A stretch of 32,000 bases of DNA from an archaeon (GTDB taxonomy: Archaea > Iainarchaeota > Iainarchaeia > Iainarchaeales > CSSED10-239): contig DAOMZT010000003.1 in NCBI GenBank assembly GCA_035400625.1, positions 1 to 32,000 of the forward strand, written 5' to 3'. A program made the position numbers and the translations under genes. Below, piece by piece: positions 1 to 32,000 of the stretch (within the stretch, counting starts at the first letter, position 1; the number at the start of each line of letters is the position of its first letter). The notes beneath the pieces were generated by a model, which saw nothing but the letters and a program-made list of their open reading frames with translations, ran no database searches and was not told where the DNA came from.

Positions 1-1601
1 GTCATGGCACAGTAGACATGTATTTTAATGCAACAGTGGAGGGTTGCGATTCTTTTAGATTCTTTGATGAGAACAAAAGAATATGTACACATATTTATGC
101 AATTGATGATTCAACAACAAGAGCATATAGTGGAGTAGAAAATCCTTTTATTCGTTTTCAAGCTTTAACAATACCTAATCAACCAGTAATGACTGCCAAG
201 ATGCTAGTTGGCGAAGAAACAGCTACTCCTCAATCAACTCCACCATCTGGCACTTATCCACAACCTACTCAAGTTGTTTTAAGCACACAAACAACAGGTG
301 CAACAATCTATTATACTCTTGATGGTTCTACACCTACCACTGATAGCCAAGTATATGCCAATCCAATAGCAATTCCAGAAGGCACAACCCAAACCATAAA
401 AGCGATTGCAAAAAAAGATGGCTATTATGTAAGTAATGTAATGTCTAGCACTTACACCATAACCGGCACTGTTGCAACCCCAACCTCAAGTCAGCCAAAT
501 GGTATTATTGATTATGGTTCTCAAGTTATTTTAAGCACCACCACAACAGGCGCAACAATCAGATATACAGTAGATGGCAGTGATCCAACAGAGAGCAGTT
601 TAATATATAACTCTCCAATAACAATTACTCAAAGCCTAACCTTAAAGGCCAAGGCCTTTAAATCTGGATATCTTCCAAGCCAAATATCAACTTATAATTA
701 TCAAGTTTTAGTTGTTCAATCCCCAGTCTCTAGTTTAGAGTCAGGTAGCTACGATTATGGCACAACTTTTGAACTTTACACTCAAACAGCTAATGCAGAG
801 ATAAGGTATACAGTAGATGGCAGTGAGCCAAATGAAAATAGTTTATTATATACTAGTCCAATAATGATATTAAATGATTTCACCTTAAAAGCCAAAGGCT
901 TTAAGCCAAACTATGCCCCAAGCCCAACCTCAACTTATGTTTACTCATCAGGTCTACCCCCAAACAATCACATTCTTTCTTTTGGTTTTCAAGGGGTTGA
1001 TAGCCAAGTAGAAATAGATAATGATCAAAACACAATAACAGCATATGTTCCAGCAGGCACCTACATCTATGGACTAATACCAATAATTCAAGTAGAAGCT
1101 GGCTGTACAGTTTCTCCAGATAATGGTATTCCACAAAATTTTATTGAACCAGTAATTTATACAGTAAGCTCATTATCTGGTCAAAGAGTTTATACAGTCA
1201 ATGTTATAAAAAATCCATATGTGTTTGCACCAATAGCTGATATCTCTGGTGGCGAATTTAATACTCCAATAACAGTAGAATTAACTACTCAAACAAATGG
1301 TGCTGTAATCAAATATACTACTGATGGTAGCAATCCAACACTTGATAGTCAAACATATACTAGCCCACTAACCATCAGCTCAACAACAACCTTAAAAGCA
1401 AAGGCCTTTTTGTATGTTGGAGATGCACCAATCATAAACTCTACAAAAAATAATAATGAAAACCCAAAGGCACAAGCAAACATCACACCAACAGGTGTTA
1501 TTTGGCATAGTAGTACTACTTTAATAGAAGATTATATTTTACTACAAAAATACAATATTAGATCCAAAAAAGACAAGCCTACATTTAGTAATAAAAGATA
1601 A
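1..1601 (+). CDS. C-terminal part of a large secreted/surface protein with four Fn3_assoc / chitobiase-hexosaminidase C-terminal-like (CHB_HEX_C_1-type) repeats and one Ig-like beta-sandwich domain. The frame is open to the window edge, so it is probably 5'-truncated by the window.
   Basis: There is no stop between position 3 and the first ATG at 18 in this frame. A repeated signature of the form (S/T)TTTGATI(Y/R)YT(L/V)DGS.P...S..Y..PI.I....T(L/I)KA.A.K.GY..S occurs four times. The sequence is T/S/P-rich and no C-terminal TM segment is visible. Confidence 0.6.
   Translation, partial: HGTVDMYFNATVEGCDSFRFFDENKRICTHIYAIDDSTTRAYSGVENPFIRFQALTIPNQPVMTAKMLVGEETATPQSTPPSGTYPQPTQVVLSTQTTGATIYYTLDGSTPTTDSQVYANPIAIPEGTTQTIKAIAKKDGYYVSNVMSSTYTITGTVATPTSSQPNGIIDYGSQVILSTTTTGATIRYTVDGSDPTESSLIYNSPITITQSLTLKAKAFKSGYLPSQISTYNYQVLVVQSPVSSLESGSYDYGTTFELYTQTANAEIRYTVDGSEPNENSLLYTSPIMILNDFTLKAKGFKPNYAPSPTSTYVYSSGLPPNNHILSFGFQGVDSQVEIDNDQNTITAYVPAGTYIYGLIPIIQVEAGCTVSPDNGIPQNFIEPVIYTVSSLSGQRVYTVNVIKNPYVFAPIADISGGEFNTPITVELTTQTNGAVIKYTTDGSNPTLDSQTYTSPLTISSTTTLKAKAFLYVGDAPIINSTKNNNENPKAQANITPTGVIWHSSTTLIEDYILLQKYNIRSKKDKPTFSNKR
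237..1412 (+). repeat. Protein-level tandem domain repeats of Fn3_assoc/CHB_HEX_C_1 type. Three are consecutive (about 237-461, 480-704, 726-944) and a fourth lies at about 1227-1412 after an inserted Ig-like domain.
   Basis: The motifs GATIYYTLDGSTPT, GATIRYTVDGSDPT, AEIRYTVDGSEPN and GAVIKYTTDGSNPT are each followed by ...Y.SPI.I....TLKAKAF. Confidence 0.6.
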
Positions 1602-1697
1602 TTTAGGGAATAAAAAAAGACCTAGATAGCCTTTATAAATTGTTTGTTTTATAATCTAAATAAAAAATATATAATATTTAGATAAAAGTGGGCAAAT

Positions 1698-3131
1698 ATG
1701 ATCAAGTCTAAAAAAAAGGCACAAGTTTCTGTAGAAGCACTAATTTTAGTTGGGATAATTGTTTTAGGTGCAACAATATTTGCATCAATGTATCTAAATA
1801 GAATAACACATGGTATAAATAGTTCAACGAAATTAGATGCTGGATTAAGCGATATTTTTAATGATCCATTTAACAATGGCACAAGTACAGATATAAATGA
1901 AGAACCTCATATAGATTCCGATATAATATTTAAAATCACTTTAGCTCTTGACCCTCCTAGTGCTAGTTCTATAAATCAACCTTTTAGAGTGGGTGTTACT
2001 TTAGATAACAATACAGGCATATCGGGAGCGAAAATTAATAAAGTTGAGATATATAAAGAGGCATTAACTGCCACCAATTGTACTTTGATTGGAGAAACAT
2101 CAACAACTCCTGGAACTTATGAAGTGAATATCCTATTTAACTCTAGCAATTTAAAAACTTTAGAATTTAGATGTTCTGCAGCAGGAACCTATAAAATCAA
2201 AGTATTTGCAGAAATACCTGGTACTGAATATTTAACAGATAATATAACACCAGATAAAATAATTACATCTGGACTTTCATCTTATGCTGTAAAAATCGAA
2301 GAACCAAGAAACGATACTTATTTGGTTTTAGGAGGTACTTCTAATTTTAAAGCAAGTGTTACACCTTCTCCAAATTCAGGAGAAACAGATCATTGCATGT
2401 GGTATGTTAATGAGAAACCAATTACCGGATCATCAACACCAAACACATGTAATTTAGAAAACATTTCATTGTCTGAACCACTTTTTACATTGGGCGAAAA
2501 TGAAATATCTGTTTTTGCAACCAGATATTCAAATGGAGTCATGATAAATAATGCAGAATCTAATGTGAAGGTAAAAATAATAAAGATGCCAGGAGCTAAC
2601 GAATTAATTTTATTTGCACCTAGAAAAGTTTTTGTAGGAGATAATTTTAATATAAAAGTATATGGCCTTAATCAAAGCCAAGTAGAAAATGCAGGAAGAA
2701 ATACATCTGATTTCTCATTTACTACAAATTGTGAAGTAACTAGCAATTCTTCTGTTTGTGGTTCTGCAATGATATATGCCACAACAGGAACTAGCACAAT
2801 ATATTTTTGTGATTATCCTGCAGTTTGTTTACGAGCTGCATATGATCAAACATCACCACACAATCCAAAAGATGTCACTGTAAGCTTAGCAGGCAGTACT
2901 CCTGCAAAGTTTTTCTCAGTATATGATTTGGCTTATTATTCAGGAAATTGTAATACTACAGCAACAGAGTATGGGATTTTGCAATCATGTGTTATGCCAT
3001 TTACTGGTGGTTTAGGATATAATGATGATTATTGGAGAGATAGTAGTTATGGCTTTTTAAAATCATACATTGATCAAGCATCAGAAACCAACACCAATAA
3101 TTACGGAAAAATAATAGGATATATTTCATAA
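1698..3131 (+). CDS. Extracellular protein of unknown family with an N-terminal archaeal class III (type IV pilin-like) signal peptide.
   Basis: The N-terminus is MIKSKKKA|QVSVEALILVGIIVLGATIFASMYL: a basic leader, K-A at -2/-1, Q at +1, E at +5, then a hydrophobic helix. This matches the QxSxE class III signal / DUF361-like pattern. The rest is rich in Cys and N-x-S/T with Ig-like beta-strand character, and there is no other TM segment. Confidence 0.6.
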   Translation: MIKSKKKAQVSVEALILVGIIVLGATIFASMYLNRITHGINSSTKLDAGLSDIFNDPFNNGTSTDINEEPHIDSDIIFKITLALDPPSASSINQPFRVGVTLDNNTGISGAKINKVEIYKEALTATNCTLIGETSTTPGTYEVNILFNSSNLKTLEFRCSAAGTYKIKVFAEIPGTEYLTDNITPDKIITSGLSSYAVKIEEPRNDTYLVLGGTSNFKASVTPSPNSGETDHCMWYVNEKPITGSSTPNTCNLENISLSEPLFTLGENEISVFATRYSNGVMINNAESNVKVKIIKMPGANELILFAPRKVFVGDNFNIKVYGLNQSQVENAGRNTSDFSFTTNCEVTSNSSVCGSAMIYATTGTSTIYFCDYPAVCLRAAYDQTSPHNPKDVTVSLAGSTPAKFFSVYDLAYYSGNCNTTATEYGILQSCVMPFTGGLGYNDDYWRDSSYGFLKSYIDQASETNTNNYGKIIGYIS

Positions 3132-3199
3132 AAACATATATTTAAAAATATATTAATAAACAAATAAAATGGAGAATAAACAAAAAAAAAGGTGAAAAT

Positions 3200-5170
3200 A
3201 TGAAAATTTCAAAAATATTTTTAATTTTAGTGATAGGGATAATATCTTTAAATGTGGTATTTGCTGGACAAATAACCCAAAAAAATTATATGATAAAAGG
3301 AGATTTAACAATAAATGATTTATTGCATGATGCATGTGTAAACGGGAAATCATGGGCAGAATTATTATATTCAGATACTATATACATCCCAGATGATAGA
3401 CCTGCATCACAATTTTCTGGCTTAAATGATTTTTTTGATCAATTGTTTTTTGCAGAAGCAGCATCAAAATGTAATTTAGAAATTTATTCTCCATCAGGAA
3501 TCAAAATTAAAGAATATAAAAATCTTAGTGCAGAAGGAATAAAAGAAGGATTAAACTTAGGAATCGTAGTAGGTCCGATTAGTGATTCGGGTAATGATGT
3601 ACAGACTTTTATTGTAAAAATTAGAAAGCAGTCAAATTCTGCAGTTTTATTAGAGACCAATATAAAAACATTAAATCCAAGTTCAGGGATTGGAATATAT
3701 GCTGATTATATTAGAGATAAAAGCATAACACCTTCTAAATTAATCACACATAGCGTGGTAGATAGTGGTGTGTCAGATAATGGAAAAGTTTTATCTTGGG
3801 ATGGCATAAATAAAATAATGGATTGGGAATACATTGGCTCTGAAAATTTAGGTTCTGATATTATTCAATGGACACATTTGTCAGGTCCAGTTAAAGCATT
3901 AATAAGATCTAAACTTAGTAAAAGTATTTATACTGCAGATCCTGTTATAGAATATCCAGATGATTTTGAAGCATCTAATAAGTATTTACAGATACCAATT
4001 ACAGAAAACGGCACCACAACAATGTATTATTTACGATTATCAACTTTAAAGGAGCAACCTCCGATATTAAATATTGCTGAAGATTCTATACAGGCATTGA
4101 TTGGTCAAACAATTCATCATGTAGATGCAATAATAGACAATATTAAAAAAGATTCTGTATCTCCTAAAGCAGAGATAATTGGCAACCAAGGATATTATAA
4201 TATATTAGAAATTGTTGGGAGTCCTGAGATTGTTACCGAAGGGGGAGTAGAAAAAGCAAGAGTTTATTTTAAATGTAATGAACATAGTGCCTATGCTTCT
4301 GATCAATTAAAAATTAAAATTTCGGCAAACCCTTATTATCCTCAATACCAAGCAGTAAGTGATACTGTTGATGTAAATTGTTATAGTAATCAATCTTTAG
4401 CTCCATCAATCACAATATTAAATGAAGGTGTAATCATGATTGTTGGAAAATATTATCCTTTAGCATATACAGCCCATAATGTTGCATCTGTTGCGTGGAG
4501 TGCAATTCCATCACCACATTACACTTTTAATACTATTGATGGTGTCCAAAACATAAAATGTAATACTGTGGATAAGGATATATCTATAACAGCCACTGGA
4601 AATCCTAATTATAATTGGTTCCCTCCAGCTACAGACACATTTGGTGCAAGCTGTGTAGCAAGTAATGAAGGAGGCCAACCACCAGGAACTTGTTTCTTAG
4701 CAGGAACAAAAGTATATACCACAAATGGCTGGAAGAATATAGAAACAATAAAATCTGGAGAGAAAGTGTATTCATATTCAGATGATGGAAAGTTAGTAGA
4801 AACTAATGTTAAATCATTATTGATACACGATTATGTAAATGCAGGAGATAAATCTGTGAAGTTAGAATTATCAAATAACATTGTGTTATTTGTTACATCA
4901 AATCACGCATTTTATAGCCCAACAGAAAAAAAATACAAACAATTGAAAACCTTTAATATCGGAGATGATCTATTATACTACCATGTAACAAAAAATGCAT
5001 TCGAAAACGTACAAATAAGCAAAATTACTGAATTACCAAGCTTTAGCAAAGTTTATAATCTTGCATTAGACAAACCAAACAACTATCTTGCTGAAGGAAT
5101 TGTAGTACATAACCGCGAAAAAGAAGGAGAAGTAACAATTCCACAAGGTGGAGATGAAAGTTACCAATAA
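3200..5170 (+). CDS. Sec-secreted protein of unknown N-terminal family ending in a Hint (intein-like, BIL-type) autoprocessing domain.
   Basis: GGTGA lies 5 nt upstream of the ATG. The Sec-type signal peptide is MKISKIFLILVIGIISLNVVFA|GQ. The C-terminal 141 aa carry all the intein splicing blocks (see the Hint feature). Confidence 0.7.
   Translation: MKISKIFLILVIGIISLNVVFAGQITQKNYMIKGDLTINDLLHDACVNGKSWAELLYSDTIYIPDDRPASQFSGLNDFFDQLFFAEAASKCNLEIYSPSGIKIKEYKNLSAEGIKEGLNLGIVVGPISDSGNDVQTFIVKIRKQSNSAVLLETNIKTLNPSSGIGIYADYIRDKSITPSKLITHSVVDSGVSDNGKVLSWDGINKIMDWEYIGSENLGSDIIQWTHLSGPVKALIRSKLSKSIYTADPVIEYPDDFEASNKYLQIPITENGTTTMYYLRLSTLKEQPPILNIAEDSIQALIGQTIHHVDAIIDNIKKDSVSPKAEIIGNQGYYNILEIVGSPEIVTEGGVEKARVYFKCNEHSAYASDQLKIKISANPYYPQYQAVSDTVDVNCYSNQSLAPSITILNEGVIMIVGKYYPLAYTAHNVASVAWSAIPSPHYTFNTIDGVQNIKCNTVDKDISITATGNPNYNWFPPATDTFGASCVASNEGGQPPGTCFLAGTKVYTTNGWKNIETIKSGEKVYSYSDDGKLVETNVKSLLIHDYVNAGDKSVKLELSNNIVLFVTSNHAFYSPTEKKYKQLKTFNIGDDLLYYHVTKNAFENVQISKITELPSFSKVYNLALDKPNNYLAEGIVVHNREKEGEVTIPQGGDESYQ
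4691..5113 (+). other. Hint / mini-intein-like domain of 141 aa with no homing endonuclease.
   Basis: Block A is CFLAGTKVYTTNGWKNIETIKSGEKVYS, starting at Cys498. Block B (TxxH) is VTSNHAFYS. Blocks F/G are VYNLALDKPNNYLAEGIVVHN. The residue after the terminal Asn is Arg, not Cys/Ser/Thr, and only 18 more residues follow before the stop. Confidence 0.85.
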
Positions 5171-5206
5171 TTCTCCTTTTTCTCTTTTTCTTTTTTCCTT
5201 TCTATT
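5171..5206 (+). terminator. Candidate archaeal oligo-T terminator after the surface-protein gene cluster.
   Basis: The pyrimidine tract ttctcctttttctctttttcttttttcctttc, with several T4-T6 runs, starts immediately after the stop at 5168-5170. Confidence 0.35.
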
Positions 5207-5487
5207 TATAAACATTTTGATTCTATAAATATTCTATATTTATTATATTTTTAATGTGTCTAAAGGGTTGCTTAAGACATGTTAAAGAAAAAGACCTTTA
5301 TTTGACCTTCAATTTACAAACAAGCTTGTTTTGTTTGTTTTTTAGGCATTTAAACCACAATCTGTAGACTGTTTGTTGGTACCAAAATCAGTGGCGAAAA
5401 AGACACTAACCAACTCATAAATGCAGAAAAGATAAAATTATCTTTTTGCTATTTCTACGGATTTTAAAATATTAATAATTAAAAATG

Positions 5488-5497
5488 AAAATATAAT
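5488..5497 (+). promoter_or_regulatory. Candidate TATA-like element for the ribosomal superoperon. The first gene (uL3) has no Shine-Dalgarno motif, so its transcript may be leaderless or short-leadered.
   Basis: aaatataata lies about 19-28 nt upstream of the uL3 ATG at 5516, and no GGTGA motif precedes that ATG. AT-richness makes this weak. Confidence 0.2.
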
Positions 5498-5515
5498 ACA
5501 AAAAGCACGATTATT

Positions 5516-6502
5516 ATGGGCAAACTAAATTCACCAAGATCTGGTTCAATGAGTTTTTATCCAAGAGTAAGAGCTAGTAGCATAATCCCTAAGTTTAACT
5601 CCTTTGGAGGAGTAGAGAAGACAATTAAAGGCACTAAGCCACTTTGTTTTTACGCAATTAAAGCAGGTAACACTTTTGTGATAGGCAAGAACGCTAAAAA
5701 AGGCGCATCCTCCTATGGTCAAGAAATCTCTGTTCCAGTCACAATCTTAGAGACTCCTGACCTAAAAGTAATAGGAGCAAGATTCTATAAAAGCCACAAA
5801 GTTAAAGCTGGCAAAAAAGCAATATTTGAATTTACAAACCAAGACACTGATTTTAAAAAAAGAGTTACAGGAAAAAAACAAAAAAAAGCAACAACTCTTG
5901 AAGATGCCCTTAAAAGAAAAGATGAAGCTGATTCTTTAGTCTTAATAGCAACAATCAATTACAAGGCAACAGGAACAGGTCAAAAAAAGCCAGTAATTGT
6001 TGAAATTCCATTATCAGGAAGCTATGATGAACAAATAGCCTACTTAAAAGAAAAACTAAACAAAACAATTTCTGTTGATGAGGTCTTTAAGGTAGATGAT
6101 TACCTAGACGTCAAAAGCATAACAACAGGTTATGGAACAACAGGTGTTGTTGAAAGATTTAATATTAAGATTCAAAGAAGAAAAGCAAACAAAACACAAA
6201 GACATGTTGGTAGCATAAGCCCATGGCATCCTGCAACAATCATGTACACTGTTGCAAGAGCAGGACAATACGGCTATCATAACAGGACAGAAACCAATAA
6301 AAAACTAGTAATGATAGATTCTGATATTAATAAAGTCAATAGAAAAGGCGGACTAAAAAACTACGGACTTTTAAAAAACAAATTTATTCTTCTTGATGGA
6401 ACCACCCCAGGAACCACAAAAAGAGTAGTGGCTTTAAGACACACATTCAGGCCACAAAAACAAAAGTTAGAATTGACAGATATAAGTTATATTAACAAGT
6501 AA
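5516..6502 (+). CDS. rpl3: 50S ribosomal protein uL3
   Basis: The N-terminus MGKLNSPRSGSMSFYPRVRA is typical of archaeal L3. It is the first gene of the conserved L3-L4-L23-L2 order. Confidence 0.95.
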   Translation: MGKLNSPRSGSMSFYPRVRASSIIPKFNSFGGVEKTIKGTKPLCFYAIKAGNTFVIGKNAKKGASSYGQEISVPVTILETPDLKVIGARFYKSHKVKAGKKAIFEFTNQDTDFKKRVTGKKQKKATTLEDALKRKDEADSLVLIATINYKATGTGQKKPVIVEIPLSGSYDEQIAYLKEKLNKTISVDEVFKVDDYLDVKSITTGYGTTGVVERFNIKIQRRKANKTQRHVGSISPWHPATIMYTVARAGQYGYHNRTETNKKLVMIDSDINKVNRKGGLKNYGLLKNKFILLDGTTPGTTKRVVALRHTFRPQKQKLELTDISYINK

Positions 6503-6524
6503 AGATTAAAGGTATTGATTTACT

Positions 6525-7331
6525 ATGAAAGCAAATATTTATGATTTAGAAGGAAAAACAATCAAAGAGATAGAGTTACCTGAATATTTCGCACAAGACT
6601 ATAGACCAGACTTAATCAAGAAAGCAGTAATCTCTAGTCAGTCAAAGGGCTATCAAGCAACAGGTGTTTCTCCTTACTCTAATAGAGACTACACATCTAT
6701 CTATATAGGTAGAAGAAAAGCAAACAAAGCAAATGTCTCTATCAACACTGGTAAAGCAAGATTACCAAGAACAAAAAACAGAAGAGTGTTAATGGCAGGA
6801 AGAGTAATGAGAGTTGGTCAAGCAGTAGGAGGTCCAAAATCCCACCCACCAAAGGTCTCATCAATTATTGCAAGAAAAATAAATTCAAAAGAAAGAACAA
6901 AAGCAATAATCTCAGCAGTTTCTGCAACAGCTAACAGAAACTTAGTTGAGGAAAGAGGACATATCCTTCCTGAAAAAATAACATTACCAATTATTTTTGA
7001 TAATAAAATAGAAAGCTTAAACAAGACCTCACAAATCTATGATGCTCTTGAAAAATTAGGCCTAGACAAAGACATAATAAAAGCAAAAGAAAAGAAAACA
7101 GTAAGAGCAGGAAAAGGAAAGATGAGAGGTAGAAGATACAAGAAAAGAAAAAGCATTTTGTTTGTCTTAGCAGACAATAAAAACCACAAGGCATTCAGTA
7201 ACCTTGAAGGTGCAGATGTCATCTCTGCAAGACAATTATCAATTAAAGAGTTAGCTCCAGGAACACATGCTGGAAGACTAACAATCTATAGTGAAGGCGC
7301 AATTGAGGAGCTTAAAAAAAGATTTGAATAA
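6525..7331 (+). CDS. rpl4: 50S ribosomal protein uL4
   Basis: Position after uL3, and the basic motif RAGKGKMRGRRYKKRK typical of archaeal L4. Confidence 0.92.
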   Translation: MKANIYDLEGKTIKEIELPEYFAQDYRPDLIKKAVISSQSKGYQATGVSPYSNRDYTSIYIGRRKANKANVSINTGKARLPRTKNRRVLMAGRVMRVGQAVGGPKSHPPKVSSIIARKINSKERTKAIISAVSATANRNLVEERGHILPEKITLPIIFDNKIESLNKTSQIYDALEKLGLDKDIIKAKEKKTVRAGKGKMRGRRYKKRKSILFVLADNKNHKAFSNLEGADVISARQLSIKELAPGTHAGRLTIYSEGAIEELKKRFE

Positions 7332-7343
7332 ATGTGATATTTT

Positions 7344-7613
7344 ATGAAAAAAATTGAATATTATCAAGTGCTTGAATATCCAGTCATTACTGAAAAAACA
7401 GTAAATATGATTTCAACAACCAACAGAGTAACTTTTGTTGTAAACAAAGAATCAACTAAAAAAGAAATAAAAGATGCTGTTGAAAAACTATATAATGTAA
7501 AAGTAAAAACAGTAAATGTTTTATTTGATAGAAAAAACAGAAAGAAAGCTTTTGTAACTTTAAAGAAAGGCTTTAATGCTCAAGATTTAGCTAACAAGTT
7601 AGGTATCTTATAA
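7344..7613 (+). CDS. rpl23: 50S ribosomal protein uL23
   Basis: YPVITEKTVNMI...TFVVNKESTKKEIKDAVEKLYNVKVKTVN matches the L23 family pattern, and synteny agrees. Confidence 0.92.
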   Translation: MKKIEYYQVLEYPVITEKTVNMISTTNRVTFVVNKESTKKEIKDAVEKLYNVKVKTVNVLFDRKNRKKAFVTLKKGFNAQDLANKLGIL

Positions 7614-7627
7614 ATGCGTGATTAAAA

Positions 7628-8332
7628 ATGGGAAGACGATTAAAGATTCAAAGAAGAGGAAAAGGCGGACCTGTATATACTGCTACCAATAATGCTAAGT
7701 TTGATATTAATTATAGAACTGTTAAAGAACTACAGACTGGCCAAGTTATAGATTTAGTAACTGACCCAATAAGGTCATCACCAGTTGCAGAAATCTTAAT
7801 GACAGATGGCAAAAAAGAATATGTGATTTGTGCAGAAGGATTAGTTACTGGTCAGAAACTAGAGTTTGGCCCAGGCGCTCAAAAGAAAACAGGTAATGTT
7901 TTGCCTCTTAGAGAAATAGACCCTGGAACCACAATATTTAATATAGAAAAAAACTTTGGAGATGGTGGAAAGTTTGTAAGAGCAAGTGGCCAATCAGCAA
8001 TACTTGTTAACAAAAAAGAAAAAGCAATAATTAAATTACCATCTGGTAAGTTAGTACAATTGCCACTTGATGCAAGAGCAACAATTGGCGTAATTGCAGG
8101 AGGCGGAAGAAAAACAAAACCATTTGTTACCGCTGGTGCAAAGTTTAAAGCAATGAAAGCAAAAGGAAAGAAGTACCCAATAGTAAGAGGAGTTGCAATG
8201 AATGCTGTTGATCACCCATTCGGCGGTTATCAGCACCACGTTGGTCACTCTAAATCTACTTCAAGACATGCTCCACCAGGAAGAAAGGTTGGTGCAATTG
8301 CTTCAAAGAGAACAGGTAGAAAGAAAAAGTAA
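7628..8332 (+). CDS. rpl2: 50S ribosomal protein uL2
   Basis: The motifs GRRLKIQRRGKGGP and VDHPFGGYQHHVGHSKSTSRHAPPGRKVG are L2 hallmarks. Confidence 0.97.
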   Translation: MGRRLKIQRRGKGGPVYTATNNAKFDINYRTVKELQTGQVIDLVTDPIRSSPVAEILMTDGKKEYVICAEGLVTGQKLEFGPGAQKKTGNVLPLREIDPGTTIFNIEKNFGDGGKFVRASGQSAILVNKKEKAIIKLPSGKLVQLPLDARATIGVIAGGGRKTKPFVTAGAKFKAMKAKGKKYPIVRGVAMNAVDHPFGGYQHHVGHSKSTSRHAPPGRKVGAIASKRTGRKKK

Positions 8333-8392
8333 ATAGAGTTTTTCTTAGAAAGAAACACTCTGCAAAGAAACTAATAAAAATGTGAAAACAAA

Positions 8393-8776
8393 ATGGCAGA
8401 AGATTTTAAATTTAGAGGATACACTCTAGAAGAACTAAAAAAGATGTCTTTACTTGATTTTGCAAATATCGCTGGAAGCAGAGCAAAGAGACACTTAAAA
8501 AGAAACCATAGCGATGCGTTCTATGAAAGAATAGAAAAAGACAAAAAAGCAAACAAGAAAATAAGAACACACAGAAGAGACATCATAATTACACCAAAGA
8601 TGGTTGGTAAAACCATTTATGTCTATAATGGCAAAGAGTTTTTACCTGTTGAAATATTTCCAGATATGCTAGCACATTATCTTGGGGAGTTTGCATTTAC
8701 AAGAAAGAGAATAAGACACGGTAAAGCAGGAATTGGTGCAACCAAGTCAAGTACTGCTGTTGCTGCAAGAAAGTAA
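8393..8776 (+). CDS. rps19: 30S ribosomal protein uS19
   Basis: IRTHRRDIIITPKMVGKTIYVYNGKEF...HYLGEFAFTRK matches the S19 family, and synteny agrees. Confidence 0.95.
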   Translation: MAEDFKFRGYTLEELKKMSLLDFANIAGSRAKRHLKRNHSDAFYERIEKDKKANKKIRTHRRDIIITPKMVGKTIYVYNGKEFLPVEIFPDMLAHYLGEFAFTRKRIRHGKAGIGATKSSTAVAARK

Positions 8777-8787
8777 AGTGAGAAAAT

Positions 8788-9261
8788 ATGTCATCAGATC
8801 ATAATTACAACTACCAAAAAAAGCTAGACCCTAAAAAGTCAGCAAAAGCTGTAAGGCGTAATGCTCCAATCTCTGTAAAGTATTCAGTAGAGTTTGGAAA
8901 TTATTTTAGAAACATGCCTGTAAAAAAAGCTTTAAAGATTTTAGCAGATATTGAAGCAAAGAGAGATTATCTTCCACTTGTTAAGTATGCTAAGAAAGTT
9001 CCAAACAGGAAAGGACAAAGCAAAAGAGGAACAACAATAGGAAGATACCCAGTAAAATGTGCAAAATATATAAGGCTATTGCTAGAAGAAGCAAAAGCAA
9101 ATGCTGAAAATAAAAATCTAGATACAGAAAAATTAAAGATAGAAAGCATGTTTGCAACAAAAGGGGTAACCAGACAAAAAATACAGCCATTAGGTAGAAT
9201 AGGTGGAAAGACAAGAGAATCAAAATCAACAAATATTGAAGTTATAGTGGTGGAGGCTTAA
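8788..9261 (+). CDS. rpl22: 50S ribosomal protein uL22
   Basis: AKAVRRNAPISVKYSVEF... and its position between uS19 and uS3. Confidence 0.9.
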   Translation: MSSDHNYNYQKKLDPKKSAKAVRRNAPISVKYSVEFGNYFRNMPVKKALKILADIEAKRDYLPLVKYAKKVPNRKGQSKRGTTIGRYPVKCAKYIRLLLEEAKANAENKNLDTEKLKIESMFATKGVTRQKIQPLGRIGGKTRESKSTNIEVIVVEA

Positions 9262-9269
9262 GATCAAAC

Positions 9270-10097
9270 ATGAAGGAAAATGTTTTTGTTAAAGACAAAC
9301 TAAAAAAGATGGCAATTGCTCAGTATCTACAAAAGAAACTAAAGCAAGCAGGATTTATAGATGTTGAGGTAATTAAGTCACCAATTTCCACAAGAGTTAT
9401 TATCTATGCTTTAAGGCCAGGTTTTGTTATTGGTAAAAGCGGATATAATATCAAGGCATTAACTGAGGATCTAGAAAAAGATTTTGGTTTAAATAAAGTG
9501 CATATAGAGATTGGAGAACTACAAAACAAAGATCTTGATCCTAGGGTAATAATTGAAAATATTTCAAATGATATCGGCAGAGGAATTGCTTGGAAGTCAG
9601 CAGTTTATAGGGCAATGACACAGATGAGAAATGCAGGAGCAGTAGGTGCTGAAATTGTAGCAAAAGGCAACACTGCTGGTAAAGGTCAAAGAAAAAGATC
9701 TTCAAGATATGCATTTGGATATTTAAAAAAAGCAGGTTCACAAAAAGACCTTGTTACTTTTGAAAAAAGAACAACCTTTCCTGGTCTAGGAACAATCGGC
9801 ATAAGACTTAGAATTGTTCAGCCAGAAACTGTCTTTTCAGACAAGATCGATGTTAAGGAGTTATCTCACAGACACAAGCTTTTAAGAGAACAAAAAAAGC
9901 TAGAGAACAGAGAGGAAGAGGTTGAAAAAGAAACAAAAGTAGCAAAAGAAAAAATAGAAGAAAAGAAAAAACCAAAAGAAGAAGTAGCAAAAGAAAAAAA
10001 ACCTGCAAAAGAAGAAAAAACAGAAAAGAAGCCAAAAGCAAAAAAAGAAACCAAAACAGAAAAATTAGAAATAGTAGAAGAAATAATTGAAGAGTGA
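9270..10097 (+). CDS. rps3: 30S ribosomal protein uS3 with a K/E-rich C-terminal extension.
   Basis: KH-domain motif VIGKSGYNIKALTEDLEK and synteny. The last ~70 aa are a low-complexity KEKKP/KEEK tail. Confidence 0.93.
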   Translation: MKENVFVKDKLKKMAIAQYLQKKLKQAGFIDVEVIKSPISTRVIIYALRPGFVIGKSGYNIKALTEDLEKDFGLNKVHIEIGELQNKDLDPRVIIENISNDIGRGIAWKSAVYRAMTQMRNAGAVGAEIVAKGNTAGKGQRKRSSRYAFGYLKKAGSQKDLVTFEKRTTFPGLGTIGIRLRIVQPETVFSDKIDVKELSHRHKLLREQKKLENREEEVEKETKVAKEKIEEKKKPKEEVAKEKKPAKEEKTEKKPKAKKETKTEKLEIVEEIIEE

Positions 10098-10101
10098 TTA
10101 G

Positions 10102-10353
10102 ATGACTAAGAAAAAAGCAGTAACATTAAATTCAATTACAGAGATTGAAAATAAAGTTAAGGATTTAAAACTTGAACTAGCAAAAGAAAAAGGAATGCTA
10201 GCATCAAAAACAAAATCCACTAATCCAACAAAAAAAGCTGCTCTAAAAAAGCAGATTGCAAGACTTTTAACAAAATTAAATGCTCTAAAGAAAAAACAAA
10301 AAGAAGTTCCAAAAAAAGCAACTTCAAAAAAAGAAGTTCCAAAAAAGAAATAA
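10102..10353 (+). CDS. rpl29: 50S ribosomal protein uL29 with a K-rich tail containing a duplicated KKEVPKK unit.
   Basis: Position after uS3 and a helical K/E/L-rich L29-like core (LKLELAKEKG). Confidence 0.85.
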   Translation: MTKKKAVTLNSITEIENKVKDLKLELAKEKGMLASKTKSTNPTKKAALKKQIARLLTKLNALKKKQKEVPKKATSKKEVPKKK

Positions 10354-10376
10354 TTTGTGAGGTGTAAATTTAGAAT

Positions 10377-10679
10377 ATGGCTGAGATTTGTTCTGTATGT
10401 CATTTACCAAAAACAATCTGTACTTGTGATCTTAGAACAAGAGAACAACAACAGATAAAAATTAGAACTGAAAGAAAGAAATTCAAAAAGTATGCAACAT
10501 TGATTTCTGGATTTACAGATGCTAATGAGCAACAGGAAGTTTTCAAGTATCTTAAGAAGAAGTTAGCTTGTGGTGGAACAGTAAAGGACAATGTTATTGA
10601 ACTACAAGGCGAGCAAAAAGAAAGAATAAAAAAACTATTAATAGAAAAAGGATATCTTGAGGAATTAATCGATGCTTAA
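10377..10679 (+). CDS. sui1: Translation initiation factor aIF1 (SUI1 family).
   Basis: N-terminal Cys knuckle CSVCHLPKTICTC, then ...IKIRTERKKFKKYATLISGF......LKKKLACGGTVKDNVIELQG, typical of SUI1. It occupies the conserved archaeal slot between L29 and the RNase P subunit. Confidence 0.9.
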   Translation: MAEICSVCHLPKTICTCDLRTREQQQIKIRTERKKFKKYATLISGFTDANEQQEVFKYLKKKLACGGTVKDNVIELQGEQKERIKKLLIEKGYLEELIDA

Positions 10680-10866
10680 TATCAAAAATTCTGAGCTGAT
10701 CGGAAAAAAAGTAATTATAAAAAACTCGTCAGACAGAACAAAGATAGGAAAAAAAGGAATAGTAATCTACCAAACAAAAGAGTTACTAAAAATTAGAGAT
10801 GATAAAGAAAAAATATTTGAAATAAAACAAAATGAAATAATAAATTTAGAAACAATAAATATGTGA
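10672..10866 (+). CDS. rnp1: RNase P protein component 1 (Rpp29/Pop4 homologue), unusually short at 64 aa.
   Basis: Conserved slot between SUI1 and uS17. The Sm-like core LIGKKVIIKNSSDRTKIGKKGIVIYQTKELLKI resembles the Rpp29 signature. It overlaps the SUI1 stop by 8 nt. Confidence 0.7.
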   Translation: MLNIKNSELIGKKVIIKNSSDRTKIGKKGIVIYQTKELLKIRDDKEKIFEIKQNEIINLETINM

Positions 10867-10872
10867 AATGTT

Positions 10873-11244
10873 ATGGATGTCAAAACATGTCTTGATAAAA
10901 ACTGCCCAGTTCATGGACAGATAAGTGTAAGAGGAAAGACTTTACAAGGTACTGTGGTTAAGAAAAAAGCTTTAAAAACCGCAGTAATACAAATAGAGAA
11001 AGCAAAGTATATCAGAAAATATGAAAGATACATGAAAAAGAAAGTAAAGATCCCAGTACACTGCCCAGAATGTATGGATATTAATATAGGAGACATTGTG
11101 CTTGTTGGCGAAACCAGAAAACTAAGCAAAACAAAGTCTTTTGTTATTATGAAAAAACTAGGAACCTTAAGCCACATGGAAGAAATACTTAAAGATGAAG
11201 ATAAATACGAAGGTATAGAGGAAGAAGAGGTTGAAGAAGAATGA
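10873..11244 (+). CDS. rps17: 30S ribosomal protein uS17
   Basis: CPVHGQISVRGKTLQGTVVKKKALKTAVIQ matches archaeal S17, and synteny agrees. The tail is acidic. Confidence 0.93.
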   Translation: MDVKTCLDKNCPVHGQISVRGKTLQGTVVKKKALKTAVIQIEKAKYIRKYERYMKKKVKIPVHCPECMDINIGDIVLVGETRKLSKTKSFVIMKKLGTLSHMEEILKDEDKYEGIEEEEVEEE

Positions 11245-11639
11245 AACCAATAAGTTCAAATGTAACAAGAGGGCTTCAAGCAGGCTCCAGATGCTTATGT
11301 TCAGATAATAGCGGCGCTAAAGAAGTAGAGATAATTTCAGTCATTGGTGTTAAAACAAAAAAAAGAGGAGTACAGTCAGCAGGAATAGCGTCTCTTCTAA
11401 ATGTTGTTGTTAAAAAAGGAAAGCCAGCAATGAAGAAGAAAATGGAAAGAGCAGTTGTTATTAGAGTTAAAAAAGAATACAGAAGAAAGAACGGCTGGAG
11501 AATTTGCTTTGAAGATAATGCAGTTGTCTTAACAGACCCTAAAGGTTTTCCAAAAGGCTCAGAAATAAAGGGTTGTGTTGCAAAAGAAGTTGGAGAGAGA
11601 TTCCCTAAGATTGCAGGGCTAGCCAGTGCAGTTATTTAA
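11241..11639 (+). CDS. rpl14: 50S ribosomal protein uL14
   Basis: GLQAGSRCLCSDNSGAKEVEIISV matches the L14 family. ATGA overlap with the uS17 stop. Confidence 0.95.
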   Translation: MKPISSNVTRGLQAGSRCLCSDNSGAKEVEIISVIGVKTKKRGVQSAGIASLLNVVVKKGKPAMKKKMERAVVIRVKKEYRRKNGWRICFEDNAVVLTDPKGFPKGSEIKGCVAKEVGERFPKIAGLASAVI

Positions 11640-11664
11640 GATAATTATTTTGGGTGAATAAAAA

Positions 11665-12027
11665 ATGATTAATAAAACAAAAAAACCAGGAAAGAACAGA
11701 AAAAGAATGTTAACTGGTGTTTATCATGTTAAAAGAAAATTATTAGTTGCTCCAATTGACAAGCCACTTATAAAACAAGTAAATAAGAAAAGAACATCTT
11801 TGAGAAAAGGAGATGGTGTTAAAGTGCTTGTTGGAGACAATAAAGGAAAAACAAGTGTTGTAGACAGGGTAAACTATGACAAAGGAGTAGTTTATCTTAA
11901 AGATTTCAAGGTGACAAACTCAAGAGGTCAAGAAAAATTAATACCTTTTAAGGCCTCAAACCTAGTAATCACATCATTAGTTTTAAATGATAAAAAAAGA
12001 TTTGTTGAAAAAAAATCAAAAAAATAA
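11665..12027 (+). CDS. rpl24: 50S ribosomal protein uL24
   Basis: KOW motif LRKGDGVKVLVGDNKGKTSVV and synteny. Confidence 0.92.
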   Translation: MINKTKKPGKNRKRMLTGVYHVKRKLLVAPIDKPLIKQVNKKRTSLRKGDGVKVLVGDNKGKTSVVDRVNYDKGVVYLKDFKVTNSRGQEKLIPFKASNLVITSLVLNDKKRFVEKKSKK

Positions 12028-12042
12028 TTGGTGACTTATAAT

Positions 12043-12732
12043 ATGACAAAGAAAGGAAGTACAAGAGTTTTAAAAACTCAAAATACAGGAAAGGTTCATA
12101 AGATTGATAAGAAAAAAAGATTTGTTCTAAGACCAAATCCTGGAAAGCACTCTCTTCAAAAGGTTGTTAGTGCAGGGTATGTCTTAAGAGATCTATTACA
12201 CTTAACAGAGAACAACAGAGAATCAACTTTTATTATAAGAAATAGAGAAATGTTAGTTGATAAGAAGCCAGTCAAGTCAATCAATTACGCAATTGGCTTA
12301 TTTGATATTATTGAGTTTCCAAAGATAAATAAAGCTTATAAAGTAACATATAAGAAAAATGGCTTAATTACCTTGATTGAAATAAATCAAGAAGAGACAA
12401 AATATAAGGTTTGTAAGATAGTTAAAAAAATGATATCAAAGAAAGGACAAACACAGTTAATAACAAATGATGGGAGAAGTGTTTTTACAACAAACCAAGC
12501 TTATAAGACAAAAGCATCTATTAAGCTTGACCTTGAAAACAACACCATAAAAGAATATTATCCACTTGAGAAAGGCAGAAAGGTTTTCTTGATAGGTGGT
12601 AAACATGTTGGAAAAACAGGGACTATTGTTTCAGTAACAAAAGGAAATATGATTAAAAAAGAATTAGTGAAATTAAAGATTGATGATAAAGAGTTTGAGA
12701 CTACAGAAAAAAATGTTTTTGTAATCAACTAA
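12043..12732 (+). CDS. rps4e: 30S ribosomal protein eS4
   Basis: S4e-like sequence with a C-terminal KOW (FLIGGKHVGKTGTIVSV). The ATG at 12043 lies 8 nt after GGTGA (12030-12034). The ORF track begins at TTG 12028, which is less likely. Confidence 0.9.
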   Translation: MTKKGSTRVLKTQNTGKVHKIDKKKRFVLRPNPGKHSLQKVVSAGYVLRDLLHLTENNRESTFIIRNREMLVDKKPVKSINYAIGLFDIIEFPKINKAYKVTYKKNGLITLIEINQEETKYKVCKIVKKMISKKGQTQLITNDGRSVFTTNQAYKTKASIKLDLENNTIKEYYPLEKGRKVFLIGGKHVGKTGTIVSVTKGNMIKKELVKLKIDDKEFETTEKNVFVIN

Positions 12733-12745
12733 AAAGTGATATTTT

Positions 12746-13270
12746 ATGACAACAGATAAAAAAAACAACCCAAACAGGGAAATCTTTGTAGAGAAGGTAA
12801 CCGTGAACATGGGTGTTGGTGAAGCTGGCGAAGAGCTAGAAAAAGGTTTAAAGATTCTACAATTGGTAACTAAAAAGAAACCAGTAAAGACAGTTTCAAC
12901 TTTTAAATTACCAACTTGGGGAATAAGGCCTGGTCTGCCAATCGGTGGCAAGGTAACTTTAAGAGGAAAAGGCGCTCTTGATTTTATAGATCTAACATTA
13001 AAAGCAAAAAATAACAAGATAAAAAAGAAATCTTTCTCAAACGAGGGGGTTTTCTCTTATGGTATACATGAATATTTAGATGTTCCAGGAATAAAATATG
13101 ACCCAAATCTTGGAATCAGAGGTTTTGATGTTTGCGTGTCTTTGAAAAGAAAGGGATACAGAGTAAAACAGAGAAAATATAATATCGCAAAAGTAGGAAA
13201 GAAACACAGAATCACAAAAGATGAGGCAATTGAATTTGCAAAAGAAAAATTAAAAATAGTGGTTGAATGA
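12746..13270 (+). CDS. rpl5: 50S ribosomal protein uL5
   Basis: NPNREIFVEKVTVNMGVGEAGEELEKG matches archaeal L5, and synteny agrees. Confidence 0.95.
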   Translation: MTTDKKNNPNREIFVEKVTVNMGVGEAGEELEKGLKILQLVTKKKPVKTVSTFKLPTWGIRPGLPIGGKVTLRGKGALDFIDLTLKAKNNKIKKKSFSNEGVFSYGIHEYLDVPGIKYDPNLGIRGFDVCVSLKRKGYRVKQRKYNIAKVGKKHRITKDEAIEFAKEKLKIVVE

Positions 13271-13440
13271 GTGAAATAGATTATAAAAAATTAGGCAAAA
13301 CAAGTAAAGAACTTAAAAGAACAAGAAAGTGTAGATTTTGTGAAACTAACAAAGGACTTATAAGAAAATATAATCTTTACATCTGTAGAAGATGCTTTAA
13401 AGAATATGCAGACAAGTTGGGATTTAAAAAATTAGATTAA
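13267..13440 (+). CDS. rps14: 30S ribosomal protein uS14, zinc-binding type, 57 aa. It is below the ORF-track size cutoff.
   Basis: Hand translation gives MSEIDYKKLGKTSKELKRTRKCRFCETNKGLIRKYNLYICRRCFKEYADKLGFKKLD, with a CxxC...CxxC pattern. ATGA overlap with the uL5 stop, in the expected slot between uL5 and uS8. Confidence 0.9.
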   Translation: MSEIDYKKLGKTSKELKRTRKCRFCETNKGLIRKYNLYICRRCFKEYADKLGFKKLD

Positions 13441-13461
13441 ATATTTATTAGGTGAAAATAG

Positions 13462-13851
13462 ATGAGCTTAAACGATCCAATAGTAAACGCATTAAACAAC
13501 ATAAATAATGCAGAGATGGCTTCTAAACAAACATGTACACTTAACCATTCTAAGTTTTTAGAAAGTGTGTTAACTCTTCTAAAAAAAGAAGGATATATTA
13601 AGATGTACAAGGTTTTAGATAAGAAACCAAGTAAGCAAGTTGTTGTTTATCTGGGTGGCAGAATAAACAAATGCAGGGCAGTTAAACCAAGATATCCTGT
13701 GAAAAAGCAAGACTATGAAAAGTTTGAAAAGTCTTATCTTATCTCAAGAGATGTCGGCGTGTTAATTGTAAGCACAACACAAGGTATAATGAGCCACAAA
13801 GATGCTAAAGAGAAAAGCCTTGGTGGAAGAATCATTGGCTACATTTATTAA
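13462..13851 (+). CDS. rps8: 30S ribosomal protein uS8
   Basis: DPIVNALNNINNAEMASK and the C-terminal GGRIIGYIY match S8. GGTGA lies upstream. Confidence 0.95.
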   Translation: MSLNDPIVNALNNINNAEMASKQTCTLNHSKFLESVLTLLKKEGYIKMYKVLDKKPSKQVVVYLGGRINKCRAVKPRYPVKKQDYEKFEKSYLISRDVGVLIVSTTQGIMSHKDAKEKSLGGRIIGYIY

Positions 13852-13873
13852 TTTTATAAATTGTGAAAATATT

Positions 13874-14431
13874 ATGCAAACAAAAAAAGAAATTAAAGAA
13901 ATTAAAGAAACAAAGATAAAGATACCAAGCGATGTAAAAGTGCATCTTGGATCTCACGATTTGGTTCTTGAAAAGTCCGGAAAGAAAATAGACATTGCAT
14001 TTAATCCAGTTTATATTTCTGCAAAGTTTGAGAATGGAGAAATAGAGCTTACACCTAAAAGTAAGAAAAGAACAATCAAAGCTGTTGTTAACAGTACAGA
14101 GAAGCATATAATAAATGCATTAAAGGGTTTTGAAAAAGACTATGTTTACAAGCTTTCAGTTGTTTATTCTCACTTTCCAATAACTGTAAAAGTGGAAGGC
14201 GATGAAGTTATTATCTCAAACTTTTTAGGTGAGAAGAAACCAAGAAAAACAAAGATCCTTCCTGGCTGTAAAGTTGAAGTTAAAGGAAAAGACATAGTAG
14301 TAAAAGGTTTTGACAAATATGCTACTGGCCAAACAGCAGGAAACATAGAAAAAGCAACAAGAGTTATTGGAAGAGATTTTAGAATATTTGATGATGGCTG
14401 TTATATTGTTGAAAAAGCAAAACGTGAATGA
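13874..14431 (+). CDS. rpl6: 50S ribosomal protein uL6
   Basis: Synteny and L6-like two-domain beta-rich sequence. The internal ATG at 13874 is preceded by tgtga and avoids a 50-nt overlap with uS8 (the ORF track starts at 13802). Confidence 0.9.
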   Translation: MQTKKEIKEIKETKIKIPSDVKVHLGSHDLVLEKSGKKIDIAFNPVYISAKFENGEIELTPKSKKRTIKAVVNSTEKHIINALKGFEKDYVYKLSVVYSHFPITVKVEGDEVIISNFLGEKKPRKTKILPGCKVEVKGKDIVVKGFDKYATGQTAGNIEKATRVIGRDFRIFDDGCYIVEKAKRE

Positions 14432-14772
14432 TTATGAGTAATGATACACCAAACTTTAGAGGGCACTTTCCAATTGATGGAAGACTAAGAAAACGCAACA
14501 GAAAAGTGCAAAAATGGAGATACCTAAGAGGTATCGATAGACACATGTCTGTTAAGAAAGGACCACAGCCAAAGATTGGTTATGGCCACAAGAATACAGA
14601 AAAAGAAAAGCACCCTTGTGGTTTAAAGGAATGTATTGTTAGAACAGCAACAGACATAAACAAACTTAACCCAAAAGAGGTCGCAATAAGATTTAATGGA
14701 ACTCTTGGCCTAAAGAAAAAAACAGAACTAAAAAAAGTTGCAAAAGAAAAGGGCTTTAAAATATTAAATTAA
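14428..14772 (+). CDS. rpl32e: 50S ribosomal protein eL32
   Basis: KWRYLRGIDRHMSVKKGPQPKIGYG matches the L32e pattern. ATGA overlap with uL6. Confidence 0.9.
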   Translation: MIMSNDTPNFRGHFPIDGRLRKRNRKVQKWRYLRGIDRHMSVKKGPQPKIGYGHKNTEKEKHPCGLKECIVRTATDINKLNPKEVAIRFNGTLGLKKKTELKKVAKEKGFKILN

Positions 14773-14788
14773 AAAATGGTGTAAACCT

Positions 14789-15241
14789 ATGAAGTTAGAT
14801 AAATTAAAAACAATTTCAGGAACTATCCTTAAGAAAAGCAAGCATAAGTTAGTTATTGATGAGAAGAAATATCAAGCCAATAAAGAGTTTGTTGATAAGG
14901 CAATAACTAAGCAAGATGTTAGAGATGCAATAGCAAAAGGAGTAGTAAAGAAGAAAAACGATACTGGCCAATCAAGAGGAAGAGCAAGAGTTCTTCTAAA
15001 GAAAAAACAATTAAAAAGAAGAAGAGGACAAGGAAAAAGAAGAGGAACACCAAGCGCAAGACAAAATAGAAACTTATATAATGACAAGATAAGGGCTTTA
15101 AGAAAAAGATTAAGAGAATTAAAAAAAGAAGACAAACTAAATGATAAAAACTATCGTCAAGTTTACTTAATGATAAATGGTAACTACTTTAGAGGAAAGA
15201 AACATTTAGAAGAATATATTAGTAGTGGTGAAAAGAAATGA
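14789..15241 (+). CDS. rpl19e: 50S ribosomal protein eL19
   Basis: Basic motif RGRARVLLKKKQLKRRRGQGKRRGT and synteny. Confidence 0.9.
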   Translation: MKLDKLKTISGTILKKSKHKLVIDEKKYQANKEFVDKAITKQDVRDAIAKGVVKKKNDTGQSRGRARVLLKKKQLKRRRGQGKRRGTPSARQNRNLYNDKIRALRKRLRELKKEDKLNDKNYRQVYLMINGNYFRGKKHLEEYISSGEKK

Positions 15242-15750
15242 CATCAGGACCAACATATAAAGTTGCATTTAAAAGAAGAAGAGAGCAAAAGACAGACTAC
15301 AAGAAAAGACTTGCAGTACTTAAGTCTAAAAAGGACAGAGTTGTATTAAGAGTAACTAATACTCTTGTCAGAGCTCAATTGATAAGATATAATAAAGATG
15401 GAGATAAGACTATTGCAAGTGCGGATTCAAAGGAGTTAAAGGCTTTAGGCTATTCAGGAAACACAAAAAACACTCCTGCAGTCTACTTAACAACTTTACT
15501 TTTAGCTCAAAAAGCAAAGAAGAAAGGAGTTAAAGAAGTCATACTTGACTTAGGTGCAAGAAACTACAAGTCAGGTAATAAGATCTTTGCAGGTTTAAAG
15601 GCAATAGTAGATTCTGGGCTTGATTGTCCATATGATGAAAAGGCTTTTCCAAAAGAGGAAAGAATTGAAGGGAAAGTAATATCAGAATATTTAAAGAAAC
15701 CAATTGATAAGGAGTTTACTGCTACAAAAGAAAAAATATTAAAGATGTGA
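15238..15750 (+). CDS. rpl18: 50S ribosomal protein uL18
   Basis: GPTYKVAFKRRREQKTDYKKRLAVLKSKKDRVVLRVTN matches archaeal L18. ATGA overlap with eL19. Confidence 0.95.
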   Translation: MTSGPTYKVAFKRRREQKTDYKKRLAVLKSKKDRVVLRVTNTLVRAQLIRYNKDGDKTIASADSKELKALGYSGNTKNTPAVYLTTLLLAQKAKKKGVKEVILDLGARNYKSGNKIFAGLKAIVDSGLDCPYDEKAFPKEERIEGKVISEYLKKPIDKEFTATKEKILKM

Positions 15751-15757
15751 TTATTCT

Positions 15758-16459
15758 ATGTGTGCATTTAAAGAAAGAGAAAATAGACCAAGAAGGGAAA
15801 AAAGAGAAGAAAAAGTATTTGATAAAGATGCTTGGATTCCAAAAACTGAGCTTGGTAGAAGAGTTAAGTCCGGAGAAATAGCCTCTCTAGATGATGTCTT
15901 CAAGCTTGGTAAAAAGATTATGGAACCTGAAATTGTTGATTACTTTATTCCTGATCTAAAGACGAAAATAATTGATGTTAAAAAGACAACAAGAGTAACA
16001 AGAGCAGGAAGGCATTTTTCTTTTAGAGTCTCTGTAATAATTGGAGACGGTAATGGCCACATAGGTGTTGGAACAGGAAAGAATATTGAAAGAATCGTTG
16101 CTCAGGAAAAAGCAATCAAAGATGCAAAATTAAATATTATCCCAGTAAGAAGAGGATGTGGTTCTTGGGAATGTAACTGTTCAAAGAAACATTCTGTGCC
16201 ATATAAAGTCACAGGGAAATGTTCATCTTTAAGAGTTGAGCTTTTGCCTGCACCTAATGGAGTTGGCCTAGCTGTAAGTGATAGCATTAAGCCAATCTTT
16301 GATCTTGTAGGAATAAAAGATCTTTGGTCAGATACAAGAGGCGCAACAGACACAAAGCTAAACTTTGCAAGAGCAACAATTGATGCATTGTACAAGATTT
16401 CAGATTTTAAGACCAAAGAAAAGGAAATAGAAACTGAAGATAAAGAAGATAAAGAATGA
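15758..16459 (+). CDS. rps5: 30S ribosomal protein uS5
   Basis: WIPKTELGRRVKSGEI...TRVTRAGRHFSFRVSVIIGDGNGHIGVGTGK matches the S5 family. Confidence 0.95.
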   Translation: MCAFKERENRPRREKREEKVFDKDAWIPKTELGRRVKSGEIASLDDVFKLGKKIMEPEIVDYFIPDLKTKIIDVKKTTRVTRAGRHFSFRVSVIIGDGNGHIGVGTGKNIERIVAQEKAIKDAKLNIIPVRRGCGSWECNCSKKHSVPYKVTGKCSSLRVELLPAPNGVGLAVSDSIKPIFDLVGIKDLWSDTRGATDTKLNFARATIDALYKISDFKTKEKEIETEDKEDKE

Positions 16460-16475
16460 AAAAGTGAAATGAGAT

Positions 16476-16940
16476 ATGTTTGCAATAATTAGAATAAGAG
16501 GACCAATAAAGGTTAATACAGATATTGAAAACACAATGAAGCTATTAAACTTAACTAGAGTAAATCATTGTGTAATCTATCCAGAAGACAAGTATGTTAA
16601 AGGCATGCTTCATAAGTTAAGAAACATGGTAACCTATGGCGAAATATCAAAAGAAACCTTAAAGAAAATGCTAAACAAGAGAGGTTATTGCTATAATGAG
16701 AAAGGAAAATTAATTAAATTTAAAGAACATTACAAGGACGAGAAAAAACAAGACAAGATTGTTGAAGAAATAATCTCAGGAAAAGCAAAGCTTGAAGATT
16801 TTGGGATCAAGAAGGTTTTTAGACTAAAGCCACCAACAAAAGGCTTTGACAGGAAAGGAATCAAAAAGACATTTAAGGAAGGAGGAGTGCTTGGTTATAG
16901 AGCAGACCAAATTAATACTCTTCTATTAAAAATGATTTAA
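16476..16940 (+). CDS. rpl30: 50S ribosomal protein uL30
   Basis: FAIIRIRGPIKVNTDIENTMKLLNLTRVNHCVI matches archaeal L30. Confidence 0.93.
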   Translation: MFAIIRIRGPIKVNTDIENTMKLLNLTRVNHCVIYPEDKYVKGMLHKLRNMVTYGEISKETLKKMLNKRGYCYNEKGKLIKFKEHYKDEKKQDKIVEEIISGKAKLEDFGIKKVFRLKPPTKGFDRKGIKKTFKEGGVLGYRADQINTLLLKMI

Positions 16941-16954
16941 ATTTGTGAAAAGTT

Positions 16955-17323
16955 ATGGGTAAAAGAAAGATTGACAGATTAAGAGGAAAGAGAACTCACG
17001 GCCACGGTAACACAAAGAATGCAAGAGGTTCAGGCTGTACTGGTGGTAAAGGTAGAGCTGGCTCAACAAAACACAAGTTCACAAAATATTATGTTGATTT
17101 TGGTAAAAGAGTTTTCTTAAAACCAAAGACAAAGCTAAAGACAATTACTCTTGAGGCATTGTCTGATATGATAAAGGATAAAAAAGAAATAAATTTAAAA
17201 GAACTAGGCTATGATAAGATTCTTGGTAAAGGGAATATCACAAAGCCAGTTGTTTTTAGTAATGCTTTAGTAACAGCGGTTGCTAAAGAGAAGATTGAAA
17301 AAGCCGGGGGAAAGGTTCAATGA
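16955..17323 (+). CDS. rpl15: 50S ribosomal protein uL15
   Basis: RLRGKRTHGHGNTKNARGSGCTGGKGRAGSTKHKF matches the L15 family. Confidence 0.93.
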   Translation: MGKRKIDRLRGKRTHGHGNTKNARGSGCTGGKGRAGSTKHKFTKYYVDFGKRVFLKPKTKLKTITLEALSDMIKDKKEINLKELGYDKILGKGNITKPVVFSNALVTAVAKEKIEKAGGKVQ

Positions 17324-18654
17324 GTTTTTTTGACGGTCTGTTGAGGGCGTTGCCTTCAGTCAAGGAACCAAGCAAAGTTCCAAATACAAGACAGAAATTA
17401 CTATGGACATTAGTTGTTCTTGTTGTTTACTTTATATTAGGAACAATAACTTTGTATGGTCTTGACCCTAGTAAAACAGCAAACATCAGCATGTATCAGA
17501 TGATACTTGCAAGTGATATAGGCACCTTAATTACCCTTGGTATCGGTCCAATTGTGTTGGCATCAATCATCTTGCAATTGCTTGCAGGTGTAAAGATTAT
17601 TAATTTTGATTTTTCAAAGCCTGAAGAACGAGCCAGGTTTTCTGGAGCTCAAAAGCTTCTTGCTATTGTTCTTGCAATAGTTGAGGCAATAATTTACTCA
17701 GTATTTGGTATGCTTGTTCCAGCACCAGGAATGCTTTTGATAGTTATTATACAAATAGTATTGGGTGCAATAATAGTAATTTATCTTGATGAAGTTGTAA
17801 GCAAATATGGAATTGGTTCAGGAATTGGGCTATTCATTGCTGGAGGTGTTTGTCAAACAATTATCTGGAAAATATTTAGTTTCCCAAATTCATCAATCAG
17901 TTATCCAGGAGGACTATTATTCCAAGGAATTAGTTATGCGACAACAGGTGCAATGACAGAATTATTAGCAGTAGTATTATTACCAATATTATTTACATTA
18001 TTGGTTTTCTTTGCTGTTGTTTATATTGAAAGCATACATGTTAATATTCCTTTGACTGTTGGCAGAAGTGGAATGGGTGCTAACTTTCCAGTGAAATTAT
18101 TATATGTTTCAAACATGCCAGTTATTCTTACCGGAACATTATTTGCAAACATTGCATTATTTGCATCTCTTGCCAAAGGTAAGGCACTTGGTAATTTTTT
18201 AACGCCAATTGCAAATTTCTTAAATCCATCACATGGGCTATTGCAAACAGCAATCTTTGGTGGTGCAACTTTAGGAATGGTGCTTTCAGTTTTAGGATAT
18301 TCGGTATTGTTTGTTATAATGTGTGTAATCTTTGGTAAGTTCTGGGTTGAGGTTGGTGGTCAAGGTACAGAAGAAGTAGCAAGCCAGTTACAGAGATCAG
18401 GAATGTCAATACCAGGGTTTAGAAGAGATGAAAGAGTTATAGTAACTGTACTTAATAGATACATACCGACAATTGTTATTATGGGTTCAATTACTGTTGG
18501 ACTTTTAGCAGTATTTGCAGATATGACAGGAGCAATAGGAACAGGAACAGGAATTCTGTTAACTGTGGGGATTGTTTATAAGTTCTATGAACAATTAGCA
18601 AAAGACCAATTGTTCGAGTCAGGTAATTTTTTGAAAACAATGTTAAATAAGTGA
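17320..18654 (+). CDS. secY: Protein translocase subunit SecY
   Basis: A 444-aa polytopic membrane protein in the conserved slot after uL15, with ATGA overlap. SecY-like segments include LGIGPIVLASIILQLL and VSNMPVIL. Confidence 0.95.
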   Translation: MSFFDGLLRALPSVKEPSKVPNTRQKLLWTLVVLVVYFILGTITLYGLDPSKTANISMYQMILASDIGTLITLGIGPIVLASIILQLLAGVKIINFDFSKPEERARFSGAQKLLAIVLAIVEAIIYSVFGMLVPAPGMLLIVIIQIVLGAIIVIYLDEVVSKYGIGSGIGLFIAGGVCQTIIWKIFSFPNSSISYPGGLLFQGISYATTGAMTELLAVVLLPILFTLLVFFAVVYIESIHVNIPLTVGRSGMGANFPVKLLYVSNMPVILTGTLFANIALFASLAKGKALGNFLTPIANFLNPSHGLLQTAIFGGATLGMVLSVLGYSVLFVIMCVIFGKFWVEVGGQGTEEVASQLQRSGMSIPGFRRDERVIVTVLNRYIPTIVIMGSITVGLLAVFADMTGAIGTGTGILLTVGIVYKFYEQLAKDQLFESGNFLKTMLNK

Positions 18655-18661
18655 TAAAAAT

Positions 18662-19141
18662 ATGAATATACCAATAACAGGATCATACTGGTTAGATTTG
18701 ATAATTTTCTCATTGATATTTGTAATTATAAACAAAACAGTACAACATTTATTTTCAGATCCAAAAGAATATTTCTTTGTAAAAAGAAGAAACAAAGAAA
18801 TCCAAGCAGAAATGAAAGAATTAATGAAAAATAATGACTACATAGGGGTTCAAGAAAAACAAAAAGAAGCATTCAGCCTTATGAGTAGACAATTTAAAGG
18901 AATGTTTAAAACCATGATTCCATTAATGTTAATTGGGCTTCCAGCAGTTTATTTTATAAATAAGTTTTATGGTCCTATAAAATTTATAGATGCGAAATTT
19001 CCAAAGCCTTGGGATCTTCATGGTTTTTGGACATATATCTTTGTGGTCTTTATACTATCAATAATAGTAAATAATATTTATGATAAATTATTTGAGAAAA
19101 AATATGCAGACTATGTTCCTGCAGACTATAAGAAAAAGTAA
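18662..19141 (+). CDS. DUF106 / EMC3-TMCO1-like membrane protein (archaeal YidC/Oxa1-like insertase family).
   Basis: Topology is TM1, then a K/E/Q-rich coiled segment (KRRNKEIQAEMKELMKNN...QEKQKEAF), then two further TM segments. A DUF106 gene follows secY/adk in many archaeal genomes. Confidence 0.6.
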   Translation: MNIPITGSYWLDLIIFSLIFVIINKTVQHLFSDPKEYFFVKRRNKEIQAEMKELMKNNDYIGVQEKQKEAFSLMSRQFKGMFKTMIPLMLIGLPAVYFINKFYGPIKFIDAKFPKPWDLHGFWTYIFVVFILSIIVNNIYDKLFEKKYADYVPADYKKK

Positions 19142-19158
19142 TATGGTGAAAAAACAAT

Positions 19159-19500
19159 ATGCCAAATCCAGATCAAAAATTTAAAAAACACAAGACAATA
19201 GTTACCCCAAGTGGTAGAAAATCAAGAGTTGTTGTAAAGAAGAAGACCTCAAAACACAAGTGTGCAGTTTGTAAAGCAATTCTTCACGGCATGCCACATG
19301 GCAAAAGAGCATTAGAAGTTAAAAAACTAAGTAAGACAGAGAGAAGACCAGAGAATCTATTATCAAGTGTTCTTTGCCCAAAGTGTAGAAAGGTGGCTTA
19401 CCTTGATGCAGTAATGTTAAAGCATAACCTTAAGACAGAAAATGAAGTGGATTTAAGATATATGAAATATATAAAAATGATATTAAAAAAAATAGAGTGA
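19159..19500 (+). CDS. rpl34e: 50S ribosomal protein eL34
   Basis: TPSGRKSRVVVKKKTSKHKCAVCKAILHGMPHGK matches the L34e Zn-ribbon-like pattern. Confidence 0.88.
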   Translation: MPNPDQKFKKHKTIVTPSGRKSRVVVKKKTSKHKCAVCKAILHGMPHGKRALEVKKLSKTERRPENLLSSVLCPKCRKVAYLDAVMLKHNLKTENEVDLRYMKYIKMILKKIE

Positions 19501-19506
19501 TGATTT

Positions 19507-19665
19507 ATGGGTTTATTAGAGAAGGGAAGAAAATGCATTATAATGCAAGGTAGGAATATGGGTAAACAAATAATTATTGATAAGATGGATACCAAATATA
19601 TTTACTACAAGATAAAAGACAAAGAACAAAAGATTGGAATACAACACGTGTTTCCTTTAGAATAA
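19507..19665 (+). CDS. rpl14e: Probable 50S ribosomal protein eL14 (KOW-type), very short at 52 aa. It is below the ORF-track cutoff.
   Basis: Hand translation gives MGLLEKGRKCIIMQGRNMGKQIIIDKMDTKYIYYKIKDKEQKIGIQHVFPLE. The GR.C....G...GK KOW-like start resembles L14e. The slot downstream of eL34 is where L14e lies in other archaea. Confidence 0.55.
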   Translation: MGLLEKGRKCIIMQGRNMGKQIIIDKMDTKYIYYKIKDKEQKIGIQHVFPLE

Positions 19666-19681
19666 TTAAATGTGATTAATA

Positions 19682-20275
19682 ATGGCAAAAGATAAAAAGA
19701 AAAGTAAAAAATCACCAGAAGCAAAGCTTAAGAAAGGTAGATCAGAAGGTTCAGGTCGTGCATCTACAGATAGATTGAGATTGGTCAAGCCAAAGCCTAA
19801 ACCAAGTCATTTCAATCCTGCAAAAGAAGGTGCTGACTTCAAACACATCGTAAGAATTGCAAATAGAGATATACCAGGGTATATGACAATCTCTGATGGT
19901 TTAACCTTAATCTATGGAATAAGTTATAGATTAGGAAAAGCAATTGAAGATATATTCTTCAAAGATTCTGGTAAGGTTATTGCAAAAGTAGGAAATTTAA
20001 CTGATAAAGATGTTGAAACAATAGAAAACATAATAGCAAATTTAGACAAAAGAGTGCCTGCTTGGTTACTTAATAGACCAAAACAAAGAGATGGTACCCA
20101 AGCTCAATATATCATGGCAGATCTAAAACTAGTTGAGAGAAAAGAACTTCAAAGGCTTGGTAAATCAAAAAGCTATAGAGGTTTAAGACTACAGTGGGGC
20201 CTAAGAGTAAGAGGACAAAAATCTAAATCAACTGGTAGAAAGCATTCAACAATTGGTGTAGAAAAGAAAAAGTAG
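19682..20275 (+). CDS. rps13: 30S ribosomal protein uS13
   Basis: FKHIVRIANRDIPGYMTISDGLTLIYGISYRLGKAI matches archaeal S13. Confidence 0.95.
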   Translation: MAKDKKKSKKSPEAKLKKGRSEGSGRASTDRLRLVKPKPKPSHFNPAKEGADFKHIVRIANRDIPGYMTISDGLTLIYGISYRLGKAIEDIFFKDSGKVIAKVGNLTDKDVETIENIIANLDKRVPAWLLNRPKQRDGTQAQYIMADLKLVERKELQRLGKSKSYRGLRLQWGLRVRGQKSKSTGRKHSTIGVEKKK

Positions 20276-20308
20276 GGGGCACATTAAAAAAAATAAAGGT
20301 GAAAAATA

Positions 20309-20875
20309 ATGGGTGAACCAAGAAGATTAAATAGACAATATGATGTTCCAAGAAAGCTTCACGATAAGCAGAAAATGATTAATGATAGAAAGCTTGAAAG
20401 AGAATATGGCTTAAAAACAAAAAGAGAAATTTGGAAAGCAGAGTCAATCGTTAGAAATTACAGAAAGATGGCTAGAAATCTTCTAGCTGGTAATATTGAT
20501 GACTACGAGAAAAGAACAAGAGAGTTGCTTGGTAAATTACAAAGAACAGGTATTTTTACTAAGGATCACACAATTGATGATGTTTTAAAATTACAGGCTT
20601 CAGATTTACTTGAAAGAAGACTTCAAACACAAGTTTTTAGAAGAGGCCTGGCATTAACACCAAAACAAGCAAGGCAATTAATAACTCATGGACACATAAT
20701 AGTAAATGGGGTAAAAAGGACAGCACCAAGTTCTATTGTTATGGCTGGAGATTCAATAGCCTATATTGATACAAAAATAAAAGCAGCAATAGACAGAGCA
20801 CAAGAACAAAAAGGAAAGCCTTTTGTTAAGCCAGTAAAACAAAATAAAGAAGAGACAAAAAAGGAGAGTGAATGA
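20309..20875 (+). CDS. rps4: 30S ribosomal protein uS4
   Basis: The N-terminus MGEPRRLNRQYDVPRKLHD is archaeal S4-like, and the S4 RNA-binding domain QLITHGHIIVNGVKRTAPS is present. Confidence 0.95.
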   Translation: MGEPRRLNRQYDVPRKLHDKQKMINDRKLEREYGLKTKREIWKAESIVRNYRKMARNLLAGNIDDYEKRTRELLGKLQRTGIFTKDHTIDDVLKLQASDLLERRLQTQVFRRGLALTPKQARQLITHGHIIVNGVKRTAPSSIVMAGDSIAYIDTKIKAAIDRAQEQKGKPFVKPVKQNKEETKKESE

Positions 20876-21267
20876 TTATGGCAAGTCCAGGAAAAACAGG
20901 TATTGTTAATATCTTTGCTTCAAGAAACAACACTATAATTGTTCTAACAGATGAGACTGGTTCAGAAGTTATTGCAAAATGCTCTGGTGGTCAAATGACA
21001 AAGTCTCAGCATAAAGAAGGATCTCCTTATATTGCAACTAAGATTGCTCAGGTTGTTGCAGAAAAAGCAAATGATAAAGGAATAAAGAATGTTCATGTTA
21101 AGATTAGAGCGCCTGGTGGTAATCTTTATTATAACCCAGGACAAGGAGCAGAATCTTCTTTAAAGACATTAACAAGAGCAGGCTTAAATATTTTAAGCAT
21201 ATCAAATACTACACCTGTCCCACATGATGGTTGTAGAAAACAAAAAAAGTTTAGAAAGAAAAACTAA
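20872..21267 (+). CDS. rps11: 30S ribosomal protein uS11
   Basis: GIVNIFASRNNTIIVLTDETGSEVIAKCSGG matches the S11 family. ATGA overlap with uS4. Confidence 0.95.
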   Translation: MIMASPGKTGIVNIFASRNNTIIVLTDETGSEVIAKCSGGQMTKSQHKEGSPYIATKIAQVVAEKANDKGIKNVHVKIRAPGGNLYYNPGQGAESSLKTLTRAGLNILSISNTTPVPHDGCRKQKKFRKKN

Positions 21268-21285
21268 AATGGTAGGCAGAAAAAT

Positions 21286-22023
21286 ATGGCTAAAATAACT
21301 TATCTAGAAACAGTTGGTAAAACTTATAAGTATCTTGCAGAGGGCTTTGACCCGATAGATATTAACACTTTAAGAAGGAAGATAAGTTATTGTTTATCAG
21401 TATATGCAGTTGATGAGATTGATTTTTATGAGAATGATTCGGTTATTGTTGATGAGATGCTTGCAAACAGAATCGCATTAGTTCCATTAACAACACCAAC
21501 AGAATCAACAGGAAAAAAAATAACATTAACTTTAGAAAAAGAAGGGCCATGCACAGTCTATTCTGGTGACCTAAAATCAAATGATGAAGAAGTTAAGCCA
21601 GTATATGACACTATACCGTTAACAAAACTAAAAGAAAACCAAAGATTAAGACTTGATGCTTATGCAATTCAAGGTCAAGGAAGAACACACGTAAAATTCT
21701 CTCCTGCAATTGTTTCTTATATGCAATTGCCAGAACTTGAGACTTTAAGAGGATGTGATGGTTGTCAGGCTTGTGTTAATGCTTGCCCTGTAAAATGTAT
21801 GAAGATGGTTTCTAACAAACCAAAGATTGATGATGTTAATAAATGTTCAAACTGCCAAGCTTGTGTTGATGCTTGCCCAAAGAATTGTTTAAAACTTAAC
21901 GATACTAATAATTATATATTAACCATAGAATTAATCGGTCAACTACCAATTGAAGCAATTGTAAAGTTGCTTGATAGATATACTAAAGAGTATATGATGT
22001 TACTTAAAAAGAAAATTAAGTAA
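21286..22023 (+). CDS. rpoD: DNA-directed RNA polymerase subunit D (Rpo3) with a ferredoxin-like insertion carrying two complete 4Fe-4S motifs.
   Basis: Slot after uS11 and the alpha-like dimerisation fold. CDGCQACVNACP and CSNCQACVDACP are two CxxCxxCxxxCP motifs. Confidence 0.9.
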   Translation: MAKITYLETVGKTYKYLAEGFDPIDINTLRRKISYCLSVYAVDEIDFYENDSVIVDEMLANRIALVPLTTPTESTGKKITLTLEKEGPCTVYSGDLKSNDEEVKPVYDTIPLTKLKENQRLRLDAYAIQGQGRTHVKFSPAIVSYMQLPELETLRGCDGCQACVNACPVKCMKMVSNKPKIDDVNKCSNCQACVDACPKNCLKLNDTNNYILTIELIGQLPIEAIVKLLDRYTKEYMMLLKKKIK

Positions 22024-22045
22024 TGTAAAGAGGACAAAGCTTAGC

Positions 22046-22127
22046 GCTGGGGTTCCCGAGCGGTCAAAGGGGCTGGACTTAAGATCCAGTGCTTAGTGCT
22101 TCGCAGGTTCGAATCCTGCCCTCAGCA
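22046..22127 (+). tRNA. tRNA-Leu (anticodon UAA), class II, with no encoded CCA.
   Basis: The acceptor stem GCTGGGG/CCTCAGC has one G-U pair, and the discriminator is A. The anticodon arm is CTGGA-CTTAAGA-TCCAG. The T arm GCAGG-TTCGAAT-CCTGC is canonical. The 13-nt variable region is consistent with Leu, although its stem is weak. Confidence 0.9.
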
Positions 22128-22180
22128 GATAACCTTTTCCAAAGAATTGATATTTGAAAAAATTAAAAAAGAGAACAATT

Positions 22181-22534
22181 ATGAAAAGAGATATAAAAAA
22201 TTTACAGACTCAAAAATTGATTGAGAATCTATATAAGTCATCAAAAGACAAGAAAAAAGAGATATATGCTAGTGTTGCAAGAATCTTAGAATCATCTTCA
22301 AGAAAGCAACCTTCTAAAAATCTTTTTAACTTACAGAAGATGTCTTATATTAAAGATGGAGATATAGTTGTAATTCCTGGAAAAGTTTTAGGAACAGGAA
22401 ATTTAGATAAGAAGATAACAATCTATGCTTTAAGTTTTTCAGAGTCTGCAAAAGCAAAATATAAAGGGCTAAAGACATTAAAAGATTTTTGTAAAGACAA
22501 TATAGATTACAAAAAAGTAAAGTTGATAAAATAA
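22181..22534 (+). CDS. rpl18e: 50S ribosomal protein eL18
   Basis: Slot after rpoD, and VVIPGKVLGTGNLDKKITIYALSFSESA matches the L18e pattern. ATG 22181 is preferred over TTG 22154. Confidence 0.85.
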   Translation: MKRDIKNLQTQKLIENLYKSSKDKKKEIYASVARILESSSRKQPSKNLFNLQKMSYIKDGDIVVIPGKVLGTGNLDKKITIYALSFSESAKAKYKGLKTLKDFCKDNIDYKKVKLIK

Positions 22535-22554
22535 ATTTATTTTGGTGAAAATAT

Positions 22555-22974
22555 ATGATAATAATAAATGCAAAAAACAAAATACTTGGAAGACTTGCTT
22601 CTGAGATCGCTCCAAAGCTTTTAAGAAGTTCAGAAAAAATAGTTGTTGTTAATGCTAACTATGCATTTATTTCTGGAACAAAAGAAGATATTATGGAAAG
22701 ATTCAAAGAAAGAACACATAGAAAAGGAAAAGGCAATCCATTAAAGAATGCAAAATATCCAAGATATCCAGATAAAATGATAAAGTTTGCAGTGAGAGGG
22801 ATGCTTCCAAGAAACGCTAGAGGTCAAGCTGCTTTAAGAAATCTTAAGGTGTTTATTGATGCTCCTGAAGTTTATGAAAAAGACATTCCAAAAGTTGTTT
22901 CAGAAAAACCAAAATTAAAAGGCATGACTCTAAATGAGGTTTGTGTACTATTAGGTGCAAAGATAAAGATATAA
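22555..22974 (+). CDS. rpl13: 50S ribosomal protein uL13
   Basis: IIINAKNKILGRLASEIAPKLL and MLPRNARGQAALRNLKVF match L13. GGTGA lies upstream. Confidence 0.95.
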   Translation: MIIINAKNKILGRLASEIAPKLLRSSEKIVVVNANYAFISGTKEDIMERFKERTHRKGKGNPLKNAKYPRYPDKMIKFAVRGMLPRNARGQAALRNLKVFIDAPEVYEKDIPKVVSEKPKLKGMTLNEVCVLLGAKIKI

Positions 22975-22990
22975 TTATTAGGTGAAAAAA

Positions 22991-23392
22991 ATGGCAAAGA
23001 ATTATTTTGTTAAAGCTTCAAGAAAAAATGCAGTTGCTAGATGTATGTCAAAAGCAGGAACTGGAAAAGTTCGTATTAATGGACATGCTCTAGAAGCATA
23101 TTATTCTGGTTACAAGCAAGGATTAATAAAAGAACCAATGATTCTTCTTGATGAAGAAGCAAGTAAGCTTGATTATTTTATAAATGTAAAAGGTGGCGGA
23201 GTAATGTCACAGGTTCAAGCTGCAAGAGCGTGTATTGCAAAATCAATACTTGCAGCGAATAACAAGGAAAAAATAAAAGAAAAGATAATGAAATATGATA
23301 GGCACCTTCTTGTTGATGATGTCAGACAAAAAGAACCAAAGAAACAATTAGGCAGGGGTGCTAGAAAGAAAAAGCAACATTCTAAAAGGTGA
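22991..23392 (+). CDS. rps9: 30S ribosomal protein uS9
   Basis: SRKNAVARCMSKAGTGKVRINGHALE and the C-terminal ARKKKQHSKR match S9. The ATG lies 5 nt after GGTGA (22981-22985). Confidence 0.95.
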   Translation: MAKNYFVKASRKNAVARCMSKAGTGKVRINGHALEAYYSGYKQGLIKEPMILLDEEASKLDYFINVKGGGVMSQVQAARACIAKSILAANNKEKIKEKIMKYDRHLLVDDVRQKEPKKQLGRGARKKKQHSKR

Positions 23393-23396
23393 AATT

Positions 23397-23591
23397 ATGA
23401 TTTGTCCAGTAAGATGTTTTTCATGTGGTCAGGTTGTAGCTGACAAATATGATGAGTATATTAGATTGATAACTCAAGAAAAGAAAACATTTGAGGAGGC
23501 ATTAGATATCTTGGGCATAAACAAATATTGCTGTAGAAGAATGCTTTTAACTCATGTAGAAGTTATTGATGATATTATGAAGTATAATTAA
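23397..23591 (+). CDS. rpoN: DNA-directed RNA polymerase subunit N (Rpo10)
   Basis: MICPVRCFSCGQVVADKYDEY...YCCRRMLLTHV is the RpoN/Rpb10 zinc-bundle signature. The ATG is preceded by GGTGA. Confidence 0.93.
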   Translation: MICPVRCFSCGQVVADKYDEYIRLITQEKKTFEEALDILGINKYCCRRMLLTHVEVIDDIMKYN

Positions 23592-23602
23592 ATGTGATAA
23601 AA

Positions 23603-24658
23603 ATGGATAAAGCGAATACAAAACCTAAAAATTTTGAAACAACAGAAAACAGAACACCACAGAGCAGAACTCTTGTTAATGTTGATTTATATCTTAAGAA
23701 CGGAATACATATTGGAACAAAATATAAGAATGGGCCAATGAGAAAGTTCGTATTCAAGTCTAGAAACGACAAAATCAATGTAATGGATGTTCAAGTAATT
23801 GACAAGAGAATAAAAATTGCAATTGATTTTATTTCTAAATATGAACCAACAGATGTTGTGTTTATTTCAAGGAAAAAATATGCTCTTCCTGGCATTAAAA
23901 TCTTAGAGCAAGCATTTGGCTATAAATCAAAATTAAACAGATTTATTCCAGGAACTTTTACAAATCCAGAATCAGAACACTTCATAGAACCAAAATTGGT
24001 ATTTATTGCAGATCCTAATGTGGATAGACAGGCAATTGTAGAAAGCACAAAAGCAAATATCCCAATAATTGCTCTTTGTACAACTTCTAGTAATACAAGA
24101 AATATAGATTTTATTATTCCTTATAACAATAAAGGAAGAAAATCAGTAGCATTGTTCTTTTGGTTATTAATAAGAGAGTTAGAATTAAAGAATGGGATAA
24201 TAAGATCAGATAAAGATTATGCATATTCAATTGATGATTTTGTATATAATAGCGAAAGTGGTGAAAAAGAAATAGATGAAGATCAGCCACTTCCAGGAAA
24301 GAGAACAAGAAAAGTCTCAGCTAAAACAACAGCTAGAAAACCAGTAGCTGGTGGCAGAAGACCAAGCACAGCAGGTGGTGCTCCAAGAAAGCCTTATGTT
24401 AGAAGAACACCAACCACAACCACTCCTTCAAAAGAAACAGATAAAAAAGAGGAAAAGCCATCAGATGGAACAGAGAAAAAGCCAGTAGAAAAAAAAGAAA
24501 AGCCAGCAGTAGCCAAGAAAGAAAAACTATCAGAGGAACCAAAGAAAAAAGAAGACAAGCCAGCGGTAGCAAAGAAAGAAGACAAACCTACAGAGATTAA
24601 GAAAGAAAAGCAAGCAGATGTTAAGAAAGAAGAAGTTGCTGAAGAAAAAAAAGAATAG
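23603..24658 (+). CDS. rps2: 30S ribosomal protein uS2 with a C-terminal extension of about 120 aa rich in basic residues, Pro and K/E.
   Basis: YLKNGIHIGTKYKNGPMRKFVFKSRNDKINVMDVQVIDKRIKIA matches archaeal S2. The tail starts at about aa 235 (PGKRTRKVSAKTTARKP...) and ends in ...VKKEEVAEEKKE. Confidence 0.93.
   Translation: MDKANTKPKNFETTENRTPQSRTLVNVDLYLKNGIHIGTKYKNGPMRKFVFKSRNDKINVMDVQVIDKRIKIAIDFISKYEPTDVVFISRKKYALPGIKILEQAFGYKSKLNRFIPGTFTNPESEHFIEPKLVFIADPNVDRQAIVESTKANIPIIALCTTSSNTRNIDFIIPYNNKGRKSVALFFWLLIRELELKNGIIRSDKDYAYSIDDFVYNSESGEKEIDEDQPLPGKRTRKVSAKTTARKPVAGGRRPSTAGGAPRKPYVRRTPTTTTPSKETDKKEEKPSDGTEKKPVEKKEKPAVAKKEKLSEEPKKKEDKPAVAKKEDKPTEIKKEKQADVKKEEVAEEKKE
24471..24505. repeat. 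A 35-nt segment in the uS2 tail that is perfectly identical to 29220-29254 in the L7Ae tail.
   Basis: cagagaaaaagccagtagaaaaaaaagaaaagcca occurs at both loci and encodes (T/A)EKKPVEKKEKP. Confidence 0.95.
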
Positions 24659-24660
24659 GT
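24620..24660. repeat. A 41-nt segment at the uS2 3' end that is perfectly identical to 29288-29328 at the L7Ae 3' end.
   Basis: gttaagaaagaagaagttgctgaagaaaaaaaagaataggt is found at both loci. It spans the last 12 codons, the TAG stop and 2 nt beyond. The identity extends to 48 nt with one mismatch. Confidence 0.95.
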
Positions 24661-24716
24661 TTATTTAACTATCGCTAATATATATAATATAATAAATTAA
24701 TGTGAATAGGGGTTTT

Positions 24717-25442
24717 ATGCACAATAGCAAAATATTAAGTTTATTATTGGACTTTGGTCTTACAGAATATGAGGCCAGAACATTAACAACTTTATTTAAT
24801 TTTGTTGAAGCTGATGCTCCACACATCAGTAGAAATGCAGAAATTCCAAAAACAAGAATTTATGATGTTTTAGAAAAATTAAAAGAAAAAGGGCTAATTC
24901 TAGAAGTCTATGGTAGACCAAAGAGATACAAGGTAATTGATCCTAACGAAATTTTCAAACAACTAATAGATAATAAGAAAAAAGAAATATCTCTTCTTGA
25001 TAAACAAGTAAAAGATATCTTAAGTAAAGAAACCTGGTCAAATCAAGTTGCTGGGGTACAAGAAAAGATTTTACAAGTTAAAAATCTTAAAGACTATAAC
25101 AAGCTATTGTCTCAGGAATTTGAAAATGCAGAAAAAGAAATTACTGGCTTTACAAGTATGGATGACAGAGTAGAAGCATTTAAGCCAATTTCAGAGATGC
25201 CAGAAGTTCATGTTAAATTAATCTCTAAGCCTATAACAAAAGAGTTTGATTTCCCAAAGAATTTTGCAATACAAGAGAAAGAACATACAATGGATGCTTT
25301 TATCATTGATAAGAACAAGGTTGTCATGTCATTAAATGATTTATCAGCACCAAAAGAGACATATCATTTAACAATTTTAAAGAATAACCCAAGTCTTACA
25401 AAAGCACTTCTTACTCATTTTGATGATTATTGGAAGAAGTAG
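24717..25442 (+). CDS. TrmB-family transcriptional regulator (winged HTH).
   Basis: N-terminal LTEYEARTLTTLFNFVEADAPHISRNAEIPKTRIYDVLEKLKEKGLI matches the TrmB wHTH pattern. A coiled segment and a C-terminal domain follow. GTG 24702 is an alternative start. Confidence 0.7.
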   Translation: MHNSKILSLLLDFGLTEYEARTLTTLFNFVEADAPHISRNAEIPKTRIYDVLEKLKEKGLILEVYGRPKRYKVIDPNEIFKQLIDNKKKEISLLDKQVKDILSKETWSNQVAGVQEKILQVKNLKDYNKLLSQEFENAEKEITGFTSMDDRVEAFKPISEMPEVHVKLISKPITKEFDFPKNFAIQEKEHTMDAFIIDKNKVVMSLNDLSAPKETYHLTILKNNPSLTKALLTHFDDYWKK

Positions 25443-25464
25443 TTTTTTTCTATTTTTATTTTTT
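25443..25464 (+). terminator. Candidate oligo-T terminator after the TrmB-like gene.
   Basis: tttttttctatttttatttttt (T7, T5, T6 runs) starts directly after the stop codon. Confidence 0.4.
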
Positions 25465-25510
25465 AAATTTTAAAAAATTATCATTGTCTATTTTTTTATA
25501 ACCAAAAACC

Positions 25511-25524
25511 AAAAGTTTATATAT
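25511..25524 (+). promoter_or_regulatory. Candidate BRE/TATA promoter of the pilin-signal DUF285 repeat-protein gene.
   Basis: aaaagTTTATATAt resembles the archaeal purine-rich BRE plus TTTATATA box, about 58 nt upstream of ATG 25581. A second TATA-like tttatatt lies at 25553-25560. Confidence 0.3.
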
Positions 25525-25580
25525 TTTTGTTCCTTATTCTATTATAGTATATTTATATTAGATTACTAGGTTGAGAAATA

Positions 25581-28271
25581 ATGGGTCAAAAATTAATTAG
25601 AAATAGAGAAACTTTATCTAAAAACAACAAACCACAAAAAACCGATTTAAAAAGAAAAGCACAAGCAACAATGGAAGTTTTGATTATAATGGGTGTTTTA
25701 GTTGTTGGAGTAATAATATTTGGAACTTTTTATTTTGGAAATATTGGTGAGAGATCAAGAGGTTCAGCAGGAATTTCTAGAGACATGAATGAATCTGAAT
25801 TAAAAACCAGTTATGATAAAGCGATAATCTATGATGGTGTTGATCAAGTATCAATGGATGGTGGTAGTAGCCATATTGTTCCAGATGATGGCGATAGCGA
25901 TGATGAAGATGGGGATGAGCCACCAGGTTCAGATGAAACTGGCCCTCCAACAATATTGGTATTTGATACAAGAAATACAAGTGATGGTTCTTCTGGGTCA
26001 CCCTCTCCTTCTTCTACTGGCAATCAAATCGGGTCGCCATTAGAAGACGAACCACTATTAGAAGAAATAGACACTTATAATTTTAATGTTGATTGGAATG
26101 ATGACACAGATAGTAATATCACTTTTTGGAGCCAACCAGAAGCAACCCCTACCAATTCAGGTCCTGGAAATCTCCCTTCTTCTGACATCAGTCAAATCAG
26201 GTTGCCATTAGAATCTTCAGGGACTTATAATTTTAATGTTGATTGGAATGATGGTACAAACAGCCACATTACTTCTTGGAACCAGCCAGAAGCAACACAT
26301 ACTTATTCAGAGCCAGGAATTTATGAAATAAAAATAACTGGAGTAATTAAAGGATTTCGTTTTAATAATAATGGCGACAGATTAAAACTTATAGAAATAA
26401 AAAACTGGGGCAACCTAAATCTAGGTAATAACGGTTATTATTTTTATGGTTGTTCTAATCTAGATATTACAGCAACAGATGTATTGGATTTAAATGGCAC
26501 AACAAATTTAAGAGGTTTATTTTATAAATGTAGTAGTTTAGTATTTAATGAAAGCATAAATTCATGGGATACCTCTAAAGTAACTAATATGGGGTCTATG
26601 TTTAATAAGGCTTCTAGTTTTAATCAACCATTGTCTTTTGATACATCTAATGTAATTAATATGTCTTTTATGTTTTCTACTGCTTCTAGTTTCAATCAAC
26701 CTTTAGATTTTAATACCTCTAGTGTAACAGATATGTTTGCGATGTTTCAGTGTGCGACCGATTTTAACCAGCCTTTATCTTCTTTTGATACTTCTAATGT
26801 AACTGATATGCATCATATGTTTGGATGTATTTATGATATGAGTTTCAATCAGTCCTTATCAAATTTTGACACCTCTAAAGTACGCAATATGTCTTATATG
26901 TTTCGTTATGCTTCTAGTTTCAACCAGTCTTTATCTAATTTCGATACCTCTAATGTAACTGATATGCAACATATGTTTTATCATGCATCTAGTTTCAACC
27001 AGTCTTTATCTAATTTCGATACTTCTAATGTGACCGATATGTGGGATATGTTTTTCCATGCATCTAGTTTCAACCAGCCTTTATCTTCTTTTGATACTTC
27101 TAAAGTAACTAATATGGGTGGTATGTTTTCAGGTGCAAGTAATTTCAACCAGTCTTTATCTTCTTTTGATACTTCTAAAGTAACTAATATGCGTGCTATG
27201 TTTTTTGGTGCACGTAGTTTCAATCAGCCATTATCTTCTTTTGATACTTCTAATGTAACTGATATGTATGGTATGTTTTCAGGTGCGAGTAGTTTCAATC
27301 AGTCTTTATCTTCTTTTGATACTTCTAATGTAACCGATATGCATTGGATGTTTAGAGATGCTTCCAGTTTCAACCAGCCCTTATCTTCTTTTAATACCTC
27401 TAATGTAACCGATATGTCTGAGATGTTTAGGAATGCATCAAGTTTCAATCATCCCTTAGATTTTAATACAACTAATGTAACCGATATGTCAGGTATGTTT
27501 TCTGATGCAACCAGTTTTAATCAGCCATTAGATTTTGATACTTCTAAAGTAACCGATATGAGTAGCATGTTTTTTGGGGTTACAAATTTCAAGTCGCCTA
27601 TAAATTTTGATACCTCTAATGTAACTGACATGTCCTACATGTTTTACAACACTTCAAGTTTCAATCACCCCTTAGATTTTAATACCTCTAATGTCACTAA
27701 TATGTCTTTTATGTTTTATGGTGCATCAAGTTTCAATCACCCTTTAGATTTTAACACCTCTAATGTTAATGGAATGACTGGTATGTTTTATGGCGCTTCC
27801 AGTTTTAATCAACCATTAGATTTTGATACTTCTAAAGTAACTAATATGGGGTCTATGTTTTTTAATGCAACAAATTTCAATCATCCATTGGATTTTGATA
27901 CTTCTAGTGTAAGATATATGAGTCGTATGTTTTTAGGTGCTTCCAGTTTTAATCAACCTTTAGATTTTAATACTTCTAATGTCACTGATATGTCTTTGAT
28001 GTTTTATAGTGCATCTAATTTCAATTCCACCTTGTCTTTTGATACATCTAATGTAACCGATATGTCTGCAATGTTTTTCCAAGCTAATAGTTTCAATCAT
28101 CCCTTAGATTTTAATGTCTCAAAAGTAACTAATATGGGAGGTATGTTTAATAATGCATCCAGTTTCAACCAAGACATTAGCTCATGGGATGTAGAAAATG
28201 TTACAAATTGGTCAGGAATATTTACTAATTGCCCAATACAAACAGACTATAAACCTGAAAAGTTTAGATAA
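25581..28271 (+). CDS. Large surface protein of 896 aa. Its parts are a class III (type IV pilin-like) signal peptide, an acidic/Ser-Pro linker, a duplicated beta-rich module, and about 23 tandem DUF285/BspA-type leucine-rich-like repeats.
   Basis: The N-terminus is ...DLKRKA|QATMEVLIIMGVLVVGVIIFGTFYF, with K-A at -2/-1, Q at +1 and E at +5. The repeat consensus is F(D/N)TS(N/K)VT(D/N)MxxMFxxASSFNQ(P/S)L(S/D), characteristic of DUF285 (PF03382)/BspA-family proteins. No C-terminal TM or sorting signal is present. Confidence 0.8.
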   Translation: MGQKLIRNRETLSKNNKPQKTDLKRKAQATMEVLIIMGVLVVGVIIFGTFYFGNIGERSRGSAGISRDMNESELKTSYDKAIIYDGVDQVSMDGGSSHIVPDDGDSDDEDGDEPPGSDETGPPTILVFDTRNTSDGSSGSPSPSSTGNQIGSPLEDEPLLEEIDTYNFNVDWNDDTDSNITFWSQPEATPTNSGPGNLPSSDISQIRLPLESSGTYNFNVDWNDGTNSHITSWNQPEATHTYSEPGIYEIKITGVIKGFRFNNNGDRLKLIEIKNWGNLNLGNNGYYFYGCSNLDITATDVLDLNGTTNLRGLFYKCSSLVFNESINSWDTSKVTNMGSMFNKASSFNQPLSFDTSNVINMSFMFSTASSFNQPLDFNTSSVTDMFAMFQCATDFNQPLSSFDTSNVTDMHHMFGCIYDMSFNQSLSNFDTSKVRNMSYMFRYASSFNQSLSNFDTSNVTDMQHMFYHASSFNQSLSNFDTSNVTDMWDMFFHASSFNQPLSSFDTSKVTNMGGMFSGASNFNQSLSSFDTSKVTNMRAMFFGARSFNQPLSSFDTSNVTDMYGMFSGASSFNQSLSSFDTSNVTDMHWMFRDASSFNQPLSSFNTSNVTDMSEMFRNASSFNHPLDFNTTNVTDMSGMFSDATSFNQPLDFDTSKVTDMSSMFFGVTNFKSPINFDTSNVTDMSYMFYNTSSFNHPLDFNTSNVTNMSFMFYGASSFNHPLDFNTSNVNGMTGMFYGASSFNQPLDFDTSKVTNMGSMFFNATNFNHPLDFDTSSVRYMSRMFLGASSFNQPLDFNTSNVTDMSLMFYSASNFNSTLSFDTSNVTDMSAMFFQANSFNHPLDFNVSKVTNMGGMFNNASSFNQDISSWDVENVTNWSGIFTNCPIQTDYKPEKFR
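26005..26311 (+). repeat. In-frame tandem duplication inside the repeat-protein gene (copy A about 26005-26171, copy B about 26172-26311).
   Basis: There is a 31-nt perfect identity, acttataattttaatgttgattggaatgatg, at 26073-26103 and 26223-26253. The flanks are similar (…caaatc.gg.t.gccattagaa…, …ccagaagcaac…). At protein level the copies read YNFNVDWNDDTDSNITFWSQPEATPT and YNFNVDWNDGTNSHITSWNQPEATHT. Confidence 0.85.
26565..28235 (+). repeat. Array of about 23 tandem coding repeats (DUF285/BspA-type) with a 72-75 nt period. The central units at about 26860-27400 are the most similar at nucleotide level.
   Basis: Visible periodic recurrence of ...agtttcaa(c/t)cag(c/t)ctttatct(t/a)(c/a)ttt(t/c)gata c(t/c)tctaa(t/a)gtaac(t/c)(g/a)atatg.... 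Confidence 0.9.
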
Positions 28272-28276
28272 ACATT

Positions 28277-28705
28277 CTAAATCTTTTCTCTTTCTATTTT
28301 CCCCAACTTTTGTATTTGCCTAGAAAAAGCATCTCTATAATCTATTTTATAAAAGACCTTTTTGATTCCAAATTCAATCATATATCTTACACAAGAAACA
28401 CAAGGACTATATGTGGAATATAATTCTGCCCCTTTCAAGTCATACCCTTTCTTTATCGCATCAATCATAGCCCTTTGCTCAGCACACATGCCAGTACATA
28501 GCTCGTTTCTTTGTCCTGGCCTAAACTTAAAATGATCTTTTGCACAGCCAATAACTGAACATGGCGGAATACTAGGAGAATTGCCATTATATCCACTACC
28601 AATAATTCTGCCATTTTTAACAACAACAGCACCTATCTTTTTTCTTAAACAAAGCGATTTTTTTTCTTCTCTGATTAGTGTATTTTTAATGGTATTTAGG
28701 CTCAT
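28277..28705 (-). CDS. Deoxycytidylate (dCMP) deaminase / ComEB-like cytidine-deoxycytidylate deaminase family zinc enzyme.
   Basis: KIGAVVVKNGRIIGSGYNG..., a C-A-E motif (MCAEQRAM) and PCVSC (PCxxC) zinc ligands match the CDA/dCMP deaminase fold. It is the only minus-strand gene, and its stop lies 5 nt from the convergent repeat-protein stop. Confidence 0.75.
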   Translation of the reverse strand: MSLNTIKNTLIREEKKSLCLRKKIGAVVVKNGRIIGSGYNGNSPSIPPCSVIGCAKDHFKFRPGQRNELCTGMCAEQRAMIDAIKKGYDLKGAELYSTYSPCVSCVRYMIEFGIKKVFYKIDYRDAFSRQIQKLGKIEREKI

Positions 28706-28729
28706 AAATACTAAGAAAAGATGAATCTA

Positions 28730-28737
28730 TTTATAAA
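28730..28737 (-). promoter_or_regulatory. Candidate TATA box for the deaminase gene, positioned for a leaderless transcript.
   Basis: The minus strand reads gaaagcTTTATAAAtagat. The box lies 25-32 nt upstream of the minus-strand ATG (28705) and no SD motif intervenes. Confidence 0.35.
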
Positions 28738-28822
28738 GCTTTCTTGGCCTAAATATATTATACTTAGTATACTTTTTTCTAAAGAAAAAAGCCGATGAAG
28801 AAAACATTTTGGAGGTTTTAAA

Positions 28823-29326
28823 ATGGCAGACTATGTTAAGTTCAGCGTACCAGAGGATTTAAAGAATCTTCAAGCTGATGTTGTTTCAAAGATTTCTAAA
28901 TCAGGTAAAGTTAAAGTGGGAATCAATGAAGTAACAAAAATGGTAGAGAGAAACACAGCAAAATTAGTATTGATTGCAGAAGATATAACTCCTGCAGAAA
29001 TAGTAATGCACCTTCCTGTAATTTGTAAAGAAAAGAACATTGCATTCAGTTATGTTTCAACAAAGGAAGAGCTTGGAAAGATATCAGGAATAAATGCAAA
29101 AGCGAGTGCTATAGCTGTTGTTGATGAAGGAGTTTTAAAAAAGGAATTCTCTGCATTAATCTCAAAGATTGAAGAGTTAAGTGGCGGAAAACCAAAACCA
29201 GAAAGTAAACCAAAACCAGCAGAGAAAAAGCCAGTAGAAAAAAAAGAAAAGCCATCTGAAAATAAAAAAGAAGAAAAGCCAGCAGAAGTTAAGAAAGAAG
29301 AAGTTGCTGAAGAAAAAAAAGAATAG
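28823..29326 (+). CDS. rpl7ae: 50S ribosomal protein L7Ae (eL8 family, kink-turn binding) with a K/E/P-rich C-terminal tail of about 45 aa.
   Basis: KVKVGINEVTKMVERNTAKLVLIAEDITPAEIVMHLPVICKEKNIAFSYVSTKEELG matches L7Ae. GGAGGT lies 6 nt upstream of the ATG. The tail ends in ...VKKEEVAEEKKE, the same as uS2. Confidence 0.93.
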   Translation: MADYVKFSVPEDLKNLQADVVSKISKSGKVKVGINEVTKMVERNTAKLVLIAEDITPAEIVMHLPVICKEKNIAFSYVSTKEELGKISGINAKASAIAVVDEGVLKKEFSALISKIEELSGGKPKPESKPKPAEKKPVEKKEKPSENKKEEKPAEVKKEEVAEEKKE

Positions 29327-29336
29327 GTGATTGATA

Positions 29337-29546
29337 ATGGCAGATGAAGGAGTTCCTGCAGAAGTCGTAGAGATTGTTGGCAGAACAGGCTCTAGAGGCG
29401 AAGCAACTCAAGTTCTTTGCAGAATATTAGATGGCTTTGAAAAAGGAAGAATTAAGAAAAGAAATGTAAGGGGCCTAGTAAAGAAAGGCGATGTATTAAT
29501 CTTAATGAATCCAGAATCTGAAGCAAAGGACATTAGGGGTCGCTAG
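29337..29546 (+). CDS. rps28e: 30S ribosomal protein eS28
   Basis: PAEVVEIVGRTGSRGEATQVLCRIL...GRIKKRNVRGLVKKGDVLILMNPESEA matches S28e. The ATG lies 6 nt after GGTGA. Confidence 0.93.
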   Translation: MADEGVPAEVVEIVGRTGSRGEATQVLCRILDGFEKGRIKKRNVRGLVKKGDVLILMNPESEAKDIRGR

Positions 29547-29563
29547 ATTAAAGGTGAATGCAA

Positions 29564-29770
29564 ATGAAATGTACATTTTGTGGTAAAGAAATAAAAAAAG
29601 GCACAGGCATAATCTATGCTAAAAAAGACGGAACAACAAGTTATTTTTGTTCAAGTAAATGTAAGAAAAATCAACTAGTTAAAAAATACAAGCCACTAAA
29701 GACTAGATGGACAGACACCTATCATCTAGAAAAGACAAGACATCAAAAGAAAAAACTTGTTAAAGAATAA
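29564..29770 (+). CDS. rpl24e: 50S ribosomal protein eL24
   Basis: MKCTFCGKEIKKGTGIIYAKKDGTTSYFCSSKCKKN matches the L24e zinc-binding N-terminus. ATG 29564 lies 6 nt after GGTGA (29553-29557). ATG 29558 abuts the SD and is less likely. Confidence 0.92.
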   Translation: MKCTFCGKEIKKGTGIIYAKKDGTTSYFCSSKCKKNQLVKKYKPLKTRWTDTYHLEKTRHQKKKLVKE

Positions 29771-29771
29771 G

Positions 29772-29785
29772 TTTTTTTATCTTTT
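29772..29785 (+). terminator. Candidate oligo-T terminator after eL24.
   Basis: tttttttatctttt (T7 then T4) begins 2 nt after the stop. Confidence 0.35.
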
Positions 29786-29814
29786 GACAAGATGTTGTTT
29801 TTATTTTCTAAAGT

Positions 29815-31569
29815 GTGATAAACATAACATATAGACAACCAATAATCACAGTCATGGGTCATATTGACTCTGGAAAGACAACCTTTCTAGACAAGATTAA
29901 AGGTACTAGTATAGTTGATAAAGAAGCAGGCAAAATCACACAACATATTGGCGCAACAGAAATAACAATTGATATAATTCAAAAGATTAGCGGGCACTTA
30001 GCTAAAAAATATAATTTTGAATTAAGCATTCCAGGACTATTATTCATAGACACACCAGGACATAATGCCTTTGATAATCTAAGAGAGCGAGGCGGAAGTC
30101 TTGCAGACCTAGTAGTAATAGTAATGGATATCAACAAAGGCTTACAAGTGCAGGATATTGAAACACTCAATATTCTAAAGATGTATAAGGTTCCTTTTTT
30201 AGTTGTGGCTAACAAGTTAGATTTGGTTCATGGCTGGTGTCAAGAAGGAAAAGACATTTCAAACAACCTTACAACACAATCAAAACAAATAGAAGAAAAG
30301 ATCGATGAATTAATCTACAGAATTGTTGGACAGCTATATGATAAAGGCTTTCAAGCAGAAAGGTTTGATAGAGTAACTGACTTTACAAAACAGATTGCAA
30401 TAATTCCTGGATCGTGTGTTAATGGCTGGGGACTAGCAGAAACAGTTTTGTTTTTATCGGTTTTAAGTCAAAAATTTCTAGGAAAAAAAATAACAATTGA
30501 TGAAAACGATCATATGCACGGGGCTGTTCTTGAGGTTGGCGAGCTTAAAGGAATGGGCTCGACTGCTGATGTTATTGTTTATCAAGGCAGTCTAAAGCTA
30601 AAGGATGAAATTGTTTTTCCAACAAGATTTGGTTTACAAAACTCAAAAGTAAAGGCGATATTAAAACCAAACTTCATGACTGCAGTTGATAAGAAAGGAA
30701 GTTTTGAAAACATTTCTGTGATTCATGCAGCTTCGGGAATAAAGGTTGTGGCTCCAGGAATTGATGCTTGTCTACCAGGTGCAGTAATTATCTCTGCAAA
30801 TGATAAAGAAGCAATAGAGAGGCTAAAAACAAAATCATATAATTGTTTTATTAATAGCCCAGAAGGGGCGTTTATTAAAGCAGACACTCTTGGCTCTCTT
30901 GAGGCTCTACATAAGCTATTAGAAAAGGAATGTATAAAAATAGCAAGCTCAGATATAGGTGAATTCACAAACAAAGACCTAACAGAATTGAAAATATTAA
31001 ACGAAAAAGACAAGATCCAAGGAGTTCTTTTCTTGTTTAATGTTAAAATCAGTCAAGAGTTTGAAGATGAGATAAATAAGTTAAAAATCCCTATATTTAA
31101 AAATAATATTATATATAAATTAATTGAAGATTATCAAGAATGGCTAAGCAAAACAAAAAAAACAGAGCATGATAAATTATTAAAGGAAATAATATATCCT
31201 TGTAAATTTAAGGTGCTTCCAAACTTTATATTTAGAAGTAGTAAGCCAGCAGTTGTTGGCGTAAGAATATTAGAGGGCAGGTTGATTTCTGGAGCAGTAG
31301 TTAGTTTAAATGGTAAAAAGATAGGGACAATAGAAGGCATACAATCAGAAGGAAAAGAAATAGAGATTGCTCAAAAAGATATGGAAGTGGCAGTGTCAAT
31401 TGCTGACGCCACCTATCTTAAAGACTTTAAGGAAGGAGATGTTCTTGAAATTTCTCTTAACCTTGATATGATTAGTAAGCTAGAGGCTCTGGAAGGAGAA
31501 TTAAGCCCAGAAGAACAAACAATGATAGAAGTTATTAAAAATGAAATTTATAAAAAACAAAATCAATGA
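29815..31569 (+). CDS. infB: Translation initiation factor aIF5B (IF-2 family GTPase).
   Basis: G1 is GHIDSGKTT, G3 is DTPGH and G4 is NKLD, with the four-domain length typical of aIF5B. It has an apparent GTG start. The next in-frame ATG would remove the beta-strand preceding the P-loop. Confidence 0.92.
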   Translation: MINITYRQPIITVMGHIDSGKTTFLDKIKGTSIVDKEAGKITQHIGATEITIDIIQKISGHLAKKYNFELSIPGLLFIDTPGHNAFDNLRERGGSLADLVVIVMDINKGLQVQDIETLNILKMYKVPFLVVANKLDLVHGWCQEGKDISNNLTTQSKQIEEKIDELIYRIVGQLYDKGFQAERFDRVTDFTKQIAIIPGSCVNGWGLAETVLFLSVLSQKFLGKKITIDENDHMHGAVLEVGELKGMGSTADVIVYQGSLKLKDEIVFPTRFGLQNSKVKAILKPNFMTAVDKKGSFENISVIHAASGIKVVAPGIDACLPGAVIISANDKEAIERLKTKSYNCFINSPEGAFIKADTLGSLEALHKLLEKECIKIASSDIGEFTNKDLTELKILNEKDKIQGVLFLFNVKISQEFEDEINKLKIPIFKNNIIYKLIEDYQEWLSKTKKTEHDKLLKEIIYPCKFKVLPNFIFRSSKPAVVGVRILEGRLISGAVVSLNGKKIGTIEGIQSEGKEIEIAQKDMEVAVSIADATYLKDFKEGDVLEISLNLDMISKLEALEGELSPEEQTMIEVIKNEIYKKQNQ

Positions 31570-31587
31570 AAAAGAGGTGTATGAATT

Positions 31588-31998
31588 TTGAGATTAATAT
31601 TATCAGATCCAAAAACAAAAAAAAGTTATAATGCAGAAGCAGATGAAAAGACAAAGCTTCATTTGCTTGGAAAGAAAATCAACGATGAGGTTGATTTATC
31701 AAATATCGCTCCTGGTTTAAAAGGAAAAATAACAGGTGGCTCAGATAAGCAGGGCTTTCCAATGCACATAAAACTTGACTCTGAAGTTTCTAAAAAGATT
31801 CTAACTAAAAAAGGCACAGGCTTTAAATCAAAAAGGCCAGGTGAGAGAAAAAGAGTAAGAGTTGCTGGAAGAGTTGTAGTTGCTGGCACTGCCCAAGTAA
31901 ATATTAAATTAACAGAAGGAGACACAACAGGCTTTTCTGAAAGATTCCCAAAGCAAAAGAAAGAAGAATCTGGCACAAAGAAAAAGAAGAAGAAATAA
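31588..31998 (+). CDS. rps6e: 30S ribosomal protein eS6
   Basis: MRLILSDPKTKKSY...GKITGGSDKQGFPM...GERKRVRVAG matches S6e. The TTG start lies 8 nt after GAGGTG (31574-31579), and an in-frame stop at 31582-31584 excludes upstream starts. Confidence 0.9.
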   Translation: MRLILSDPKTKKSYNAEADEKTKLHLLGKKINDEVDLSNIAPGLKGKITGGSDKQGFPMHIKLDSEVSKKILTKKGTGFKSKRPGERKRVRVAGRVVVAGTAQVNIKLTEGDTTGFSERFPKQKKEESGTKKKKKK

Positions 31999-32000
31999 AG

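Follow-up and report, generated by a model that had tools for sequence, protein, structure and literature searches.

A C-terminal Hint domain of the A-type BIL / PT-HINT family in a putatively secreted archaeal surface protein

The gene and its locus

As listed in Table 1, the window (the whole 32,000-nt stretch of DNA that was analysed) carries a gene of 656 codons, preceded by a gene for a 477-aa protein. The product of 3200..5170 is made up, in this order, of a signal-peptide-like segment, a conserved N-terminal domain, a variable middle, Ig-like beta-sandwiches, a linker, a Hint domain and a tail. The same architecture was found in the orthologues P0002 and P0003 and in the more distant P0006, P0007, P0008, P0016 and P0084. 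Nucleotide 4691 is base 1 of the Cys498 codon and nucleotide 5170 the last base of the TAA stop codon. The encoded product is probably a secreted, fast-evolving archaeal surface protein ending in an intact, conserved Hint domain and an 18-residue tail.

Table 1. Features of the Hint gene and of its upstream neighbour, in window coordinates
Feature	Residues	Position (nt)	Strand	Basis
Upstream 477-aa protein, class III (prepilin-like) signal peptide		1698..3131	+	Pfam Class_IIIsignal 18.4 bits, below cut-off 23.7
Whole gene, 656 codons + TAA		3200..5170	+	ORF call; architecture common to orthologues
Signal-peptide-like N-terminus, MKISKIFLILVIGIISLNVVFA	1-22	3200..3265	+	Direct sequence reading; likely cut after V-F-A
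Conserved N-terminal domain, invariant Cys46 and Cys91	24-170	3269..3709	+	Homologue conservation, AF2 model
Fast-evolving beta-sandwich / Ig-like region	~256-488	3965..4663	+	Strand-rich AF2 model, Foldseek
Flexible Gly/Pro linker (NEGGQPPGT), ending at the -1 residue Thr497	489-497	4664..4690	+	pLDDT <50 for aa 489-496; sequence
Hint domain, 141 aa, A-type BIL / PT-HINT family	498-638	4691..5113	+	Pfam, PDB matches, Foldseek, omega
Cys498 codon, block A nucleophile (Cys1) for N-S acyl shift	498	4691..4693	+	Invariant in alignment A2
Block B, Thr566-Ser-Asn-His569	566-569	4895..4906	+	Thr and His invariant in A2
Block G, His637-Asn638, predicted Asn cyclisation site for C-terminal cleavage	637-638	5108..5113	+	Invariant in A2; intein_Cterm profile
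18-aa hydrophilic tail, REKEGEVTIPQGGDESYQ	639-656	5114..5167	+	Sequence; pLDDT <50

The protein had been described as Sec-secreted. Its N-terminus, MKISKIFLILVIGIISLNVVFA followed by GQ, shows the n/h/c organisation of signal peptides and hardly varies among homologues, which is consistent with that description, and an uncleaved signal anchor may be the alternative. The AlphaFold2 model of the conserved N-terminal domain had an overall mean pLDDT of 75.4, with ordered blocks at 72-91 and a loop (model residues 39-62) below 50. Compared with the PDB by Foldseek, this model had no significant relative (best E=0.065), and a Pfam search of the cargo, aa 1-497, returned no match. The only source name carried by the homologue clusters is 'hypothetical protein'. 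In Foldseek the middle region resembled generic tandem Ig/cadherin-like sandwiches only. Thr497-Cys498, at the end of the linker, is the predicted scissile bond. As read from the sequence, the mature gene product contains no C-terminal membrane anchor.

Directly downstream lies a ribosomal protein operon containing S4e, L32e, L19e, SUI1 and SecY with a Sec61-type plug, which supports the archaeal origin read earlier from the DNA. The stop codon is followed by a conserved spacer, non-coding and with indels that are not multiples of three, and then by rpl3; in all loci this spacer and the operon start directly behind the stop. An Rfam search of the spacer gave no match, no coding continuation or small ORF was found past the stop, and no immunity-like gene or ORF was found downstream of the Hint gene. 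Homologues of the 477-aa neighbour lie upstream in the loci L001, L002, L088 and L089 as well (32-60% identity); its place beside the Hint gene is conserved, and it is treated here as context only. L001, L088 and L089 keep the same locus, with the upstream neighbour gene and a T-rich downstream spacer. A scan of the genome contigs for a close orthologue detected none, the best match having 44% identity. The lineage is low in GC (~32%) and may be of DPANN type.

The Hint domain and its relatives

The original prediction placed a complete set of Hint catalytic blocks at aa 498-638. All of them are present: CFLAGTK at aa 498-504, TSNH at aa 566-569 and VVHN at aa 635-638 (nt 5102-5113). The +1 residue is Arg639, which is not a nucleophile, and the gene ends 18 aa after Asn638. 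In alignment A2, which comprises 27 diverse C-terminal Hints, Cys1, the block-B Thr and His and the terminal His-Asn were invariant across all 27. The profile search suggested with that prediction placed the region in the Hint superfamily through Pfam PT-HINT PF07591 (40.1 bits, gathering cut-off 27.7, E=5.4e-10; 43.9 bits for the Hint domain alone). NCBIfam intein_Cterm TIGR01443 scored 27.1 (cut-off 15.6). Pfam Intein_splicing PF14890 stayed below its gathering cut-off of 35.8 (29.8 bits; 35.4 for the domain alone), and so did Pfam Hint PF01079 (24.5 bits; 28.0 for the domain alone; cut-off 29.7). No second Hint was found in the six frames of the window.

A phmmer search against the PDB matched the BIL domains 6Y75, 6TMM and 2LWY at E ~5e-5. 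The AlphaFold2 model of aa 498-638 had block-mean pLDDT values mostly of 81-92 and superposed with target-normalised TM-scores of 0.72-0.87 on Hint structures of BILs, inteins and Hedgehog proteins. Its best Foldseek matches were the same BIL entries (E 1e-9 to 5e-9), and many mini-inteins matched too. The domain is thus, as had been proposed, a mini Hint of the A-type BIL / PT-HINT kind: it has blocks A, B, F and G and lacks a homing endonuclease, and it combines the Cys498 nucleophile with Thr566-x-x-His569, a terminal His637-Asn638 and, at +1, Arg639 instead of Cys, Ser or Thr. A terminal His-Asn as in inteins separates A-type from type B BIL domains (PMC4031507). The -1 residue is Thr, giving Thr-Cys-Phe in place of the Gly-Cys-Phe of Hedgehog/Hog; Gly is the commonest residue here among relatives (161 of 271 Hint starts).

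The tail is disordered in the AF2 model and poorly conserved outside x-K-x-G-[DE], which makes a specific role for it doubtful. Lys641 (nt 5120-5122) occupies the +3 position within a semi-conserved motif, HN-[DR]-x-K-x-G-[DE], which also occurs in P0002, P0003, P0006, P0007, P0008 and P0016.

An exhaustive phmmer search with the Hint retrieved 3581 relatives; a word-indexed search with the Hint alone gave none, a limitation of the index. Among 135 close family representatives, 57, both bacterial and archaeal, carry the Hint at their extreme C-terminus, followed by at most 40 residues. The layout of secreted domain, Hint and short tail is therefore common and not unusual. Only 7 of the 135 carry Cys, Ser or Thr at +1, against all of the canonical inteins from the same genome scan. 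The N-terminal domains of relatives are diverse and unrelated, and many relatives have long regions after the Hint. Archaeal matches were in genomes with labels such as Woesearchaeota, Micrarchaeota and Thermoplasmatales, so that 'bacterial' intein-like domains are used by archaea too. In the literature searched, no paper connected Hint or BIL domains with DPANN or archaeal surface proteins. Bacterial secreted proteins that end in a Hint-like domain were on record by 2008 (PMC2362128), and the archaeal protein belongs to an already known, widespread kind. The architecture of secreted cargo, Hint and short Lys tail is common and so far unannotated.

A-type BIL domains such as that of Clostridium thermocellum were described by Amitai et al. 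2003, Dassa et al. 2004 and Aranko et al. 2013 (summaries in PMC4031507 and PMC7664689). The C. thermocellum domain (2LWY) shares with the present one a mini Hint of ~140 aa, a Cys-Phe-x-A-G-T start, T-x-x-H and a terminal His-Asn (phmmer E=5.5e-5; Foldseek target-normalised TM-score 0.84, rmsd 2.1 Å), and A-type BILs likewise have a non-nucleophilic +1 residue, no endonuclease and a variable, non-essential, often secreted host protein. Unlike 2LWY, the present domain, whose activity is predicted, has an archaeal host and lies at the extreme C-terminus with 18 residues after it, and identity is only ~23%. The top match by both sequence (E=5e-5) and structure (E=1e-9) is BIL2 of Tetrahymena thermophila BUBL1 (6TMM, 6Y75). 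In that eukaryotic protein BIL2 stands between two ubiquitin-like domains, and its N-junction thioester is resolved by the epsilon-amine of a Lys in the folded downstream Ubl, giving an isopeptide (PMC8616854); the present protein has a Lys at +3, but its cargo is a 475-aa secreted protein and its downstream part a disordered 18-mer. The proteins of Bürglin 2008 and of Dassa and Pietrokovski (PMC2362128) resemble it, by description, in signal peptide, Cys-containing N-region and C-terminal Hint; it is set apart from them, again by description, as a clear BIL-A / PT-HINT member.

Selection on the Hint and orthologues without it

Between orthologues the Hint has an omega of 0.10-0.16 at dS 0.43-0.52, and the gene next door, for ribosomal protein L3, has 0.095 at dS 0.39. 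The non-Hint N-terminal part of the gene has 0.23-0.58 (aa 171-497, 0.48-0.58), and the tail 0.3-0.8, from few codons. Purifying selection on the Hint is about as strong as on rpL3, which points to constraint at the protein level. Such conservation is silent on which reaction is selected. Recent horizontal spread was considered as the cause and rejected, because the dS of the Hint is at least equal to that of rpL3. Recombination could account for part of the DNA conservation between nearest neighbours, and P0163 looks recombinant inside the Hint.

P0006, P0007, P0008, P0016 and P0084 share 29-37% identity with the 656-aa protein in the N-domain and ~40-71% in the C-terminal Hint, and all have a signal peptide and a short tail. 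The combination of secreted N-domain and terminal Hint is, by these sequence comparisons, old. In sister lineages, the orthologues P0004 and P0005 occupy the same genomic slot and have no Hint; the module is therefore dispensable, or accessory. The host is accordingly of the sort in which A-type BILs are found, variable in its N-terminal part and present without the Hint, rather than a conserved site in an essential protein. DNA similarity between the window and the Hint-less locus L002 resumes exactly at the stop codon. A remnant of the Hint was sought in the L002 DNA, and the last codons had no detectable similarity; a MAFFT pairing of 'ELVVN' with 'GIVVHN' was rejected as too short to be meaningful.

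Proposed autoprocessing and alternative readings

In vitro chemistry is all that is known of BIL-type Hints (cleavage, splicing through an amine, formation of a Lys isopeptide); their biological purpose has been an open question since their first description. We read the last 159 codons, with a probability of about 0.7, as a functional, single-turnover A-type BIL / PT-HINT autoprocessing module at the C-terminus of an adhesin-like archaeal surface protein that is secreted and diverges rapidly. The Hint domain is real and, judged from its sequence, probably active. After export and folding, Cys498, helped by Thr566 and His569, would attack the Thr497-Cys498 bond, and the N-S acyl shift would leave the ~475-aa N-terminal protein held as a thioester. 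Asn638, with the help of His637, would then cyclise to a succinimide and release the 18-aa tail. We infer both steps because the catalytic residues are invariant, the fold is that of a Hint and purifying selection is strong. The thioester would finally be resolved and the Hint detached from the mature protein, most likely by hydrolysis, that is plain release of the mature protein, or by aminolysis, in which either the Arg639 alpha-amine or the Lys641 epsilon-amine of the tail attacks, as happens when A-type BILs splice. A foreign amine as acceptor would be less likely. A-type BILs mostly cleave and can also splice, the freed C-flank amine attacking the thioester (PMC4031507, PMC7664689). Tetrahymena BIL2 joins a Lys to the upstream polypeptide by an isopeptide bond, with transfer to other proteins possible (PMC8616854). 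The flank of the family also favours the autoprocessing reading: 107 of 129 BIL-like relatives have a Lys at one of the positions +1 to +4, against 1 of the 19 canonical inteins compared (Fisher p=3e-11). Canonical splicing was correctly judged impossible, given Arg639 at +1. The 18-aa tail may still be joined to the N-terminal domain by a non-canonical ligation of the BIL type, because A-type BIL splicing uses the freed C-flank amine and the nearest relative of solved structure makes an isopeptide with Lys. Three features speak against the autoprocessing reading: Thr at -1 where Gly is commonest, the poorly conserved tail and the existence of Hint-less orthologues. If self-removal is all that the Hint does, it would be an ordinary maturation device. 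The gene family offers a clean natural test case, with one cargo, one Hint, a vestigial Lys-containing tail, natural Hint-less orthologues in the same slot and Hint selection of rpL3 strength.

A selfish canonical intein, or its remnant, with self-splicing as its sole role would explain blocks A, B and G, the intein_Cterm score above its cut-off and the many mini-inteins among the Foldseek matches. It would also have to splice with Arg639 at +1 in a protein that ends 18 aa later, and the Intein_splicing profile stays below its cut-off; the domain terminates a surface protein that evolves fast and is dispensable, and is not inserted at a conserved site of an essential one, and there is no homing endonuclease and therefore no selfish route to the observed conservation. 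We regard it as highly improbable. Equally poor, and largely refuted, is the idea of a decayed polymorphic toxin, a PT-HINT relic that lost its C-terminal toxin through truncation. PT-HINT is the best Pfam match, and in polymorphic toxin and CDI systems this predicted autoproteolytic peptidase is likewise found on secreted or surface proteins, where it precedes the toxin and releases it (PMC3113570); long regions follow the Hint in many relatives. In those systems, however, pre-toxin domains lie on one side of it and a C-terminal toxin on the other, and an immunity gene adjoins; the present gene has neither toxin nor immunity gene, the spacer and ribosomal operon following in all loci. The short tail and HN-[DR]-x-K-x-G-[DE] were kept while the N-domains fell to only ~30% identity, the terminal layout recurs in the 57 relatives counted above, and a relic would hardly be under selection comparable to that on rpL3. 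Lipid transfer of the Hedgehog/Hog type, in which a membrane lipid attacks the thioester and anchors the N-terminal domain, is very unlikely. Signal peptide, cargo and a C-terminal Hint opening x-Cys-Phe are arranged in the same way, the predicted thioester chemistry is shared, and 1AT0 (target-normalised TM-score 0.79) and 6TYY are among the fold matches, but the Pfam Hint score is sub-threshold and the sterol- or adduct-recognition region (~60-70 aa expected) is replaced by 18 disordered hydrophilic residues. The retained, invariant C-terminal His-Asn is an intein/BIL feature. It is not known to take part in Hedgehog-type autoprocessing. Of the original interpretation, then, the family assignment and the absence of canonical splicing stand, as does the resemblance to BIL domains (PF07591; 6TMM, 6Y75, 2LWY), while the Hedgehog analogy holds no further than the thioester step. 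The outcomes put forward with it (release of the N-terminal domain, its covalent attachment, surface-protein heterogeneity) are hypotheses between which the present data do not distinguish. Conservation by itself is no proof of catalysis, and a catalytically silent structural or binding domain could retain the Hint fold; yet in distant relatives it is precisely the catalytic positions that are invariant (Cys1, block-B Thr/His, His-Asn), and the Hint always lies behind a flexible Gly-rich linker, which leaves this reading the least credible of all.

The autoprocessing reading has a variant that we consider possible, if unlikely, in which a foreign amine or hydroxyl attacks and resolves the Thr497 thioester in trans. 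Candidate acceptors are a Lys of the pilin-like neighbour, of the S-layer or of a host-cell surface protein, a lipid, or a glycan. Much as with sortases or Hedgehog proteins, the surface protein would be covalently anchored or cross-linked, and archaea would have a new means of covalent attachment at the surface. BIL2, the top match, passes its upstream polypeptide to Lys of varied substrates without ATP (PMC8616854); the mature protein lacks a C-terminal membrane anchor, a neighbour with a class III signal peptide is conserved, and a flexible linker joins the Hint to the far end of an Ig-like stalk. Against this, the 18 disordered residues are all that follows the Hint, with no acceptor-recognition region, the same neighbour gene is kept beside Hint-less orthologues, and A-type BILs yield mainly cleavage products in vitro (PMC4031507, PMC7664689). 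In its most specific form, which we hold to be somewhat less likely again, the terminal Hint may act as a single-use, ATP-independent ligase that passes the Thr497 thioester, at the tip of the surface protein, to a Lys amine in trans, which would give a small archaeon a sortase-like system of covalent attachment or adhesion. The near-universal Lys after His-Asn would then be a default in-cis acceptor that quenches unused thioesters.

Identification of the Hint domain

The original prediction placed a complete Hint domain at the C-terminus of a secreted protein. Its coordinates were exact, with nt 4691 the first of the Cys498 codon and nt 5170 the last of the TAA stop, and every motif that it quoted was found in the protein. 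In the Hint/intein profile search that it proposed, PF07591 (PT-HINT) reached 40.1 bits (E=5.4e-10; curated cut-off 27.7). The protein also passed the cut-off of NCBIfam intein_Cterm, while Pfam Intein_splicing, Hint and Hint_2 gave weaker matches, all sub-threshold. A phmmer search of all PDB sequences returned BIL domains only (6Y75/6TMM and 2LWY, E about 5e-5). Residues 498-638 were modelled by AlphaFold2 with block-mean pLDDT mostly 81-92. Foldseek against the PDB placed Tetrahymena BIL2 (6Y75/6TMM, E=1e-9) and the Clostridium thermocellum BIL domain 2LWY (target-normalised TM-score 0.84) at the top, with mini-inteins and the Hedgehog Hint 1AT0 below the BIL domains. The Hint assignment is far past chance level.

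Judged by its sequence, the domain has all the features of an A-type BIL and passes the Pfam PT-HINT threshold. However, PT-HINT domains belong to a toxin context and this protein has no toxin, and the defining features of canonical inteins and Hog domains are lacking. No second Hint was found in the six frames of the window with a profile made from C-terminal Hints. Nothing coding lies beyond the stop: no ORF runs on, and the conserved non-coding spacer that follows has indel lengths that are not multiples of three.

Features of the Hint gene and its surroundings
Feature	Position	Strand	Basis or remark
CHB_HEX_C_1/Fn3_assoc repeat protein, secreted or surface, upstream of Hint gene	nt 18-1601		
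477-aa secreted or surface protein, just upstream of Hint gene	nt 1698-3131	+	weak class III (prepilin-type) signal-peptide match (18.4 bits vs 23.7 cut-off)
Hint gene, 656 aa	nt 3200..5170	+	ORF
Gly/Pro linker, disordered, before Cys498	aa 489-496		AlphaFold2 model
Block A, CFLAGTK	aa 498-504	+	sequence
Block B, Thr-Ser-Asn-His	Thr566 to His569	+	sequence
Terminal motif, ...GIVVHis-Asn	ends His637-Asn638	+	sequence
Arg at +1 position of Hint domain	Arg639		sequence
Lys in motif HN-[DR]-x-K-x-G-[DE], common to closest relatives	Lys641, nt 5120-5122	+
Tail REKEGEVTIPQGGDESYQ, 18 residues	aa 639-656		sequence; aa 640-656 disordered (AlphaFold2 model)
Spacer to rpl3, 346 nt	nt 5171-5515
Protein of 896 aa, about 10 DUF285 repeats	nt 25581-28271		Pfam E=3.5e-261

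Directly downstream of the Hint gene lies an archaeal ribosomal-protein operon (L3, L4, L23, L2 and so on, with S4e, L32e, L19e, SUI1 and SecY), so the attribution to an archaeon holds. GC is about 32%. The spacer before rpl3 also occurs at L001 4593-4953, L002 8565-8916, L003 and L005, with about 90-100% conservation even where the upstream gene cannot be aligned. The spacer opens with a T-run and a TATA-like box, TTTATAAA, at about 5205-5212. After these comes a hairpin at about 5255-5290, with three compensatory pairs when the window is set against the other loci (RNAalifold consensus -49.9 kcal/mol). No Rfam family matched the spacer at the gathering threshold. The ribosomal-protein operon may have here a structured leader or a small RNA.

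On inspection, the Hint protein begins with what resembles a Sec signal peptide, MKISKIFLILVIGIISLNVVFA|GQ, and this N-terminus hardly varies between homologues. Three parts make up the cargo: a conserved N-terminal domain (aa 24-170) with invariant Cys46 and Cys91, whose model had no significant structural relative by Foldseek; a variable stretch poorly modelled by AlphaFold2; and predicted Ig/cadherin-like beta-sandwiches (AlphaFold2 and Foldseek). The 477-aa upstream neighbour is kept beside this gene in all related loci, including those without Hint, at 32-60% identity. The 896-aa DUF285 protein is a further large repeat protein of this small low-GC archaeal genome and is probably surface-exposed.

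Distribution of terminal Hints and the flanking lysine

Exhaustive phmmer against 1.8 billion cluster representatives gave 3581 relatives at E<1e-3, 329 of them at E<1e-10. The nearest (P0006, P0007, P0008, P0016 and P0084) share the signal peptide of the Hint protein and, at 29-37% identity, its N-domain, and carry a C-terminal Hint at about 40-71% identity with a tail of 17-34 aa; their loci have the same neighbour gene and a T-rich spacer. We examined the 135 top relatives whose final Hint is complete. At most 40 residues followed His-Asn in 57 of them and at most 25 in 49. The +1 residue was mostly K (73), then A (13), D (12), R (8) and G (7), with C, S or T in only 7/135. An alignment of 27 terminal Hints showed Cys1, the block-B Thr and His, and the terminal His-Asn to be invariant, along with four further positions (Phe2, an Ile, a Val and a Tyr). 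The N-terminal parts of terminal-Hint relatives are mutually unrelated (GLUG/M26-like, CHB_HEX_C_1/Fn3_assoc, DUF4215, PKD), and most start with a signal peptide or lipobox.

When GTDB species genomes were scanned, family members turned up in archaea and in many bacterial phyla. Among the genomes with short-tailed terminal Hints are some labelled Woesearchaeota (L025, L031, L078), Micrarchaeota (L056) and Thermoplasmatales (L032). Secreted cargo with a terminal Hint is a common architecture; the original prediction identified the domain correctly and overstated how exceptional it is. Secreted bacterial proteins bearing a C-terminal Hint-like domain have been on record since 2008 (PMC2362128). 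Our literature search found no paper tying domains of this kind to surface proteins of archaea. The source calls these proteins only 'hypothetical protein'.

The genome scan also caught canonical inteins (helicase-like and similar genes), which served as an internal control; their +1 residue was always C, S or T. Unexpectedly, Lys stood among the first four residues past His-Asn in 107/129 BIL-like relatives, against 1/19 canonical inteins (Fisher p=3e-11) and about 25% expected by composition (binomial p=2e-42). Almost all tails of 1-5 residues contain it (K, KT, KL, TK, KI, GGTK and so on). This enrichment suggests that the flanking Lys takes part in the chemistry, by analogy with the isopeptide reaction of BIL2.

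A large class of proteins (P0009-P0012, P0017-P0022 and others; loci L011, L013, L021, L023, L029, L033, L045 and L050) has 2-5 tandem Hint domains, in genomes labelled Sedimentisphaerales, Planctomycetota, Verrucomicrobia and Lentisphaerae. Linkers of the form HN-KGG(G)-CF connect the domains head-to-tail, and 400-500 aa rich in Gly/Ser/His come after them.

Selection and predicted self-processing

Nei-Gojobori estimates were made by region. Omega was 0.10-0.16 for Hint (dS 0.43-0.52) and 0.095 for rpL3 (dS 0.39), so purifying selection at the protein level is as strong on Hint as on a ribosomal protein; its conservation is not accounted for by recent transfer. Values were 0.23-0.39 (dS 0.53-0.96) for the N-terminal 170 aa, 0.48-0.58 (dS 0.75-1.07) for aa 171-497, and 0.3-0.8 (dS 0.91-1.16) for the tail, which has few codons.

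A-type BILs keep the intein His-Asn and lack the +1 nucleophile. They form a thioester at the N-terminus and cleave at the C-terminal Asn, giving mainly cleaved products; they can also splice, through attack of the C-flank's newly freed amino group on the thioester (PMC4031507, PMC7664689). BIL2 of Tetrahymena, the closest solved relative of the Hint domain, links a Lys epsilon-amine to the upstream polypeptide by an isopeptide bond and can pass the polypeptide to different substrates without ATP (PMC8616854). We put our confidence in self-processing by the Hint domain at 0.7. An N-S acyl shift at Thr497-Cys498 would be followed by cyclisation of Asn638, cutting off the tail; resolution of the thioester would then leave a mature protein of about 475 aa without Hint. 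The domain is likely active, since its catalytic residues are invariant and selection on it is strong. Water or tail amines (the alpha-NH2 of Arg639 after C-cleavage, the epsilon-NH2 of Lys641) appear to fit best as the resolving nucleophile; both the retained His-Asn and the Lys signature, present even at tails of one to three residues, are consistent with them.

The thioester might instead be passed to a foreign amine or to a lipid. Both are possible but unsupported; we consider the former unlikely and the latter highly improbable. A sortase-like covalent ligase serving archaeal surface attachment seems quite unlikely. PT-HINT domains of polymorphic toxins are thought to free a downstream toxin (PMC3113570), but a truncated toxin was rejected here: homologues whose N-domains are about 30% identical keep the short tail, Hint is strongly selected, and toxin and immunity gene are absent. 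A canonical or selfish intein disagrees with the Arg at +1, the fast-evolving, non-essential host, the lack of an endonuclease and the Intein_splicing score under cut-off. A Hedgehog-type sterol transferase would need an adduct-recognition region, which is absent, and the Pfam Hint score is under cut-off as well. A silent structural domain is rejected because the catalytic positions belong to the small set of invariant ones. The Hint protein offers a clean test case for the purpose of BIL domains, with natural Hint-less orthologues, a vestigial Lys-bearing tail and a simple mass-spectrometric readout.

Hint-less orthologues and a mosaic locus

The word-indexed database held only three full-length Hint-bearing relatives (P0001-P0003, 60-100% identity). 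Two further proteins, P0004 and P0005, share the signal peptide and N-terminal domain and end where Hint would begin; in these sister genomes the slot product is 391-413 aa (P0004 at L002 7323-8564 and L003 2404-3645). Hint-bearing P0003 and Hint-less P0004 occupy an identical slot (497-aa neighbour gene, this gene, spacer of about 350 nt, rpl3), and Hint-bearing P0002 originates from the same two metagenomes as P0004. Between the window and the Hint-less locus, DNA identity is 73-79% upstream and 89% downstream. Similarity is lost about 140 nt into the gene, is undetectable over most of its body and returns exactly at the stop codon; the gene body therefore behaves as a replaceable cassette. 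Against the Hint-bearing locus L001, identity is 72% in the gene body; at nt 4670, about 20 nt ahead of Hint, it jumps to 88.8%, a level that persists through the ribosomal-protein operon. The N-terminal domains of P0004/P0005 are 53-55% identical to that of the window protein, versus 32-40% for Hint-bearing P0006, P0007, P0008, P0016 and P0084. By parsimony, the family ancestor would have carried Hint, and the P0004/P0005 lineage would have lost it.

Two members of the 90% cluster of P0002 deviate within Hint. The Hint of P0163 agrees with the window allele in its first half (…NAGDKSVKLELSNNIVLFVTSNH) and with P0002 in its second, which suggests recombination; P0161 has a frameshift there and is either a pseudogene or the product of an assembly error. 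Most contigs for P0002, P0006 and P0007 (L005-L008, L088, L089) are about 3.1-3.4 kb and broken in flanking genes, which fits assembly breaks from strain-level hypervariability at the Hint locus. Longer contigs carry P0003 (21.5 kb) and P0002 cluster members (15-28 kb).

Follow-up and report, generated by a model that had tools for sequence, protein, structure and literature searches.

A prepilin-type N-terminal module in front of a PARCEL-repeat solenoid in a candidate surface adhesin of a DPANN archaeon

Modular type IV pilins are common in the CPR, ultra-small bacteria that are the counterparts of the DPANN archaea, and Dataset S1 of the study describing them already contains bacterial fusions of a pilin to DUF285 (IPR012902-IPR005046) (Raynaud et al. 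2021, PMC8179133). The function of the PARCEL motif, which corresponds to DUF285 (PF03382), has never been established experimentally, and as of 2010 the motif was reported to be conspicuously absent from Archaea (Roske et al. 2010, PMC2996958). On the archaeal side, it is already established that large binding or adhesin-like proteins can carry class III signals; the Pfam model of the signal, PF04021 (Class_IIIsignal), was built on the Epd/DUF361 class, and type IV pilus loci as well as Epd-like 'system 1' filaments have been reported in DPANN archaea. Little is known of the molecules by which these archaea attach to their hosts, and the protein described here is a concrete and recurrent surface candidate.

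The gene lies on the forward strand, as do all features given below, of the window, by which we mean the whole stretch of 32,000 nucleotides that was analysed; the available evidence supports its assignment to an archaeon of the Diapherotrites/Iainarchaeota type with a small genome. The ORF (25581-28271) encodes 896 aa, and the same protein, with the same start, was called on 14 contigs from several metagenomes and the MAG GCA_029563035.1. The organism occurs in digester or sludge samples, e.g. ERR1414224 and JGI 3300025772. The TATA-like block tATTATAGTATATTTA (25540..25557) upstream of it is a putative promoter: this AT-rich element is kept in the orthologous loci L172 and L173, and the intergenic sequence flanking it diverges.

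The protein starts with a basic leader of 27 aa, MGQKLIRNRETLSKNNKPQKTDLKRKA (25581..25661; 9 K/R, 2 D/E), which is predicted to be removed after Ala27 by class III signal peptidase. The mature N-terminus would then be a pilin-type hydrophobic helix, QATMEVLIIMGVLVVGVIIFGTFYFGNI (25662..25745), with Gln at +1 and Glu at +5. The boundary reads KRKA/QATME (the slash marks the predicted cleavage site), with K-A at -2/-1, Q+1 and E+5 all there, and K-A/Q-A-T-M fits the FlaFind motif ([KRDE][GA][ALIFQMVED][ILMVTAS]x3 with a hydrophobic stretch near the N-terminus); the segment that follows has a Kyte-Doolittle mean of 2.7. In the AlphaFold2 (AF2) model a helix covers aa 22-55. The only hydrophobic segment of the protein is aa 26-57, every other 19-residue window having a Kyte-Doolittle mean of 0.56 or less, therefore there is no C-terminal anchor, in agreement with the original prediction, which had named the N-terminal helix as the sole tether; the short hydrophilic C-terminal tail CPIQTDYKPEKFR, which with the stop codon occupies 28230..28271, carries neither an anchor nor a sorting signal. 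The leader is, as had also been remarked, unusually long (27 aa vs. a family median of 8 aa). Ortholog leaders measure 7, 22 and 23-28 aa, and their sequence is not conserved.

PF04021 scores 13.5 bits on the whole protein and 18.8 bits on the N-terminus alone, below the gathering cutoff of 23.7 bits, and of the two Pfam matches that the original prediction had put forward for checking by HMMER only the one to PF03382 is above its cutoff. PF04021 is the top match, over the full length of the model, on every N-terminus of this kind that was compared (16.9-28.5 bits), and a relative from the same lineage, L076, passes the cutoff at 28.5 bits. The N-terminal methylation motif PF07963 (IPR012902) has no match on the protein. 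At the ortholog loci, conservation of the DNA, third-position changes included, starts exactly at the predicted cleavage site. Q+1, E+5, L+7, G+11, G+16, I+19, F+20 and Y+24 are invariant in six proteins with unrelated cargo, and Glu at +5 (E32), which is a criterion for type IV pilins, is invariant in the module formed by the boundary and the helix. Type IV pilins and Flp pilins use a buried acidic residue in filament assembly, and such a residue is costly in a plain membrane anchor. Comparison with relatives, rather than the Pfam threshold, thus supports reading the N-terminus as a probable prepilin-type (class III) signal, of the kind with Q+1 and E+5, and in this the original prediction, which had pointed to the residues at the boundary and to the hydrophobic helix, was sustained by the motif and by the conservation beginning at the predicted cleavage site.

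An acidic stalk rich in Asp, Ser, Gly, Glu and Pro (25746..26105, aa 56-175) follows the helix. It had been foreseen as an acidic linker; its 120 aa (D20, S18, G14, E10, P9) have a net charge of -24, and the AF2 model (pLDDT mostly <50) predicts it to be disordered. The model has no globular pilin head packed against the C-terminal half of alpha-1, the helix (22-55) being followed by disorder up to residue 175. Because Flp/Epd-type pilins are also headless, the missing head counts against a classical pilin but not against the Flp/Epd class. Beyond the stalk lies a PKD-like beta-sandwich (26106..26405; weak PKD/PKD_4 matches at aa 214-253, strands at aa 179-275 with pLDDT >90), a region conserved across 97 homologs, which in many DUF285 proteins forms the conserved N-terminal domain. 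A match of this domain to NF058578 'CPR pilus PamR' (26 bits vs. a cutoff of 300) was set aside as generic Ig-like similarity. A partial internal duplication (26057..26319), in which 26057-26169 and 26207-26319 are 78% identical, accounts for two TYNFNVDWND.T...QPEAT segments (50 aa, partial).

The N-terminal cap and degenerate first turns (26406..26564, aa 276-328) lead into an LRR-like solenoid of 22 PARCEL/DUF285 repeats and a C-terminal capping half-repeat (26565..28229), which were delimited by HMM, DNA repeat array and AF2. The units are 24-27 aa long with the consensus FDTSnVTdMsxMFxxASSFNQP, and there are 23 FN[QH]x[LI] motifs including that of the capping half-unit; the coding DNA has a period of 72-75 bp (21.8 copies, 73% match). 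PF03382 (DUF285) matches with E=3.5e-261 (850.1 bits vs. a cutoff of 25) and TIGR02167 'PARCEL repeat' with 285.7 bits (cutoff 30) over 16 stretches. The ectodomain is thus, as proposed, a long repeat solenoid of a surface-protein family, and the repeats are of the DUF285/PARCEL type, but the accompanying term 'BspA-type' had to be dropped: PF13306 (LRR_5) has no match at E<=0.1 on the 896-aa protein, strict BspA membership was therefore rejected, and the term stems from a conflation in NCBI naming. The AF2 core model has a pLDDT of 91.6 and a pTM of 0.89. With the trimmed high-confidence core Foldseek found LRR proteins in all of the top 50 listed matches, which were weak (best E = 7e-3, TM-scores ~0.14-0.38), and for the full-length model the matches, to LRR and beta-helix proteins, were all weak (best E = 0.018); no PDB relative was found by sequence, either for the whole protein or for the N-terminal module. 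In the AF2 prediction the repeats come behind the N-terminal helix, with the disordered stalk and the PKD-like sandwich lying between them.

The K-[GA]/Q-x-x-x-E helix module also heads two other large proteins of the genome and the syntenic orthologs. One of the two (1698..3131, 477 aa, MIKSKKKA/QVSVEALILVGIIVLGATIF) has unrelated cargo and scores 22.3 bits with PF04021; an ortholog fragment of it was named 'class III signal peptide-containing protein [Candidatus Diapherotrites archaeon]' by NCBI. In 52 kb (the window and 10 kb on each side) K-A/Q-A-T-M followed by a hydrophobic stretch occurs at the N-termini of three large ORFs only, and the Sec signals of other large surface proteins in the neighbourhood are of the ordinary kind. 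A word-indexed search with the module profile returned six small proteins only and missed known large members, therefore an exhaustive profile search was used, which yielded 188 representative clusters. K-[GA]/QxxxE stands at the extreme N-terminus in 148 of the 150 top representatives; 58 representatives are pilin-sized (<250 aa) and 90 are larger. Sequences outside the profile also score well (P0173 65.9 bits, P0006 46.3 bits). The large proteins carry varied cargo of adhesin type, e.g. CHB_HEX_C_1, GLUG and DUF285, the last in 6 of 77. The module is strongly conserved across unrelated cargo and the leaders vary in length and sequence: it is a conserved portable unit common to pilin-sized and many large adhesin-like proteins. 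The earlier argument that known pilins are small and the protein is thus exceptional did not survive this comparison, since 61% of the module proteins exceed 250 aa and pilin-DUF285 fusions have been catalogued in bacteria; the design is common in the lineage and not a one-off. Elsewhere, four kinds of pilin-type N-terminus are fused to PKD-DUF285, namely Pilin_N (P0038), DUF7289-like (P0008), Q-type (P0006, P0021) and bacterial N_methyl+T2SSG (P0003).

The gene sits at a conserved position in a ribosomal-protein superoperon, not in a pilus locus. Within 52 kb around it we found no gene for an A24 peptidase, a secretion ATPase or a platform protein and no small module-bearing pilin gene; the protein has no solute-binding (SBP) domain, nor is there a transporter neighbourhood around the gene. 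In relatives of the same architecture the contig also encodes an A24 peptidase; this is the case for P0008, which is the first of three consecutive class III genes, and DPANN A24 peptidases were recovered from fragments adjoining P0008 and P0037. Scanning GTDB representative genomes with an A24 profile yielded 80 loci, mostly from Iainarchaeum, ainarchaeum or Forterrea. The A24 peptidase gene adjoins SRP54, not pilus genes, in 31 of 115 DPANN loci, which suggests a general secretory role for the peptidase, and when pilus ATPases were sought near DPANN A24 peptidases every Walker-A match turned out to be SRP54.

The explanation we prefer is that an adhesin-like surface protein is displayed via the type IV filament (class III signal) route, in the favoured version as a low-abundance or tip subunit, i.e. 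an archaeal 'modular pilin'; we consider the chances of this being correct to be about even. We infer cleavage, incorporation into a filament and adhesion to a ligand from established knowledge of prepilins. The basic 27-aa leader would stay in the cytoplasm and the hydrophobic segment would insert N-in/C-out, an A24-family class III signal peptidase would cut between Ala27 and Gln28, and the mature protein would be held by its N-terminal Q1...E5 helix alone, a helix of the Flp/Epd (DUF361) kind that would constitute the whole pilin module. The 120-aa acidic stalk would project the PKD-like sandwich and the ~540-aa, 22-repeat PARCEL solenoid off the cell to bind a ligand, and the type IV filament machinery would, in the favoured version, take up the helix as a low-abundance or tip subunit. 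The filament route draws support from the conservation of the module across cargo, from its 58 pilin-sized carriers and from the invariant E+5, also from the four kinds of pilin-type N-terminus fused to PKD-DUF285 and the class III run of P0008 with its A24 peptidase, and, outside our own data, from the modular pilins of Raynaud et al. and the type IV pilus loci and 'system 1' filaments reported in DPANN archaea. The lack of pilus genes in 52 kb, the site in the ribosomal superoperon and the sub-threshold PF04021 score count against it.

It is very hard to believe that the true start is Met31, in which case there would be no leader and no processing site and the protein would open with the hydrophobic segment. 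The length of the leader, an outlier, would suit such a start, and ATG 25671 is the only alternative start codon. M1 is however the sole usable start 5' of the helix, with an in-frame TGA two codons before it and no ATG, GTG or TTG codon in the reading frame from M1 to M31, and it has a Shine-Dalgarno-like GGTTGA (25569..25574) 6 nt 5' of ATG 25581, in an arrangement (GGTTGA-N6-ATG) that is kept in L172; GGTGA or GTGA stands 5-10 nt before the start in most genes of the window. An SD-like element was sought upstream of M31 and none was found, KRKAQAT just before M31 fits the family motif, orthologs retain 22-28 open codons upstream, and at the position of M31 P0006 and the paralogs of 477 and 876 aa have Leu or Val. 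With Leu at this position in the ortholog P0006, M31 cannot serve as a general start, and it was rejected on the strength of the missing SD, the motif and these substitutions. We also regard it as improbable that, instead of being a class III substrate, the N-terminus acts as a signal-anchor that stays uncleaved, as in a type II membrane protein, or as an ordinary signal of the Sec/SPase I kind. Such a reading would agree with the PF04021 score below threshold and with an n-region whose 27 aa are atypical among archaeal class III signals, but it leaves the K-[GA]/Q...E boundary of 148 of 150 relatives, and the conservation starting right there, unaccounted for. Moreover, the h-region has ~24 residues with no plausible A-x-A site soon after it, which together with the conserved boundary led us to reject a Sec/SPase I signal; the classical Sec signals on neighbouring secreted proteins of the genome are clearly different, and the NCBI name given to the ortholog of the 477-aa sister protein speaks for class III.

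More weight must be given to the possibility that, once the peptidase has taken off the leader, the helix stays as a membrane anchor, or in a bindosome-like envelope assembly, with the acidic stalk spanning the S-layer and the protein never entering a pilus fibre, even if we are inclined to doubt it. The helix without a pilin head domain and the long disordered stalk behind it fit a plain anchor spanning the cell envelope as well, and most carriers of the module are large multidomain proteins whose cargo is interchangeable (CHB_HEX_C_1, GLUG, DUF285), a proportion that suits a general anchoring device no less than a filament subunit. The absence of pilus genes nearby, the conserved position of the gene inside a housekeeping operon and the 31 of 115 DPANN loci with the A24 peptidase beside SRP54 point the same way, and the class III-signal binding proteins of Sulfolobus provide a precedent. 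On the other hand, the invariance of E+5 and of the helix glycines across all cargo types is hard to explain in a mere anchor, the same module is borne by the 58 small, pilin-sized representatives, and the bindosome itself is thought to need an assembly system of the type IV filament type.

It is plausible that the protein is an attachment device. Display via the filament route, our preferred explanation, can be carried further into a proposal that we think unlikely to hold as a whole: in DPANN archaea of the Diapherotrites/Iainarchaeota type the helix-only Flp/Epd-like module would have become the general carrier of giant interchangeable adhesin modules (PARCEL, CHB_HEX_C/Fn3_assoc, GLUG, InlB-B-like), the lineage would attach to its hosts by thin type IV filaments decorated or tipped with these, the conserved site of the PARCEL member in the ribosomal superoperon would serve constitutive high expression, and the exceptionally long leader would add a control step. 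The census of module proteins shows that a single conserved prepilin-type module precedes many large adhesin-type domains in the lineage, and K-[GA]/Q-x-x-x-E followed by a helix is a simple sequence rule by which candidate attachment proteins can be listed in such genomes. With these results both the 'modular pilin' idea, which came from bacteria, and the family of PARCEL repeats are extended to Archaea. They do not amount to a new mechanism, as there are precedents for class III signals on large proteins, for pilin-DUF285 fusions and for PARCEL surface proteins.

It is instructive to compare the protein with the known systems it resembles. Like the BspA-like LRR_5 (TpLRR) adhesins of Tannerella, Trichomonas and Entamoeba it is a surface protein with an LRR-like solenoid, and the BspA-like structure 4h09 is among its weak fold matches, but those adhesins belong to another repeat family, defined by PF13306, and the name is shared via NCBI product naming only. 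With the PARCEL/DUF285 proteins of Mollicutes, Listeria and others it has in common tandem repeats of ~25 residues, a strong HMM match, a membrane-targeting N-terminus and an origin in small-genome, host-associated organisms (PMC2996958); the Mollicutes and Listeria proteins are lipoproteins or Sec-secreted, whereas the anchor found here is an archaeal prepilin-type signal. The Sulfolobus bindosome and other class III-signal binding proteins likewise have a large ectodomain after the signal and helix and are encoded outside the filament locus, but the cargo of the bindosome is a solute-binding domain working with ABC transporters, and here it is a PARCEL solenoid outside any transporter context. 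Gln+1, Glu+5 and a helix-only module are shared with the Epd/DUF361-type pilins (the EppA/EpdA substrates of Methanococcus) and with bacterial Flp/Tad pilins, which are small subunits encoded in pilus operons, unlike the present helix, which carries ~840 more residues and is encoded in a ribosomal operon. The bacterial modular pilins, e.g. P0003, present a bulky module on a class III signal and pilin helix in the same manner and even have the same cargo, PKD-like and DUF285. They differ in having the N-methylation motif PF07963 (matched in P0003), a globular pilin or T2SSG domain and a short linker to the cargo, in place of which the archaeal protein has a Q+1/E+5 signal of the archaeal kind preceded by a 27-aa leader, and a headless helix continued by a 120-aa acidic stalk.

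The ORF at 25581-28271 (+) encodes a protein of 896 aa. The identical protein, with the same start called, is present on 14 contigs from ENA, JGI, Logan and NCBI assemblies, one of them JAKQTP010000138.1 (598,880 bp, MAG GCA_029563035.1). Two codons before the ATG at 25581 the frame is closed by a TGA, and no ATG, GTG or TTG occurs between M1 and the alternative downstream start, M31. Most genes of this organism have a GGTGA-type Shine-Dalgarno sequence 5-10 nt before them; M1 has GGTTGA 6 nt upstream, and no Shine-Dalgarno-like element precedes M31. The GGTTGA-N6-ATG arrangement is kept at the orthologous locus L172, and in the ortholog P0006 the equivalent of M31 is Leu. Because of this start-codon evidence we consider the 27-aa basic leader real.

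The leader is followed by a K-[GA]/Q-x-x-x-E cleavage site (the slash marks the predicted cut) and a hydrophobic helix, hereafter the module. A FlaFind-style pattern combined with a hydrophobic stretch, used to pick class III candidates, matched this protein and two others of the same genome, a 477-aa protein without Pfam domain (1698-3131, MIKSKKKA/QVSVEAL...) and, 10 kb upstream, an 876-aa protein with GLUG motifs and weak M26-peptidase-N similarity (flanking locus L004, 131-2761, MMVKKKKA/QVALEIL...). The latter two share the K-A/Q...E module and have leaders of normal length, 8 aa; classical Sec signals are found on other large surface proteins of the neighbourhood. In six aligned N-termini carrying unrelated cargo, Q+1, E+5, L+7, G+11, G+16, I+19, F+20 and Y+24 were invariant and the leaders were unconserved. 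When four orthologous loci were aligned, DNA conservation started abruptly at the predicted cleavage site; along the helix most differences fell on third codon positions, and there were indels in the leader. PF04021 (Class_IIIsignal), the family named in the original prediction, was the top match, over the full model length, on all these module N-termini. For the 896-aa protein, however, the score stayed below the cutoff of 23.7 bits (13.5 bits with the whole protein, 18.8 with the N-terminus alone); the 477-aa protein reached 22.3 bits and an Iainarchaeal relative 28.5 bits.

When 1.84 billion representative proteins were searched exhaustively with the module profile (HMMER, E<=1e-3), 188 clusters were obtained. 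In 148 of the best 150 of these, [GAS]/Q-x-x-x-E and a helix were located at the extreme N-terminus; in the same 150, position -1 was G in 90 and A in 57, and position -2 was K in 133. The leader had been described as unusually long, and it is: 27 aa, compared to a median of 8 aa in the best 150 clusters. Leaders of at least 20 aa occurred in only nine of the 150, and since in most of these an internal Met precedes the site by 5-8 residues, most are probably miscalled starts. No alternative of this kind exists in the 896-aa protein or its L172 ortholog, so the long leader is a genuine outlier. Among the best 150, 58 were shorter than 250 aa and 90 were longer. Pfam content, tabulated for 77 large members, included CHB_HEX_C_1/Fn3_assoc and GLUG (21 each), DUF285 (6), InlB-B-repeat-like Flg_new_2 (5), Peptidase_M26_N (3), Ig-like Big_7 (2), and RCC1, lectin-like, PKD and HINT (one each). 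Judged from these sizes and cargo, the protein is one member of a broad class combining a pilin-type helix with adhesin-type cargo. Of the new facts, we consider the lineage-wide census and the outlier leader the most useful.

Residues 56-175 are acidic and of low complexity (net charge -24). They are followed by a PKD-like beta-sandwich (residues ~179-275), a conserved domain that many DUF285 proteins share at their front and that is partially duplicated here (50 aa), and by 22 PARCEL (DUF285) repeats and a cap. The protein has 38 N-x-S/T sequons, roughly one for each repeat. The predicted DUF285 assignment was borne out (PF03382, E=3.5e-261; TIGR02167, 285.7 bits). The name 'BspA-type' has to be abandoned as a naming conflation, because the Pfam search gave no LRR_5 match on this protein. 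There is a single hydrophobic segment, so the protein lacks a C-terminal anchor, as had been claimed. The AF2 model of the core (residues 176-560, pLDDT 91.6, pTM 0.89) supported the expected solenoid, which was LRR-like. Residues 56-175, between helix and sandwich, are predicted by AF2 to be disordered. All 50 best Foldseek matches listed were LRR proteins (Nogo receptor, designed LRRs, VLRs, TLRs, BspA-like 4h09). As these matches were weak (best E = 7e-3, TM-scores ~0.14-0.38) and the PDB contained no sequence match, PARCEL is a predicted LRR-like solenoid without close solved representative.

The window (GC ~32%) contains an archaeal ribosomal-protein superoperon (L3, L4, L2 ... SecY ... 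uS2, then L7Ae, S28e, L24e, aIF5B). An ortholog fragment of a neighbouring gene was found in a MAG named 'Candidatus Diapherotrites archaeon'; the organism is presumably a DPANN archaeon with a small genome, which its contigs of 0.6-0.8 Mb would suit. The positional ortholog P0006 (496 aa, 7-aa leader) is encoded between the TrmB and dCMP deaminase/L7Ae genes of a relative with 70-94% identity in the ribosomal proteins. Synteny also identifies P0069 (leader of 23-28 aa) and P0166 (leader of 22 aa) as orthologs, and the order TrmB, gene, dCMP deaminase(-), L7Ae is kept in three relatives. Pilin-signal DUF285 genes lie within ribosomal-protein operons at 25581-28271 in the window, and in L008 (10001-11491), L172 (3291-3908), L173 (542-850) and L011 (10001-11239); this placement may indicate high constitutive expression. 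A more distant contig, also from DPANN, has a Pilin_N-like DUF285 gene after SUI1 in an S10-type operon, and TrmB-family regulators also occur near DUF285 genes in L010 and L011. Lengths among relatives are 496, 685 (P0169) and 896 aa. In L008 the ortholog is followed by two short DUF285-repeat ORFs (11506-11958, 56 and 75 aa); the array may be interrupted by frameshifts or misassembly, or else the number of repeats changes between relatives.

Several other features of the region deserve mention. A common Lys/Glu-rich C-terminal tail, ...EKKPVEKKEKP...VKKEEVAEEKKE, is found on the uS2 and L7Ae proteins; it is encoded by a ~116-nt direct repeat (24545-24660 and 29213-29328, 77% identical) whose copies flank the TrmB-adhesin-deaminase segment. 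In L008 a similar tail is present on L7Ae, not on uS2, which suggests that the tail was copied onto uS2. The uS3 protein (9270-10097) has a KE-rich tail as well. A 656-aa protein (3200-5170) has a classical Sec signal, ~480 aa without family match and, at its very C-terminus, a pretoxin-HINT/intein-like domain with no toxin module after it. A 972-aa protein (18-1601, continuing upstream, L004 6986-9904) has a Sec signal and at least four CHB_HEX_C_1/Fn3_assoc domains; this cargo is the most frequent class III module partner in other genomes, and the DUF285 ortholog of L008 has it immediately upstream.

The original prediction was correct in what it observed at 25581-28271, and its interpretation is supported in part, as regards a class III-type N-terminus on a repeat ectodomain. 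The mechanism we consider most likely from the sequence is class III processing, after which the protein would be displayed via its pilin-type helix. The 52 kb analysed around the gene contained neither an A24 (prepilin) peptidase gene nor genes for a secretion ATPase or platform protein, and small ORFs bearing the module were likewise not found there. In relatives, P0008 (Candidatus Iainarchaeum MAG) begins a series of three adjacent class III genes on a contig that also encodes the A24 peptidase P0136, and P0037 has an A24 peptidase ~10 kb away. We regard the chances as about even that the protein is a minor or tip subunit of a Flp/Epd-like filament; a close rival, which we hold only tentatively, is a purely membrane-anchored protein that never enters a filament. 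In 31 of 115 evaluable DPANN loci (A24 loci L012-L171, L092) the gene for the class III signal peptidase is directly preceded by SRP54, and a search up to 10 kb from the peptidase in L012-L091 revealed no secretion ATPase. Proteins of 101-108 aa (P0162, L008 6802-7107, two genes upstream of the ortholog; P0164, P0165, P0167) begin with the class III module, followed by ~45 polar residues and a second, C-terminal hydrophobic segment, which is unusual for a pilin.

It is instructive to compare these results with known systems. PibD and EppA, archaeal prepilin peptidases, cut N-terminal to the hydrophobic domain, leaving the helix that scaffolds filaments (PMC6098224). Epd-type pilins without globular domain, 'System 1' filaments in DPANN archaea, and class III signals on thousands of archaeal binding proteins as well as on adhesin-like proteins have been described (bioRxiv 10.64898/2026.04.22.720090), and type IV pilus loci with divergent pilins were noted in DPANN (PMC6393860). 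When PARCEL was defined in 2010, Archaea were conspicuously without it (PMC2996958), and none of the papers searched ties DUF285 to pilins or to class III signals in archaea. The 120 proteins homologous to the first 340 aa include fusions of PKD-DUF285 to pilin-type N-termini of several kinds: Q-type (P0021), archaeal Pilin_N (P0038, 24.9 bits), DUF7289-like (P0008) and bacterial N_methyl + T2SSG pilin (P0003). More than 1,200 bacterial 'modular pilins' of 264 architectures are known (PMC8179133), and Dataset S1 of that study already contains IPR012902-IPR005046, i.e. pilin motif plus DUF285. The protein described here is an archaeal addition to a kind of protein that is already known.
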